Shown here piece by piece: positions 1 to 64,000 of a DNA stretch of 64,000 bases. The stretch comes from Candidatus Binatia bacterium (GTDB lineage Bacteria > Desulfobacterota > Binatia > Bin18): the NCBI GenBank assembly GCA_963666315.2, contig CAXXHG010000008.1, positions 64,001 to 128,000 of the forward strand. The letters run 5' to 3'. The notes under the pieces were generated by a model. The model saw nothing but the letters and a program-made list of their open reading frames with translations, searched no databases and was not told the origin of the DNA. Position 1 is the first letter of the stretch; the number at the start of each line of letters is the position of its first letter. Position numbers and translations under genes: made by a program.

Positions 1-2499
1 GCCAAAGAGCAGCAGTATCAAGATCGACTCGCCTATGAACTCAATATTATCGGCGAAATGGGCTTTCCCAGCTATTTCCTGATCGTGGCCGATTTTATTG
101 GCTACGCCAAGTCTCAGGGCATTCCGGTCGGCCCCGGCCGCGGCTCAGCGGCAGGCAGTTTGGTTGCGTATGCACTCCGGATAACCGACGTTGACCCCAT
201 CTGTTACGAACTCCTCTTTGAACGATTTCTCAACCCTGGCCGTAAGAGCATGCCTGATATTGATGTGGACTTTTGCTACGTACGCCGGGATGAAGTTATT
301 CGGTATATCAAAGATAAATATGGCGAGGATAAAGTTGCCCAGATCATTACGTTTGGTACGCTGAAGGGCAAGCAGGCCATTAGAGACGTGGGCCGCGCAC
401 TCGAATTCTCGTATGCAGAGACTGACCGGATTGCCAAACTCTATCCCGCGCCAAAACAAGGCAAAGATCACCCCCTGGAAACGGCCTTGGGCATGGAACC
501 ACGCTTGCGTGAGGTCCGCGAACGGGGTGAGCGAGAACAGAAGCTGTTTGAGCATTCAATCAAGCTGGAAGGACTGCTGCGCCACGCCTCAAAGCATGCG
601 GCCGGCATAGTAATTTCTCCTTCCCCGCTCGTCGAGCACTTACCGCTGTATGTCGATAAAGAAAAGAATGTGCTGACCCAGTTCGCCGGTCCGGATGTGG
701 ATTCCATCGGTCTGATTAAGTTTGACTTCTTGGGTTTAAAGACATTGACCCTGGTGCATGATGTGGTCAAACGTATTAATGAAAGTCGGGACATTGACGT
801 TGACCTGAGTACGCTGCCGCTTGATGATCGGGCTACCTATCAATCACTGACGAAGGGCGATACGGTCGGTGTCTTCCAAATGGAGGGCAGCGGCATTCGC
901 AAGCTGATCACGCAGCTTAAACCGGGTTGTTTTGAAGACGTTTTTGCCGTCATCGCTCTCTTTCGACCGGGGCCGCTGGATAGCGGTGCAGCCGAACAGT
1001 TTATCAAGCGTAAAAACGGCAAAGAGCCGGTCTCGTATCCCCATCCATCGCTTGAGCCGGTGCTCAAAGAAACCTACGGCGTCACCATTTATCAAGAGCA
1101 GGTCATGCAGATTGCCCAGATACTGGCTGGATACTCTTTGAGCGATGCGGATAATCTGCGCCGCGCCATGGGCAAAAAGAAAAAAGAGGTGATGCAACAG
1201 GAACGGGCGAAGTTTCTTAAGGGTGCTGCACAGAATAAGATTAAGGATAAGCTCGCCGGCGAAGTTTTTGATGCCATGGAAACGTTTGCCGCCTACGGGT
1301 TTAATAAATCCCATGCGGCGTCTTACGCCTTGATCTCGTACCAAACCGCCTATCTCAAAACGCACTATCCCCCGGAGTTCATGGCCGGGCTGACGAGTCT
1401 GGAGATGGGCGACACAAATAAGACTTATAAAAATATTGCTGAATGCCGGGTGCACAATATCCCGGTCCTGCCACCGGACGTGAATGAGAGCGGGGAGAGT
1501 TTTACGGTCCGAGGAAAAACTCTGCGCTTTGGGCTGGGTGCAATCAAAGGTGTGGGCTCAAAAGCGATTGATGTGATTCAGACTGCACGCCAGGATGGGC
1601 CGTTTACCGATCTGTATGATTTTTGCACCAGGGTACACAACTCTCAAGTCAATAAGCGGGTAGTAGAAAATTTAATCAAATGTGGAGCGTGTGATGCCTT
1701 TGGCATGCCGCGCGCCCGACTCCTGGCCGGGGTGGAAGAGACGATGCGCTGGTCGGCTCTCAAAGCCAGTGGCGCCGGCAATGGGAACCAGATGGGACTC
1801 TTTTCCAGCGCAAACGGATCAACTGACCCTACGCATCCTGAGCTGCCCCAGATTGAAGAGTGGTCGGATATCGACAAACTCAACCGTGAGCGTGAAACCC
1901 TCGGCTTTTTTATTACGGGTCATCCGCTCGACAAATACGTGGGCCGGCTGCACGGTGTGATCTCGTCTACCACAGAAAAACTGAAGGGTCACGGCCACCA
2001 AGAAAAAGTGCGCTTAGCCGGGGTGATTCAGTCCCTGAAGCTGAAGAATAATAAAAAGGGCGACCGCTACGCGACGTTTACCTTCGAAGACAAAGCCGGC
2101 GGGGTCGAGGTCATTGTCTGGCCAGAGGCCTATCGTCGGCATGAAGCAGATATTCATTCCGACCAACCCATGTATTTGTGCGGTTCCCTGGATGTTGATG
2201 ACGAGCGATGTCAAATTATCGCCAATGAGATAGTCCCGTTGGACTCCGTTGCGAAGGATGAAGTCGAGCAAGTGCATATCCAAGTACCAGCAGATATCGC
2301 AACAAAAGAAGATTTTGTCGCACTCCGTTCGGTCCTGACTGAGCATCAAGGCCAGTGTCATACGTTTCTCCATCTTTTGCGGCCTGATCAGACAGAAACG
2401 GTCATTGCACTTCCCGAGCAACTCAAGGTCGCGCCAACGGATGCCATGCTGGCGGCCGTTGAGCAGTTGTTCGGCAGCGGAGTTGCGTCGTTTCACTAG
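1..2499 (+). CDS. dnaE: DNA polymerase III alpha subunit (5' end outside window)
   Basis: [17 protein letters not shown] catalytic motif, KFDFLGL, YQEQVM, YGFNKSH and C-terminal OB fold. Frame is open from base 1. Confidence 0.98.
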
Positions 2500-2528
2500 G
2501 CTGGCGTAGGAGAGGAGAAAGGACCCGA

Positions 2529-3905
2529 TTGCCTGTGTCTGGACGTCGCCGTCGGAATAATCACGAACAGACACCAACGCCGGAGCAGGCTTTTCTCGTC
2601 GGTGTTGAGTGGCCTCAGAATCAGAGGCGTCAGGATGGCAATGCAGGCGCACCGCATTTTACGGCTGTTGAATCCATTGCTGAGCTAGCGCGCTTAAGTG
2701 AGACTGCCGGACTGACCGTCTCAGGTCACGCGATTCAACTCTTACGCAAGGGCGTGCATCCCGCATCGTTTATCGGCGCCGGGAAGGTTGCTGAAGTCAA
2801 GCGTCTCAGCCAGGAAGTCGAAGCCGGGGTTGTTATCTTCGACGATAGTCTGTCGCCGGCTCAGCAGAGAAATTTGGAGCGTGATCTGTGTTGTAAGGTC
2901 ATAGACCGCAGCCAACTCATCCTCGATATTTTTGCACAACGGGCCCAAAGTCGGGCGGGCAAGCTGCAGGTCGAACTCGCTCAGCTCGAATACCTGCGTC
3001 CCCGCTTAACCCGCCAGTGGACCCATTTATCTCGACTTGGTGGTGGGGTGGGAACACGCGGTCCAGGAGAATCCCAGCTTGAGGTCGACCGTCGGCGTAT
3101 CCGAGAGCGCATTGCCACCCTGCGGCGCAAACTGCGAGAAGTAGAACGAACACGGTCGCTGCATCGGCACGAGCGGGAGCGGGTACCCTTTCCCTGCGTC
3201 GCGTTGGTCGGTTATACCAATGCCGGGAAGTCCACCCTGATGAATCGACTGACCCAAGCTGGTGTTTTTGTCGAAGATACGCTCTTTGCCACGCTTGATC
3301 CGACCAGTCGTCGCTTTGCGCTGCCGGACGGACAGCCCGCGATTGTTATTGATACCGTCGGGTTTATTAATAAACTGCCGCATCAACTGGTGGACTCTTT
3401 TAAAAGTACCCTTGAAGAAGTCCGGACGGCTGACCTGCTCTTGCACGTTATTGATGCGACCCATCCACGCTGGCTTGAGCAGCAGATGGTTGTTGAGCAC
3501 GTGTTGGACGAGATCGGGGCCGGGCAGCAGCCGACGATTACCGTCTTGAATAAAATCGACAGCCTGCCTCACGGGGGTGATGCCGAGGTGCGAGACGACG
3601 GAAAGTTCGCCCCTTCTCTACAAGTGAATAGCCAGGAGCTGAACTCTGGCGGGATGTATCGTGTGTCCGCGAAGAAGGGCACGGGTGTCCCTCCGTTATT
3701 GGAGGAAATCGCGCGCCGGCTCACCGCTGATCAGAATCTCATCCAGCTGGAATTGCCGCTTGGAAGCGGCGAGCTCCTAGCCTGGTTGCGGCGCAGTGGC
3801 ACAGTGCTAGAAGAAACGTATACGGATACCTGTGTGCAGGTGGCCGCTCGTGTATCAGCTAAAGTGGCGGGACAACTGCAGAAGCGACTGGTGCTGGACG
3901 GCTGA
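2529..3905 (+). CDS. hflX: GTPase HflX
   Basis: [20 protein letters not shown]1 [23 protein letters not shown]. Start approximate. Confidence 0.96.
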
Positions 3906-3926
3906 GACGATAGTGAAAGGGATCTG

Positions 3927-4499
3927 TTGCAACCGGTGTTTTCTGTGCTGAATCTTCCGAACTTTATCACCTTTTTGCGCATCGGGGCCATTCCGATCTT
4001 TCTTATTCTCTTGACGGACGAGCGATATACCGAGGCGCTCGTTGTCTTTATTTTTGCTGGTATCACTGATTCGCTTGATGGTCTGGTCGCCCGTTTGATG
4101 GACTCGCGCACGACGCTGGGTGCTTTCATTGACCCACTGGCTGACAAACTCCTGCTGATCAGCTCTTTTGTCATTCTCGCCTTCTTAGGGTTCATTCCGC
4201 GTTGGTTGACCGTGCTGGTCATCAGTCGCGATGTTATTATTTTGAGCGGCTTTATCGTCCTGTTCTTTGTCACGGGTCACTCGATTGAAGTCCGTCCCAG
4301 TTTCGTGGGGAAAGCCTGTACATTTTTTCAATTACTGACCGTAATTTTAACCCTGGTGGCGCTTCACAACGCGAACTGGACGTACCCGCTGGTGTGGCAT
4401 CTTACCCTGACTCTGGCCGGTGCCGCGACGGTCATATCGGGCTTGCAATATTTGTCTCGCGCCCTGGTGTGGTTCAACCAGCAAGAGGATGTTCCCTAA
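3927..4499 (+). CDS. CDP-alcohol phosphatidyltransferase (PgsA/cardiolipin synthase-like)
   Basis: NLPNFITFLR, DSLDGLVAR..G..IDPLADK signature, hydrophobic helices. Confidence 0.92.
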   Translation: MQPVFSVLNLPNFITFLRIGAIPIFLILLTDERYTEALVVFIFAGITDSLDGLVARLMDSRTTLGAFIDPLADKLLLISSFVILAFLGFIPRWLTVLVISRDVIILSGFIVLFFVTGHSIEVRPSFVGKACTFFQLLTVILTLVALHNANWTYPLVWHLTLTLAGAATVISGLQYLSRALVWFNQQEDVP

Positions 4500-4588
4500 C
4501 GCAGGGACGGGGACCGTTGGTTGAGTAGGCTGCGGGGGGTTGCTAAGCTGCCCGTCTGCTGCATACAACGAATGGCCCGGAGGAGGGG

Positions 4589-5362
4589 GTGAGGATTGTG
4601 ATCCAGGTATTTCCCCGTATCGACAATACCAAATTAATGGACCTGTTTCGGAAGGGAGTCGCCGGCCAGTGGTCGGCAACCGAAATTGACTGGACCCGCC
4701 CACCGACCCTCGACCGCCATGAGAAGCGGGCTTTTGCGATGGTATTGACCCCGATTTACTTAGGTGAGCAAATGGCCATGATCGGGGCCAGCACGGCCAT
4801 TCCGCAGTGCTTTGCCGCGCATGAGACTGAGGCGCAGTTGTATTTGTCGACTTTCCTCCTTGATGAGGCCCGCCATTTTGAGACACTGACCCGCTTCTAC
4901 AACACGCTCAATGAACGCCCGCTTGAAGTCCGTGAATTACGAGACATGTTCCGCTATCAAGCACGTTTGTTCAAGTCGCGCGACCGGGTCGAGTGGTTGT
5001 GGGGCATTCTGCTGAGCGATATTCTTGCCCGTCATTTTTACAGCATACTCGCAAAAGCCCATCCGGACTCTCTGTTTGCGCAAATTGCCGGGCGCATTTT
5101 ACGGGACGAAGCCCGCCATCTCGCCTTTGCCGAGCTGTATTTGCGAGCGGCATTAGAACGTGAGCCGGAGCGTGGACCCGGTTTTCTCCGGACGCGGGAT
5201 GAACTCTTACGCTTAATGGAATCAATCTATGCTGCCCTCAAATCTGAGGCTGTCCTCATAGGCATAGACGGACAGACACTGTTCAATGCCATAAATCGTG
5301 ATATCGAGAACAAAGTCAAACGGTTGCGCCTGCGCGAGGAAGAGGATTCGGCAGCGATATGA
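4589..5362 (+). CDS. Ferritin-like di-iron carboxylate protein (AurF/aldehyde-deformylase-like superfamily), function unknown
   Basis: WSATEIDW N-terminal motif and GE...DEARH...SD...DEARH, i.e. two ExxH iron-ligand motifs. GTG start follows GGAGG. Confidence 0.8.
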   Translation: MRIVIQVFPRIDNTKLMDLFRKGVAGQWSATEIDWTRPPTLDRHEKRAFAMVLTPIYLGEQMAMIGASTAIPQCFAAHETEAQLYLSTFLLDEARHFETLTRFYNTLNERPLEVRELRDMFRYQARLFKSRDRVEWLWGILLSDILARHFYSILAKAHPDSLFAQIAGRILRDEARHLAFAELYLRAALEREPERGPGFLRTRDELLRLMESIYAALKSEAVLIGIDGQTLFNAINRDIENKVKRLRLREEEDSAAI

Positions 5363-6687
5363 AGGTCGCCGCTCAGCCGGCGGACGCTGTTCCTCCGGCG
5401 GACGCCCCTCGGCCGCGTATGTCGCGCTGGCCACGCGGGAATAAACCTGAGTGGATTGCCGAACGTCAAGAAGTGCTGCGCGCTTTACCGCACTGGGATG
5501 CTGAACATCAGCACGTCTTGGATGGACCGCTCTCCGCGCTCACTCCGTTTCAGGAATGTCTCACCGGCCAGATGACGCTGCCCGTCGGGGTGGTCGGCCC
5601 TGTGGTGCTCAATTGCGGTCAATACCAGTGTGATCCGAAAGGCAAACTCCGCGAGCTAGGGCGGGAAGACCGCCAGGTCTATGTCCCCTTGGCACATACC
5701 GAGGGCGGCCTGTCGGCATCGATACAGCGTGGCGTGAAGGCCGTCGCGCTTGCCGGTGGGGTGCGAACGCAGGTGCTGGCGGATCGTATCACGCGCGGGT
5801 CTTGTTTTGTATTTTCGTCAACGCACGAAGCCGTCGTCCTGGCTGAGTGGGTGAGTGAGCATATGGAAGAAATGATTTCCTGGCTTACAGATCCGGATAA
5901 TCCGCTGCTCTCCCAACAGGTGAATAAAACCGCCGTACTGAGCCGGCATGCGGTGCTGCATGAAGTCGAGACCCACGTCATCGGACCGATGTGCCACGTC
6001 CTGTATCGGTTCACCACTGGGGACGCCTGTGGACCGAATATGATGACGCGCAACGCGTACGCGCTCAATCACGCCTATATCCTGGAGCGCTTCCCGATCG
6101 ACTCCGGCATCACGCCGCTCCGGATTTTTTTGGAAGCCAATATGGGCGGGGATAAAAAACCGAGCCATGCCTTTTTTCAGTTCTCCGGCCACGGCAAGGT
6201 TGTGCATGCTGAGGTCACCGTGCCTGATACGGTGCTGCGACGGGTGTTACGTGTGGCCGGGGTGGATATTCTGGCCTTGGAACACGCCGGACTGCACGGG
6301 GCGCATGCGAGTGGTATGCAGTCGTTCGCCTTTACCCCGGCCTCGGCTATTGCCGCCATTTTTGCTGCAACCGGACAAGATCTGGGGATGGTCGGGACGA
6401 GTAGTATGGCCCAGGTGACAGCAACCGCCGTGACGAGGGGATTGCATCTGTCCATTCGATTTGCCGGACTCGAAGTCGGCACCCTGGGCGGTGGAACCAG
6501 CCTGCCGCATGCGCGCTCGTATCTCCAACTGCTGGACTGCTGGGGTGAGGGCAAAGTCTACCGGTTTGCCCAGATCATTGCCGCGACGGCCCTGTGTCTT
6601 GAACTGTCGGCCTCGGCGAGTATGGCCACGGATGGCAGTCGTAATTTTCTGCAGGCCCATTCTGCGCGGGGCGGGTTGCGGGAATAA
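5359..6687 (+). CDS. Divergent class I-type HMG-CoA reductase-like protein
   Basis: LPVGVVGP, VPLAHTEGGL, ITRG, TGDACGPNM, GDKK, ATGQD, VGTLGGGT, LELS and C-terminal His. ATGA overlap with the upstream gene. Confidence 0.85.
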   Translation: MKVAAQPADAVPPADAPRPRMSRWPRGNKPEWIAERQEVLRALPHWDAEHQHVLDGPLSALTPFQECLTGQMTLPVGVVGPVVLNCGQYQCDPKGKLRELGREDRQVYVPLAHTEGGLSASIQRGVKAVALAGGVRTQVLADRITRGSCFVFSSTHEAVVLAEWVSEHMEEMISWLTDPDNPLLSQQVNKTAVLSRHAVLHEVETHVIGPMCHVLYRFTTGDACGPNMMTRNAYALNHAYILERFPIDSGITPLRIFLEANMGGDKKPSHAFFQFSGHGKVVHAEVTVPDTVLRRVLRVAGVDILALEHAGLHGAHASGMQSFAFTPASAIAAIFAATGQDLGMVGTSSMAQVTATAVTRGLHLSIRFAGLEVGTLGGGTSLPHARSYLQLLDCWGEGKVYRFAQIIAATALCLELSASASMATDGSRNFLQAHSARGGLRE

Positions 6688-6697
6688 CCAGACTTTT

Positions 6698-6723
6698 GTA
6701 AGGGTGGTTCACGAACCCCCTAT
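6698..6723. repeat. Degenerate GTAG-family REP-like palindrome
   Basis: GTAAGGGTGGTTCACGAACCCCCTAT. Core GGTTC..GAACC is shared with the element at 14755. Confidence 0.6.
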
Positions 6724-6740
6724 CAGGGGAATATTCTTAT

Positions 6741-7634
6741 ATGGCTACCCCTCTCATGCGTCTCATCGTGAATCCGACCGCCGGCGGCGGGAAAGGCGTT
6801 GCCATTGCACACCAAGTCAGCCGAGAGCTCAAGCAGCGCCAGCTGAAACACGAAGTCTTGTATAGTCGCGCACCGACTGAGCCCAGGCTGTTGGCGGGTC
6901 GGGCTGTAGAAGCAGGCTGCTCCCTGGTGGTCGGCATTGGGGGTGATGGCTTATTGAGTGCGGTAGCAAACGTCTTAGTTGGCACGGACACCGCCCTAGG
7001 GATTATTCCTGCCGGACGGGGCAACGACATTGCGCGCGGCCTTGGTCTTCCGCTCGGTATCCCTGCGGCGTGTCAGGTATTGGCGCAACAACAGATGCAA
7101 CGGATTGATGTCGGCCAGGCGCATGATACCTATTTCTTCTCGGTCGCCCTGATGGGTGTAGCGGCCGACATTAATCGTCGCGCGAATCGGCTGGGACGGT
7201 TCCGGATCAATGCCATCTACTCCCTGCTGACTGTTGTTTCGGTTTTTTTATCTTCTCCTCGGGCCTTTACCATCAGTTGTGATGGACGTGAGCAACGCTG
7301 CTATAGCTGGCTTATTGCCGTCGGTAACACCTGGAGTTCTGGCCGGGGGATGAAACTCGTTCCTGGGGCGAGGGTGGATGACGGTGTCTTAGATACCTGT
7401 CTGGCGCATGGCATGGGGCGGCTGGAGCTTTTGCTGCGGGTCTTTCCGCGTGTGTTCCGCGGGACGCACGTCTACCTGACCGGTATTGAGAGTTTGCGAG
7501 GCAGGGAAATGGTGATCAGTGCGGATAGCCCGTGTGATATCTATGCGGATGGTGAACGGATCGGCCCGTTACCTGTCACACTCCGAGCGATTCCGCAGGC
7601 CCTGAAGGTCATTCTCCCCGCAGACTATCATTAA
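6741..7634 (+). CDS. Diacylglycerol kinase-family lipid kinase (YegS/Rv2252/BmrU)
   Basis: IVNPTAGGG, GGDG, IPAGRGNDIAR, DDG, ADGE motifs. Confidence 0.92.
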   Translation: MATPLMRLIVNPTAGGGKGVAIAHQVSRELKQRQLKHEVLYSRAPTEPRLLAGRAVEAGCSLVVGIGGDGLLSAVANVLVGTDTALGIIPAGRGNDIARGLGLPLGIPAACQVLAQQQMQRIDVGQAHDTYFFSVALMGVAADINRRANRLGRFRINAIYSLLTVVSVFLSSPRAFTISCDGREQRCYSWLIAVGNTWSSGRGMKLVPGARVDDGVLDTCLAHGMGRLELLLRVFPRVFRGTHVYLTGIESLRGREMVISADSPCDIYADGERIGPLPVTLRAIPQALKVILPADYH

Positions 7635-7712
7635 GTATGAAAGTCGTGGGGGATATGGTACACGAGCGGCATATACACTGGTAACCGCACAAGCAGAAAA
7701 AGGGGAGATAGC

Positions 7713-8493
7713 ATGGCCTGTAAGGAAGAATTCCTTGACGTACGCGGAAAGAAAATTCAAATGCTCTCCGGCGGCTCTGGGGACCCGTTGCTCTACTTAC
7801 ACAGCGCTGGGGGGGGAAGTTGTCTGGCTGCCTTTTTTCGAACAGCTTTCCCAGCACTACACCGTCTATGTTCCGGGCCACCCGGGATTCAGCCAGTCTG
7901 AAGGGCTGGATCAAATCGATAGCATAGAAGATTTGGTCTTCCACTATACAGACCTGATGGATCAAATCGGCCTCGACCAGCCCTATGTGGTAGGTTTGTC
8001 GTTGGGCGGTTGGTTGGCGGCTGAATTGGCAACGCGATATGCGAATCGCATAAAAAAATTAGCCTTGGTCAATCCCGTGGGATTGCGCGTACCCGGGTCC
8101 CCCATGGCGGATATTTTTGCGGCAAACCCACAGGAAACCCGTCAGCTGGTTTTTCATGATCCGGACTCTGAGCTAGCCAAGACGTTTATCCCGGACGAAC
8201 CGTCTCAGGAAGTACTCGAAAATGCTCTGCGGGCGCGAGAGGCGACTGCCCGGGTAGGCTGGAATCCCTATCTATCCAATCCTAAGCTGCGGGGTCGATT
8301 GTATCGCATTACGGTTCCGACTGTGATTGTGTGGGGAGAGTCGGATCGTCTGGTCCCGGTCGAGCATAGCCGAGCGTATCATGAGGGTATTGCCGGCTCA
8401 CAGCTCATCATGCTGCCCGAGTGTGGCCATACCCCACCGTTTGAAAAGCCGCGAGAGACGGCGCAACATTTGGCAGAATTTTTTCAGGCCTGA
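7713..8493 (+). CDS. Alpha/beta hydrolase, split by a frameshift in a G8 run (7809-7816)
   Basis: ORF 7713 (..PLLYLHSAGG) joins ORF 7735 (EVVWLPF..GLSLGG..GESD..CGH) if one G is removed. RBS GGGGAG precedes 7713. Confidence 0.85.
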
Positions 8494-8497
8494 CGAA

Positions 8498-8529
8498 ACG
8501 GGCATACAACGGACTCCGCCATGCCCCGT
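8498..8529. repeat. REP-like or terminator-like hairpin
   Basis: ACGGGCAT...ATGCCCCGT imperfect inverted repeat right after the hydrolase stop. Confidence 0.4.
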
Positions 8530-8582
8530 GGCATACTCATGTCTCGCTCTTCTTAAAATACACAGGCGTACAGCTGAACAAT

Positions 8583-9236
8583 ATGGACAAGCTGAATCAG
8601 CCTTTTACCCGCGAGATGTTTGATCGTTTGGACGAAAACGACGATGGGCTCTTCTATACCGCCCCGCGCAAGCTGGTGCATATTGACGCAGGAGCCATTT
8701 CCGCAGCTGGCCAATGTATGGCTAAAACCTTTGCCCCAAACGGCCTCTTGCTCGACTTGATGAGTAGCTGGCGGTCACATCTGCCTGAGGGGTTTGTGAA
8801 GCAAAAATTGCTTGGACTCGGACTGAACGCTGAGGAGATGGCAGACAATCCGGACTTGGACGAGTATATTGTTCACAATCTGAATGCCTACTCCCAGCTC
8901 CCGTTTCCTGACGCCTATTTCGATGGCGTGGTCGTGACGGTTTCGATCCAATACATCATCAAACCGGTTGCAGTCTTTGCTGAGGTCAATCGGGTCTTAA
9001 AGATCGGTCGCCCTTTCCTGGTTCTGTACTCCAATCGCATGTTTCCAACCAAGGCTGTGCGCGTATGGCAAATGCTCCGCGATACAGGCCGGGCCGAGCT
9101 CATCCAGGCGTATTTCCACCAGGCTGGTGGATATGCTGAAGCCGTCTTCGAGGACTGGAGCCCCAACCCTGGAGCGTCTGACCCGCTGTTCGCTGTATCC
9201 GCGTGCAGGCGGGAGGAATCAGGCCCGACGGCTTAA
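8583..9236 (+). CDS. Class I SAM-dependent methyltransferase (type 11)
   Basis: FYTAPRKLVHID, LDLMSSWRSHLP, GLGLN, FD..TVSIQY, SNRMFPTKA family motifs. Confidence 0.85.
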   Translation: MDKLNQPFTREMFDRLDENDDGLFYTAPRKLVHIDAGAISAAGQCMAKTFAPNGLLLDLMSSWRSHLPEGFVKQKLLGLGLNAEEMADNPDLDEYIVHNLNAYSQLPFPDAYFDGVVVTVSIQYIIKPVAVFAEVNRVLKIGRPFLVLYSNRMFPTKAVRVWQMLRDTGRAELIQAYFHQAGGYAEAVFEDWSPNPGASDPLFAVSACRREESGPTA

Positions 9237-9320
9237 TACTAAAGAAGACGCGAGGCTTCCCGCCTGATCTATCCGAAAATTATTGTCGAGCAAGAGCTGT
9301 GGCAACACGGGCTACTCGTT

Positions 9321-9911
9321 GTGGCCGGAGTCGATGAGGTCGGGATGGGGCCGCTCGCCGGTCCGGTGGTTGCTGCGGCTGCCGTTTTCCCCCCCACTAT
9401 TATGGAAGACACGGAGGACAGGCAAGATACGAAAGATGGTCTGCCTGAGGCGTTCCCCCAAGGTGTGCGTGATTCCAAGACCCTGACTCCCAAGGCACGC
9501 GCACGTCTTGAGATAGAAATTCGTCGGATCGCGACCGGCCTGGGTATTGGTATAGTGGATGAAAAGGAGATTGATCGCATCAATATTTATCAGGCCGGGC
9601 TTAAGGCCATGCGTTTAGCGCTGGAGCAACTGCCGGTTGTTCCTGAACATGTTCTGATTGACTGGCGCGTCCTCAAAGATAGTCCCTGGCCGCAGTCCTC
9701 CTTTAAGAAGGGCGACCGTGATGTCTATTCCATTGCCGCAGCTTCTATCATTGCCAAGACCTATCGTGATCGTCTCATGACTGATCTTGATCGCAAATAT
9801 CCGGAGTACGGCTTTGCCCATCACATGGGCTACGGCACGGTTGCTCACCGTATAGCGTTACGCGAGCATGGGCCGTGTCCCGCCCATCGGCGCTCATTTC
9901 GTTTGCTTTAG
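9321..9911 (+). CDS. rnhB: Ribonuclease HII (start uncertain; coding-like sequence extends back to 9243)
   Basis: AGVDEVGMGPLAGPV, DSK, KGD..SIAAASIIAK, GYGT..H, HRRSF. Confidence 0.93.
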   Translation: MAGVDEVGMGPLAGPVVAAAAVFPPTIMEDTEDRQDTKDGLPEAFPQGVRDSKTLTPKARARLEIEIRRIATGLGIGIVDEKEIDRINIYQAGLKAMRLALEQLPVVPEHVLIDWRVLKDSPWPQSSFKKGDRDVYSIAAASIIAKTYRDRLMTDLDRKYPEYGFAHHMGYGTVAHRIALREHGPCPAHRRSFRLL

Positions 9912-9983
9912 CCGTTTGCTCTAGATGCCTTTTCAGCGTAACCTCAAGGCAGATATACTGATCCAAAGACGAGGAGGGATGGT

Positions 9984-11273
9984 ATGGCGATTGAAGTCTT
10001 CATGCCCCGCATGAGCGACACCATGGAGGAAGGCAAGATCCTCAAATGGCTCAAAAAGGTTGGGGATCAGGTAGAGCTGGGCGATATTATCGCCGAGGTA
10101 GAAACCGATAAGGCGGATATGGAAATGGAAGCGCTTGACGCTGGGGTCTTGACTGAAATCAGAGCCCAAGAAGGGGAGTCTGTCCCGGTTGGGGATATCA
10201 TTGCGTTGTTAGGAGACGCAGCTGAGGTTGGGAAGGTTGAGGCAGCGCCACCGGCAGCGGTGAAAAAGACGATACGCCCGTCTGATTCCCCCCCAGAAAA
10301 GAAAGTTCGAAAACTTCGCGACACGACACCCAAACGAAAATTGACGGCTCGTAAAAAGGGGCAACGACTCTTAGCCTCTCCCCTTGTGAGGAAGATCGCT
10401 GCCGAGCGCGGCATTGATCTGACGACCGTCCCAGGTAGCGGCCCAGGCGGGCGGATAGTGAAACACGATCTGGAGATTCCCGAGACGGCTCCTGCCGCGG
10501 TGTCGGCCGAACCACACGGGACCGAGAGTGCACAGCAGACAACGGCTGCAGCAGCTTCGGGTGTACCAGCTTCTTCAAGAGACCGAGTTGAGTCTAGAGT
10601 TGAGCCGTTTTCACGCATGCGCGCGACTATTGCTAAACGGATGGCTGATAGCATGCGCGAGGCGCCCCATTTTTATGTCACTATCGAAATCGATATGTCA
10701 GAATCGGTTCGGCTACGTACCTCACTCAAACTGAGTGACCGGGTAGAAGCCGAGGTGACCTATACACATCTGCTGGTCAAAGCAACAGCGGTGGCGCTGG
10801 AGCGACACCCGAGCATGAATGCTGCTTTTGCCGGCGATGGGCGGGAGCTCAAGAGCGAGATCAATATCGGGATTGCGGTTGCGCTTGAGGATGGGCTGAT
10901 TGTCCCGGTGCTGCACGGCTGTCAGAAAATGTCGTTGCTCGACGTTGCGGCTCAGGCCCATGCGCTTGTTGAGCGCGCACGTATGGGCAAACCGACCTCA
11001 AAAGATTTATCTGGTGGGACCTTTACGATTTCTAATCTTGGCATGTATTCTGTAGAGCACTTTACGGCGGTGATTAATCCGCCCCAGGCGGCTATTCTTG
11101 CGACCAGCGCGATTAAAGAGCGGCCTGTGGTACGAGACGGGCAGGTCGTTATCTCCCGGACCATGATGGTGACCCTGTCGTGTGACCATCGGGTTCTGGA
11201 CGGTGCAACCGGAGCCCGGTTTCTGGAAGAGCTGAAGAGTTTATTGGAGAATCCTGTCGGCTTAATGGTGTAA
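9984..11273 (+). CDS. pdhC: 2-oxoacid dehydrogenase E2, dihydrolipoamide acyltransferase
   Basis: One lipoyl domain (VETDKA), E3-binding domain (ASPLVRK..GSGPGGRI), catalytic DHRVLDG. Confidence 0.93.
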   Translation: MAIEVFMPRMSDTMEEGKILKWLKKVGDQVELGDIIAEVETDKADMEMEALDAGVLTEIRAQEGESVPVGDIIALLGDAAEVGKVEAAPPAAVKKTIRPSDSPPEKKVRKLRDTTPKRKLTARKKGQRLLASPLVRKIAAERGIDLTTVPGSGPGGRIVKHDLEIPETAPAAVSAEPHGTESAQQTTAAAASGVPASSRDRVESRVEPFSRMRATIAKRMADSMREAPHFYVTIEIDMSESVRLRTSLKLSDRVEAEVTYTHLLVKATAVALERHPSMNAAFAGDGRELKSEINIGIAVALEDGLIVPVLHGCQKMSLLDVAAQAHALVERARMGKPTSKDLSGGTFTISNLGMYSVEHFTAVINPPQAAILATSAIKERPVVRDGQVVISRTMMVTLSCDHRVLDGATGARFLEELKSLLENPVGLMV

Positions 11274-11303
11274 CGGAACCCTACAACGGTGTAGAGGAAA
11301 TGA

Positions 11304-12713
11304 ATGGAACGATATGATTTGGTGGTGATAGGAGCGGGTCCTGGCGGGTATGTGGCGGCCATACGCGCCACTCAGCTTGGTCTCAAAACTGCGGTAGTGG
11401 AAAAAGACCGCCCCGGCGGAGTATGTCTCAACTGGGGCTGTATTCCGTCAAAAGCGATTCTCACTTCAGCCGAAATGTATGAAGACTTCAAGCACGGTGA
11501 CCAGTACGGTATCAAGGTCAGCGGATTGTCTTTCGACTACGCCCAGGTCATCAAGCGCTCGCGTGATGTCGCCGGGCGGTTGGCCAAAGGTGTTGAATAC
11601 CTGCTCAAAAAGAACAAGGTTCCGTTACTCAGGGGAGCCGGTCGCATTGAGAATACGAATCGGGTGATTATTGAGCCGAGCAGGCAAAATGCGCAAAATG
11701 CGCAAGATACGCAGCGGGTCGAAGCCGACCGGATCTTAATCGCAACGGGATCGCGCGAACGGACCCTGCCCGGACTCGAGATCGATGGCAGGCAAGTCCT
11801 GACGAGTTATGAAGCCCTGACAGAACAGGAAATACCGGAGGCGATTGTCATTATTGGCGGTGGTGCGATTGGGGTTGAGTTCGCCTATATCTACAGCACG
11901 TTTGGCAGTCGGGTGACTGTTGTTGAGATGGAAAAACAGCTGCTGCCCGGCGTTGATAGCGAGGTGGCGCGAGAGCTTGAACGGTCGTTTAAGAAAAAGG
12001 GTATCGAGATCCTGACCAACACCAAATTCCACAGTCTGAAAAAATATCCGGGCCGGGTTGAAGTGCTCTTGGATAACGAGACCGATCAGAAGAAACGCAC
12101 GGCCAATAAAGTCCTGGTTGCCGTGGGTCGGGCCCCACTGAGTGCCGATCTGGGTCTTGAAGACGCCGGGGTTGCCTTAGATCGAGGTTTTATCAAGGTC
12201 AACGAACAATTGCAGACGACCAATCCTGCGATTTATGCCATAGGCGACGTGAATGGCCCACCCCTGCTGGCCCACGCCGCTACGGAAGAAGGTCTAGCCG
12301 CGGTCGAATTCATGACAGGCGAGCGGGAGAAAGGTCTCGACCCGACCCGCATCCCAGCGTGTATTTATTGTCAGCCTCAAGTGGCAGTCCTTGGGCTGAG
12401 CGAAGAGCAAGCCCAAGCACAAGGACATGAAGTCAAAATCGGCAAATTCCCGTTTCGCGCGTTGGGCAAGGCGCTAGCCTCCGGTCATGACGAAGGCATG
12501 GTCAAATTAGTTGTTGATAAAGAGTATGGCGAGATTCTTGGGTGTCACATTATTGGTCGGGGAGCGACCGATCTCATTGCCGAGATTGGGCTGGCACGGA
12601 CGCTTGAAGCGACAACTGCGGAGCTGCGTGAAACCGTTCATGCCCATCCGACGTTGTCTGAGGCCATTATGGAAGCTGCGCTGGATGCTGAAGGGCGAGG
12701 GATAAATTTCTAG
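11304..12713 (+). CDS. lpdA: Dihydrolipoyl dehydrogenase
   Basis: GAGPGG, GGVCLNWGCIPSK redox disulfide, GGGAIG, HAHPTLSE. Confidence 0.97.
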   Translation: MERYDLVVIGAGPGGYVAAIRATQLGLKTAVVEKDRPGGVCLNWGCIPSKAILTSAEMYEDFKHGDQYGIKVSGLSFDYAQVIKRSRDVAGRLAKGVEYLLKKNKVPLLRGAGRIENTNRVIIEPSRQNAQNAQDTQRVEADRILIATGSRERTLPGLEIDGRQVLTSYEALTEQEIPEAIVIIGGGAIGVEFAYIYSTFGSRVTVVEMEKQLLPGVDSEVARELERSFKKKGIEILTNTKFHSLKKYPGRVEVLLDNETDQKKRTANKVLVAVGRAPLSADLGLEDAGVALDRGFIKVNEQLQTTNPAIYAIGDVNGPPLLAHAATEEGLAAVEFMTGEREKGLDPTRIPACIYCQPQVAVLGLSEEQAQAQGHEVKIGKFPFRALGKALASGHDEGMVKLVVDKEYGEILGCHIIGRGATDLIAEIGLARTLEATTAELRETVHAHPTLSEAIMEAALDAEGRGINF

Positions 12714-12769
12714 CACTATTTGGGATAGTGCTGAGAGAGTGCTGAGATAGTGGAGTCTGCGAGCACTGT

Positions 12770-13465
12770 ATGAAACTGGCGTGTGCTGATCTTGGTGTCA
12801 TTGACTACTCCCTCGCATTGGGGTTGCAGCACACGCTGGTCGCCCAACGCTATGCAGACGAAATCCCCGATACGCTCCTACTGCTAGAACATCCACCCGT
12901 GTTTACCTTGGGTCGAGGCGGAGACGCAAAACACCTGCTTACCCCTGGTCAGGTCCCCGTCCAGAGAGTCAGCCGTGGCGGCGATGTTACTTTTCATGGG
13001 CCGGGGCAATTGGTTGGCTATCCTATTGTCGCCCTCAAGCAGCATGGTAAAGACGTACACGTCTATTTGCGACAACTAGAAGACGTGCTGATCTCGACCT
13101 TGGCAGAATGGGGTATTGGTGCCCACAGGCAAGACGGACTGACCGGGGTGTGGGTTGGATCGCATAAGATCGCGTCGATTGGTATAGGCGTACGCCGCTG
13201 GGTTACGTTTCACGGTTTCGCGCTCAACGTCAATACCGACCTGAGCTATTTCTCAGCCATCGTTCCGTGTGGGCTGTATGGCGTCCGCATCACGTCCGTG
13301 CAACAGCTGCTCGCAACAGCGGTCCCTCTCGGCGATATGAAGTCGGCTGTGGCACGCGGTTTTGCCCAAGTATTTGGTCACCAGGAGATAGTATGGAACA
13401 CGAACTTGCCGAAGTCAGCTCTAACGATGTCAGCTCTGAGCGAGCAACCGGCTCACGCCCTGTGA
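12770..13465 (+). CDS. lipB: Lipoyl(octanoyl) transferase
   Basis: LEHPPVFTLG, RGGDVTFHGPGQLVGYP, KIASIG, HGFALN, IVPCG. Confidence 0.96.
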   Translation: MKLACADLGVIDYSLALGLQHTLVAQRYADEIPDTLLLLEHPPVFTLGRGGDAKHLLTPGQVPVQRVSRGGDVTFHGPGQLVGYPIVALKQHGKDVHVYLRQLEDVLISTLAEWGIGAHRQDGLTGVWVGSHKIASIGIGVRRWVTFHGFALNVNTDLSYFSAIVPCGLYGVRITSVQQLLATAVPLGDMKSAVARGFAQVFGHQEIVWNTNLPKSALTMSALSEQPAHAL

Positions 13466-14310
13466 GGCGGCGCCATCCGGACTGGATTAAGGTCCGTATG
13501 CCGGGCGGTCCGGATTATAAACAGACCCATGCGATAGTTGCGGCGTTCAAGCTGCATACCGTCTGTCAGGAGGCGCAATGCCCCAATATAGGTGAATGCT
13601 GGGGGCATGGTACCGCAACGTTTATGCTGATGGGCGACGTCTGTACGCGCAATTGTCGTTTCTGTGCCGTGAGCCACGGCCGTATGGTTAAGCTGGATCC
13701 TGACGAACCACGTCGTGTAGCCGATGCAGCGCTCAAGATGGGGCTGTCTCATGTGGTGGTGACTTCAGTCAACCGAGATGATCTACCCGACGGTGGGGCG
13801 AGCCATTTTGCCGAAACCGTTCATGCGATTAAGCGGCTCCAACCAGACTGCACTATTGAAGTGTTGACACCGGATTTCCAGGGCAATGAAGACGCGGTGT
13901 CCGTCGTGGCGCAGTCGCCCATTGATGTTTTTAATCACAACACAGAGAGCGTACCGCGCTTGTATAAACGCGTCCGCCCTGGCGCAAAGTATGAGCGCTC
14001 CCTGCGCGTACTAGAAAAAGTCAAAGAAGTCCGGCCCAATTTAAAGACCAAGACGGGTCTCATGCTCGGCCTAGGGGAGACATATGCAGAGCTATTGAGT
14101 GTTTTTGGTGATCTGCGCGCAGTGGATTGCAACATCCTCACGCTTGGTCAATATCTCCAACCGTCTCAAGAGCAGTTGCCTGTTGAACGCTACGTCCATC
14201 CGGACGAATTCAAGATTTTACGTGAAGAAGCGCTCGGGCTCGGTTTCCGTCATGTCGAATCCGGCCCGCTTGTGCGCAGCTCGTATCATGCCTGGAAACA
14301 TGTGGGGTAA
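13393..14310 (+). CDS. lipA: Lipoyl synthase
   Basis: CQEAQCPNIGEC, CTRNCRFC radical-SAM motif, RSSY. ATG 13393 follows AGGAG and overlaps lipB by 73 nt. Confidence 0.97.
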   Translation: MEHELAEVSSNDVSSERATGSRPVRRRHPDWIKVRMPGGPDYKQTHAIVAAFKLHTVCQEAQCPNIGECWGHGTATFMLMGDVCTRNCRFCAVSHGRMVKLDPDEPRRVADAALKMGLSHVVVTSVNRDDLPDGGASHFAETVHAIKRLQPDCTIEVLTPDFQGNEDAVSVVAQSPIDVFNHNTESVPRLYKRVRPGAKYERSLRVLEKVKEVRPNLKTKTGLMLGLGETYAELLSVFGDLRAVDCNILTLGQYLQPSQEQLPVERYVHPDEFKILREEALGLGFRHVESGPLVRSSYHAWKHVG

Positions 14311-14326
14311 GAAAAAGGAGATCCCC

Positions 14327-14712
14327 ATGGCATTACCCAGCAAAGTCAAAATCGTTGCCCTGACAGCCAGAGACGGATTAGAGGGCATTAAGCATCTGGT
14401 TCCGGTGGATTTTCGTGTCGAGCTAGTCAATCGTCTGTCGGATGCGGGCTTGCCGTCCATTGAAGTCGGCGAGTTCGTCAGTCCCAAGATCATTCCGGCC
14501 ATGCAAGGGTCGGATCAGGTTGCTCAGCAGATCGAAGCAAAACCTGCCGTGGAATACAGCGCACTCGTGACCTCGACAAAGCCGTTGTCATTGGTAGATG
14601 GGCCACAGAGGGGATGAATCACCGCTTAGACTCTAAGATTGGTGAGGCTATGACCAAGCCCAACATGACCTATTTTGAGAAGGTCGATCACGGGGTGCGG
14701 CTCAGCGCGTAG
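14327..14712 (+). pseudogene. HMG-CoA lyase-like gene with a large internal deletion
   Basis: N-terminus (VKIV..RDGL..IEVGEFVSPKIIPAM..YSALV) is joined at ~14568 out of frame to a C-terminal-like segment DLDKAVVIGRWATEGMNHRLDSKIGEA, ending TAG at 14712. Confidence 0.75.
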
Positions 14713-14754
14713 TGCCGGGGTGGGTTCCTGCAACAGGCTATACCAATCAGTGGG

Positions 14755-14801
14755 GTAGGGCGGTTCGTGAACCTCCCGGGCAATTTATGAATTGCCCCTA
14801 C
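14755..14801. repeat. Composite GTAG-family REP element with two palindromes in tandem
   Basis: GTA-GGGCGGTTCGTGAACCTCCC-GGGCAATTTATGAATTGCCC-CTAC, bounded by GTAG and CTAC. Confidence 0.75.
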
Positions 14802-15168
14802 TTTTTGTCGGCGTTGTGCTTTGGGCACCATCCGTGCCTGAATGAGAAGAATCCTTCTCTGAAGCCGTTGTCTGACTGGACAAAACACCAATCACGACAA
14901 ACATGGTAACGATCAGCGAGAGGTAAAAGAGCCGCAGAGTTGTTGACCAAAAAGTTGCGCTCCAGGTTGGTTCGTCACTAACGAACCGCTGTGGGTTCAT
15001 CTCAAAGTCAACATCGTCCTCGCTTTTTTGCCGGACATTATCGTAGACAGCCCGAAACAGCCGTTCTTGCCACCGGTAGTAGGCATCCAAAATCCAAAAC
15101 ACGATCAACGGCACAAACGCAATCCAGATAAATGCGATCTTCTGGTCAGTCGCAACTGACAGCGCCAG
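14785..15168 (-). pseudogene. 5'-truncated small membrane protein of the WILDAYY..ERLFR..YD family
   Basis: LALSVATDQKIAFIWIAFVPLIVFWILDAYYRWQERLFRAVYDNVR. No start codon or N-terminal segment upstream, and the stop falls inside the REP. Confidence 0.6.
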
Positions 15169-15219
15169 TCTCGTCAGAAATTTTTCCTTCAGTATTGATT
15201 TTGCTTCTTGCTCCTGGGA

Positions 15220-15366
15220 TCAGAAGTTTGGATTTCTTACCCATTTGAATAGGCGATGAAAGGGATGCTCTGCCCATACCCTAAAGGCTTTCTTGGCGCC
15301 CGGTTTGAGGTCTTCCTCAAGCAACCGGTAAGCAGTCCAAAAAGAAGGCAGGGTAGCCGAGTTCAT
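15220..15366 (-). pseudogene. Truncated RelE/ParE-like toxin
   Basis: MNSATLPSFWTAYRLLEEDLKPGAKKAFRVWAEHPFH then diverges and stops at 48 aa. ATGA overlap with the antitoxin. Confidence 0.65.
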
Positions 15367-15590
15367 AGCTGTTCATAGTCGAGGCTTTGCCTGTCCTGCA
15401 GTGATTTCCTGTTTGGCGTGTCGGGCAGCTGTGATAAGCTGGGCTTAGGTTTTTTAAAGGTTGAGTCCCATTGTAACTCATCTCGGAGATCTTCGATGTA
15501 TTCTCGGAGATGGTCTGCAACGCGATCCTGCACGGGATCAGGCAACGACTCTATCATTTTGACTACAGTAGCAATGACAGCGGAGGACAT
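15363..15590 (-). pseudogene. Degenerate antitoxin cognate to the ParE-like toxin
   Basis: MSSAVIATVVKMIESLP..HLREYIEDLRDELQWD. The family-like continuation AQLITAARHAKQEI..AKP lies in another frame after the A6 run and is preceded by TAA. Confidence 0.6.
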
Positions 15591-15775
15591 GGGCAAACTC
15601 TCCTCTCGAACTTGGGTGATAGCTTTGAATGCTTCTGTTTTCAAGCTCTCGTGACCCTGTAACAAAGCCCTATAGGGCATAATACAAGCACTTACTGCAA
15701 ACAGCCCCATTGCAATACTTCGGTGTTAATCAGAATCCCAACCCGGATTTAGCGCCAGTTTGAAGGACTCTTTTC

Positions 15776-16768
15776 CTAAAGAACCTTCACCAACTCGTCC
15801 GTCTCGCTGTAAGTAAACGGCACTACCTTGCCGTTCAACCGAGCCTGGATTCCTGGTTCTTGTGTCACGGTCCCAATGACCCGAGCGGGAATATTTTCTG
15901 ACTGAAGAACCTTTTCGAGACCGCGCCATTTATCCGCACGAATCGTTAACAACAGCGTCCCCGAGCTAATCAAGCCAAGCGGATTGATACCAAAATGTTC
16001 GCAAATGGCTGTAGTGGAGGGCAGGGTGGGGATTTTGTCGAGCTCGATCTGCATGCCCAGGCTGCTTGCAGCGGCGAGTTCGTATAGCCCCATGGCAACC
16101 CCGCCTTCGGTCGGATCATGCATAGCGGTTGCGCCGTGTTGAGCAGCTAACAGGGCTTCTTTGACTATGGATATGCCGAACGTTGTGCGGATTTGTTGAG
16201 CCTCGTGTTGAAGCTCTGCCGAAAGGACCGAGCCCAGCTCTCGTCGCTTTTCCGCAAAGAGAATGCTCGTTCCTTCCAGCCCGGCGGTTTTGGTCACAAT
16301 AATCAGATCGCCGGCCTGTGTGCCTTCTGTTGTTATCAATTTGTCTTTGGCAACTAGGCCGGACATGTTGCCGACAACAACCGGCTGGCTGACAGACGCT
16401 GTGATTTCAGTATGCCCACCAGTCACGGCTATCCCTAAATCTCGACAAGTGGAATCGATCTGGGCAAACGTCTGTCGTACCGTTTCTTCTGGAGTATCTG
16501 GCGGAAACAGCAGACAGGTTTGAAACCAGGCTGGGCGAGCGCCCATCGTGGCGACGTCGTTGGCGTTGATATGTACAGCATACCACCCTACGTCATTTGC
16601 CGTGAACGTTACCGGGTCTGTCTTCACAATAAGATACTGCTCGCCAACATCAATGACCGCGCAGTCTTCACCAAAACGTGGACCGATGAGGACACGCGAG
16701 TCTTGTCTCCCTGTCTGTGAGATGCAGGTCTTGAGAAAATCGACTGGGAGTTTGCCCAGGGGTAGCAT
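15776..16768 (-). CDS. AIR synthase-related (PurM-like fold) protein
   Basis: GKLP, GEDCAVID, KTDP, NANDVATMG, TGGHTE, MHDPTEGG. Lacks the HypE C-terminal Cys. Confidence 0.85.
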   Translation of the reverse strand: MLPLGKLPVDFLKTCISQTGRQDSRVLIGPRFGEDCAVIDVGEQYLIVKTDPVTFTANDVGWYAVHINANDVATMGARPAWFQTCLLFPPDTPEETVRQTFAQIDSTCRDLGIAVTGGHTEITASVSQPVVVGNMSGLVAKDKLITTEGTQAGDLIIVTKTAGLEGTSILFAEKRRELGSVLSAELQHEAQQIRTTFGISIVKEALLAAQHGATAMHDPTEGGVAMGLYELAAASSLGMQIELDKIPTLPSTTAICEHFGINPLGLISSGTLLLTIRADKWRGLEKVLQSENIPARVIGTVTQEPGIQARLNGKVVPFTYSETDELVKVL

Positions 16769-16798
16769 ACCGGCTCACTCCGCATTGGCTAACTGGGC

Positions 16799-18202
16799 CT
16801 ACTCAGGCGTCTTTGCCGCGGCACCGGATTGTTCTGGTGTTGACTGGCCGTTATCTCCACCGGCTGAGCTCTCCGCCGCCTGTGCGCTGGCGAGTCCCGC
16901 CTTTTCTAGATCGGCAACGACAACTTGGAGAAACTGATCTGGCTTGAGGTGATTCTTAGCCGCCGCCTTGACCTGCTCAAGCGTGACCGCCCCGATGATG
17001 CCTGCATAGCGATCCGTATAGTCCAAGCCCAGCTCGTAAAACTCTAGTACCGGCAGCATACCGGCGACATTACGGTTTGAGACCAGCCGTAGCGGAAAGC
17101 TATTAATGAAGTACGCCTTGGCTGCTTTGAGTTCCGCTTCGGTTGCGCCTTCTTCGATGAACTGCCGAATGACTGCCAAGGTTTCATCGATGGCTTGCAG
17201 CGCACTTTCGTTCTTGGTCTGGAGTGAAACGATGAACGGGCCAGGGTGCTTGTGCGCCGAGAAATGGCTACTGATGGAATATACATAGCCTTTCTCTTCG
17301 CGGATACGATCCATGAGGCGCGACCCGAATCCCCCGCCACCGAGAATATAATTCATGACTAAGACTGCATAGTAGTCCGGATGTGAACGGGGAATGCCGG
17401 GCTGGCCAATGAGAATATTGGCTTGGGTAACTTCTTTATTGAGCTGCAACTGTTCGGCCTGCACCGTCGGTGGATCAGGCCAGGAGACGGCTGGCAGGTC
17501 CGCCGGCTTCCACTGTGCAAAGTGTGTGACCAACAGCGTGGTTATCTGTTCCAGGGTGATTTCTCCAGCTACAGCAATGATGGCGTTATTCGGGCGGTAA
17601 TAGGTGGTATGAAACTGCTTGACGTCGTTTGTGCTGATCCGCGCCAGCGTTGCTGCTTGTCCGGAGACCAGCCGACCGTATGGGTGCTGAGGGTAGAGGT
17701 TCGCCTTGAAGGCTTTATTTGCCACCCAACCCGGATCTTCTTCGCGACTTTGAATGCCGCCTTCAATTTCTTTCCGAATGCGTTCAAATTCATCTTGCGG
17801 AAATGTCGGCGCTAGCAGCACTTCGGCCAACAGGGCGAAAGACTTATCAATATTCTTAGTCAACGTGGTCAGATTGATCGTGGTCGTATCGTGTCCCGCT
17901 CCTATGGATAATGAGGTGCCTAAGAAGTCGAGTTCCTCTGCCAGTGCTTGGGCTGAGTAGCTTTTTGTTCCGCGCGTGAGCAGTTCGGCGGTGAGGTTTG
18001 CAACTCCCTGTTTACCTTGGGGATCAACGGCGGCTCCTGTCTTGAGGATCATGGTCATAATCGCCATCGGCAGGCCCGGCCGTTCGGCAACAAGGAGGAT
18101 TGCTCCATTGTCGAGTACAGTCCGCGTCCCGAGCGGTGCAGCAGAAAGGGGTGCAACAAAAATAGCGATCAGGAGAAGACTGGTTATGAGCGATCGTTTC
18201 AT
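16799..18202 (-). CDS. M16 family peptidase, non-catalytic-type subunit with signal peptide
   Basis: LDNG, RGTK, HPYG, LGGGGFGSRL..IREEKGYVY. No HxxEH. Confidence 0.9.
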   Translation of the reverse strand: MKRSLITSLLLIAIFVAPLSAAPLGTRTVLDNGAILLVAERPGLPMAIMTMILKTGAAVDPQGKQGVANLTAELLTRGTKSYSAQALAEELDFLGTSLSIGAGHDTTTINLTTLTKNIDKSFALLAEVLLAPTFPQDEFERIRKEIEGGIQSREEDPGWVANKAFKANLYPQHPYGRLVSGQAATLARISTNDVKQFHTTYYRPNNAIIAVAGEITLEQITTLLVTHFAQWKPADLPAVSWPDPPTVQAEQLQLNKEVTQANILIGQPGIPRSHPDYYAVLVMNYILGGGGFGSRLMDRIREEKGYVYSISSHFSAHKHPGPFIVSLQTKNESALQAIDETLAVIRQFIEEGATEAELKAAKAYFINSFPLRLVSNRNVAGMLPVLEFYELGLDYTDRYAGIIGAVTLEQVKAAAKNHLKPDQFLQVVVADLEKAGLASAQAAESSAGGDNGQSTPEQSGAAAKTPE

Positions 18203-18255
18203 ACCTTGGTTTCCTTATGACTTGAATAAGCCGATCAGAAGAATTTTACTCGGTG

Positions 18256-19653
18256 TTAGTGCGCACTCGTGCGGCTTGGGCCCCCACGCGGCGATTCTCG
18301 AATGGGAGTACCGTCTGGCTCTAAAATTCCAACTGTCCGATTATTCTCAGTCAAATACTTTTGAACAGCCAGCTGAACCTGTTCAGCTGCGACTGCCCGA
18401 AGACCTGGAATCACTTTGTGAATCAAGCGCCAATCGCCCAAAGAGGCATACTGACCAAGTTGCATCGCGCGATAGAAGAGTGAATCCTGCCCATAGATAA
18501 AACGTGACTCAACCAAGTTCTTTGCCCGCTCCAGATCGTTTGCTGTGACTGGCTGTGTCTGGAGTCGTTCGACTTCGGCATACAGGGCTTTTTCGGCCTC
18601 CTGCCAGGTTTTCCCGGGCGCGATACGCATGGAGAGGGTGAAGAGTGGCGGATCCTTTGATGTTCGGTTATAGCCCGCGTTGGTACTCAGGACGAGCTGT
18701 TTGTCTTCGACCAGAGATCGTTGCAGACGTGCACTCCGACCTCCGCCAAGTATCACCGCTGCAAGTGACAGAGCAAAACTCTCGTCCTGTTCAAGATTCG
18801 GGACGTGATAGCCTGCGATATAAATGGGCAAAGACGCTGGCCGTCTGAGGAAGACGCGCCGTTCGCCACGCTGCGGAGGCTCAACCGAGGTTACGGCCGG
18901 AATCGTTGGCCCAGCCGGAACGGTGCCGAACGTGTCTTGTATTTTGGGCAGCAGGGTGGCTGACGTGACGTCGCCGGCAATCACGAGAGTGGCATTCCCA
19001 GGCGCATAATATGCCTGACGATAGGCTTTGACGTCTTCGAGGGCGATAGACTCGAGATCGTGCATCCAACCAACAATAGGCCAGCCATACGGGTGAGCGG
19101 TAAACGCAGCGGCACTGACTTGTTCCCATATATCAGAGCCGGGCTCATCGGCAGTACGGAGCCGCCGCTCTTCCATGACGATTTTTTGTTCCGCAGCAAA
19201 TCCCTCGTCATCAAGAATAAGATGCGCCATGCGGTCTGCTTCGAGTTCTAGGAAGAGATCCAAATGCTGAACCGCGGCGCTTTCAAAATACACGGTATGG
19301 TCTGTGGACGTGAACGCATTATGCCGCCCGCCGCGCTCTTGGACTAAGCGGGAAAACTCGCCTTTGCCGTATGTCGGCGTGCCTCTGAACATGAGGTGTT
19401 CAAGCAGATGAGAAATACCGGTAATGCCCGGACGTTCGTTACGCGAACCAACCCGATACCACACCTGAAGAGTGACGACCGGCGCACGCTGGTCCTCTAA
19501 AATGAGGACGGTGAGTCCGTTGTCGAGGATATTCTGTGTGACTTTCCAGCCGCTTTTTTCGGTCGGCAGAGGCTGAGTGTACCCCAATTGTGACCAGCTC
19601 AGAAAGGCCAGCAAACAGATGAGCGTACGAAAGCGTTGCACATGTGTATTCAT
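18256..19653 (-). CDS. M16 family zinc peptidase (catalytic subunit), start approximate
   Basis: WYRVGS, GISHLLEHLMFRGT (HxxEH), NAFTSTD, VMEER, HPYG. Confidence 0.92.
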   Translation of the reverse strand: MNTHVQRFRTLICLLAFLSWSQLGYTQPLPTEKSGWKVTQNILDNGLTVLILEDQRAPVVTLQVWYRVGSRNERPGITGISHLLEHLMFRGTPTYGKGEFSRLVQERGGRHNAFTSTDHTVYFESAAVQHLDLFLELEADRMAHLILDDEGFAAEQKIVMEERRLRTADEPGSDIWEQVSAAAFTAHPYGWPIVGWMHDLESIALEDVKAYRQAYYAPGNATLVIAGDVTSATLLPKIQDTFGTVPAGPTIPAVTSVEPPQRGERRVFLRRPASLPIYIAGYHVPNLEQDESFALSLAAVILGGGRSARLQRSLVEDKQLVLSTNAGYNRTSKDPPLFTLSMRIAPGKTWQEAEKALYAEVERLQTQPVTANDLERAKNLVESRFIYGQDSLFYRAMQLGQYASLGDWRLIHKVIPGLRAVAAEQVQLAVQKYLTENNRTVGILEPDGTPIRESPRGGPSRTSAH

Positions 19654-19763
19654 TATGACCATGTTCGCGAACGTCTGCCCTGTTTGCAAGGGGAGAGTGC
19701 ATGCGCGGAGAAGAAACGTGAAGAATAGAAAGCAGGGAGGGGTTTTTCTTCCACTAGAAACGG

Positions 19764-20276
19764 CTAATAGACCCATTTCCCTTTTGTGAAACGGAAGATT
19801 TCGGAGACCTGACTCGTTCCGGCCTGTTCGAAGGGGCCTTTGAGGGCTGCTTCTTTGGTCTTTCCCGCGCAGCGCATCTTTTTCTTGTAATACCTGAGGA
19901 CCCCAATAAAAGGCGTTACTTTTGATTCTGTAGGTTTTACATCGGTGTAGCGGTGGGGGAGGTAGCCGGTATATTCGGCGACAAACCCCTCTACCGCTTG
20001 TGTCATCCTCATCTTCTTCTTTTTCTGAAAATCTTCGGTTCTGATTAATTTTTTCATCCAGGCCCGAGTGAATGTATCAAAACCCTCACGCGCGGCATCC
20101 TCTGCTTTGTCCTGAGCAGAGCGCGCGGGGATTTGGTTCTGGGCAAGGCGATGCTGTGTCTCTCCTGTGACCGCTCCGTCATACACTGAAGAGGGCCCTG
20201 CTAAGGTAAGGCCGGGAAAGGCAAGCGCATTCAGCGAAAAAAAGGTACGATAAAAAATACGTCTGTAACAAACCAT
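19764..20276 (-). CDS. Hypothetical exported protein
   Basis: Open frame with a signal-like N-terminus, ending FRFTKGKWVY. Start placed at ATG 20276 because the longer start lies inside the ompA terminator. Confidence 0.6.
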   Translation of the reverse strand: MVCYRRIFYRTFFSLNALAFPGLTLAGPSSVYDGAVTGETQHRLAQNQIPARSAQDKAEDAAREGFDTFTRAWMKKLIRTEDFQKKKKMRMTQAVEGFVAEYTGYLPHRYTDVKPTESKVTPFIGVLRYYKKKMRCAGKTKEAALKGPFEQAGTSQVSEIFRFTKGKWVY

Positions 20277-20308
20277 GGGCCAATAATGGATTTGTGATGT
20301 GGGAATGT

Positions 20309-20353
20309 AAAAAGGGCGGGATTGGTTTTCTGTGACCAAGCTCCCGCCCTTTT
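20309..20353 (-). terminator. Intrinsic terminator downstream of the OmpA gene (potentially bidirectional)
   Basis: AAAAAGGGCGGGA-TTGGT...ACCAA-GC-TCCCGCCCTTTT: GC-rich stem with A/T tracts on both sides. Confidence 0.85.
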
Positions 20354-20414
20354 GTGTTGCTGACGCCAGATGAGACGAGCAGCCTCATCTCATCTGGGAC
20401 GATGAAGGCTGAGC

Positions 20415-21086
20415 TTATTGGATAATAAGCTCAGCCCTTCGATTCATGGCACGCCCTTCCGGGTTGTCGGTGCCGTCCTCGTTGGTGTTGGGCGCGATAG
20501 GGTCGCTTTCCCCTCGACCAGCGATTTCGAGCCGGTCGGCATCAACGCCTTTGCCTACCAGGTAGACTTTCACTGCGCCGGCACGTCCCTCCGACAGGGC
20601 CTGGTTATAGGCTTCAGAGCCGATAGAATCCGTATGCCCTTCGACTAAGAGCTTCACCTCAGAGTTTTCCTGCAGAATGCGAGCGGCCTCGTCCAGAACA
20701 GGTTCGAATTCGAGCTTCACGTCCGACTTGTCAAAGTCGAAAGTAATACCACGTAGGATGATTTCCTCAGGTATTTCTACTGGCGGCGGTGGTGGTGGTG
20801 GTGGTGGTGGTGGTGGTGGTGGTGGTGGTGGTGGCGGTGCTTGAGCCCTCACTGAGTGGTAACCCAGCACAGCACCAACGAGCGCACCAATTCCCGCTCC
20901 AACACTGACAGCGAGGTATGTTTTGTCATTATCATCCCCCAGCCCTGTCCCAGCCACTGCTCCGATGCTACCACCAATTAGAGCGCCGTACACCGCCCGT
21001 TTTCCTCTAGGCGTTGAACAGCTAGCGACTAGAAAGAGGAGAACGATTATCCAGGTCAGATGAAGTCCTCTACCTCCTCGTATCAT
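20415..21086 (-). CDS. OmpA-family lipoprotein with glycine zipper and polyproline linker
   Basis: Lipobox LVAS-C, GxxxG zipper, 19 Pro, FDFDKS, EGHTDSIG, YNQALSEGRA, NRR. Confidence 0.93.
   Translation of the reverse strand: MIRGGRGLHLTWIIVLLFLVASCSTPRGKRAVYGALIGGSIGAVAGTGLGDDNDKTYLAVSVGAGIGALVGAVLGYHSVRAQAPPPPPPPPPPPPPPPPPPPVEIPEEIILRGITFDFDKSDVKLEFEPVLDEAARILQENSEVKLLVEGHTDSIGSEAYNQALSEGRAGAVKVYLVGKGVDADRLEIAGRGESDPIAPNTNEDGTDNPEGRAMNRRAELIIQ
20781..20837 (-). repeat. Trinucleotide repeat encoding 19 Pro, including 15 consecutive CCA codons
   Basis: Perfect (TGG)15 on the + strand at 20790-20834. Confidence 0.95.
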
Positions 21087-21252
21087 CTCCTAATCTCCTT
21101 TCCTTCCCTCCCCCTCCGTCTAGCTAAACGGATAGGGGCAAAATAAGCGACAATAACTCCAACCGAAAGTATACCCCAAGATCGTCTAACAGAAAAATCC
21201 TATGCGGACAAGGGTAAGTAACGATGCCAAAGGCTTCCCTACATTCTCCCGC

Positions 21253-22455
21253 CTATGCGGCGCGTAGCGCCGCAAGACCTGGCAAATCTCCCGATTCGAG
21301 AAACTGGAGCGTAGCTCCGCCTCCGGTTGAAATATGGCTGATCTGGTCAGCAAGATGAGTCTGGGTGAGTGCGGCGACCGTGTCTCCTCCGCCGGCTACG
21401 CTGTAGCACGCTGGGACAGCCGCCACTGCTTCAGCGACGGATCGAGTGCCCTGGTCGAATGGCGGCTGTTCAAAGATGCCCATAGGTCCGTTCCACAGCA
21501 CGGTGCGTGCGGATTGGATAACCGTGCGAAACGCGCGGGCAGTCTGCGGTCCGATGTCGACACCCAGACTATCCCTCGGTACGTCTACCCCGGAGGTGAT
21601 TGAAGATGGGACGTTTGTCTTCAGTCCAGTCACTATAACGTGGTCTTGTGGCAGATGAATGGCGACGCCTCGGTTTGCTGCTAGGGCAAGCATGGCCTTG
21701 GCTTCTTCGACTTTCTCTTGCTCGACGAGCGATCGACCGATTTGTATGCCCTGGGCCTGCAGAAGAGTGTACGCCATAGCCCCGCCGATGATGATATGAT
21801 CAGCGCGTGCGAGCAGGCTCCGGATGAGTCCGATTTTGTCCGAGACTTTTGCGCCACCCAGGATTGCGACAAAGGGATGTTCGGGGGAGGACAACAGAGA
21901 CGACAGGGCGTGGATTTCTTTGCGCATCAGAAAACCAACAGCCTGCTCTTCGAAATATTGGACGACGCCGACCACAGAGGCATGCGATCGGTGTGACGAT
22001 CCAAAAGCGTCATTGATATACACATCGGCCAATGCCGATAGGTCCTGGCTAAAGGTGGGATCGTTGGCCTCCTCTTCCGCATGAAAACGGAGATTCTCGA
22101 GGATGAGCACGGCTCCAGCGGCAAGCTGCCGGACGTGCTGTTGAACTCCGGTGCCTACGCAATCGGCGGCACGTGTAACAGCTGAGCCCAGCAGCTCTTG
22201 GAGCCGCTCTGCTGCCGGCTTCAGGCTGAGTTTCGGTTTGACCTTCCCTTTGGGGCGTCCGAGATGAGAAGCCAGAATGACTTTTGCTCCCTGCCGAATG
22301 GCATGCTGGATAGTTGGCAGTGCTGCACGGATCCGCGTATCGTCACTGATTTGCTGCCCGGACGTGAGGGGGACATTAAAATCGACTCGAATCAGGACCC
22401 GTTTTTGCGCCAGCGATAATCGATCAATGGCTGGGAGTTGTGCGTGGAGTTGCAT
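21253..22455 (-). CDS. pgk: Phosphoglycerate kinase
   Basis: RVDFNVP, SHLGRP, ENLRF, GGAKVSDK, WNGPMG, HISTGGGA. Confidence 0.98.
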   Translation of the reverse strand: MQLHAQLPAIDRLSLAQKRVLIRVDFNVPLTSGQQISDDTRIRAALPTIQHAIRQGAKVILASHLGRPKGKVKPKLSLKPAAERLQELLGSAVTRAADCVGTGVQQHVRQLAAGAVLILENLRFHAEEEANDPTFSQDLSALADVYINDAFGSSHRSHASVVGVVQYFEEQAVGFLMRKEIHALSSLLSSPEHPFVAILGGAKVSDKIGLIRSLLARADHIIIGGAMAYTLLQAQGIQIGRSLVEQEKVEEAKAMLALAANRGVAIHLPQDHVIVTGLKTNVPSSITSGVDVPRDSLGVDIGPQTARAFRTVIQSARTVLWNGPMGIFEQPPFDQGTRSVAEAVAAVPACYSVAGGGDTVAALTQTHLADQISHISTGGGATLQFLESGDLPGLAALRAA

Positions 22456-22498
22456 TGGTCTTGAAATTATATGGGGCGCGATAGTTTGGAAAGAAGGG

Positions 22499-22534
22499 CC
22501 AGATGACCAGGATGAGCAGGATGCACAGGGTCAA
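22499..22534. repeat. Degenerate 9-bp tandem repeat (x4)
   Basis: CCAGATGAC CAGGATGAG CAGGATGCA CAGGGTCAA in the lon-pgk spacer. Confidence 0.55.
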
Positions 22535-22621
22535 GGAAGAAAAGGAGAACAATACCACGGCAGGGAGAAGGGCGTCTCGACTGCCGCTCTCGGACCTCTC
22601 CTTTTCGTGCTTTTTGCGGGC

Positions 22622-25057
22622 CTACGAGGGTGGTACTTCTTGCCGAAATTCGGTCTTGGATGGAGCGACGGGGACAGGGGCCGCTTCTAATGCAATATCA
22701 AGTACCTCGCCGATGACGTCGACAAAACGAAATTTCATTTCCTTGCGAACGTTGAGCGGGATATCCTCGAGATCTTTTTCATTGTGCTGTGGTAAAATGA
22801 CGGTGGTCACACCGGCACGCCGAGCGGCCAACACTTTTTCTTTGACACCACCTATCGGCATCACCTTGCCTCGCAAAGTAATTTCACCCGTCATGGCAAC
22901 ATCCTGACGGACCTTACGGCCGGTTAATAGAGAAGCAAGCGTCGTGACCATAGTCACCCCGGCGGAAGGCCCGTCTTTGGGAATAGCTCCCGCAGGAACG
23001 TGAATATGGAGATCACATTTTTCGTAGAAATCAGGGGGGATGTTCAAGCGATCGGCTTGGGATCGGACGTAGGAGAGGGCGGTTTGGGCTGACTCTTTCA
23101 TGACCTCACCCAGATGGCCGGTCAGTGTCAAGCTCTTTTTTCCCGCCATACGAGTGGCCTCGATAAATAAGATGTCTCCACCATTTGGTGTCCATGCGAG
23201 TCCGATCGCGACCCCGGGTTCTTGGGTACGCTCGGCAACCTCGGGGAGGAACTTAATAGGTCCGAGCAGGTCTGTCACTTTCTCCTCGGTAATCGTTGTT
23301 TTTTCCGTTTGCCCTTCTGTGACTGCCCGAGCGACTTTCCGACACACTGCGCCAATTTCTCGTTCAAGATTCCGCACGCCTGCTTCGTGCGTATACCCGC
23401 TGGTAATGCGCGACACGGCTTCATCGGTAAATGCGATCAACTCATTTGTTAAGCCGTTTTCGATAATTTGCTTAGGCAGGATGTGACGTTTCGCAATTTC
23501 GAGCTTTTCTTCCTCCGTATATCCGGCGAGTTCAATTACCTCCATCCGGTCTCTGAGTGCCGGCGGAACTGGTTCCAGGTAATTGGCAGTGGTGATGAAC
23601 ATGACCTTAGAGAGGTCAAAAGGAACGTCGAGATAGTGGTCGGAGAACGAAAAATTCTGTTCAGGGTCCAACACTTCAAGCAGTGCCGAAGATGGATCGC
23701 CCCGGAAATCCGTTCCCAGCTTGTCGATCTCATCCAGCATGAAGAGCGGGTTATTGGAACCGGCTTTGCGCAAGGACTGAATAATGCGGCCAGGCAGAGA
23801 GCCGATATAGGTCCGCCGGTGTCCGCGAATCTCGGCTTCATCTCTCACTCCGCCCAGCGAGAGGCGCACAAATTTGCGCCCTATGGCGCGCGCGATAGAG
23901 CGTCCGAGGGAGGTCTTACCCACACCTGGGGGACCGACAAAACAGAGAATGGGCCCCTTGGAGTCTTGTTTCAGTTTGCGCACGGCTAAATACTCGAGAA
24001 TGCGATCCTTGATCTTTTCCAGATCGTAATGGTCTTCGTCGAGGACCTGACGGGCATGCGGAATATCGAGATTGTCGTCCGTTGAGGTCGACCAGGGGAG
24101 ATGGACGAGCCATTCGAGATAGGTGCGAACCATAGAATGCTCGGCGGACTCAGGCGGAATGATCTTCAGACGCTCAAATTCATTATCGGCGGTTTTGAGT
24201 GCCTCTTCCGGCATGTTGGCTTCGTCTATCTTCTTACGCAGATCATCCAGATCGCTCGAATGCGAGTCGCTTTCTCCGAGTTCCTTTTGGATTGCTCGCA
24301 TCTGCTGGCGTAAATAGAATTCCTTCTGGTTTTTATTGAGTTCGGTTTGCACCTGCGACTGAATTTTGTGGCCCAGCTCAACCAGTTCGACCTCTCGGCT
24401 TAAGATGACAGACAGTTTTTCCAAACGGGCCCGGACACTGAGGGTATTGAGCAGGTCTTGTTTTTCATCGACCGAGACATTCAGGTTCGAGGCGATGAGA
24501 TCGGTGACCTTAGCCGGGTCTTTGATATTCACGACCACCCCTTGGAGTTCGTCCGGCAGATACGGCACCATCGAGATAAATTTGGCGAACTGGCTGACCA
24601 TATGAGCCTGAAGGGCGTCTAAGTCGCGGGATTTCTCAGCGTCGCTCTGGAGTCGGACAACCTGGGCACGGTAGTATGGTTCAACTTGCAGATACTCCCG
24701 AATATCGATGCGGTGCAGCCCTTGGACCAAGATGCGCATGCTCCCGTCAGGGTATTTGAGCATTTTTAAAATGCGGCCGGCGCTGCCGCGTGAGTAGAGG
24801 GCTGGTGGAGCCGGGGCTTCGTCTTCTGGATTTTTTTGGGCTGCGAGTCCGAGCATGTTGTCATTACTGCGACAGTCTTCAACGAGCTTGAGGGACGCCT
24901 CGCGTGAAATAAGGAGCGGGACTATGGCGGCAGGAAAAATGACAACGCCACGCAAAGGCAAAATCGGCAGCTCCGCAGGAATGATGACGTCACTCAGGTC
25001 TTCTTCAAAACCGACTACGCCGTGTTCCGTCGTCACACCGACTTTGATTTCTGCCAT
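22622..25057 (-). CDS. lon: ATP-dependent protease La
   Basis: LPILPLRG N-domain, GPPGVGKTS Walker A, MLDEIDK, PKDGPSAG catalytic Ser, GVKEK. Confidence 0.98.
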   Translation of the reverse strand: MAEIKVGVTTEHGVVGFEEDLSDVIIPAELPILPLRGVVIFPAAIVPLLISREASLKLVEDCRSNDNMLGLAAQKNPEDEAPAPPALYSRGSAGRILKMLKYPDGSMRILVQGLHRIDIREYLQVEPYYRAQVVRLQSDAEKSRDLDALQAHMVSQFAKFISMVPYLPDELQGVVVNIKDPAKVTDLIASNLNVSVDEKQDLLNTLSVRARLEKLSVILSREVELVELGHKIQSQVQTELNKNQKEFYLRQQMRAIQKELGESDSHSSDLDDLRKKIDEANMPEEALKTADNEFERLKIIPPESAEHSMVRTYLEWLVHLPWSTSTDDNLDIPHARQVLDEDHYDLEKIKDRILEYLAVRKLKQDSKGPILCFVGPPGVGKTSLGRSIARAIGRKFVRLSLGGVRDEAEIRGHRRTYIGSLPGRIIQSLRKAGSNNPLFMLDEIDKLGTDFRGDPSSALLEVLDPEQNFSFSDHYLDVPFDLSKVMFITTANYLEPVPPALRDRMEVIELAGYTEEEKLEIAKRHILPKQIIENGLTNELIAFTDEAVSRITSGYTHEAGVRNLEREIGAVCRKVARAVTEGQTEKTTITEEKVTDLLGPIKFLPEVAERTQEPGVAIGLAWTPNGGDILFIEATRMAGKKSLTLTGHLGEVMKESAQTALSYVRSQADRLNIPPDFYEKCDLHIHVPAGAIPKDGPSAGVTMVTTLASLLTGRKVRQDVAMTGEITLRGKVMPIGGVKEKVLAARRAGVTTVILPQHNEKDLEDIPLNVRKEMKFRFVDVIGEVLDIALEAAPVPVAPSKTEFRQEVPPS

Positions 25058-25195
25058 ATAGATCTCTCCTTCACTTCTCTCCCAGCTAACTCGTCTTCTC
25101 TATAAAAAACATATTACATGGTCTCTGCTTGCACAAGTGGGAAACTCTCGTTACAACCTTCGGCACCCTCTGGGCGGAAGTTAAGAAGTTAAATA

Positions 25196-25612
25196 GTGGA
25201 CGAAGAAAAGCGTTTCAGTCTTGAGCAAGCCGACGACTTGATCCCACACATGGAATTAGCCGTTGAAAAAATGCAACGTATCGGGATGCGCGTACGCGCG
25301 GAGATGGGTACACTGTCCGCAGAGCAATGCCCCTCAGGGCAGTCTCAACACGTCCTCCACTTAAGACCTGCACTGCGACCCTTATTCGAGGACATGGCGC
25401 AGGTCGTTCAGCAGATTGAACAGCTGGGGGGGCGGTTCAAAGGACTAGAGCTGGGCCTGGTTGACTTCCCTGCTTGTGTTGATGGGGAGGAGGTCTATCT
25501 GTGCTGGCAATATGGCGAAAAAGAGATTGCTTTTTATCACAAACGGGATGAGGGCTTTGCCGACCGTCGGACGATTGGGGCCCGTACGCGTAAGCCGCAA
25601 TACGAGCAGTGA
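25196..25612 (+). CDS. DUF2203 family protein
   Basis: FSLEQA..LIP, KGLELGLVDFP, VYLCWQYGE, H..EGF..R. Confidence 0.85.
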   Translation: MDEEKRFSLEQADDLIPHMELAVEKMQRIGMRVRAEMGTLSAEQCPSGQSQHVLHLRPALRPLFEDMAQVVQQIEQLGGRFKGLELGLVDFPACVDGEEVYLCWQYGEKEIAFYHKRDEGFADRRTIGARTRKPQYEQ

Positions 25613-25618
25613 AGGACT

Positions 25619-26374
25619 GTGGTGAAACGCTACGACGCGGTGCTGTTCGATTTGTTCGGAACGGTGGCTCTCTTCAATCAAGAGAAATTGCCGGTTTTTG
25701 AATGGAAGGGACGCACCACGCGCTCGACCATGGGACGCTTGCGGGACGTGGTTACGGGAACTGTGCCCGCATTATCTTTCGAAGACTTTTACCAGGCCCT
25801 GACTGAGGTGAATCAAGAGCTCGCCGACATCCGCACCAAGGAGATGCGCGAGATTGTGTCTGCCCGACGTTTTACTCTGACTCTGGTCCGTGCCGGCTTG
25901 GATGACACTGCGGCCACCGCTGCACTGGGCGAAACCTTGTCTTTGGCTCATATGCAGCTGCTCGCTGCCGCGACAGGAATTCCTGCGACGCATGTGCAGC
26001 TGATAGCACGAACGCGCGCGCACTATCGGACCGCCCTTGTCTCAAACTTCGATCATGGTCCCACTGCACGCCAAGTACTCCAAAACGGACAGGTAACCGA
26101 GTACTTTGAACACATTGTCATTTCAGCCGAGCACGGTTGGCGGAAGCCGCACCGTAAAATTTTTCTCGATACGCTCTCTCGGCTCAATATAACCCCAGCG
26201 CATGCCCTCTTTGTGGGAGACTCGCCGCAAGACGATATTGTCGGCGCTGGACAAGTCGGGATGGACATCGCCTGGGTCAATAGGTCAGGTGCAGAGCCTC
26301 CTGAGGGATGCCCCCGTCCACGCTATACCGTGCGGGCTATCCCTGAGTTGCAGTCGGTGTTGTTCCCTTGGTGA
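25619..26374 (+). CDS. HAD-family hydrolase
   Basis: FDLFGT, VSNFD, RKP, VGDSPQDD. Confidence 0.9.
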   Translation: MVKRYDAVLFDLFGTVALFNQEKLPVFEWKGRTTRSTMGRLRDVVTGTVPALSFEDFYQALTEVNQELADIRTKEMREIVSARRFTLTLVRAGLDDTAATAALGETLSLAHMQLLAAATGIPATHVQLIARTRAHYRTALVSNFDHGPTARQVLQNGQVTEYFEHIVISAEHGWRKPHRKIFLDTLSRLNITPAHALFVGDSPQDDIVGAGQVGMDIAWVNRSGAEPPEGCPRPRYTVRAIPELQSVLFPW

Positions 26375-26428
26375 ACTCCTTATAGTCAACTCCTGCACGG
26401 ATCCGCCTCGGAGCTTGCTCAGCATCCC

Positions 26429-26896
26429 ATGCCACGTAAACCTCAAATCGCTGTTATCGGTGGCAGCAATCCGTCCGCTGAAGTGGAGGGCTGGGCGGAA
26501 GAGGTTGGGAGTCTCATTGCGCAGCACGACGCTGTCGTTATATGCGGCGGACTCGGTGGTGTTATGGCGGCGGCTGTGCGAGGTGCAGCACGGAACAACG
26601 GGCTGAGTGTTGGCATCCTCCCCTCGTATGACGTACACACTGCTGCGCCCGGAATTTCTATCACCATCCCGACCGGGCTTGGACACGCGCGCAATATGCT
26701 TGTTGTTGCATCCGGAGATGCGGTGATTGCCCTGGCCGGCTCGTCCGGAACGCTGTCTGAGATCGCGCTGGCGCTGGCCCTCAACAAAACCGTGGCCGCT
26801 CTTCGTGCCTGGTCCCATATTGAAGGCGTCCGTGTTATCCAGACTCCGCAGGACGCCGTTCAACTCGCACTGCGAGCCGCCAGCCAGAACGCTTAA
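26429..26896 (+). CDS. TIGR00725/LOG (SLOG) family protein
   Basis: IAVIGG, CGGLGGVM, VGILP, TGLGHARN, GTLSE. Confidence 0.88.
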   Translation: MPRKPQIAVIGGSNPSAEVEGWAEEVGSLIAQHDAVVICGGLGGVMAAAVRGAARNNGLSVGILPSYDVHTAAPGISITIPTGLGHARNMLVVASGDAVIALAGSSGTLSEIALALALNKTVAALRAWSHIEGVRVIQTPQDAVQLALRAASQNA

Positions 26897-27037
26897 AGTG
26901 CGGGAGCGCTTAGTGTGGTGAGTTGAGAATCTCCCCGATACCCATTATACAAGAGCCTGCAAGAGCCTGAGTGGGAAGCCGGTGCGAGGGGACAGTCTAA
27001 AAGTCCATATCTTCTGCGCGAAAAGGAAGGAAAACGA

Positions 27038-27340
27038 ATGGCAGCGAAAGATTCTCGATCTGATAATGATACTGCGGTGAGTATGAAACGTATTGAACGC
27101 TTTCTCAAATTACTGACGTGGCAGCTGTTTCTTTTGATTGCGCTGGCAGCCTTTATGGTGCTCGGACCAAGGCCCGGCCGCTACCAGATTGTGCCGCCCT
27201 TTACCGTGCCAGGAGGCCAAGTACTGATATTTGATACAGCAACAACCAGGGCTGACGTCATCTCCCTCCAAGAGAAAATCGAGGGGGCCAGAAGTGCTGC
27301 AGGAACCTCGCCCGCAGCGCCGCCCCAGGCTGGCCAGTAA
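27038..27340 (+). CDS. Hypothetical single-pass membrane protein
   Basis: RBS AAGGAAGG, one hydrophobic segment followed by GRYQ, co-oriented with neighbours. Confidence 0.55.
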   Translation: MAAKDSRSDNDTAVSMKRIERFLKLLTWQLFLLIALAAFMVLGPRPGRYQIVPPFTVPGGQVLIFDTATTRADVISLQEKIEGARSAAGTSPAAPPQAGQ

Positions 27341-27368
27341 AGGCCGGCGGCAAGAAGGAAAAGATGTG

Positions 27369-28328
27369 ATGCATCCGCTTGGAATAGTCCTCTCGACGGC
27401 AACTTCGGCGCCGCCAAAAGAATTTGTGGAACTCGGCCGGATCGCTGAAGATAAGGGATTTGCCGCCGTTTTAGTCAATGAGGGCAGGGGGGATGCCCTG
27501 GCCTGCGCAGAAGCGATTGCGCTGGGAACGTCTCATATCAAGGTGGGAACGAATATTGCCAATATCTATTTTCGGCATCCATTTTTGGCTGGGATGACGG
27601 CGACAACGATTTCAGAGTTATCGAATGGACGGCTGATCCTTGGTCTTGGGATGAGCCACCGTCCCCTACTAGAATCACTGGGCATCACCATGGATCAACC
27701 CCGTCAGTATATGCGGTCGTATGTCACCTCTTTGAATACGCTGTTTCGCGGTGAGTCACTGAGTTCCTTTCACCGTCCACAGAAGAGTACGTATAAAATT
27801 CCCGTGTATGTTGGTGCGGTGACGGTTGAAAGTGCAGAAGTGGGAGGAGAGCTGGCTGACGGAATTATGCCGTTTCTTCCAGCACTGACCTATTTAACGC
27901 AGCTGGTTGAGGCAGCTACAAGCGCTGCGCAGCGCGTAGGGAAAGATCCCGAGCAGATCGACTGTATTGTCAGCATTCCCACGTTTATCTGTGACGATAT
28001 CGAACAGGCCCGATCAGCAGCGCAGTATAACCTTGCTTTTTTCGCGAATTTGCCCTTCTACCGCAAACAATGGCGGCGGTGTGGCTTTGTGGATGAAGTC
28101 GATGCGCTCCAAGAAGCTTGGAGAAAGGGAAACCGCCGTGCTGCGGCTGAGTGTGTGTCGGATCGCATGGTCGATCAGGTGTGTGTATTCGGCCCGCCAA
28201 GTCAATGTAAGGAGCAACTTGCGGCGTTCCACGAAGCCGGAGCCGCCATGCCTGTCCTGGCAGTGAGTCCGGTGAATGAAGATCGGCTGGCCGCAACGCG
28301 CAACGCGCTGGATGTGCTTGCGCCGTAG
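27369..28328 (+). CDS. LLM-class (luciferase-like) flavin/F420-dependent oxidoreductase
   Basis: AEDKGF, IKVGTNIANI..RHP, SNGRLILGLG, IPVYVGA, ADG. Confidence 0.88.
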   Translation: MHPLGIVLSTATSAPPKEFVELGRIAEDKGFAAVLVNEGRGDALACAEAIALGTSHIKVGTNIANIYFRHPFLAGMTATTISELSNGRLILGLGMSHRPLLESLGITMDQPRQYMRSYVTSLNTLFRGESLSSFHRPQKSTYKIPVYVGAVTVESAEVGGELADGIMPFLPALTYLTQLVEAATSAAQRVGKDPEQIDCIVSIPTFICDDIEQARSAAQYNLAFFANLPFYRKQWRRCGFVDEVDALQEAWRKGNRRAAAECVSDRMVDQVCVFGPPSQCKEQLAAFHEAGAAMPVLAVSPVNEDRLAATRNALDVLAP

Positions 28329-28535
28329 AGATCCAAAGAGCTGTCGTATCCCGTGCCAGCCGTCTTTACCCACACCAGCTTATAATCAGAGCTACTATAA
28401 ATTACACCAAAACTTCATGCGCCTTATATTGCTGAATGAACGCTCATATTTTATAATCGTGTGAAAAAATATGACAGGGTCTTTTCTCTACAACAGGAGT
28501 CTGAGGCAAGAGAAGGAGAAGGGAGGTTACTCTTG

Positions 28536-29942
28536 ATGAGGCGTATTATCTCGATTTTAGGGGTCATTTCCCTGTGGATGAGTGTGCAACCCAGCCTTGC
28601 TGCGCAAGAGTCCGGACAAAAAACTTGGAAAACCGTACAGGAGCTGTCCGAAGCCGAGCTGGCTGAGGTCGCACTAGAGTCAGACACCCAACGTCATGCT
28701 CAGATACCCTATCTTCCTGCAGAACCATACCCATTTGTGTCTCCCTACACAGCAGAAGAGATGGGCTACCGTGCCATGGAATTCACTCCGCGTACACGAT
28801 GGTCATCGGTGGTCGCAAATTCCTGGGCATCGATTGCCGCTCAAGGTGTATTACTCAATCCTGGTAGCTCGATTACATTTGTAAAATATGATCCGACAAC
28901 CATGGGCGTCGGAAAAGTCTTAGCTCTAGCGCCTGGCGAAGAGATCTACCGTTCTCTTAGTCAGGCCACTGCCCCGCCTGCTGCAGAGGGCGGACAGTGG
29001 TTGGCGATTCGCTACCGAACGGACAAGGAATCTATTACAAAAGAGGAGAGGTTCCGCTACTCGCCTTCTATCCGCCGGGTTCGTCATCAGGCACCACCCC
29101 GACGCCAAAGTAATTTCCCAAACATGGCCTTGACCCCTGACGATGCGATCGGGCGGGATGCCTGGGAATTTTCGTGGCGGCTCATTGGTACGGACGTACT
29201 CTACCAAACGGTTCGCTTTCCCAATACACGCCCGACCATCATTCTTCGCGATGGGGAATCCCGCCAGTTCCGTGAGGTTCAGACCGCGAGTATCAAACTG
29301 ATGGGCGACTCCTATTCTCGTTACACGGCGGACGGTGGCGTCGAGTGCTATGTGGTGGAGGCAGTGACGCGCAAGGAGTGGCTGCCCGACTACTATATGC
29401 CGCGTATCTTATACTGGCTGGAGAAATCTTCGTTTTTCCCCCTGCGCGGGGAGCAGTACGGCTCTGATGGGAATCTTGATCACATTGAGGTCCGTCTCGC
29501 CCAACTATTCAATCCCGGCCTGAGCGAACGCGGCTACGGTACTTTTATTATCTCCCACTGGGATATGCGGACCGATATTATGTCCTATCTGGTCAACGAT
29601 AGTCACAAGGTGATGGACTGGAAACCCGAAGAAGCATCAGTTTTCTTCAGTCCGGACTTCATGCGTCGTCAGTGGTATCTCGATACCTCTATCAAGACCC
29701 AGGCCATGGTGTCCTATCCGGAGGAATATTTTATGCGCCCGGCTGTTCAAGCCGAGAAATTCCCGGGTGAGCGTCCGATCCAACTTCCAGCTGAACTTGC
29801 CGCACTGATTAAAGCCCAAAATGCAGCCGGGCATCTCGTCTTTGAGGGCAAGGAAGCTCTGTCGAAGGACCAAGTACCCTCGGAGTCTGCAGCTGAGCTG
29901 GGAGATCGATCCGTCACGGCCTTGGCCCGCGAGATCCGTTAG
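28536..29942 (+). CDS. Exported DUF1329 / lipoprotein-sorting-like protein
   Basis: Signal peptide after GGGAGG, YSPSIRRVR, DDAIGRD, CYVVEA, YW-EK..FFPLRGEQY. Confidence 0.65.
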   Translation: MRRIISILGVISLWMSVQPSLAAQESGQKTWKTVQELSEAELAEVALESDTQRHAQIPYLPAEPYPFVSPYTAEEMGYRAMEFTPRTRWSSVVANSWASIAAQGVLLNPGSSITFVKYDPTTMGVGKVLALAPGEEIYRSLSQATAPPAAEGGQWLAIRYRTDKESITKEERFRYSPSIRRVRHQAPPRRQSNFPNMALTPDDAIGRDAWEFSWRLIGTDVLYQTVRFPNTRPTIILRDGESRQFREVQTASIKLMGDSYSRYTADGGVECYVVEAVTRKEWLPDYYMPRILYWLEKSSFFPLRGEQYGSDGNLDHIEVRLAQLFNPGLSERGYGTFIISHWDMRTDIMSYLVNDSHKVMDWKPEEASVFFSPDFMRRQWYLDTSIKTQAMVSYPEEYFMRPAVQAEKFPGERPIQLPAELAALIKAQNAAGHLVFEGKEALSKDQVPSESAAELGDRSVTALAREIR

Positions 29943-29974
29943 ACCCGCGAGATCCACTAGATCTGCTAGACCCG
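29930..29974. repeat. Degenerate 9-bp tandem repeat (x5) spanning the stop codon
   Basis: CGAGATCCG TTAGACCCG CGAGATCCA CTAGATCTG CTAGACCCG. Confidence 0.7.
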
Positions 29975-30035
29975 TTGCATCTTCTTGCTTCGTGTTTCCT
30001 TGCCCTGACCGCCGGCATGGGATAGGCAACGGCCT

Positions 30036-30626
30036 ATGCGCGTTCGCTACGGCATGGTGCATGGGCGATTCCAACCATTTCACCGTGGTCATCTACACTA
30101 CACGCTCGCCGCGTTTAAGCGCAGCGAGCATCTCATCGTGGGCATCACGAACCCCGATCCGTCAGTGATCTGTGAAGAGGGCGCCGATGCCGACCGACAT
30201 CGGCCCGAGGCAAATCCGTTCACCTTTTTTGAACGGCAATGGATGATACACGCGGCTTTAGCCGAGGCTAGTCTTGATCTGAAGCGCGTGTCTATCGTGC
30301 CTTTTCCCATTCATCATCCAGACCGTTGGATTCATTACTGTCCAAAAGAGACTCTCCAGTTTATCCGTGTGTTTTCCGAATGGGAGAACGAAAAAGTTTC
30401 TCGCTTCCAGCAGGCTGGATGGCCGGTTGAAATCCTCGACGCGGGAGCAACAAAAGGGGCCAGTGGGAGCCGGGTCCGTCGTTGTTTAGCGCAAGGATCA
30501 GGCTGGGAGGACCTGGTCCCACCCGGAGTCGCGAGCGTCCTGTTGGAAATTGGCGCATCAGCTCGACTCAAACGGCTCACACAGCTCGCAACAGACTCAG
30601 CACGAAAAGCGCAACGTTCTGGATGA
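30036..30626 (+). CDS. HxGH nucleotidyltransferase (NMN adenylyltransferase NadM-like)
   Basis: HGRFQPFHRGH, VGITNPD, NPFTFFER, SGSRVR, WEDLVP. Confidence 0.82.
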   Translation: MRVRYGMVHGRFQPFHRGHLHYTLAAFKRSEHLIVGITNPDPSVICEEGADADRHRPEANPFTFFERQWMIHAALAEASLDLKRVSIVPFPIHHPDRWIHYCPKETLQFIRVFSEWENEKVSRFQQAGWPVEILDAGATKGASGSRVRRCLAQGSGWEDLVPPGVASVLLEIGASARLKRLTQLATDSARKAQRSG

Positions 30627-31981
30627 ACATCCTCTTCATAATTCTTGACGGTCTGGCTGATCGCCCGCAGCGCGCCTTAGGTGGAAAAACGCCACTGGAA
30701 GCCGCACGCGCGCCACATCTCGACCAGCTTGCCGCACTCGGCACCACGGGCTTGTTGACTCCGCTGGCACCTGGGGTACCGCTGGAGAGTGAGACCTCGC
30801 ATTTCATCCTTTTTGGTTACCCCTTGGAGCAATTCCCCGGACGGGCTGCTTTCGAAGCCATAGGTCGGGGTTTTGAGGTCCCTCCTCAGTCCGTCGTTTT
30901 GTTGGCGAGTTTTGCCCAAACAACGCGCATCGACGGGAAAATCCGCAGAGACGCTTTATTATGGGAAAAACGACAGGATGGAGATGAACAGGCATGTATT
31001 GTCCTGAGTGCCGACCTGGCTGCGTTTGAAACACAAGGGATTACGTTTTCCCTCACCGCATGCGGACGGTGCGAAGCGATTCTGACCCTGTCCGGCTATC
31101 CCAGCCGGGATATTACGGATGTTGATCCTTTTTATAACGATGCCTACGTTGCCCGCGCACAACCGTGGGCCGAATCGCCTCATCCACATAATGCACAACG
31201 CACCGCAATTGCGCTGAATGCCTATCTGGCGTGGGTGTACCAGCGTCTGCAAGCGCACCCGCTTAATCGAGACCGGCAAGCGTGTGGCCAGGCTCCCATA
31301 AATTTTTTGCTCACCAAGTGGGCGGCGGTGCGACCGGACGTAACACCGTTTCAGGAGCAAAACGGCCTGCGTGCGGCGAGTGTTGAAAACTATCCGCTCT
31401 ACGTGGGGATTGCCCGCGTGTGTGGCATGACTTCTGTCTCAACAGGTCACAATCCGGACGTGGCTGAAGATTTTCAGAACAAGTTGAAGACGGCGGACAA
31501 GCTGTTTGAGCAGGGCTACGAATTTGTGCATGTACATGCCAAAGGGCCAGATGTGGCCGCGCATAAAAAAGACCCTATTGGCAAAATGAAAGCCATCCAG
31601 ACGCTCGATTCAGTGCTCGGTCGGGTTGTTGAGCACGTCAAAAATAAATCCGACCTGCTCGTTGTTGTAACCGGTGATCATGCCACCCCGAGTAGCGGGA
31701 GGCTCATCCATTCGGGCGAAGCCCTTCCCATCCTGATTGTCGGAGGACCAAATGTCTTGTCTGATGATGTTTCCACGTTTCACGAACGCGCAGTCATGCA
31801 AGGCGGACTAGGACACATTCGCGGGACGGATGTTATGCCGCTGCTGCTCAATCTGACCGATCGGGTGCGTTTATACGGCGTGCGGCATCAGAAAGAGGCC
31901 CGACCATATTGGCAATGGCAGCCCGAGCCGTTCGTGGTTGAAGAGTCCCAATGCCAAGACGGCCAAGACGGTATTGTTTGA
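30623..31981 (+). CDS. ApgM-like 2,3-BPG-independent phosphoglycerate mutase / alkaline phosphatase superfamily
   Basis: ILDGLAD, KTPLEAA, HAKGPDVAAH, TGDHATP, HSGE. ATGA-coupled to the upstream gene. Confidence 0.85.
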   Translation: MNILFIILDGLADRPQRALGGKTPLEAARAPHLDQLAALGTTGLLTPLAPGVPLESETSHFILFGYPLEQFPGRAAFEAIGRGFEVPPQSVVLLASFAQTTRIDGKIRRDALLWEKRQDGDEQACIVLSADLAAFETQGITFSLTACGRCEAILTLSGYPSRDITDVDPFYNDAYVARAQPWAESPHPHNAQRTAIALNAYLAWVYQRLQAHPLNRDRQACGQAPINFLLTKWAAVRPDVTPFQEQNGLRAASVENYPLYVGIARVCGMTSVSTGHNPDVAEDFQNKLKTADKLFEQGYEFVHVHAKGPDVAAHKKDPIGKMKAIQTLDSVLGRVVEHVKNKSDLLVVVTGDHATPSSGRLIHSGEALPILIVGGPNVLSDDVSTFHERAVMQGGLGHIRGTDVMPLLLNLTDRVRLYGVRHQKEARPYWQWQPEPFVVEESQCQDGQDGIV

Positions 31982-32033
31982 GGTTTTCATTACGCCTCTT
32001 CCAACCATGCAAATTGAAAGATACAATTGCAAT

Positions 32034-32195
32034 ATGGATGGTTTAATACCGAGACAAGTGAGCGCCCAGATCACCGAAAGCCTCATGGACTTCCCGGCTG
32101 TAGCCCTTCTCGGGCCACGTCAATATGGCAAGACCACTCTGTCCTGTGAGGCGGTTACAAACTGCTTCACGAACTCTCAGCGTTTCTCGAACTGA
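32034..32195 (+). pseudogene. N-terminal remnant of an AAA_14/DUF4143-type ATPase
   Basis: IPR..FPAVALLGPRQYGKTTL Walker A, then the frame stops about 17 codons later. Confidence 0.65.
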
Positions 32196-32366
32196 CCCGC
32201 ACTGAAAAGTAGATCCTTGGCCTTCTGATCCATCTGCTGTGGAGTGCGGCTTTCTTCTTGTTGCACCATAGCCTAACCAAGATGGGCGTGCCTGTCGATC
32301 TGATGCCTTTCTTCGGCCCTGCCTTGTCAGAACCTGTCTATATGTGAGAATACAGACGCTACAGTG

Positions 32367-32389
32367 TTGAGGCACACAACGTGCCTCAA
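32367..32389. promoter_or_regulatory. Perfect 9-bp inverted repeat just upstream of the LLM operon RBS
   Basis: TTGAGGCAC-ACAAC-GTGCCTCAA. Confidence 0.45.
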
Positions 32390-32406
32390 AAGAAAAGGAT
32401 AGACTC

Positions 32407-33522
32407 ATGACCCAACCACTGCGCTTTGGGACCTATGTTGAATTCCAGTGTCCTCCGGGCAAAGACCACGCCGAACTCATCGAAGAGGTCCTCCAGCTAG
32501 GCCAGCATGCCGATCAAAATGGATTCTCGGTTTTTACGACGCTCGAACACCCATTCTTTGAGCAGTTCGCCATTAACCCGAATCCGTTAGCTTTGTTCTG
32601 CACCCTGGCAGAGCGGACCAAGCAGATTCGCTTCCGCACCCTGTGTCATACCCTGTCGCTGCATAATCCGATGATTCTTGCGGGTGAGATTGCCGAAGTC
32701 GATATTTTGACCAAAGGTCGCATTGAGTGCGGTGTGGGGCGTGGGCATGCCTGGCTCAACGAGCCGGCCAATATTGTTATGGAAGAGAATCAAGAACGCT
32801 ATGTGGAGGCGCTTGAGATTCTGATCAAAGCCTGGACTGAAGAACGTTTCTCGTATGACGGGAAATACTACCAAGTCAAAGACCTGTCTGTTGTCCCTAA
32901 GCCCTTCCAGAAGCCCCATCCCAAGATCTTCCAGGTTGGGACAAGTGCCAAATGGTTCAAAATGGCTGCCCAAAGAGAGTGGGGCGTGTGCATAGGTGGG
33001 CCGGCGCCAACGTCCGTTTTCCGTGAACCTGCCAAGCTCTACCACCAGGCGTGCAGAGAAGCGGGGAAGTCGCCGTATCTCGGCTGGGTGAAGGCCATCT
33101 ATATTGACGAAGATGAGCAGACGGCTTTACGTGAGGCAGAACAGCCGGTACGGAATTTCGTGGACTTCAATGTATCGCCTATGGACTCCCTGGCCCGCGA
33201 TACACCCGTAGAAAAACAACGCCTGATTGATGCCGGCTATGGCTTTTATGCGGCAGACACTTTTCCCAGTCTGCGTAATTTGTCATATCCGGAACTGATT
33301 GACGCAGGCATTGTCTTTGTGGGCTCACCCCAGACGGTCGGGAAACAGTTGCTTGATCTGTGGAAAGAATTTCGGTTCGATGAAATGATTGTGATTAGCC
33401 ACTACGGTGGTATTGCTAAAGACAAGGCGCTCAAAACGCAGGATCTGTTTGCCAAAAAAGTAATGCCCATGATTCTGGCTGCAGTCCGGAAGGAAAGCGG
33501 CTCGCTTTCGGCCGCTGTGTAG
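32407..33522 (+). CDS. LLM-class flavin-dependent monooxygenase
   Basis: LEHPF, PNPL..LAERTKQIR, LHNP..AGE, KGRIECGVGRG, PKPFQKPHP, VGSP. Confidence 0.9.
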   Translation: MTQPLRFGTYVEFQCPPGKDHAELIEEVLQLGQHADQNGFSVFTTLEHPFFEQFAINPNPLALFCTLAERTKQIRFRTLCHTLSLHNPMILAGEIAEVDILTKGRIECGVGRGHAWLNEPANIVMEENQERYVEALEILIKAWTEERFSYDGKYYQVKDLSVVPKPFQKPHPKIFQVGTSAKWFKMAAQREWGVCIGGPAPTSVFREPAKLYHQACREAGKSPYLGWVKAIYIDEDEQTALREAEQPVRNFVDFNVSPMDSLARDTPVEKQRLIDAGYGFYAADTFPSLRNLSYPELIDAGIVFVGSPQTVGKQLLDLWKEFRFDEMIVISHYGGIAKDKALKTQDLFAKKVMPMILAAVRKESGSLSAAV

Positions 33523-33548
33523 ATTGCTGAAACCGAACCGGAGGGAAT

Positions 33549-34775
33549 ATGGCAACCGCTATTTTTGATGTCAATAAGCGTTGGTCGGAAGAATACCCTG
33601 AGTTGGGCACCGATCCGGTACCCACAGAACCATGTATTTCTGCCGAATATTTTGAGCTGGAACGCGAACGCGTCTTCCGCAAAGTCTGGCTGTATGTCGG
33701 TCGTCAGGAAGAAATTCCTAATCCGGGCGACTATATGGTCCGTGATCTGAAAGCCTGCCGCACCTCCGTTATTTTTGTGCGCGGTCAAGACGGGGAAATC
33801 CGTGGCTTCCATAATATTTGCTCACACCGTGGCAATAAGCTCGCCTGGGACGAGGCTGGCAGCTGCCAGAACTTTTCGTGCAAATTCCACGGCTGGGTGT
33901 ATGATACCGCCGGACAATTAGTCGGCGTACCCGACGAAGAATTTTTCCACAATTTTGACAAAGCCGATAACGGACTCGTTCCTGTCGCAACCGAGCTGTG
34001 GCAAGGCTTCCTGTTCGCCAATGTCGATCCTCGGCGGTCTCAGTCGCTGGATGACTATCTGGGTGCATGGGGGAAGCGCATGAGTGGCTTTCCGTACGGA
34101 GAGCTGACCGCGCGGTATGCTTATAAGACTGAGCTCAAGTGCAACTGGAAAGTCGCCTTAGACGCGTTTTCTGAAGGCTACCACGTGAATGTGATCCATG
34201 GTCAATCCTATCCGGACACGTTTACGGGGAAAAACAACCCCATGTGTCATCTGCCCGAAGTCCGCTTCTACGGACCGCATCGCTCGTGCATAGTGTATGG
34301 CAATCCAAATCACAAACCCAGCCCGGCGGCAGCTATTGCCTATCGATTTGGTGAATCCGTTACCAAACGTTCCGGCTCTCAAGATCAGCTTCCTGCCGAG
34401 GTGAATCCTACCCGCAGCGCTGAATTTGGTTTTGACTTGGATGTGATCTTTCCTAATCTGTTGCTGCATATCCTGCCCGGCATGTGGTTCACGCATCAGT
34501 TCTGGCCGTTGGCTGTAGATCGGACCCTCTGGGAAGGACGGGCCTACTGGCCACCGGCCAAAACCCCGGGCGAGCGTTTTGCCCAGGAGTTTAATAACAC
34601 GGTGCTGCGCAATGCCTGGCTGGAAGACACGGCTACGATGGAAGCCACCCAGGAGGCATTGTCCTCGGGGGTCAAAACACACTTCTACCTCCAAGATCAA
34701 GAGATCTTAATTCGCCACAGTTATAAAGTGCTCGAAGACTACGTCGGCTTCTACACGCAAAACGGAAACGCCTAG
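33549..34775 (+). CDS. Rieske non-heme iron oxygenase alpha subunit
   Basis: CSHRG..CKFHGW Rieske motif, NWK..EGYH...IH mononuclear Fe site, ED...E..Q. Confidence 0.95.
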   Translation: MATAIFDVNKRWSEEYPELGTDPVPTEPCISAEYFELERERVFRKVWLYVGRQEEIPNPGDYMVRDLKACRTSVIFVRGQDGEIRGFHNICSHRGNKLAWDEAGSCQNFSCKFHGWVYDTAGQLVGVPDEEFFHNFDKADNGLVPVATELWQGFLFANVDPRRSQSLDDYLGAWGKRMSGFPYGELTARYAYKTELKCNWKVALDAFSEGYHVNVIHGQSYPDTFTGKNNPMCHLPEVRFYGPHRSCIVYGNPNHKPSPAAAIAYRFGESVTKRSGSQDQLPAEVNPTRSAEFGFDLDVIFPNLLLHILPGMWFTHQFWPLAVDRTLWEGRAYWPPAKTPGERFAQEFNNTVLRNAWLEDTATMEATQEALSSGVKTHFYLQDQEILIRHSYKVLEDYVGFYTQNGNA

Positions 34776-34785
34776 GGAAGAGTCT

Positions 34786-35130
34786 ATGGGCACAACACGT
34801 TTACCACAGCCTTTTGCTGACCTGGAAGTTTTTGTTGCGGATTGGTCACTCGCCACGCAGCGCGAACGCGAGCAAAAACGTGCGGCGAGCACAGCCGAGG
34901 AACTCAAACTGGTGTACCGGATCCTGCTGCCTCGGTTAGACCCAATGCTGGAGTATCTCAACCAATACTCTCTGGATAAGCTGCCCGCAGATGCCCAACG
35001 TCTCTTCTATCTGACGTTGTCTTTTGCCGAGATCGCACCCTTCGTTGAATGTTATAAGGGTGAGCCGAGAGTCCTGAATAGTTTTGAAGAGACGCGCTTT
35101 ATTGCCGTCCATGCCGACCGGCTAGCGTAA
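34786..35130 (+). CDS. Small helical hypothetical protein of a Rieske-associated type
   Basis: LPQPFADLE..W.LATQRER..R...RLFYLTLSFAE, tightly spaced in the operon. Confidence 0.7.
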   Translation: MGTTRLPQPFADLEVFVADWSLATQREREQKRAASTAEELKLVYRILLPRLDPMLEYLNQYSLDKLPADAQRLFYLTLSFAEIAPFVECYKGEPRVLNSFEETRFIAVHADRLA

Positions 35131-35144
35131 AGACGGAGAGTACC

Positions 35145-35645
35145 ATGGCTGCTGTTGACGTCCAACAACTTGCGGCGCGCGTGCAGCGCTTAGAAGACAT
35201 TGAGGCCATCAAACTCCTGGTCGTGCGCTATGCCCAAGGGGCAGACCGAGGCAATGATACCGACATCATGATCCCGTTGTTCGCGGATGATGGGGTGTGG
35301 GATGGTGGGGAACGCTTTGGTGTCTACACAGGAAAAGAAGCGATTCGTCAGTTTCTCTCTGAGTCCGGCTCGTTTATCGGCTGGACGCTGCATTATATGG
35401 TCTCGCCCGCGGTAGAAGTTGATCCTCACGGAAAAACGGCCACAGCCTTTTGGTATTTGTGGGAGACGGCCACTATGCCGAACGCGGAAACTGGAGAAGA
35501 TGACGCCTTTTGGATCGGGGGCACCTATGAGAGCGAACTGACCAAACAGCCTGATGGTTCGTGGAAGTTCGCCCGGGTTGCACTGACGCTCAAGCTGCTG
35601 AGTCCCTACAAAGAAGGCTGGGCAAAAAAGCAGATGCCCGACTAA
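35145..35645 (+). CDS. SnoaL_4 / NTF2-like protein
   Basis: RLEDIEAIK..Y...D, LFADDGVW, H, Y...W.F pattern. Confidence 0.85.
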   Translation: MAAVDVQQLAARVQRLEDIEAIKLLVVRYAQGADRGNDTDIMIPLFADDGVWDGGERFGVYTGKEAIRQFLSESGSFIGWTLHYMVSPAVEVDPHGKTATAFWYLWETATMPNAETGEDDAFWIGGTYESELTKQPDGSWKFARVALTLKLLSPYKEGWAKKQMPD

Positions 35646-35676
35646 TGGACCTCAAATGGAGGGGGAATCAAAAACC

Positions 35677-36801
35677 ATGAGTATCGAAACTGCGGCATAT
35701 ATATCGATTGACCGTTCCAAAACGCTCCAAGAAGAACCGGCGAGTGGCCATAATCGTTGGCATCCTGACATTACCCCCGTCGCCGAGGTCGAACCCGGCC
35801 CAGTCATAGGGTTGGAAACGCGGGATGCATTCGACGGATTTATTCACCCCACAACAACGGCCGAGGATTTACGAAATGCCAATCTTGGGGTTGTCCATCC
35901 CCTCACCGGTCCGGTCTACGTCAAGGGTGCGGAGCCAGGTGATTTGCTGGAGGTCACGATTGTTGAAGTTGAGCCCCAGCCGTTTGGTTTCACTGCGCAA
36001 CTGCCTGGATTCGGTTTTTTGCGCGACGTATTTACCGAACCGTATATCGTCCGCTGGACTATCGAAAACGGCGGTGCGACGTCGGACGATTTGCCTGGAG
36101 TGCGTATTCCCGGTGCACCGTTCATGGGGGTGATCGGCCTGGCCCCCTCGCATGAGCTGCTGGAGCAGATTAATAAACGCGAGGCGGATTTAGCCGGGCG
36201 CGGCGGCGTCGTCTTACTGCCCGAGGCGAAATATGCAATTCCGACGGATGCGGGCATTGCCTCCAACGCCATGCGAACCATCGCTCCGCATGAGACCGGC
36301 GGAAATGTTGATATCAAGCAACTGACCAAAGGCACGACCATACGCTTCCCCGTGTTTACGCCGGGCGGGTTGTTCTCCGTCGGTGATGCACACTTTGCTC
36401 AAGGCGATGGTGAGAGCTGCGGCACTGCGGTTGAGATGGCGGCCACGTGTTATTGTTCGTTCAAGGTTCTCAAAGGAATGGCGGCAAAACACAATATTCA
36501 GGATATTCAGTTCTATCGCGAAGATTATTTTACTGCGCCAGAGATGGCGGTTCCCAAGCGTTTTTTTGCAACAACGGGGCAGTCCTACACCCGTGAAGGC
36601 GTTGCGCATTCAGAAGATGCTACGCTCGCCGCACGGAACGCTTTGCTGAATATGATCGACCATTTGGTTGACGAGCGCCGCTATACTCGCCAACAGGCAT
36701 ATGCCATCTGCAGCGTAGCCGTGGATCTCAAGGTCAGTGAACTCGTCGATGTTCCCAACTTCCTGGTCTCTGCATTTTTACCGCTCGATATTTTTGTGTG
36801 A
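35677..36801 (+). CDS. Acetamidase/formamidase (FmdA/AmdA) family protein
   Basis: HNRWHPDI, HPLTGP, GGNVD, GDAHFAQGDGE, AVE. Start is 35677 or 35656. Confidence 0.92.
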   Translation: MSIETAAYISIDRSKTLQEEPASGHNRWHPDITPVAEVEPGPVIGLETRDAFDGFIHPTTTAEDLRNANLGVVHPLTGPVYVKGAEPGDLLEVTIVEVEPQPFGFTAQLPGFGFLRDVFTEPYIVRWTIENGGATSDDLPGVRIPGAPFMGVIGLAPSHELLEQINKREADLAGRGGVVLLPEAKYAIPTDAGIASNAMRTIAPHETGGNVDIKQLTKGTTIRFPVFTPGGLFSVGDAHFAQGDGESCGTAVEMAATCYCSFKVLKGMAAKHNIQDIQFYREDYFTAPEMAVPKRFFATTGQSYTREGVAHSEDATLAARNALLNMIDHLVDERRYTRQQAYAICSVAVDLKVSELVDVPNFLVSAFLPLDIFV

Positions 36802-36816
36802 GCAGGCCAGTCTCCT

Positions 36817-37479
36817 GTGAAAAAAATTCGTCACGACTTCATGAAAACGGCTCGTGACCGAGCCAAGGCGGCCATCGAAGCCGGACAAACGAGAGAGACG
36901 CTGAAGGCGGTCGACGAAATTTGGGAAGAGGGTCGTCCGATCCACGATCTGTACGGCGACATGTCTGCCGTATTTCTCGACTACATCAAAGAAAAACTCG
37001 GCGAAGAGGCGGTTGAGGAAGCCTGGCGTTACGTAGGCGAAAAACTGTGGCGCCCTGTGCTGGAAGCCCATCGAGATAAAGATCCGGCCCTGCTGGCTGA
37101 AACGTATGCCATGTTCCTACGCTCTCACGGCTATGATTTCACATGCGAAGAAGACGATGAGAAGTTTCAGTTCTTGCTGCACTACTGCCCGAGCGGAGGC
37201 CGTATGCTGCAAGAGGGCATGGGTGAAATGTCAACGCGCCATCCGACTCAGCTGGGTGTGACCAAGAAGCCGCAACAATGGAGTTTCGATAAAAAAGACG
37301 TGCTGTACTACTGCGCGCATACCAAGCTGTGGTGTGACACCCAGCCTCGCGAATGGGGCATGGATCTGTTTCAAGCAGAGTATGGCGAGTTCAACGAGAA
37401 GGGCGAAGTGGTGGGGCGTCCGTGTGCCGTGACGATTTATAAAAAGTTGCAGAGTACTGATTCATCCAGTAATGCGTGA
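36817..37479 (+). CDS. Hypothetical protein, possible V4R/ligand-binding fold with Cys/His cluster
   Basis: GEEAVEEAWR, CPSGGR, YYCAH, RPC. Confidence 0.6.
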   Translation: MKKIRHDFMKTARDRAKAAIEAGQTRETLKAVDEIWEEGRPIHDLYGDMSAVFLDYIKEKLGEEAVEEAWRYVGEKLWRPVLEAHRDKDPALLAETYAMFLRSHGYDFTCEEDDEKFQFLLHYCPSGGRMLQEGMGEMSTRHPTQLGVTKKPQQWSFDKKDVLYYCAHTKLWCDTQPREWGMDLFQAEYGEFNEKGEVVGRPCAVTIYKKLQSTDSSSNA

Positions 37480-37557
37480 AAAAGGAACGATTCTGAAAAA
37501 GGTCTTTGTTCAGATATTCGGCCCGGGTATCCTCAGCAATAGAGAGACGTAAAGACT

Positions 37558-38238
37558 ATGGCAAAAGGCGACCATGTCACTGTCCGACGTGGCTGGTATA
37601 CGCACCACGCCATCGATCTAGGAGACGGCTATGTCGTCCAATACGGGCGAGGCCTATCGGATGGGGTGACGGCGTCCGTCCACGTCACGTCTGGCGCAAG
37701 ATTCTCCAAAGGCCGCTTGACTGAGGTCCACTCTTCCCCCACTTCCTTTGATGCCGATGAGATCGCCCTCCGGGCGTTGAATTGTGTCGGTGAACAGGAA
37801 TATCACATTCTGTGGAATAACTGCGAGCATTTCGTCAATTGGTGTCGGACGGGCAAACGCGAAAGTTCGCAGGTTGATTGGTTTATCGAAAACGCTTCTG
37901 ACGTTGTCTCAAAAATTGTGGTGAGCGTGGTCACCACCGGTGCGGCCAAACTTGCAGTAAAAGCCTCAGCGAAGCTTTCAAGCAAAGCTGCCAGCAGAGC
38001 GGCAACCACGCCCTGGCTGATTGCGGCTGATGCTGCGCAGTTTATTGCTGAATCCACTGCCTCAGCTCTGGGCCGAGATAAGAACGAAGCGAAACGCACA
38101 GGCCAAGCTGTTGGCGTTGGTGCGTCCGCTGGAATTGGGGCTCTCACCGCTGGTCCTGTCGGAGCTGCTATTGCGGTCGGCATGTGGGCAATGGGTGAAG
38201 TGGTTGGAAAAGTTCTCTCTTCCCGAGAGCGTGAATAG
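37558..38238 (+). CDS. LRAT-domain (permuted NlpC/P60) protein with Gly/Ala-rich hydrophobic C-terminus
   Basis: KGDH, YTHHAI, Y.ILWNNCEHF..WC.TG. Confidence 0.85.
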   Translation: MAKGDHVTVRRGWYTHHAIDLGDGYVVQYGRGLSDGVTASVHVTSGARFSKGRLTEVHSSPTSFDADEIALRALNCVGEQEYHILWNNCEHFVNWCRTGKRESSQVDWFIENASDVVSKIVVSVVTTGAAKLAVKASAKLSSKAASRAATTPWLIAADAAQFIAESTASALGRDKNEAKRTGQAVGVGASAGIGALTAGPVGAAIAVGMWAMGEVVGKVLSSRERE

Positions 38239-38391
38239 TCTCACTTCTCAATACACCAAGTTTCCTCCCGAGAGTCCTATAAATATCTCGCGCTCCCGTG
38301 ATGCCTTATATTGGCGGTTGCATGAGTCCGGAGCGCGGGGGATGCCGATCTGTTCATAAAAGACGTATGGGGGTTGAGGCGGGGAGGCAGA

Positions 38392-38793
38392 GTGCTAAAG
38401 AAGAAAAAAATTCATACCATAGACAGTTTTATTATTAAAAAATCTCCGGGTCGTGGAAAAGGCGTGTTTGCCAAAACCATCATCAAGAAAGGTGAAACCA
38501 TAGGCTACTATGTTGGCGATATTCTCCGTGACTGGCATGCGAACCGAGAACCCTATGTGTCGTCGCTCTACTTGATGAGGGTCTGCAAAGACCATTGGAT
38601 TAATGCCGTTGGCTCCAAGGCGAACTACACGCGTTATATTAATCACAGCTTCAAGGCGAACGCGGAGTTGATTATCTCAACTCGTTGGAAGACGGCTCGC
38701 ATTGAAAGCCTGCGGACGATCAAACCAGGCCAAGAAATTTTCTATAGCTACGGCGACGAATATTGGGAGGCTCTGGAGACCGATCCTGTGTGA
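38392..38793 (+). CDS. SET-domain protein-lysine methyltransferase
   Basis: GKGVFA, RYINHS, GQEIFYSYG. No post-SET cysteines. Confidence 0.9.
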   Translation: MLKKKKIHTIDSFIIKKSPGRGKGVFAKTIIKKGETIGYYVGDILRDWHANREPYVSSLYLMRVCKDHWINAVGSKANYTRYINHSFKANAELIISTRWKTARIESLRTIKPGQEIFYSYGDEYWEALETDPV

Positions 38794-38806
38794 GTACGGA
38801 AGTGAG

Positions 38807-39740
38807 ATGCAAGTCCATCTAGTTGAAGGCACCTACGAACTCTTCCGGGCTTACTTTGGCGCACCCAAAGCCAACGCGCCGGACGGACGTGAAGTCGGTG
38901 CCATACGTGGGCTAGCGCGGTCGTTTCTCGGCTTGATCAGGAATGAGGGTGCCACGCATATTGCCGTTGCTTTTGATCATGTCATCGAATCATTCCGCAA
39001 TGATCTGTTCGCCGGATACAAAACCGGAGCAGGTATCGATCCGGACTTGTGGTCTCAGTTTGAACTTGCGGAACAGATGACGCGTGCACTGGGGATGGTC
39101 GTCTGGCCCATGGTCGAGTTTGAGGCAGACGATGCCTTAGCGACTGCGGCGGTGCGTTTCGCTCAAGACTCGCGCGTCACGCAGGTTTGCATTTGCAGCC
39201 CGGATAAAGACCTGACCCAGTGTGTATTAGGCCGGCACATCGTGTGTGTGGACCGCCGCCGTAAAAAAACGATTGACGCAGCAGGCGTGCAAGAGAAATT
39301 CGGAGTTGCTCCGCAGTCTATCCCTGACTGGCTGGCTTTGGTCGGTGATTCAGCCGACGGCATTCCCGGCATTCCGCGTTGGGGCGCACGCTCAGCCTCA
39401 GCCATGCTGGCCGAATACGGCCACATTGACCACATTCCTGAAGATTCAGCCCAGTGGTCTATCCGGCTGCGTGGCGCGCAGGCGCTTGCGGATAGCCTGA
39501 ACACGCATCAGCGCGAGGCGGCCCTGTATCGTCAGCTTGCCACGCTGCGGGACTGACGTACCCTTGCAAGAATCGCTGGAAAACCTCGAATGGCAGGGCG
39601 TTTTCGGAAAAGAGCTTGAAGAAATGTGCCGGATTCTTGGAGATCCACGGCTTCTTGACCGCGTCCCTCGTCGGCCAGAGACTGCAGCGAGGGAAGGCGG
39701 AGAGGAGGAAAAAGTGCGCTCACTCCAGTGGGATATTTAG
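38807..39740 (+). CDS. Stand-alone 5'-3' exonuclease/flap endonuclease, frameshifted at GGG 39549-39551
   Basis: GTYELFR, AFD, YK, FEADD, SPDKDL, LVGDSADGIPGIP H3TH. Removing one G restores LRTDVPLQESLENLEW. Confidence 0.88.
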
Positions 39741-40310
39741 GTGCGACCCCACGCACGGGCCTTGTGCATGATTTCGGCCACGAGCCGATCTTTCCCCCGG
39801 GTATAGGCTTCTCGATCTTGCTGGTGTACGGCCGCGAGGACTTCTTTCAGCCGGGAATAGGCTGCGCGCTCATCACTGTGCGCGCGCAGGTAATCCCGAA
39901 ACACCAACCGTTCCCAAAGAATGCTGCCCGCCTCGCATATGTGGACATGATGTGTCCGTCTAGTGCCAAAGGGCGGCATGCCCTTCACTAAGAATTCTCG
40001 GTCCGTATCCGGATTATCACCCCAGTGAACATAATCGAGCGGCTCGAGAGCCGCGATAATCTGAGCCCAAAAAACAGCGCTGTGCGCCGAGCATGATATC
40101 GATGATCGGTTTCGCTGCTAGGCCAGGGATAGCGGTGCTTCCGAAGTGCTCAATCAGAACTGCACAACTGAATAGTGATGGAGCAAGAGCATTGCGAATG
40201 CGACGGTCTTCGTCCACGAAGCACTCTACCCAGCGGGGATCGTGAGGTGCGACTTCGACGATATCCTCGCTGGCGTTACTCCACTTTCCGTTTTGGTCTT
40301 GGCTCAGCAT
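39737..40310 (-). CDS. GrpB family protein, frameshifted near the A6 run at 40069-40074
   Basis: EHFGSTAIPGLAAKPIID in the 5' ORF; RTHHVH, FRDYLR, Y..LK, YTRGK in the 3' ORF. Confidence 0.85.
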
Positions 40311-40356
40311 GAACAGGTGGAATCTCCTAACAACTCAAAAGCAGCTCAAGAGCCGC

Positions 40357-40509
40357 TCAAAAGAGCGTGTAAATGAACGGCGCAACAGCCGAGCCCTGGG
40401 TCAAGACGATCAAACCGCCAAAGAGGAGTAACACGAGAATGATAGGCAACAGCCAGAATTTCTTCCGCTCCCGCATAAAATCCCAGAGCTCAATAAAAAA
40501 TTCTCCCAC
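40357..40509 (-). CDS. DUF5989-family small membrane protein (50 aa, not in ORF track)
   Basis: GTG start after GAGGGGAG. Reads MGEFFIELWDFMRERKKFWLLPIILVLLLFGGLIVLTQGSAVAPFIYTLF. Confidence 0.85.
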   Translation of the reverse strand: MGEFFIELWDFMRERKKFWLLPIILVLLLFGGLIVLTQGSAVAPFIYTLF

Positions 40510-40725
40510 GTGCGTCTCCCCTCATCCTTTTGTCTCTGTCAGGATTTCCCAGTGAGCCTAAGGATAGATCTAATCAGAATATTATGTACCCCTCCACATG
40601 ATAAATGTCCAGCGCGCTCTCAACCAGCCTCAAACAGGTTCAAGCAGGCTCAACCGGTTCAACTTGGATCACCCAGGTCTCCCATATTGTCCATGTAAGC
40701 CGAGTCCTCTACTGTAGGCAGCCTC

Positions 40726-41865
40726 ATGCGTAAGGAGGTCCTCCTCACCGTCTGTAGCCTTGCCCTCGCGGTCTTCGGCACTGAACTCGTTCTGGGGCAC
40801 TGGTTCCCCCAGCTCACCGTGCAACAGGTCCTGAAAGATCGACCGGCGATGTACCGTTCAAGCGACGTGCTCTTCATGGAGCTGCTGCCTCATTTTCAGG
40901 GTGCTCTGCGCGAGTCAGAGTTTGAGACCACTATTCAAGTGAATTCGCTGGGATATAGACAACACGAATTCAAGCCGCACAAGGGGCAGGGGCTGCGTAT
41001 CCTGGTGGTCGGGGACTCGTTCACCTTTGGCTATGGGGTTGAAGAGCCTGACAGTTATCCGCGTGTCATTGAACGTCAGCTGGCTGAGGTCCGGACCGGA
41101 AATGAGCTGCCACCTGTCGAGGTCATCAACGCTGGCGTCCCGGCGTGGTGGACAGATGCGTATTATCTCTACCTCAAGGAATACGGTCTAGCGCTCGAGC
41201 CCGACCTGATCTTATTGGGGCTGTTTATGGGGAACGATATCGACGGTCCGGACGCGCGGAGCGCGCTATGGTCCCGGGTCGATGCAGCGGGTTTACCGCT
41301 CCAGATCGGCTCGACAAACACCCAGATCGAGAAAGGCCGCCGGGTGCGTGTCAAGCGACGTTCACGCTGGAAGATTCCCCTCTTGCGTGACTCACACGTC
41401 TTTCAGCTGTTGTATACGGCCCAACGCAATATGCGCCGCGCGCTGAAACCCACCATTAAGGCCCGGTCCCTTTACCAGGCGCTGTATTCACCCCAGACCA
41501 ATGCCATTGTGAAGACAGTCAGGAAGCTGATTGGCGCCATGGCGCGCTTGAGTCAAGAGCACAGAGCACGATTTGCCGTGGTGATGCTGCCTGAACGGGG
41601 GCAAGTCTCTGCTGCCTCCCAGGCTGCCCATGGTGAGTTAGATTTTGACAAGCCGCAGCGTCTCTTTGCCGAGTTCTTCACACAACAGAACATTGCGTAC
41701 GTGGATCTGCTACCCATCCTGCGCGCGGCGGCCGATCATACAGCGCTGTATTTTCAATACGATTCCCATTTTAGTGTTGCGGGCAACCGCCTTGCCGGGC
41801 GTGAAATCGCGAAATACATCGTCGCCTCAGGTCTTCTGTCTGCGCCGCCGTCCCAAGCACCGTAG
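40726..41865 (+). CDS. SGNH/GDSL hydrolase-family protein (AlgX/AlgJ-like)
   Basis: N-terminal TM, NSLGYR, VGDSFTFG, NAGV, GND, DSH..GN. Confidence 0.88.
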   Translation: MRKEVLLTVCSLALAVFGTELVLGHWFPQLTVQQVLKDRPAMYRSSDVLFMELLPHFQGALRESEFETTIQVNSLGYRQHEFKPHKGQGLRILVVGDSFTFGYGVEEPDSYPRVIERQLAEVRTGNELPPVEVINAGVPAWWTDAYYLYLKEYGLALEPDLILLGLFMGNDIDGPDARSALWSRVDAAGLPLQIGSTNTQIEKGRRVRVKRRSRWKIPLLRDSHVFQLLYTAQRNMRRALKPTIKARSLYQALYSPQTNAIVKTVRKLIGAMARLSQEHRARFAVVMLPERGQVSAASQAAHGELDFDKPQRLFAEFFTQQNIAYVDLLPILRAAADHTALYFQYDSHFSVAGNRLAGREIAKYIVASGLLSAPPSQAP

Positions 41866-42015
41866 GTGATTGGTCTGCGTGTCTCATCGGAAACTGCGCG
41901 TGAGCTAGCTGAGGCGGCAAGGAGGCGTACGGCATCGAGACCCTGGCCATTCCCGTCATGGCAGTGGCGATCGCACGGGGATTTTAGAGGGCTGGGGCTG
42001 AAGCCGAGAAACGGC

Positions 42016-42255
42016 TTAATTCGTAGAATGAGAGCGCCGGCCAACCAGTTCCAGAGCGCCGAAGATAGCACTCACGGTGTCGGTTTGTGGCGGCCGCTTG
42101 TTAATCGATCTCCGCACCACCCCAATGGCCAGGAGCGAGAAAGCATGCAAAATGAAAACGCTCAGCGTGGTGCTGAGGTTTGCTGACAGCGCGACAGCTA
42201 TAGTGAAAACATAGGCAAACAGCGCAACTGTCAGTGACCCGCTCATTTGCGTCAT
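42016..42255 (-). CDS. Small hypothetical membrane protein
   Basis: Strong RBS GAGGAGG before the ATG and two hydrophobic segments. Confidence 0.45.
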   Translation of the reverse strand: MTQMSGSLTVALFAYVFTIAVALSANLSTTLSVFILHAFSLLAIGVVRRSINKRPPQTDTVSAIFGALELVGRRSHSTN

Positions 42256-42720
42256 TCGAACCTCCTCAGTATGCCCTTTCTCCTCAAAGACACTCTTTCT
42301 TGCTGGAATACACCCGCACTCGGCAAGCCCCATAAATCCTTTAGCCCTAAGGAAAAGAGGGGAATCTCAGTTTTTACGGAGTCTTGCTCGACATCGGTTC
42401 TAAACCGATGCCTGAATAAGATTGGGGTAGTCAAACATAGTGAGATGACTATGGTTAGCTTATGAAAAAAGAATCGACACGAACCGAGCGGGGGAGGCGA
42501 GGGTGGCGGAGGTGGCGAGCGGGGATAGAATGTGGGCTTCCGTTTGCCTGCCTCAAATTGTTCGCCCTCCTCTTGCAACCAAGCCATGCGGCCGAATGGG
42601 CGAGAACATCAGACTTGGTATTGACCCTTGATGCCTTAGGTTCTATGTGGGGGCAGGGTGAGGTTACGCTTGAAGCCGGCCAGTCTATCTCACGCGTAAT
42701 AGATTTTGGAGAATAGCCTG

Positions 42721-43032
42721 ATGAAAGTCATTGCCGACCTATGCGTCGTTCCTATAGGAGTTGGGACCTCAGTCGCTGAATATGTTGCTGCTTGCGTGCG
42801 GATCTTGGAAGAAGCCGGGTTGGAGATTCAACTGCATGCCTATGGGACCAATATAGAAGGCGAGTGGGATACGGTCTTTGCGGCGATCAAACGTTGCCAC
42901 GAAGCGCTGCACGCCCTGGGCGTGCCACGTATTTCGACTAATCTCCGCATCGGCACGCGAACAGATAGAGATCAAAGCATGCAGGATAAAATCACCAGCG
43001 TACAAAAGATTCTCGGGCAGACGAAAGCGTGA
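42721..43032 (+). CDS. MTH1187/YkoF thiamine-binding family protein
   Basis: VVPIGVGTSVAEYVA, HAYGTNIEGEW, RTDR. Confidence 0.9.
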   Translation: MKVIADLCVVPIGVGTSVAEYVAACVRILEEAGLEIQLHAYGTNIEGEWDTVFAAIKRCHEALHALGVPRISTNLRIGTRTDRDQSMQDKITSVQKILGQTKA

Positions 43033-43300
43033 CCTGCACCGTTTGCTGCCGTTTTGTGATCGTTTAATCTCTCTCTTTTGAACTACCTTCCACTCTGCTT
43101 ACAGTTTCGCACAATCTTACACAATCTTGTCAGATGTCTTGAGATACCCCGTCTGAAAATGGTACATTTCTGCGTAGTCAAGTAGCCGTTCGTCTATATT
43201 GGCCAGAGGGTTGACCAGAGTTGGCCAGGGCAGACCTGTGGGGTGAATGCCAACACAACCACGGCCGGCTACCGGGCGGTAGGAAAAATCGGAGGGAATT

Positions 43301-43858
43301 ATGGCTGATCGGCAGGAAATCGCAACCTTAGGCGCAGGCTGTTTCTGGTGTATTGAGGCGGTCTATCTCGAGGTCGAAGGCGTCCTCGGCGTCGTGTCCG
43401 GCTACACCGGAGGAGCGGTGGATAATCCAACCTACGAAGCCGTTTGTTCAGGCACAACGGGGCACGCTGAGGTTGCGCATATTACGTTCGACCCTGATGT
43501 GATCTCCTATTCTGAAATACTCGAAATCTTCTGGCAAACCCACGATCCGACGACACTCAACCGTCAGGGCAACGATGTCGGCACGCAGTACCGGTCGGCC
43601 ATTTTCTACCATAACGAAGAACAACGCCGTATTGCTGAACAATCTCAACACGAGACCGACGCGTCTGAGCTGTGGTTCAATCCGATTGTGACGGAGATCG
43701 TTGCGCTGACGACCTTCTATCCTGCCGAAGGCCATCACCAAGAATTCTACCGTCAGAATCCCTACCAGGGGTATTGCATGATGGTCATCCATCCCAAGAT
43801 GCGGAAGTTTCGAAAAGCATTTCAGCATAAGCTCAAACAATCCGTCTCTGCTGCCTAA
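43301..43858 (+). CDS. msrA: Peptide methionine (S)-S-oxide reductase
   Basis: GCFWC, SGYTGG, TGHAE, HDPT..RQGND.GTQYRS, FYPAE.HQ. Confidence 0.97.
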   Translation: MADRQEIATLGAGCFWCIEAVYLEVEGVLGVVSGYTGGAVDNPTYEAVCSGTTGHAEVAHITFDPDVISYSEILEIFWQTHDPTTLNRQGNDVGTQYRSAIFYHNEEQRRIAEQSQHETDASELWFNPIVTEIVALTTFYPAEGHHQEFYRQNPYQGYCMMVIHPKMRKFRKAFQHKLKQSVSAA

Positions 43859-43901
43859 AGCACTGGTCGCGGGCACGGATGGGGAGAGGTGAGGAGACTG
43901 C

Positions 43902-44795
43902 ATGGCCGCCACCTTAGACTGGATGGGTTGTGCCACCTTTCGACTGACGCTGGGCGATATGGTTGTCATGCTGGACGCGTACATCGACCGGGTGCCGAGT
44001 GCTGCTCCAACCGGCATTAGGGTTGACGCCATCCGCACTGCCGACTGGATAGTGGTCGGCCATTCCCACTTCGACCATCTGTATGTGGCCGAGCGTATCG
44101 CTAGGGCGACCGGCGCGAAAATCATAGGTTCGTGCGAGTCGATTCGTATTATGGCCGCGCAAGGGGTGCCCGAAGAACAGCTTCTGCCGGTTGCCGGTGG
44201 AGAAAAGATCCGCTTGTCACCAGACATCAGCGTTGACGTCTATCCCAGCCAACACTCGTGTGTGTGGAGCACCGAACCCCTGCCGGAATCCGACGCGGTG
44301 TGCATAGGCGAACTCGGTGTGACCTACCAAGCGCAGCAAGAGAAAATGGAGGGGCTGTGGGATCAGCTCAAAGCCATGGGTGATGACGTGGTCTCTCACC
44401 TCCAAGCCTCTGCGCAGGGGGCGCGTGGTGATGGCGGGGTGCTGGTGTATCTTTTTGATACGCCTGAAGGCAGCCTGCTGTATCAGGATACGTCCGGTCA
44501 CTGGCAAGGCATTTTACAGGACATTCGGCCCGATGTGGCCATCCTCGCGGCAGCGGGCCGAGGAAATATCGATGGCGAGCCGATCCAGGGGGCGCTTGCA
44601 CAATTTGTTGCCCAGCAGGTCGGCCTGCTGCGTCCGCGCCGAGTCATTCTCGGTCATCACGATGATTGGCTGCCCGGCTTTTCACGCAAGATTGATACTG
44701 CACCCATTCGAGAGGAAATGGCCCGCCGGGCACCGCGTACTGAGCTGGTTGAGATGGGTTATATGGAAGCGTACCCGGTATTTGCCGTACGTTAA
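43902..44795 (+). CDS. MBL-fold metallohydrolase
   Basis: GHSHFDH, H, D(T), GHHD motifs. Confidence 0.85.
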   Translation: MAATLDWMGCATFRLTLGDMVVMLDAYIDRVPSAAPTGIRVDAIRTADWIVVGHSHFDHLYVAERIARATGAKIIGSCESIRIMAAQGVPEEQLLPVAGGEKIRLSPDISVDVYPSQHSCVWSTEPLPESDAVCIGELGVTYQAQQEKMEGLWDQLKAMGDDVVSHLQASAQGARGDGGVLVYLFDTPEGSLLYQDTSGHWQGILQDIRPDVAILAAAGRGNIDGEPIQGALAQFVAQQVGLLRPRRVILGHHDDWLPGFSRKIDTAPIREEMARRAPRTELVEMGYMEAYPVFAVR

Positions 44796-44896
44796 CTTCC
44801 TTTGTGGCCCAGCAGTGATTAGTGCAAGCGATGCTAAATCACTCCCTGAAATGACAATTACGGCAAAGAGGACAACCCGTCCCCCAGGAGGAAAGC

Positions 44897-46054
44897 GTGT
44901 TTCTCGACCTGACGCCTGACCAAGAGCGCATTATCAATCTTGCCAAGGAACTTGCCTCTGAATTTGCCGAACGGGCCGAACAGCACGACCGCGAAGGCAG
45001 CTTTCCTTTTGAGAACATCGCCCGCTTGAAAGAGAGCGGCTACACCACGGTGACCACGCCGCGGGAATATGGCGGTTGGGAAGCAAGCCCGCTGACCTTC
45101 ATTCTTGCCCAAGAACAGCTCGTTCAAGGCTGTGCGGCCACAGCCTTTGCCATCAATATGCATTGCAATACGGTTGGCTTTTATACTCCGTTCATGACTC
45201 CGGCTCAGAAGGATCTGTATCTTGGCAATGTGGGCCGTAAAGCGATGCTCATGAATGGCTATTATACCGAGGGGGGTGGGGCGCGCTCGATCATGGCGCC
45301 GTCTTCAACCGCGCGTAAAGTGTCTGACGGCTACATCCTCAACGGCCAGAAGGTCTTTGCCACCTTGGTGCCTGCGGTCGACTATTTTGGCATTAGTGTG
45401 TCGCTCGAAGGCTATACCGGACCGGCCTCAGGTGGGTGTGTGTTTCTGCTGCCACGCGACGCGCCAGGTCTCGAGGTCATTGAGAATTGGGATGCCATGG
45501 GGATGCGGGCCACAGGCAGCCACGCCATTAGTATGCACGACGTCTTCGCCACTCCGGACCAACGCATTGGCGAAGAAGGCCATTTCTTTGAAGAGTTTGC
45601 CCAAGTCGCGCACTGGTATTGTCTGTCATTTTCGGCCTGCTACCTGGGCATAGGCCAGGCCATGTACTCCCACGTCCTGGAATACGCCCGTACGCGCAAA
45701 GTACAAAAGACTGACCAGCGGGTGGGCGATCTCGCCTGGAATCGCTTTGCCATAGGCGAGATGTATAACCGCTTAGAAGCGTGCCGGACGCTGCTCTACA
45801 CAACCGCCCGAGAAATATCCCAACACCGTCCGTACGGAGAGCGTCAGGTGCCGACGGTCGAAATGCTACGCACCTATGTGGCTGAGGAGATGTTGGCCGT
45901 CGGCAATTTGGCGACACGCATTGCCGGTGGGCTTGGCTATCTGAAGAGCAATTTTTTGGAGCGCGCTTTCCGTGACCTGCGCTCGGCACCGCTGCACTCG
46001 CTCAAACGCGACGAGGTGCTGGACATGTTAGCGGCTATGGAGCTGGGGTTTTAG
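44897..46054 (+). CDS. Acyl-CoA dehydrogenase-family flavoprotein (possibly a monooxygenase)
   Basis: FAERA..DREGSFP, LNGQK, WDAMGMRATGS, GG.GY..LER.FRD. Confidence 0.88.
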   Translation: MFLDLTPDQERIINLAKELASEFAERAEQHDREGSFPFENIARLKESGYTTVTTPREYGGWEASPLTFILAQEQLVQGCAATAFAINMHCNTVGFYTPFMTPAQKDLYLGNVGRKAMLMNGYYTEGGGARSIMAPSSTARKVSDGYILNGQKVFATLVPAVDYFGISVSLEGYTGPASGGCVFLLPRDAPGLEVIENWDAMGMRATGSHAISMHDVFATPDQRIGEEGHFFEEFAQVAHWYCLSFSACYLGIGQAMYSHVLEYARTRKVQKTDQRVGDLAWNRFAIGEMYNRLEACRTLLYTTAREISQHRPYGERQVPTVEMLRTYVAEEMLAVGNLATRIAGGLGYLKSNFLERAFRDLRSAPLHSLKRDEVLDMLAAMELGF

Positions 46055-47081
46055 ACGCTGGCACGAGCTCGCCCTGCTCGTTGTACATCCTATCGCCTAA
46101 AGCGAAACTCGCTTCCAGGAATTTCTTCATATACGCCCCGCAGGTAATGGGCGGTTTTTTTGGAGGATTATCCGGGCCACAACAGGTTGGTAAGCAGTCA
46201 ATGAGTGTTTCCGGCGTAGGCTGAAAGAAAAACGACGTAGAATAGCGGTGAGTTCCGGATACATTGCGTACGCGATGCGGAGTTGAGAGAAAGCGTCCGT
46301 TTGACCAGCGCGTGAGCAGGTCTCCCGAGTTGACGACAAAGGCATCTGGGATCAACGGTGCTGTGATCCAGCGGCCAGTTTGCGACAGGATTTCTAAGCC
46401 AGGCTGGTCCGACGTCGCGAGTAAGGTAGCAAACGAGCCATCGCTATGCGGACAGATATTAAACTCATTGTCTTCAAGCGCGTCGGGCGGCATATGGGAA
46501 ATGCGCAGCACGTTTAAGGCGCGGTCCGTAGGGAATTTATCCAGAAAAAAGTCTGGTGCTAAATTGAGCGCGCGCGCATACAAAGGCAGCATGCGCTGAC
46601 TCAAGGCCATTGCTGCTTCAAAGTACTCCTGTATGGTAGGCTGAAATTCCGGTTCTCCTGCAGGCCATTGATTGCGATTCTGAGCAGGGCAGTCGCCCCA
46701 GTCGCGTTGCAGCAGAAAGGCTTCACTCACATCGGGCTTTTTTTGACCAGTATAATAGCGCGAGTGTTTGCCGAACTCGCCACGATTCGGAATATAGCCG
46801 AGACCGGAATGATTGATCTTGAGCGCCATTTTCTCTTCAAGCGGGAGTTCATAGAAGTCGGCGCTGGCTGCCATCACACGGTCACCCAGGGAGGCTGGCA
46901 CACCATGGTTGATAATAAAGAAGAAACCAATCTGTTCCAGGGCATAACGCATCTCCCCGGCGGCCTTTTCGGATGCACTGGACTCGCCGTTCAAATATGA
47001 ACCGAGATCAATAATTGGAATCTCTTCGCCGGCAACCGCATATGCTGCCTTCAGCTCGTGTTTGTCTTGTGTTGCCTGCAT
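46035..47081 (-). CDS. Isopenicillin N synthase-family 2OG-Fe(II) oxygenase
   Basis: IPIIDL, GFFFIINHGV, HSD...H facial triad, RYS. Alternative GTG start at 47120. Confidence 0.92.
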   Translation of the reverse strand: MQATQDKHELKAAYAVAGEEIPIIDLGSYLNGESSASEKAAGEMRYALEQIGFFFIINHGVPASLGDRVMAASADFYELPLEEKMALKINHSGLGYIPNRGEFGKHSRYYTGQKKPDVSEAFLLQRDWGDCPAQNRNQWPAGEPEFQPTIQEYFEAAMALSQRMLPLYARALNLAPDFFLDKFPTDRALNVLRISHMPPDALEDNEFNICPHSDGSFATLLATSDQPGLEILSQTGRWITAPLIPDAFVVNSGDLLTRWSNGRFLSTPHRVRNVSGTHRYSTSFFFQPTPETLIDCLPTCCGPDNPPKKPPITCGAYMKKFLEASFALGDRMYNEQGELVPASKTPAP

Positions 47082-47116
47082 GATCCCCTTCCTTAGACTG
47101 TCTAAACGACTGCTCT

Positions 47117-49355
47117 TCACTTCACAAACGGGGCTGGATTCAGAAACCGCTTGAGCACATTACTAGTGATGCGCGCAACATTATTGTCGTAGTTATTGTG
47201 TGACAAACTACCCGCCCAGGCAATCGAGCTGGACGACCAGACGGCCCCGCCATGCGGCGTTTCATAGAACACCATATCCGCCCGGACGAGTTCGTTCTCC
47301 GTTCCGCCCAAGCCTGGCACTGTCGCTAGCAATTCCTCACATACAACCAAGTACACGTCGGTGTGTCCGCCTTGCGAGGTTGCCAGAACAAGTGCGTGTG
47401 GAGGCGTGCCCAGCTTCTCATCGGCTCGGTCTATCTCCAGACCGGCTGCCCCTCCACCAATCAGGCCAAAATCACCGATAACTTCATCTTTGCCGAGCCC
47501 TTTGAAAATAAAGGCTGCGCGCGGATCAAGGCTATCCGGTAAGCGGTGATACGGTGCCGAGATATCAAAGCCCTGAGCACTAAATCCCGTCCCCAGTATC
47601 ATTTGTGGCGGGCGTCCTTGGCGTCGCCACAGCCCGCCGTATTCGCCGCTGAAACTATGATAATACTCGCCCGGCTCAGCGGCCCAAGTCCGAATGCCAC
47701 CTTCATTACGACGGACTTCCATGAGCCCGGGGCAATCGGGATGAAAGGCAATGCGCCAATACCAACCGTTGGCACCCATATACATGAGTCGCCCGCCTTG
47801 GTTCTGGTAGGCCTGCATGGCATCCCACATCTGGAGCGAGTGGTATTCGGGGTGGGTGCTGGTCAGAATCACGTGATAGGGCTTGAGTAGTTCGAGCCCC
47901 TCATAATGCAGGTCTTCATCTGTAATGACATCAAAGTCATAACCCATGGCCTCAAGCCAGTCCGTGATATGAGTGTCGGCGTTGAACTGCCATAAAGACG
48001 ACCCCTCTGCTCCAAGCGCGTGAATATGTTTGGGCCGCATATTGAGAATGGGTCGTAGGCGGGATGAGTAACAGACACCCGAGCCGTCGGAATGTGAGTC
48101 ATAGCATGAGGCCCCATACTCGCGGTGTTCGTTGAGAAACAGACTGTTCTTATCAAGCGGAGCCAATCGGCCACTGACGAGTTCAACCAGTCCCGCGTTG
48201 GTGGCCAGGTGATCGTTGGCATAGGCCATATAACTGGCAGTAGGCAGCAGAAAGGCGATCTTTTTTTCCTTGCCTTTGGCCGGTTTGACAGCAAACGGAA
48301 TATGGTCCTCTTCTTGGCCGGAACGCAATCGCGCGGCGTATAAACCACTTTTCAGATTGGCGGGGACAGTGAGCGAAAAGTCCACCTCCCAGCCTGCATC
48401 GTATATGTCGTCGTTATGGAAATGAATCGCGCCGTATTGTTCCGGGGTGTGTTTCCAGTCCATGACCTCGCCGGTCCAGTTATAGCCCTTCATGCCCCGG
48501 GCTGGCATATTGACCGTCTCTCCCTGTAGCCGATTCGGCGAGGTATCCGAGACCATGGTGGCGCTGATATCTCGTGAGAAATCCCATACGCCAAGGACGA
48601 CGTCGTGTAGTCCAGCTGGGATAACGCCACTCTTCAGCATTTCCATCTCAGCCCGACTTAATGCTGCGTTGGCCAGTCGAGGGCTATCAATTTTACCGTT
48701 GAATGTATGGTCGAGTTTGCCTTTGCCCGAACCCGTGCGGACCGCGGCAAACATCAGTGGCGCGTGGTTGTTTCCTATTCGCTTGAGGCCTGCCTTTTTC
48801 CGAACCGTGGCCCTATCGGAAACGAGGGGATAATCAACCAAAGGTTCTTGGTAGAGCGTGACGCGCTGTGTTGCTGCATCATAGCTCGCCGCTACGAAAT
48901 ACCACTGCCGACCGAGGAGTTTTTTTTCGTGCCGAAAACCTCGACATTGCCCTTGCCGTCACCCAGCTGCAGGCTAGGTTGCCGTCCTGAATAATCACGG
49001 CAAAACCTGATTTATTCCGATCGCGCCACTTTGAGGCAATGACCTGAGTGCCGGTGTCCGGCGTGGTCGGCCACAGCATGACCTGAAAGGTGAAACTGTT
49101 GAGTTGTCCAAGAAGGGGACGGTCTGGAATGGTCACATACGAGCCGGCTTCGATAGTTTGTTTACGGCCTGGGTATGACGTATTGGCCGCTGTCTGAACG
49201 ACCTGCTCTTTCACGCCCGGACCGGCAGGATTCAGGTCGCCACAAATGAGTCGGACGATTTCGACCTTGTAGCGCGGCAGCTCGCAGTTGACCATGAATT
49301 GAATAGTTTCACCCGGACGGACGCTGATTTTGTCGGAATAGCCGGTAATTTTCAT
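47117..49355 (-). CDS. N,N-dimethylformamidase large subunit family, with two apparent single-base deletions (~48972 and T8 at 48920-48927)
   Basis: MKITGYSD..SVRPGE start, IHFH.DD, SYMAYAN, YDSHSDG, HPEY, GANGWYW. Frames rejoin via LQLGDG and KLLGRQWYFVAASYD. Confidence 0.85.
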
Positions 49356-49416
49356 TTTTTCAGATCTCTGTCGAGGCGGAGCCACAACGCTCCTCCCTAC
49401 GCTTGGTTTGATTGGA

Positions 49417-49725
49417 TTAGTGCAGGCTGTCGCCCGTATGTTTCTTCCAACGCCGCCGAAAAATTTCACGCTCGGCATCTTCGACATTGGTGAACACGTG
49501 GTTCTTAAAAATCTTGACCGGCTTGCCGCGCTCGCCGCTCAGCTGCCCCAGCGTCCATTCTTTATGCGGCTTGGTGCAGATCAGGACATATTTGTCCTGG
49601 GTTGGTTCCCCGCGAAAGACGTTGAGCACGCGCTGCAAGGCGGGGCTATGGTGGCCGATGGGTTTGGCATTGAATTCTTCGACCAGGTGTTGATCCTGCG
49701 TGCCGACCTTATAGACGGTATGCAT
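49417..49725 (-). CDS. N,N-dimethylformamidase small subunit-like protein
   Basis: EEF..P.GHHSPALQRVLN, F...EDAE..F..RW, directly upstream of the large subunit. Confidence 0.75.
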   Translation of the reverse strand: MHTVYKVGTQDQHLVEEFNAKPIGHHSPALQRVLNVFRGEPTQDKYVLICTKPHKEWTLGQLSGERGKPVKIFKNHVFTNVEDAEREIFRRRWKKHTGDSLH

Positions 49726-49899
49726 AGCCGCCCTCCAGATTTCAAAATTTAAAAGACGGTCGGGACAGTATCATACGGGCTCATCGGAAGTCGAGAGAAA
49801 ACGCGCACCAGAAGACAGCTAGGCCGAATCCTGCCTAGACCCTGCCCTCTCCTTTTGAAAAGATATGGCTACACAGGAGGACAGGAGGAGCGACACACT

Positions 49900-52260
49900 A
49901 TGCCAGCCGTTCACGTTGACCCGTCTATTTCTAAGGTCCGTATTGAAACGGACGCCAAGGATAAGACCACGGTGTGTGTGCTGTGTAGCCACAACTGTGG
50001 GCTCATTGTGGATCTCGTGGACGGGCATATCGAGAATATCCGGGCTGATGCGAGCAGTCCGCTGTCGCACGGCTATATTTGCAATAAAGGCTTTAGCGTT
50101 GATCATTACGTCAATCATGCCCAGCGCCTGAGCCATCCGCTCAAACGCAAACCCGACGGAGGATTTGAGAGGATCAGTTGGGATCAGGCCATCTCAGAAA
50201 TCGCCTCTCGGCTGAAGGCGATCACGGCCGAATATTCTCCGCGTGCTTTTGGACTGGTGGGCATAGGTGGGCAGGCGAACCATCTTGACGCACCGTACGG
50301 CGTAACGTTTTTGTCACTGATGAAATCACGTCGCTTCTTTAATACCCTAGCCCAAGAGAAGACCCAGCATTGGCTGGTTGAAAAATGGATGCTGGATAGC
50401 TCATCCGGCACCATGCTGCATCCCGACCATGACCGGGCGGACTTTCTCTTAGTCATGGGCACGAACCCGCATATTAGCAACCGTGGCCACAACCCGACCG
50501 ACACGCTTAAAGGCTTGGCACGAGATGAAAATCGAAAAATGGTTGTGGTTGACCCGCGCATTACGGAAACAACCCGTCAAGCCGACCGCCATCTGCGCGT
50601 CCGGCCCGGAACCGACGTCTATCTAATGTTGGCGATGCTCAAGGTCATCGTTGAACAAGACTTGATAGATCAGGAGTTTATTACGAACAAATCTGTGGGC
50701 TACGAAGAACTCAAAGCGCAACTGGCCGACGTTGATATCGATGAGATGGCCCAGCGCTGCGGACTCGAAGTTGCAGATGTTGTTGCCACTGCTGAGGAGT
50801 ATGCCCAGGCCAAGACTGCCGCGCTGCTGTGTGACCTCGGCGTTGAGATGACGCTGTTCTCAACGCTGAATTCCTACCTCATTCACCTCCTGATCACGTT
50901 GACGGGTAACCTGGGTCGTCGGGGTGGAAATGTATTCACCTCAAGCCTCAATCCGCCCACGCCGGATTCCCGTCGCCACGTGGAGCCTGAACGTACTTTA
51001 GCGTCGGGCATAGCGGCGATTGCCGCCTTTACTCGGCTAGGCATCTTCTCGCCGGTGTTGGTGCCTGAAGAGATCATGCTCGATCACCCGGAACGGCTGC
51101 GGGCGTTGATTGTTGAAGGCTCGAACCCACTCTTGTCCTTCCCCGATACAAGGCTCTGGCTTGAAGCGCGTGAGCAGCTTGACCTGTTGGTGGTTATTGA
51201 ACCGACCATGACCGAGACGGCGCTGGTCGCCGACTATATTCTGCCCACGCCGACGGGCTACGAAAAATGGGAAATGGCCAGCTTTCCGCGTGGTTTTCCT
51301 ATTGTACAAACCCAGCTCCGGCCGCCCATTTTGCCCGCACCAGGAGAAGCGCTGCCGGAAGGAGAGATATACAACCGCCTGGCTGAAGCCATAGACTTAG
51401 TCCCGGAACCGCCGCCGGAACTATACGCCTTGGCCAAAAACGCGCATGAACCTGTGGGTGCAGCTACTTATCTCCAGACGTTACAGACCTCGGCGAAAGC
51501 GGCCAAATTCTCGGCGCCGCTGTATTGGGCCTATCGAACCCTTGGCCCCCAGCTCGACTCGCCGGTTTTATCCAGCGTATGGTTTCAGGCCATGATGAAC
51601 GGTGCCGTGCGTAGAGACGCTGTGGCCCGCGTCCTGGGGCCGGAGTGGCAAGACAAAAACGCCTTTGAGGTCGGCCTTGAGTTATACCGGCGTCTCCTGG
51701 CTCACCCTGAGGGCATCGGCGTTGCCGAGCTGGATGAAGCGGCGAATCTGGATGAGCGTATAGGCTTTGAGGACGGCAAAGTTCGTCTCCTGCCGCAAGA
51801 AATAGTGTCTGAGATTCAGCGGGCTGTGAGAACAAAGCCGGCTGAAGATCCGGACTATCCGTTTGTACTAGCATCTGGACTGCGCACCTGCTGGACGGCG
51901 AATACGATTCAACGTGATCCTAGCTGGCGCAAAGGACGCGGACCCCACTGCGCACTCAATCTCTCGCCCGGAGATGCCGAACGTGTGGGTGTGTCTGATG
52001 GGGAAACAGTGCGTCTCAGGACGAAGCGTGGACAGGTCGAGCTCCCTGCCGTTGTGGATAAGAGACTCTTGGATGGGCATGTCTGGATGCCGAATGGCTT
52101 TGGCATGCTATACCCGACCGAAAGCGGCGCTGGCCCTGAAGCCGCCAACCTGAACGGCGTCAATATGAACGCGTATACTGACACCGCGGATCGCGACCCG
52201 TTTACGGGCTGTCCGTATCACCGCTTTGTACCGTGTCAGCTAGAACGTGTGGAGGCATAG
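49900..52260 (+). CDS. Molybdopterin (DMSO reductase family) oxidoreductase
   Basis: CVLCSHNC..C.KG 4Fe-4S motif, ISWDQA, GTNP, VVDPR.TET, ADYILP, C-terminal Mo-binding domain. No Tat signal seen. Confidence 0.9.
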   Translation: MPAVHVDPSISKVRIETDAKDKTTVCVLCSHNCGLIVDLVDGHIENIRADASSPLSHGYICNKGFSVDHYVNHAQRLSHPLKRKPDGGFERISWDQAISEIASRLKAITAEYSPRAFGLVGIGGQANHLDAPYGVTFLSLMKSRRFFNTLAQEKTQHWLVEKWMLDSSSGTMLHPDHDRADFLLVMGTNPHISNRGHNPTDTLKGLARDENRKMVVVDPRITETTRQADRHLRVRPGTDVYLMLAMLKVIVEQDLIDQEFITNKSVGYEELKAQLADVDIDEMAQRCGLEVADVVATAEEYAQAKTAALLCDLGVEMTLFSTLNSYLIHLLITLTGNLGRRGGNVFTSSLNPPTPDSRRHVEPERTLASGIAAIAAFTRLGIFSPVLVPEEIMLDHPERLRALIVEGSNPLLSFPDTRLWLEAREQLDLLVVIEPTMTETALVADYILPTPTGYEKWEMASFPRGFPIVQTQLRPPILPAPGEALPEGEIYNRLAEAIDLVPEPPPELYALAKNAHEPVGAATYLQTLQTSAKAAKFSAPLYWAYRTLGPQLDSPVLSSVWFQAMMNGAVRRDAVARVLGPEWQDKNAFEVGLELYRRLLAHPEGIGVAELDEAANLDERIGFEDGKVRLLPQEIVSEIQRAVRTKPAEDPDYPFVLASGLRTCWTANTIQRDPSWRKGRGPHCALNLSPGDAERVGVSDGETVRLRTKRGQVELPAVVDKRLLDGHVWMPNGFGMLYPTESGAGPEAANLNGVNMNAYTDTADRDPFTGCPYHRFVPCQLERVEA

Positions 52261-52335
52261 AGTAGTTCGTCTAATCCAGGTTCTGATTCTGGTTCTGATC
52301 GAGGCTTTGATCTTGGCAAAACATGGGAGGTTGTT

Positions 52336-52716
52336 ATGGCTACACAAACTGAGACTCGGCCGCCGGTCGCCATTGGTCACATCACGCTGCGGGTGACCGC
52401 TGTCGCGCAAGCGACCGAGCATTTTGTGGCGTTGGGGCTACGCCTCATTCATCAATCGGAGACCTTTACCGTGCTGGAGCTGCGCGGGGGAACCCATTTG
52501 GTATTGCGTCTAAGCGACGAATCCATCCCGGCACAGAAAGCACCCTTTGATCTGATGGTCGATGATGTCGTAGCTACGCGACAGGCCTATATAGATCAGG
52601 GCCTGCAGCCGTCAGAAATCGAATCAGGCACCATCCACCGTTGGTTTACGCTGGTCGGGCCGGACGCCTACAAGTTCACAATCACTTCATCGCATGCAGG
52701 AAAACGGGCTGTGTGA
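52336..52716 (+). CDS. VOC/glyoxalase family protein
   Basis: IGHITL, LELRGGTHL, FDLMVDD, PD..SSH. Confidence 0.8.
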   Translation: MATQTETRPPVAIGHITLRVTAVAQATEHFVALGLRLIHQSETFTVLELRGGTHLVLRLSDESIPAQKAPFDLMVDDVVATRQAYIDQGLQPSEIESGTIHRWFTLVGPDAYKFTITSSHAGKRAV

Positions 52717-52736
52717 GCCAACAAACTAGGGTCGTT

Positions 52737-53708
52737 ATGCAGCAACGTAGCCTTGGCAAGACAGGTTTTTCCGTCTCAACAGTGACCCTGGGTGGGGGTG
52801 GGATTGGGATGGTATGGGGGGCCACGACCGAAGAAGAATGTATTGAGACAGTAAAGCAAGCTGTGGCCAGCGGGATCAACATTATCGACCTTGCCCCTAT
52901 GTATGGCAAAGGCAAGGCCGAGGAGGTCGTTGGTATTGCTTGGCCACAGCTGTCCGCTAAACCACTGCTTGCGACTAAGGTATTTATTCGGCCACGTGAG
53001 CGGAGCGATCTGCCCGGAGCCGTCCGCCGCTCTTTGGAGGGCAGCCTCGCTCGTTTAGGGCTTGAACGAGTTGACGTGTTTCAATTGCACAATCAGATTG
53101 AGCCCGACGAGCCAGTTTCCCCGCATCGACTCACTTTGCAAGAGGTGGTTGGAGTAGGTGGAGTTCTTGAGACTATGCAGCAGCTCAAAGAAGAAGGACT
53201 TGTCCGAGCGCTTGGGTTTACTGGCATTGCGCGCCACGATGTTGTGCGCGAGCTCTTTCGTGATGGTCGGCTCGCGACCGTACAACTCGTGACCAATCTT
53301 CTCAACTCAGAAGGAGAGATGGGAGTAGAGGGGGATGGACCGTACCGGGATCATCTGGAAATGGTCCGCTTGGCACAAGCCGCGCAGTTCGGCGTGTTTG
53401 GCATTCGGCCGTTTGCGGCTGGTTCGCTCACTGCAGCCATTGATCGCTCACTCCCTGTGGATCATCCCGTGTCGGCAGACTTCGCTTTCAGCCAGCAACA
53501 TCTCGGCTTCCTGACTGCTGAGACTTCTTCTTCCCTGGCCGTTGTCGCCATGCGCTATGCATTGAGTCTGCCTGGTGTGAGTACGGTCGTGACGGGAGCC
53601 AAGCACCGGGCCGAACTCGCCGAGGCAATTGCAGCCGCAGAAGCAGGCCCCCTCCCGCCAGATCTCCTTGAACGGCTTACGACCCTCCAACAAACGCGCT
53701 CGCAGTAA
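52737..53708 (+). CDS. Aldo/keto reductase
   Basis: RSLGKTG, GIN.ID.APMYG, ATK, SLARL..VD.FQLH. Confidence 0.9.
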   Translation: MQQRSLGKTGFSVSTVTLGGGGIGMVWGATTEEECIETVKQAVASGINIIDLAPMYGKGKAEEVVGIAWPQLSAKPLLATKVFIRPRERSDLPGAVRRSLEGSLARLGLERVDVFQLHNQIEPDEPVSPHRLTLQEVVGVGGVLETMQQLKEEGLVRALGFTGIARHDVVRELFRDGRLATVQLVTNLLNSEGEMGVEGDGPYRDHLEMVRLAQAAQFGVFGIRPFAAGSLTAAIDRSLPVDHPVSADFAFSQQHLGFLTAETSSSLAVVAMRYALSLPGVSTVVTGAKHRAELAEAIAAAEAGPLPPDLLERLTTLQQTRSQ

Positions 53709-53778
53709 GTGCCTATCGGCTGATGAAGACGGCAGATTCCTGGGCTGGACGGGCGGAGAGGGGCCTGCTTTGGTACTC

Positions 53779-54426
53779 TCAGCCTCGACTGCTGCTACTC
53801 CCAGTACGCAGGCTCCACCCGCCACCACGGCTCCCTTCTAACTTTGAAGAGCGGCGTTTCTGGAACCACCAGGCTGCAGCCCCGAATACAATAGCGCCAA
53901 CAGAGAGCAGTAGTGGATTGTCCAGCTTGGCTATGGAGGCTGTGGCGCTGGCCCCTCAGAGCGCGGCAACGCCAAGCGGAAGCAGACCAGAGACTACAAA
54001 GGCGCCTGCAACTCCAATTCCGGTCGAACTCAAGGCTCTGCGCAGGCGTGATCCTTGCGACGGTGTCTGTGCCTTTTTTTCGATTCCGACAAGCAGCTGT
54101 TCGAAGGTTTCCGACTGCGGATTGATCCCTCGAATCTCCAGTTTTAGCCCTTCCGCCAAAGGTCTTTCCTGGAGTTCAAGCCGCAGCCCTGCGCAGCACT
54201 CTCGCTCTAGGGCAACCAACCTCTCGACCTTCGCTTTCAGGTTGGGTGTATCATTGAACTCTAGAACGAGCCCGTCCTCAAGCTTTTGTGTCTTTCGAAT
54301 ATGGGGAAGTACATCGCGCCGCATCTCGGCAAGGCGGGTTGTGAGCTGGTCATCTGAAAGTCTACACATGTTTCGCCCTGCACCCGCCGGGTTGCCGCTT
54401 GTCTGTATTGCTTCTGATTTTTGCAT
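53779..54426 (-). pseudogene. ERECC-motif metal-binding domain fused to a MerT/MerC-like membrane tail, interrupted by in-frame TGA (53956-53958)
   Basis: C.L..ERECC N-domain and a hydrophobic helix. After the TGA the frame stays open for 58 codons with a second TM-like segment. Confidence 0.55.
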
Positions 54427-54459
54427 GAGTATACATCTCCTTCTGTAAACAGTACGGCT

Positions 54460-54490
54460 ATGCTACAAGTTCAAGTGAACTTTAAGTCAA
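54460..54490 (-). promoter_or_regulatory. MerR/SoxR-type promoter with 19-bp spacer and dyad operator
   Basis: Minus strand TTGACT-taaagttcacttgaacttg(19)-TAGCAT. CTTAAAGTTCACTTGAAC matches the SoxR box CCTCAAGTTAACTTGAGG at 13/18 positions. Confidence 0.8.
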
Positions 54491-54509
54491 GACGGTAAAA
54501 AGAAAAATA

Positions 54510-54884
54510 GTGCTTATCGGAGAAGTAGCGAAACGGGCCGGACTCAAGACCTCTGCCATCCGCTATTATGAGAGTGAAGGGCTCTTGCCGAAACCACCGC
54601 GTCAAAGCGGGCAGCGGGTGTATGATGGATCAATCTTGGACCGTCTGGCTCTGATTGATCTGGCTAAGGCGGCGGGTTTCTCCGTGGCCGAAATAAAACA
54701 TCTCATCCAGGGCTTCTCACGCCGCACGCCACCGGGCGCTCGCTGGCGTGCGCTTGCGAAACGCAAATCGCAAGAATTGGACGAAGCGATCGCCCGCGCG
54801 CAACATATGAAACAGGTGCTCGCGATGGTGACGCAGGGTGAATGGCCGACCTTTGACGATTGTGTTGAAGCGATGAGAAACTGA
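54510..54884 (+). CDS. MerR-family (SoxR-like) transcriptional regulator lacking the Cys cluster
   Basis: IGEVAKRAG..SAIRYYE..GLL, GQR.Y, AGFS.AEI. C-terminus QGEWPTFDDC has a single Cys. Confidence 0.9.
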   Translation: MLIGEVAKRAGLKTSAIRYYESEGLLPKPPRQSGQRVYDGSILDRLALIDLAKAAGFSVAEIKHLIQGFSRRTPPGARWRALAKRKSQELDEAIARAQHMKQVLAMVTQGEWPTFDDCVEAMRN

Positions 54885-54975
54885 CCGTGGGCCAAAACCC
54901 ATAACTGCTATACCTAGCCGCTATGGATGGATAGAGGTCTCCGCTTGGATTTTGGTATGATGGAAGAAAGCAGAA

Positions 54976-55005
54976 GGGTGGGTGACGCTAGGCTTCCACC
55001 CACCC
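54976..55005. repeat. REP-like hairpin
   Basis: GGGTGGGTG-acgctaggcttc-CACCCACCC, a perfect 9-bp stem. Confidence 0.55.
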
Positions 55006-55025
55006 ACTAAAATTTTTTATATCGC

Positions 55026-55946
55026 ATGATTGAGCTCATGTCGGATAGTTACGCCCACAACCACGCTGCCCCTAACTTCAATCGCGCTTTTGCCATTGGG
55101 GTGGTACTCAATGTCGCCTTCGTCGGGCTCGAAGCGACCTACGGACTCTTGACCAATTCATTGGCCCTCATTGCCGACGCGGGACACAATCTGAGTGATG
55201 TCTTTAGCCTGCTGTTAGCCTGGGGCGCCAGTTTGTTAGCGACGCGAAAACCTACCCCACGCCGCAGCTATGGGTTTCGCCGAGCAACCATACTGGCCTC
55301 GTTGATCAGCGCGCTTCTACTCCTGGTCGCATTAGGCGCGATTGCCTGGGAAGCGGTTGGCCGCTTTAGTCAGCCTCAACTCTTGAGCGGGGGAACCATT
55401 ATTGTGGTTGCCGGCATTGGGGTCGTCATTAATACGTTCACGGCATTGATGTTTCTGTCGGGCCGCAAGCACGACCTGAATATCAGAGGTGCCTATCTGC
55501 ATATGGCGGCAGATGCCGGCGTCTCCCTTGGGGTGGCGGTGTCTGGTGTTGCCATGCTCCTGACCGGCTGGGTGTGGCTAGACCCGACGATCAGTTTGGT
55601 GATCGTTGCTATTATTCTTATTGGGACGTGGGGCTTGCTGCGGGACTCGGTGAATCTCGTGCTCGATTCTGTGCCGAGTAATATTGATCCGCTTGCGGTT
55701 GAGACCTATCTGTCCCGGCTGCCGAATGTGACGCGGGTGCACGATCTCCACATCTGGGGCATGAGTACCAGCGAAGTCGCACTGACCGCACATCTCATCA
55801 TTCCTGAAGCCCGTGTTGACGACGGCTTTTTACAAAACGTGTCATCCAATCTCCACGATCAATTTGGGATTAACCATACCACTTTGCAGGTCGAACGAGG
55901 CGATGGCGATCGGACGTGCGTATTAGAGCATCCTGGGAGGGTCTGA
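55026..55946 (+). CDS. Cation diffusion facilitator (CzcD/ZitB-like Zn/Co/Cd exporter)
   Basis: SLALIADAGHNLSD, AYLHMAAD, VHDLHIW, HTTLQ. Confidence 0.94.
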   Translation: MIELMSDSYAHNHAAPNFNRAFAIGVVLNVAFVGLEATYGLLTNSLALIADAGHNLSDVFSLLLAWGASLLATRKPTPRRSYGFRRATILASLISALLLLVALGAIAWEAVGRFSQPQLLSGGTIIVVAGIGVVINTFTALMFLSGRKHDLNIRGAYLHMAADAGVSLGVAVSGVAMLLTGWVWLDPTISLVIVAIILIGTWGLLRDSVNLVLDSVPSNIDPLAVETYLSRLPNVTRVHDLHIWGMSTSEVALTAHLIIPEARVDDGFLQNVSSNLHDQFGINHTTLQVERGDGDRTCVLEHPGRV

Positions 55947-55999
55947 GCGCTACTGTCTGACTGGGAATGGGAGGGCATTTCCTGCGTATGGCTCGACTG

Positions 56000-57169
56000 T
56001 CAGGGGTTGAGAAAATCGAAAATATAGCTTCTGATTTTCCTATCATTGAATATCTGCGCATGCACCGCTTGGCTTTGATATTCTGTCACACCTGCCATGG
56101 CCTGCTTAAAGGCCGAGGGTAATTGGGCTGACGGGACGCTGACGGTCTCATCACCATTTTCAAACAGCGTCCCGTAACGTTTTGTAGGAAGGTGTTTTTT
56201 AAACTCGTCTTTATGGAAGATCAAAGTCGGAGCTGCTTCCGCGTCGATCAGTACCGCCCGAGCAATCGTGGCGTGCGAAGTGGCAAACGCGTATAGCATA
56301 TGCGTATGCAGTCGAGGCGCAGTCACTAGTGGACTGTTAATCCGTTCATACAGTCTCCTGCCTTTACGGAGCGCAGCTGTGACGAATGCCAATCTTCTTT
56401 GCATGGTCTGTTCCGACACCGCAGTTGCACGAGTTGCATTGTCCCAGAAGCCCCAGCCATACTGCTGCCATAGATCGCTTTCAAACAGAGTAAGAGGCAG
56501 AGGCTTGAGTTCAGCATCGAGCAGAACCGGCGCATACGTCGGCATCATTTCATACACGGATGGAAAAGTGGCAAAGGCCTGTGCCTTAACCAGTGTGGTG
56601 TTGAGGCCGAATCTGGCGCCATGTTTCATATTGCGTAAGGCCGTCATAGAGCCTTTGAATGGAACTGTAGCCAGAATGACCTTGTCTATATGCGTGGCGC
56701 CTTCCCAGGTTTCGACAGCCGCCTCGGGGTCTTGGTGTCCATAACGTAAGTAATAGCTTGTGAGGAGACCGCCCATGCTATGGGCGACAATGGAAATTGA
56801 GCCAGCGTCTTTGTTTTCGAGTTCCGTAATGAGACGTGCCAGTTTTTTCACCGCGACCAGATAATCGTCCCGCCAATCGTAGGCGAAGAGATGGAGGTGC
56901 GGCTGCGATTCGGTTGTAGACAAGCGGTCTCTGAGTTCGTGCAGAAAGCCACCAAACACATCCACGCTATAGATGCCGGGCAGGACGGGAATACGATCCA
57001 GCACCGTGCTGGGATCTAGCTCCATTGCCCCGGCTACCTCAAAGCCGGTTCGCGCCGCTGTCTTTGAACCAAATACGGCTTGCCGGGCAGAGAGCCAAAC
57101 GATGCGCCGATCAGCTGCTTGTACGAGTCGCGTTCCGTAAAAACCAGGGATAAAGATGACGTGCTGCAT
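56000..57169 (-). CDS. LCAT/PGAP1-like lipase-acyltransferase (alpha/beta hydrolase)
   Basis: FIPGFYGT.L, YDWR, AHSMGG, P.GS, GD.TV, H. Start uncertain. Confidence 0.85.
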   Translation of the reverse strand: MQHVIFIPGFYGTRLVQAADRRIVWLSARQAVFGSKTAARTGFEVAGAMELDPSTVLDRIPVLPGIYSVDVFGGFLHELRDRLSTTESQPHLHLFAYDWRDDYLVAVKKLARLITELENKDAGSISIVAHSMGGLLTSYYLRYGHQDPEAAVETWEGATHIDKVILATVPFKGSMTALRNMKHGARFGLNTTLVKAQAFATFPSVYEMMPTYAPVLLDAELKPLPLTLFESDLWQQYGWGFWDNATRATAVSEQTMQRRLAFVTAALRKGRRLYERINSPLVTAPRLHTHMLYAFATSHATIARAVLIDAEAAPTLIFHKDEFKKHLPTKRYGTLFENGDETVSVPSAQLPSAFKQAMAGVTEYQSQAVHAQIFNDRKIRSYIFDFLNP

Positions 57170-57214
57170 GACCAGACCCTGCCTGACATCGGTCCTCACC
57201 TTAGCTTGGTCTTC

Positions 57215-57243
57215 TTGACTTGTTAAGTGTGACGTTACACACT
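57215..57243 (+). promoter_or_regulatory. Putative higBA promoter with palindromic operator
   Basis: TTGACT-17 nt-CACACT, with imperfect palindrome GTGTGACGTTACAC at 57227-57240. Confidence 0.55.
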
Positions 57244-57249
57244 GCAAAA

Positions 57250-57528
57250 GTGATTAAGCGCTTCCGGAAGCGAGGGCTTCGACGGTTCTATGAAAAGGGA
57301 GACGGGAGCCTAATCCGACATGACTTTTTGTCCCGAGTGGAAGATATTTTGGGCCGATTAGATATTGCTGAAGAAGTGGCTGACTTGAATTTGCCTGGCT
57401 ACCGGCTGCATCGGCTGCGGGGAGACTTAAAAGGTTTTTGGAGTGTAACTGTTTCACGTCATTGGCGCATTATTTTTCGCTTTGAGGGGAGTGATGTTAC
57501 AGACGTAAATTTTATTGACTATCACTGA
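57250..57528 (+). CDS. higB: HigB (RelE/ParE family) toxin
   Basis: MIKRFR.RGL..FYE.GD, LPGYRLH.L.GDLKGFWSVTVS..WRIIFRF, DYH C-terminus. Confidence 0.93.
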   Translation: MIKRFRKRGLRRFYEKGDGSLIRHDFLSRVEDILGRLDIAEEVADLNLPGYRLHRLRGDLKGFWSVTVSRHWRIIFRFEGSDVTDVNFIDYH

Positions 57529-57540
57529 GAGGAACTCGCC

Positions 57541-57852
57541 ATGTCTATGCACCACCCCCCGCATCCTGGACGATCTATTAAAGATGCATGCCTAGAACCA
57601 CTTGGTCTCAGTGTAACCGAGGGAGCTAAGGCCCTGGGCATCTCTCGGACGCAACTCTCGCGGATCATTAATGGCAAGGCAGCGATTTCTGGAGATATGG
57701 CGATTCGCCTTTCCAAAGCCTTTGGGAGTACGCCCAGAGCTTGGCTTAAGATGCAGTGGGCCCACGATTTAGCCCTGGCCGAGCAGCGTGCGGATCGTAT
57801 TCAGGTTGCGCGCTACGTACCGACAAACGATACGCAAGACGCAAGGGTATAG
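57541..57852 (+). CDS. higA: HigA addiction-module antitoxin
   Basis: [43 protein letters not shown]. Confidence 0.93.
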
Positions 57853-57983
57853 GAGTGCAGCTCCCCCGGACCTCGATGTCCTCTATCCCCGATGTTCGTC
57901 CGTCTTTGGGACACTGCAGTACCCCGAAAGACAATAGATTCTACCCGGGAGGGGATTATTCGTGGGGTATTTGCAGATTCCGA

Positions 57984-59321
57984 TCAATACAAACCCAGAT
58001 AATTCTCGACTTCCCACTGCGAGACCGAGTCGTGATAGCGTTTCCATTCGGCGCGCTTGACCTGGATATAATAGTCGGCATACTCCCTGCCTAGGGCTGT
58101 CTTGATGACCTCGTCTTGTTCGAGTTCATCCAGCGCCTCACTCAAATTCGTAGGGAGAAAACTGATGCCCTCAGCTCTCAGTTCTTCCGCCGCTATTTCG
58201 TATAGATTACGGTCGTTACGGTTGCCTGCCGGCAGCTTGTTCTCAACACCGTCCAGTCCGGCTGCGAGCATGACCGCTGGGGCCAAGTACGGATTGGCTG
58301 CCCCATCTATAGTCCGGTTTTCTATGCGTCCCGGGCCGGGAATGCGGATCATCTGGGTCCGGTTGGATGCGCCATAGGTGATATACACGGGTGCCCAGGT
58401 TGCTCCCGAAACTGGAGCACCGCGAATGAGGCGTTTATATGAGTTCACAATCGGTGCAGTCACTGCGGCAATGGCCCGGGCGTGCTGCTTGAGTCCACCA
58501 ATAAAATGATAGGCGAACTCTGAAAGTCCGTTTTCATCTGCTGTATCCAGGAAGAGATTCGCATCTGTGTCCGCGTCCCACACGCTGGTGTGAAAATGGC
58601 AGCCATTGCCGGTGAGGTGGGAAAATGGCTTGGGCATAAACGTGGCAATACATCCTTGTTCCTCGGCTACGGTGCGAACCATCCAGCGAAAGAAAATATG
58701 TCGGTCCGCGGTGGTGAGGCAATCCGAGTAGGTCCAGTTGATCTCAAACTGGCAGTTCGCGTCTTCGTGGTCGGTCGCATATGGGTCCCACCCGAGTTCC
58801 TGCATATAGGACATTAGTGTGGTCGTAAAATCCAAATTGCGATGGAGGGCGCGCAGGTCGTAACACGGTTTGCTCAGCGTATCGAGCGCATCAAACGGCT
58901 CAAAGCTGCCCTGTTCAGTCCGCCGGGTCAGAATGAACTCCGGCTCAACTCCGGTCTTCAGGACATAGCCTTGGGCTCGGGCCTGAGCCAATTGACGCTG
59001 CAGAATCGTACGCGGACAGTACGGCCACGGTCGCGCATCGACGGTGATGTCGCTCGCCACCCAGGCCACGTTCGGACGCCAGGGTAGGATGCTGAGACTA
59101 TTAAAATCCGGTATGGCGACCATATCCGTATCGTGCGGCCCTTGGCCCATATCGCCGGCGGCAAATCCGGCAAACCCGGCGCTGCCCTGGGCCATATCCT
59201 CAAGGTGGGCGGCCGACACGACCTTCGCTTTCGGTGCTCCGGTCATTTCCACAAAAGAGCACAAAAAGAACTCGATCCCTTTTTCTTGAACGATTTTGGC
59301 TATCTCTTGTACGGTTGGCAT
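57984..59321 (-). CDS. gmaS: Gamma-glutamylmethylamide synthetase / GlnT-type glutamate-amine ligase
   Basis: AGFAGFA, GVEPEF, KPCYD, DHEDANCQFEINW, TFMPKPF, SGATWAP, NRTQM. Lies downstream of sox/mgd genes. Confidence 0.88.
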   Translation of the reverse strand: MPTVQEIAKIVQEKGIEFFLCSFVEMTGAPKAKVVSAAHLEDMAQGSAGFAGFAAGDMGQGPHDTDMVAIPDFNSLSILPWRPNVAWVASDITVDARPWPYCPRTILQRQLAQARAQGYVLKTGVEPEFILTRRTEQGSFEPFDALDTLSKPCYDLRALHRNLDFTTTLMSYMQELGWDPYATDHEDANCQFEINWTYSDCLTTADRHIFFRWMVRTVAEEQGCIATFMPKPFSHLTGNGCHFHTSVWDADTDANLFLDTADENGLSEFAYHFIGGLKQHARAIAAVTAPIVNSYKRLIRGAPVSGATWAPVYITYGASNRTQMIRIPGPGRIENRTIDGAANPYLAPAVMLAAGLDGVENKLPAGNRNDRNLYEIAAEELRAEGISFLPTNLSEALDELEQDEVIKTALGREYADYYIQVKRAEWKRYHDSVSQWEVENYLGLY

Positions 59322-59361
59322 GTCTGCCTCCTTTTCGCTGCTACCCTGTCAGGCTCAGCCC

Positions 59362-59391
59362 GTAGGTCAGATTTGCGGAGCGTAATCCGAC
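59362..59391. repeat. GTAG-family REP-like element
   Basis: GTAG-GTCAGATTTGC-GGA-GCGTAATCCGAC. Confidence 0.65.
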
Positions 59392-59402
59392 AGCATATGG
59401 TC

Positions 59403-60614
59403 CTAATGCGACACCGCCGCGGCGGCTTTCTCTCCGACTAAGCGATCTTCATAAAAACGAGAAAAGGCGAATGGTTCAATCAACTGTGGCGTTTTGTTGG
59501 TGACTATCAGTTCTGCCACCGTCTTGCCCGCAGCAGGTCCGGCTTTGAAACCATACGTCCCCCAGCCGACATTGAGGATAAAACCCTGGACTTCCGGGAC
59601 CGTTCCAATAATGGGGCTGAAGTCCGGGGTCATATCGCAGATGCCGGCCCACTGGCGCAACACGCGGGCCTCTTCCAACATCGGAAAAAGCTCCAATGCA
59701 TGCGAGGCCATCATCTCCAGCGTGGGTAAGGTTGAGACCATATTATACGCCGCGTACGGGTCGATTTCCGCGCCGATGACAACCTCGCCGCGATCAGTCT
59801 GATTCACATAGACGTGCAAGGTTGCGGACACAATGACTTTGTCCAGAAAAGGTTTGAGCGGCTCGGTCACACATGCCTGCAGCGGATGCGAGACTATAGG
59901 GAGATCAACACCCACCATGCGGGCTATGGTCGAGCACCAGCCCGAGGTGGCATTCACGACGGTGCCGGTCGTTATCCGACCCCGGTTCGTTTGCACAGCG
60001 GTGACCTGACCACTCTCCGTCTCAATTGCCTGGACTTCCGTGTGGGGATGGATGTGGATGCCCATACGATCCGCGCCGCGAGCATAGCCCCAGACCACGG
60101 CGTCGTGCCGAATAATACCACCCGGCGGATGGTATAAGGCGGCTTGAATGGGAGCGTGGATGTCGGTGCTGACATCCATAGTCGGCACCAGGCTTTTGAT
60201 TTCTTCAGGAAAAAGTAGACGACTATCCACGTCGAGCAGCGCATTGGCTTCGGCTCGTACGCGCAAGCCTTCCACGCCAGTGTCGGTATGCGCCAGGGTC
60301 AGGTGGCCCTGCTGGGAAAACATGACGTTAAAATCGACTTCTTGGGAGAGGCCTTCGTATAGACGCAGGCTCTCCACGTAAAAGGGTATCGCCTCTGGTG
60401 TACGGTAGTTCGCCCGTAGAATAGCGGTATTGCGGCCACTATTACCGCTGCCCAGGTAACTCCGATCAACAACGGCGACGTTGGTCACGCCCTGTTTGCC
60501 TAGATAATAGGCTGTCGCCAGGCCATGCACCCCGGCACCAATGATCACCACATCATAGCGATCCTTGAGCGCGTGGCTGCGCCACATCTTTTGTTTACGA
60601 AAGAGCTGTAACAC
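59403..60614 (-). CDS. Sarcosine oxidase beta / N-methylglutamate dehydrogenase MgdA-like subunit
   Basis: GAGVHGLATAYYL, GNSGRNT, RHDAVVWGYA, LQACVTEP, GWGTYGFK, AAAVSH. Confidence 0.92.
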   Translation of the reverse strand: MLQLFRKQKMWRSHALKDRYDVVIIGAGVHGLATAYYLGKQGVTNVAVVDRSYLGSGNSGRNTAILRANYRTPEAIPFYVESLRLYEGLSQEVDFNVMFSQQGHLTLAHTDTGVEGLRVRAEANALLDVDSRLLFPEEIKSLVPTMDVSTDIHAPIQAALYHPPGGIIRHDAVVWGYARGADRMGIHIHPHTEVQAIETESGQVTAVQTNRGRITTGTVVNATSGWCSTIARMVGVDLPIVSHPLQACVTEPLKPFLDKVIVSATLHVYVNQTDRGEVVIGAEIDPYAAYNMVSTLPTLEMMASHALELFPMLEEARVLRQWAGICDMTPDFSPIIGTVPEVQGFILNVGWGTYGFKAGPAAGKTVAELIVTNKTPQLIEPFAFSRFYEDRLVGEKAAAAVSH

Positions 60615-60650
60615 GACTTATCCTTCTCCTTACTCCTTGCCACTTACCGC

Positions 60651-61385
60651 TTACAACTGGCGCACGGCAGCTACGCCGAACGGGACAACGCCAAATTCTT
60701 GTCCCGCATCGCGGAGCGTCTGCCATAGATACTCTCCAAACTCTCTGCGACAATAGACCTCGTAAGCAAGCTGCGTCTTGACATCAGCCCGCAGCACAAG
60801 CGCGTGGACCTTGGCAATGTCGCCCTGAGCGCAGCGGAGATTTGAGAAGGCCGTCGGGTTCAGATCGAGTGCGGTCAGCTTGCGTAAGAGATCATAGCCC
60901 TGAGGACCAATAATCTGTACGGCCGTAAAACTCGAGGTGACATCGGTCATATGGATACAGCTTTCGTCTGGTAGGGGCTCTTGTGACGCTGAGAGTAGCT
61001 GAGCAACCGCCCCCGCCGTGCCCGGCGCTGTGATCAGCATAACGTGATCCCGAGTCAAACAGCACAGCAGTCCGTCTCGCCCGGAGTCGCCAGCTAGTGT
61101 CTCAGAGCTGACAGGCACGACTTGGCCTACCATTTCCATCTGGGGATCCGCATTCAGAGCTAGCATCCGAACCAAAACCGAGAGAGTGTCTTTTCCTTTG
61201 ACGTCGAATTTTGTAACCGCACTCGCATCGCGCAGGCCCACGCCCTCACGAATGGCTTGGACTTCGTCTTCAACTGCGGTGTAGTATTCCGGACGCTGCC
61301 AGCCATGTTCTTCCACCATCTCGGCGCCTGACTCAAGATGGTAGTGATACAATGCCGAACGTCGGATGATCAGTGAACCCGCCAT
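60651..61385 (-). CDS. Sarcosine oxidase gamma-like / GcvT folate-binding domain protein
   Basis: GWQRP..Y..E..A.REGVGL.D, TDVTS....GP, YLW..L.DAG.EFG. Confidence 0.75.
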   Translation of the reverse strand: MAGSLIIRRSALYHYHLESGAEMVEEHGWQRPEYYTAVEDEVQAIREGVGLRDASAVTKFDVKGKDTLSVLVRMLALNADPQMEMVGQVVPVSSETLAGDSGRDGLLCCLTRDHVMLITAPGTAGAVAQLLSASQEPLPDESCIHMTDVTSSFTAVQIIGPQGYDLLRKLTALDLNPTAFSNLRCAQGDIAKVHALVLRADVKTQLAYEVYCRREFGEYLWQTLRDAGQEFGVVPFGVAAVRQL

Positions 61386-61397
61386 ATCTTTCCTGTC

Positions 61398-64000
61398 TTA
61401 CGCTCGCACGCGCTTGCCTTGAGGATCATAAAACGTCTCGTTGACGATATCCGCTTGCGTGAGCTCGCCGTTGATACGAATCTGAAAAGGGCCATCTTGG
61501 CTTGCCAGCTCAATAGGAACCCAGGCCAAGCCGATACATGTACCTACGGATGGACTGAAGCGTGCACTGGCGACTCTGCCCACCGGCTTGCCGTTCAGCA
61601 CGACGGCCTGACCGCCTTCCGCAACACCCGAGTCGCGCAGTCTGAAACCAACCAGCTTCTGACGCAGTCCACGCTCTTGAACGGCCTGCAGCGCCTGTTT
61701 GCCAATAAAATCGTCTTTGTTGAACTTGACGACCCACGCCAGGTCGGCTTCGAGCGGGTTAGACAGGGCGTCGGTATCCTGGCCGACAATCAGATGCTTT
61801 TTCTCCAAGCGTAATATGCGCTGCGCTTCAACGCCAAACGGTGCAATATCGAATTCCTGGCCGGCGGCCAGCAGCGCGTCCCACACCAGCTCGCCGCACT
61901 CAGCCGGAACATGGACTTCCCAGCCTGTCTCGCCAACAAATCCGATACGCAGCAGGAGTGCGGATACGCCTGCCACTTCAGTTTGGGCACAAGCCATATA
62001 CGGAAACGCATCCGAAGAGAGATCGACGTCGGTTATCCGACTGAGGACCTGTCGAGCCTGCGGACCGGCAATATTCATGGCTGCCAGCCCGCCCGTGACG
62101 TTGGTGACATGGGCGCACAGATCCGTACCCGCCGTCCACCACTTGAGCCACTGTTCAACAAATTCGATATTGCCGGTCGTGGTAGTCAAAAAGAAATGAT
62201 TGTCGGCCAAGCGCGAGACTGTGCCGTCGTCGACAATGATCCCGGCGTCATCGCACATCACGCCGTAGCGGATGCGTCCTATACGCAGAGAAGAAAACGT
62301 ATGCGTATATACCTTGTCGAGGAGCTGGGCGGCGTCTTTGCCCTTGACCTCCAGTTTGCCCAAGGTGCTGACATCGATAATGCCGACCCGTTCGCGCACA
62401 GCGCGGTACTCTTCAGCCGGTGTCGTATACGCGTAGGGGCGTTTCCAATTGCTCAGCAGCATCATCTGCGCGCCGAGAACAATATGCCGATGATGCAGCG
62501 GAGTATGTTTTTCGGGTTGATAGTTGCGGCCGGCGAGTACACCCAGGGGAACGGGTTTAATGGGCGGACGCGCTGTTGTGGTGCGTGCCGCGGCAAGACC
62601 AGCGCCTGAATATTTGGCACAGATGCGTAGCGACGAAGTGGCGCACATACGGCCCTGACACGGTCCCATGGAGAACGTGCTATAGCGCTTGAGGGTTTCC
62701 ACTTCGTCAAAGCCTTCGGCAACGCCGTGCGCGAGGTCTTTTTGTGTAACATCTTCACACACACACACAAACTGCTTTTTTTCCGCTGGCATAGTACGAG
62801 GCCGTACATACGGCTCAACCTGCTGCCGATAGTCCTGCTCCAGGGCTGCGAGTTCTTCAAGTTCTTTTTGAGCGGATGCAAGCTGGGACTGTTCGGCTTC
62901 CGCTTTTGCCTGGCCGCTGCGGCCGGCCGCTTGTCGACCGGCTAGACGGCCTTGGAGTAGAGTCGCCGCGAGATGATGAATTCCGGTGACATCGCCGGCA
63001 CAAAAGACGTGTGACGGAAGCTGTTGCGGCACCATCTCTGCGAGCGCCTCGTCATACTGCAGTTCGCCTCCGCTCTGGGCAATCAGCGCTCCGGCTGGAG
63101 CTCGGTCGCTAGAGACACACAGCAGGTCACATGAAATAAAACGGCTCGCCCTCGGAAAGGCGTTGTGCTGGGCGTCATGCGGAACGACGCGGACGCCTTC
63201 TAGCTGCGCGCGCCCGTGGGCTGCTTGAATGGTATACGAGGTGAGCAATTCGACTCCGCCGGCTCGCAGCTGCTTGGCGGCTGCACGCGCTTCCGGCAGA
63301 CGAAAGCGCGAGTCGACCACGGCGGCAATCTGTACCCCGGCATCCAGCAGTTCGCACGCCAGAGCCAAGCCCGCTTCGTCATGACTAACCACGACGGCCC
63401 GCCGACCAGGCGCGAGCCCGTATAGATGCAGCAGGCGCCGCACGCCACTGCCTAACATGACCCCCGGTAGATCGTTGTTGTGAAAGACGGGAGGGTACTC
63501 GTAACTGCCGGTGGCAATAATCAGATGCTGAGTGCGCACATGAATCAGCCGCTTGGCCTGCATGACGCCTAGCAAACCTGCTTCATAAGCGCCAAAAACA
63601 GTCGCCGACTGGATGAGTTCAATATTCGGCTGGGCGCGGACTTGCTCGGATAATCTGCGGGCAATGTCGAATCCAGCCAAACCACTGTATTCGCCAATGC
63701 CCTGATAAGAGGTGGTCTGAGATCGCAAATGGCCGCCGAGTTCTAGCTGATCGTCAATCAACGTAACCCGAACTCCAAGCCGCGCGGCCTCATATGCTGC
63801 GCTCAAACCCGCAGGCCCAGCGCCGACCACGGTAAGCTGAGTGTGGCGGTATTGGTGATCATAGCCAGCCTGTGGCTTGGCGTGTGGATCGATTTTTCCC
63901 AGGCCCGCCGCGCGGCGCAGAAATTTTTCGGCCAGCGGCCACATAAAGCGGGGGCGAATAAAGGTCTTATAATAAAATCCAACCGGCAGCAGCCAATCGA
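61398..64000 (-). CDS. Sarcosine oxidase alpha / MgdC-like subunit (5' end outside window)
   Basis: LPVGFYYKTF at the window edge, GAGPAG, NDLPG, CVCEDV..MGPCQG..C, DVSTLGK, DDG, GFVGETGWE. Confidence 0.92.
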   Translation of the reverse strand, partial: DWLLPVGFYYKTFIRPRFMWPLAEKFLRRAAGLGKIDPHAKPQAGYDHQYRHTQLTVVGAGPAGLSAAYEAARLGVRVTLIDDQLELGGHLRSQTTSYQGIGEYSGLAGFDIARRLSEQVRAQPNIELIQSATVFGAYEAGLLGVMQAKRLIHVRTQHLIIATGSYEYPPVFHNNDLPGVMLGSGVRRLLHLYGLAPGRRAVVVSHDEAGLALACELLDAGVQIAAVVDSRFRLPEARAAAKQLRAGGVELLTSYTIQAAHGRAQLEGVRVVPHDAQHNAFPRASRFISCDLLCVSSDRAPAGALIAQSGGELQYDEALAEMVPQQLPSHVFCAGDVTGIHHLAATLLQGRLAGRQAAGRSGQAKAEAEQSQLASAQKELEELAALEQDYRQQVEPYVRPRTMPAEKKQFVCVCEDVTQKDLAHGVAEGFDEVETLKRYSTFSMGPCQGRMCATSSLRICAKYSGAGLAAARTTTARPPIKPVPLGVLAGRNYQPEKHTPLHHRHIVLGAQMMLLSNWKRPYAYTTPAEEYRAVRERVGIIDVSTLGKLEVKGKDAAQLLDKVYTHTFSSLRIGRIRYGVMCDDAGIIVDDGTVSRLADNHFFLTTTTGNIEFVEQWLKWWTAGTDLCAHVTNVTGGLAAMNIAGPQARQVLSRITDVDLSSDAFPYMACAQTEVAGVSALLLRIGFVGETGWEVHVPAECGELVWDALLAAGQEFDIAPFGVEAQRILRLEKKHLIVGQDTDALSNPLEADLAWVVKFNKDDFIGKQALQAVQERGLRQKLVGFRLRDSGVAEGGQAVVLNGKPVGRVASARFSPSVGTCIGLAWVPIELASQDGPFQIRINGELTQADIVNETFYDPQGKRVRA

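Follow-up and report, generated by a model that had tools for sequence, protein, structure and literature searches.

A ferritin-like dimetal protein paired with a predicted FcrA-type reductase in Candidatus Binatia suggests an apparently undescribed pathway for an unusual membrane lipid

The window, a stretch of 64,000 nucleotides from a Candidatus Binatia bacterium whose genome is 92% complete, contains a compact group of genes around a reductase with the fold of class I HMG-CoA reductase (HMGR) (Table 1). An earlier note on this DNA had described a ferritin-like gene, here called F1, that overlaps the reductase by ATGA, with a lipid kinase gene 53 bp behind the reductase. This layout was found as described: the overlap is located at 5359-5362, with the reductase start overlapping the F1 stop, and the gap before the kinase gene indeed measures 53 bp. 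The two DEARH motifs that had been claimed for F1 are at residues 92-96 and 173-177, and Pfam matches support the neighbours that had been named, which are a CDP-alcohol phosphatidyltransferase upstream, 89 bp before F1, and an alpha/beta hydrolase and a methyltransferase downstream. The 4-nt overlap of F1 and the reductase is not a chance feature, as it recurs in 34 of the 41 Binatia-type loci with this gene pair, and 4 of 30 loci from other phyla share it.

Table 1. Genes of the locus, with positions in the window.
Feature	Position	Strand	ORF	Pfam match or motif
CDP-alcohol phosphatidyltransferase, PgsA/ClsA-like	3927..4499	+		CDP-OH_P_transf, 8.5e-33
Ferritin-like F1	4589-5362	+	257 aa	
Class I HMGR-fold reductase	5359-6687	+	442 aa	
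YegS/DAGK kinase	6741-7634	+	297 aa	
Ser-type alpha/beta hydrolase	7713..8493	+		Abhydrolase; GLSLGG
Class I SAM methyltransferase	8583..9236	+		Methyltransf_11

The flanking genes are conserved to different degrees. The phosphatidyltransferase, which scores 106.7 bits against TIGR00560 (cut-off 109.1), adjoins the module in some of the Binatia-type loci only (22 of 42, against 0 of 38 others), and its role in the module is uncertain. The hydrolase has its true start near 7713 and is disrupted by an apparent +1 frameshift from one extra G near 7809, which is probably an assembly error because contigs from two runs lack the extra base. It adjoins 24 of 42 Binatia-type loci, with a distant homologue in 1 of 38 others, and the methyltransferase is found in 31 of 42 and 0 of 38, respectively; both are probably neighbours in Binatia only and not core components. 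The idea of an epoxidase that acts together with an epoxide hydrolase was dropped because the hydrolase carries a serine nucleophile motif and occurs in Binatia only. A scan of the locus for promoters and terminators yielded matches at chance level. Two RNA-labelled runs contained the locus in small shares only, as contigs of related strains. Within the order of the host, the locus is present in 37 of 37 genomes, and its inheritance resembles that of a housekeeping gene.

In total 100 F1 loci were confirmed, and the 80 of them that are listed, which stem from at least seven phyla, comprise 42 Binatia-type loci and 38 others. F1 and the reductase are adjacent in 71 of these 80 (41/42 Binatia-type, 30/38 others), whereas the kinase is adjacent in 49 (39/42 and 10/38); of the 30 non-Binatia loci with both core genes, 20 have no adjacent kinase, and none was seen in Gaiellales-type loci. 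Conserved synteny of the three genes, which the earlier note had named as a check, therefore holds for the reductase and F1, but not for the kinase outside Binatia, and the core is the pair of reductase and di-iron protein. When metagenome loci were collected with the reductase as anchor, 66 of 80 had a di-iron partner, which was F1 in 16 and another protein, F2, in 50. F2 replaces F1 in Gaiellales: among 81 genomes, each of the 15 with the reductase has exactly one of F1 and F2, and 65 of the 66 without it have neither, while reductase and di-iron partner are unlinked in 6 of 14-15 genomes. F1 and F2 share about 21% identity and a tree that unites them is rejected (p-AU 2e-6), so that the need for a dimetal oxidase appears to have been met twice, by unrelated proteins. 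The module was found in Binatia, Gaiellales, Sulfobacillus relatives, Chloroflexota and Armatimonadota; the reductase subclade occurs in 5 of 401 sampled Chloroflexota genomes, for each of which 4 candidates were scored. F1 is found without this reductase in 4 genomes, and the reverse was seen in only one of the genomes checked for F1 (G037, 95% complete), in which reductase and kinase are intact and F1 is reduced to its last ~17 codons. This asymmetry fits an oxidase that acts upstream, and the distribution slightly favours a role of the oxidase that is first or independent over the order of reduction, oxidation and phosphorylation given in the earlier note.

The reductase matches the Pfam family HMG-CoA_red (2e-76), and its fold matches 6HR8 and human HMGR (TM 0.75), but it does not pass the curated class I HMGR model TIGR00533 (178.7 bits, cut-off 441.8). 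In all 115 aligned rows the catalytic tetrad E115, K266, D341 and H434 (Glu559/Lys691/Asp767/His866) and the NADP(H)-type residue S195 are present. The HMG-binding residues Ser684, Lys735 and Leu862, which a control HMGR from a Streptomyces mevalonate operon (L129) retains, are not kept; instead, 115 of 115 rows possess E259, G/A311 and F430. A change of S684 to an acidic residue (E), of K735 to a small and of L862 to a bulky one is the signature of FcrA (PMC11948995, section 19), an HMGR-derived fatty acyl-CoA reductase that was assayed from Ca. Promineifilum breve and is also described for Natronomonas pharaonis (Grossi et al. 2025). FcrA converts acyl-CoA to the fatty alcohol with NADPH and does not use HMG-CoA as a substrate (PMC11948995). 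The HMGR-like gene most likely encodes a fatty-alcohol-making enzyme, and we predict its product to be an acyl-CoA reductase of the FcrA type that depends on NADPH and belongs to a separate subclade. This subclade has a long branch of its own, is 28-31% identical to the other orphan HMGR-like proteins tested, and groups with those that bear FcrA-type residues in a FastTree phylogeny with one canonical HMGR and no reference sequences of the FcrA paper; it may already be within the supplement of that paper. Comparison with six controls revealed subclade-specific pocket changes that are missing from most or all of them, namely H752 to T, N755 to S/T and L853 to A, in presumed human HMGR numbering, and new histidines H113, H278 and H313. 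These changes suggest a polar, enlarged acyl pocket, and the acyl chain handled would accordingly not be a plain one.

As one of two readings, the earlier note had proposed a non-canonical mevalonate route, in which the DAGK-like enzyme would replace mevalonate kinase; HMG-CoA would then come from the breakdown of leucine. The retained tetrad and the likewise retained equivalents of R590/D690/K692 are in line with it, as is a class II HMGR that could stand in for the reductase in 3 of the 4 F1-only genomes (four genomes only). These class II genes, however, sit apart from F1 in separate, ordinary operons for mevalonate uptake and salvage, and the HMG pocket has lost its carboxylate-binding residues, a feature shared with FcrA, for which HMG-CoA is no substrate (PMC11948995). 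As had been noted, the window has no gene for HMG-CoA synthase (HMGS) or for a mevalonate GHMP kinase or decarboxylase, and HMGS is missing from the whole host genome as well. Queries with Streptomyces MVK, PMK, MVD, IDI-2 and HMGS gave no matches in the host genome at its 92% completeness, and its sole GHMP kinase is IspE-type and adjoins prs. Of 43 carrier genomes, none was found to have HMGS and all have IspG. We consider the mevalonate route extremely improbable, while the other reading is supported in part, as far as it concerns a conserved and apparently undescribed non-isoprenoid lipid module. An annotation as "HMG-CoA reductase" is thus no indicator of a mevalonate pathway in these genomes. 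A link to hopanoids was also discarded, with a squalene-hopene cyclase above cut-off in only 8 of 41 genomes.

Based on sequence and structural model, F1 is predicted to be a ferritin-like dimetal-carboxylate protein with an R2lox/ADO-like fold. Its predicted ligands are E60, E93, H96, D144, E174 and H177, and all 40 aligned homologues have the same residues in these columns. The model (pLDDT 90.7) has R2lox proteins as top Foldseek matches (TM about 0.75; rmsd 3.1 over 247 residues against an R2lox structure), and VIA gives Z values of 24.1 for R2, 23.3 for R2lox and 23.2 for 5ux2, a protein with ADO activity. Profile matches are R2lox (4e-8) and ADO (2.5e-7), the latter confined to the C-terminal half; Atlas look-alikes were only unnamed or AurF-like clusters, and in Pfam F1 does not reach the thresholds of Ribonuc_red_sm and AurF. 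F1 is not a member of class Ia R2. It was also rejected as an R2lox, as the ligand set E/E/H/E/E/H is altered by D144 at ligand 4, A63 and G139 are invariant at the positions of Val72 and Tyr162, which form the Tyr-Val cross-link in R2lox, and the curated R2lox model yields 33.9 bits with a cut-off of 194. Likewise it was rejected as a cyanobacterial ADO, with no ADO model among the Pfam/NCBIfam matches at E 0.01 and a partner of the HMGR fold. No electron-donor gene is conserved beside the oxidase. Hydroxy fatty acids have been found to co-purify with R2lox proteins (PMC9314684), and GkR2loxI is reported as an alkane hydroxylase/monooxygenase (PMC10867098).

The tight translational coupling and the ADO-like matches of F1 recall the cyanobacterial pair of AAR and ADO. 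By analogy, the reductase would halt at the aldehyde or channel it, and the dimetal protein would deformylate it, with a Cn-1 alkane or alkanol and formate as products, a reaction that, according to PDB titles, is found superfamily-wide and would fit interchangeable ferritin-like partners; the new histidines could alter aldehyde release. This analogy is weakened because assayed FcrA yields the alcohol and does not reduce free C16:1 aldehyde (PMC11948995), and two R2lox proteins had no ADO activity (PMC9314684). Moreover, an alkane would leave the kinase and PlsC without a substrate, no ADO family model matched, and the partners are unlinked in part of the Gaiellales, as described above. We therefore regard deformylation as quite unlikely. 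A complex prediction with two reductase copies (residues 64-437) and F1 (residues 5-254) gave a score of 0.00, which counts neither way.

The product of the third gene is predicted to be a soluble lipid kinase of the YegS/DAGK family, with DAGK_cat and YegS_C matches of 97.6 and 124.5 bits, above the cut-offs, and a conserved GGDG motif; it is below every substrate-specific NCBIfam cut-off. No second gene of the DAGK family was detected in the host genome, and orthologues (54-92% identity) are present in all but one of the 37 genomes from the host order and in 0 of 23 in other orders. Kinases seem to have been recruited more than once.

Taken together, it is likely that the FcrA-type reductase and the dimetal oxidase make a modified fatty alcohol or lipid. 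What the module would produce is most plausibly a hydroxylated long-chain alcohol, in particular a 1,2-diol, that serves as phospholipid backbone in an anabolic, O2-dependent route. In a first step, a fatty acyl chain would be hydroxylated by the dimetal protein, which is F1 in this locus and F2 in Gaiellales. The (hydroxy)acyl-CoA would then be reduced with NADPH by four electrons to the primary alcohol, as suggested by the sequence signatures of assayed FcrA, and the YegS/DAGK kinase would phosphorylate the primary hydroxyl group to a mimic of lyso-phosphatidate. Finally, PlsC would acylate the second hydroxyl group, and CdsA/PgsA-type enzymes would provide the head group. That the combined hydroxylation and four-electron reduction leads to a long-chain diol, phosphorylated into a glycerol-free phospholipid, we hold to be a good possibility that falls somewhat short of an even chance. 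In its favour, lipids of this kind are known that bear their head group on OH-1 of the diol and an acyl chain on OH-2, with a pathway that has been called unclarified (PMC3504966; PMC2615216), and the R2lox literature cited above agrees with a hydroxylating role. Several observations weigh against it: the known diol producers were not found to possess the module, the subclade is rare in the sampled Chloroflexota, the kinase is often not adjacent, G037 retains only a remnant of F1, an electron-donor gene is not among the conserved neighbours, and the host has a WS/DGAT. A replacement of normal glycerolipid synthesis was ruled out, with PlsX and PlsY each retained in 35 of 36 carriers.

The alcohol might instead be plain or desaturated, with the dimetal protein as a soluble acyl-CoA/ACP desaturase or other chain modifier, the kinase making an alkyl phosphate or salvaging monoalkylglycerol, and the alcohol going to wax esters or ether lipids. 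The assayed activity of FcrA and its proposed ether-lipid role (PMC11948995) would agree with this, as would the acyl-ACP desaturase clusters that the Atlas gives as similar to F1 (score 0.92). A WS/DGAT is present in the host, but only 1 of 5 carriers tested has one, so that wax ester was rejected as the shared purpose, and an AGPS-type motif was not found in the host in a weak motif test. In addition, soluble desaturase folds rank lower for F1 (Z 15.1, compared with 23-24 for the best folds), a separate membrane desaturase already adjoins the pair in some loci, and the remodelled polar pocket would be left unexplained. We think that such an alcohol supply is unlikely, although it has to be taken seriously.

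The neighbours of the pair also bear on the direction of the reaction. In a catabolic system, the dimetal protein would hydroxylate alkanes or alkyl chains, as reported for GkR2loxI, and the HMGR-fold enzyme would oxidize the alcohol to acyl-CoA for beta-oxidation; a thioesterase adjoins the Gaiellales reductases (hot-dog thioesterases occur in 26 of 80 loci), and 14 Binatia loci have a gene for HMG-CoA lyase some 7 kb further downstream. The neighbours, however, are biosynthetic lipid genes (PlsC, PgsA and the kinase; in non-Binatia loci PlsC in 5/38 and a desaturase in 3/38), and conservation does not extend to any regulator, transporter or gene of beta-oxidation. As the NADP(H)-type residue is also invariant and the inheritance is housekeeping-like, we find catabolism very unlikely.

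The earlier note knew of no described system with this trio, and the module indeed appears to be undescribed, but its reductase type has already been characterised as FcrA (PMC11948995). No literature on a pair of an HMGR-like protein or FcrA with a ferritin-like protein was found in a search that covered subscription papers thinly; "ferritin" occurs 0 times in the main text of the FcrA paper (PMC11948995), and the G. occulta genome paper held nothing relevant. Tentatively, the anabolic diol route could be the first genetic route to glycerol-free alkanediol phospholipids, built from a dimetal alpha-hydroxylase of two unrelated kinds, an FcrA-type reductase, a DAGK-family kinase and PlsC/PgsA, and widespread among uncultured bacteria of soils, hot springs and the sea. 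If the diol phospholipid is real, the module provides the enzymes for a type of lipid with a synthesis hitherto described as unclarified, and new lipid biomarkers and unrecognised producers can be expected in abundant uncultured lineages. The uncharacterised dimetal-oxidase families F1 and F2 are now placed in a common functional setting, with implications for the role of R2lox-like proteins. The authors of the FcrA study noted that many FcrA genes belong to pathways other than wax esters (PMC11948995), and the subclade would define one such pathway with directly testable partners.

Compared with known systems, the proposed product has the same architecture as the diol lipids of Thermomicrobium, Nitrolancea, Roseiflexus and Thermus, the pathway of which was unclarified in 2009. 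None of these genera is named among the 80 listed of the 100 confirmed loci, and T. thermophilus has no PF00368, so that the routes would at most be convergent; T. roseum lacks plsB, and the carriers differ from it in retaining PlsX and PlsY. F1 resembles R2lox in its best sequence and Foldseek matches, its R2-type N-terminal arm and its carboxylate/histidine dimetal site, and differs by the Asp in place of Glu at the fourth ligand and by Gly139 and Ala63 in place of the cross-link residues. With AAR and ADO the module has in common that a reductase of acyl thioesters is combined with a di-iron oxygenase of the ferritin-like type, with F1 being ADO-like in its C-terminal half, but its reductase is unrelated to AAR and of the alcohol-forming type, and its further partners are a kinase and PlsC. 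Class I HMG-CoA reductases (human 1DQ9; Methanothermococcus 6HR7/6HR8; Streptomyces L129) have the fold, the catalytic residues and the CoA- and NADPH-binding motifs in common with the subclade, which has lost the HMG pocket residues and whose carriers lack mevalonate genes. FcrA is like it in the class I HMGR fold, the catalytic E/K/D/H and the three pocket replacements, and FcrA hosts and carriers alike have no mevalonate pathway. The subclade reductase differs from FcrA by its extra pocket changes and the missing N-terminal Lad domain, and it is accompanied by a dimetal oxidase and a kinase, whereas the partners of FcrA are WS/DGAT or AGPS.

The ferritin-like gene F1, the HMGR-fold reductase and the YegS/DAGK-family kinase constitute a real, conserved and uncharacterised putative lipid module. 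Its anatomy is as the earlier note described it, with three open reading frames, an ATGA overlap at 5359-5362, a 53-bp gap before the kinase and both DEARH motifs re-found. In Pfam and NCBIfam, the reductase is an HMG-CoA_red protein far under the class I cut-off and the kinase is DAGK_cat plus YegS_C, while F1 falls under every cut-off as a ferritin-like protein. The trio is flanked upstream by dnaE, hflX and pgsA, and downstream by a hydrolase, a methyltransferase, rnhB and PDH/lipoate genes. The extra G that splits the hydrolase is missing from contigs of two public runs, so this frameshift is probably an assembly error. Related Binatia loci carry a full-length homologue of the truncated HMG-CoA lyase at the same place (cluster in 14 loci).

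Coordinates of the module genes and of further features (G000, the window's own genome)
Feature	Location	Remark
F1	window 4589-5362 (+)	
Reductase	window 5359-6687 (+)	
Kinase	window 6741-7634 (+)	
Alpha/beta hydrolase	window 7713-8493	split near 7809 by one extra G within a G-run
Truncated HMG-CoA lyase	window 14293-14617	after lipA; N-terminal ~108 aa, NF004283 match
IspH (LytB), two genes	G000:C8:11079-12119; C9:1063-1881	
Second, distant ferritin-like protein	G000:C14:63054-64127 (L215:6052-7041)	unlinked to module; also in G037 and other Binatia
F1 3' remnant in G037 (sister family)	L216:9860-9910 (G037:C46)	still in ATGA overlap with intact reductase
~470-aa membrane protein	L078-L092 (e.g. 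L090:6329-7738)	adjoins F1/reductase in 8 Sulfobacillus-type loci; no Pfam or NCBIfam match
HMGR/FcrA-like domain fused to kinase-like C-terminal domain	L127, Streptomyces plasmid NZ_CP109493.1, ~3996-8118	adjoins GH3-type acyl ligase; cluster unannotated
HMGR-like gene with FcrA-type residues	L130, Sinorhizobium plasmid CP140923.1	acyl-CoA carboxylase/MmgE operon

In the reductase, the catalytic E115, K266, D341 and H434 and the CoA-binding S121 and R124 are invariant, and the HMG pocket is rebuilt. Grossi et al. 2025 (PMC11948995) show that FcrA, a homologue of class I HMGR, uses NADPH to turn acyl-CoA of at least C14 into fatty alcohol and is inactive on HMG-CoA and on C16:1 aldehyde. They give three signatures for it: S684 to Glu, the HMG-binding Lys to a small residue, and L862 to a bulky one. 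All three occur in 115 of 115 aligned members of the subclade that holds this reductase (E259, G/A311, F430); by contrast, S, K and L are retained in the enzyme of the Streptomyces mevalonate operon. The reductase thus very probably works like FcrA, as judged from its sequence. Its subclade has a long branch in the tree, shares 28-31% identity with other orphan HMGR-like proteins and has conserved changes of its own, namely His at 113, 278 and 313, and H752 to T, N755 to S/T and L853 to A in what we take to be human numbering, mapped by alignment.

The earlier note had also considered a non-canonical mevalonate route, which now appears hardly conceivable. The host genome (92% complete) has one PF00368 gene, DXR, IspG and IspH; its sole GHMP kinase is of the IspE type, HMGS is absent from it, and Streptomyces MVK, PMK, MVD, IDI-2 and HMGS gave zero matches there. 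A set of 43 chosen carrier genomes, 14 of them Binatia and 29 belonging to other phyla, yielded no HMGS, whereas IspG was found in all 43 (background on MVA/MEP distribution: PMC6107057). In favour of such a route, mevalonate-use operons with a class II HMGR occur in three of the four genomes that carry F1 alone, which is unexplained and possibly coincidental. Three acidophile Bacillota loci (L221, L222, L223; G061, G062, G065) have class II HMGR without HMGS. Two are mevalonate-catabolism loci, in which its neighbours are a regulator, an MFS transporter and a lactonase-like gene, joined in one of them by HMG-CoA lyase; the third, with MVK, MVD, PMK and IDI-2, is a mevalonate-salvage locus.

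When 185,579 genomes were scanned with F1 as the anchor, 100 relatives were confirmed; the 80 listed were grouped by us into 42 Binatia-type loci and 38 others, titled Bacillota, Chloroflexota, Actinomycetes, Armatimonadota, Terriglobales or Dormiibacterota. Among these 80, the reductase adjoins F1 in 41/42 Binatia-type loci, the one exception being cut off by the end of its contig, and in 30/38 others, the latter with four different arrangements; their eight misses are two contig edges, two second copies with the pair elsewhere in the genome, and four genomes without the subclade. The kinase is adjacent in 39/42 versus 10/38, which makes F1 plus reductase, more than the trio, the conserved unit. 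PlsC adjoins 5/38 and a membrane desaturase 3/38 of the non-Binatia loci. Eight loci (L034, L035, L053, L056, L057, L061, L064, L069) are titled Enterobacteriaceae/Klebsiella pneumoniae, probably wrongly, given their Binatia-type gene order at 63-93% identity. Within Binatia, the reductase occurs in 36/36 genomes of the host's family, 1/1 of the sister family and 0/23 from other orders, and kinase orthologues track it (36/37 versus 0/23; seven of the 23 have only 24-30% identical paralogues). The module-neighbour kinases fall into five groups, mutually 27-44% identical, two of which cluster with non-module proteins in a FastTree phylogeny including ten non-module Binatia kinases, which suggests repeated recruitment.

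A reductase-anchored metagenome scan (80 loci kept of 492 confirmed) found F1 at 16 loci, another ferritin-like family, F2, at 50 and neither at 14, nine of which have <450 bases upstream; a hot-dog thioesterase lies 3' of the reductase in 26. F2 (motifs QAD, DESRH, YERL, DDGIHH; one close homologue labelled Gaiellaceae) is ~21% identical to F1, and a forced F1+F2 grouping, chosen after the trees were seen, was rejected (p-AU 2e-6) in a 37-row tree with long branches. In the order of G130, a record titled Gaiellaceae, 15 of 81 genomes have the reductase, with F2 in 14 (8 adjacent, 6 unlinked) and F1 in one; 65 of the 66 others have neither, the unpublished G158 being the single genome with F2 alone. 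These relatives are not independent, and 2/15 reductase genes are interrupted.

The predicted F1 model is confident (pLDDT 90.7), and its nearest folds, R2/R2c, R2lox and an ADO-activity protein, are tied at Z 23-24. The predicted ligands E60/E93/H96/D144/E174/H177 are invariant in 40/40 rows. G139 and A63 replace the Tyr-Val pair of R2lox, Leu occupies what is presumably the radical Tyr position of class Ia R2, and no NrdA gene was found next to F1. From these features, F1 would be a dimetal-carboxylate family of no assigned kind; at E<=1e-30 it has 30 cluster representatives, some of which are fragments. Longer forms (P0231-P0243) end in a CxxC-containing tail, absent from Binatia proteins, that could be a small metal site. 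The family profile matches ADO over the C-terminal half and R2lox over the N-terminal half; an AAR/ADO-like deformylation is quite unlikely.

Tentatively, and with all of the chemistry inferred, the product would be the phosphate of a long-chain diol, which would mimic lyso-phosphatidate. An alcohol-forming reductase would depend on an O2-activating dimetal partner, the recurrent alcohol kinase would phosphorylate the diol and an acyltransferase would serve its second hydroxyl, which together make this the simplest reading. R2lox binds hydroxy fatty acids (PMC9314684), and an R2lox-type protein is reported to hydroxylate alkanes (PMC10867098), which by analogy makes hydroxylation by the dimetal protein plausible; alkane catabolism itself is very unlikely. 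PlsX/PlsY are retained in carriers, which counts against a diol phosphate, as does G037, where reductase and kinase are kept and F1 is reduced to its last ~17 codons, through either real loss or mis-assembly. The WS/DGAT of the host is a further point against it, although four other carriers have none. A plain alcohol modified for wax or ether lipids is unlikely. The remaining probability falls to some other product.

Known diol-lipid organisms are unnamed among the F1 loci (80 listed of 100) and the subclade occurs in 5/401 sampled Chloroflexota, so diols of the Thermomicrobium type, which PMC2615216 and PMC3504966 cover, are probably made by another route than this module. A full-text literature search returned no description of a dimetal oxidase and kinase paired with an FcrA-type reductase. 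The reductase type itself has been known since 2025, and the chief addition of this analysis is the near one-to-one displacement between F1 and F2.
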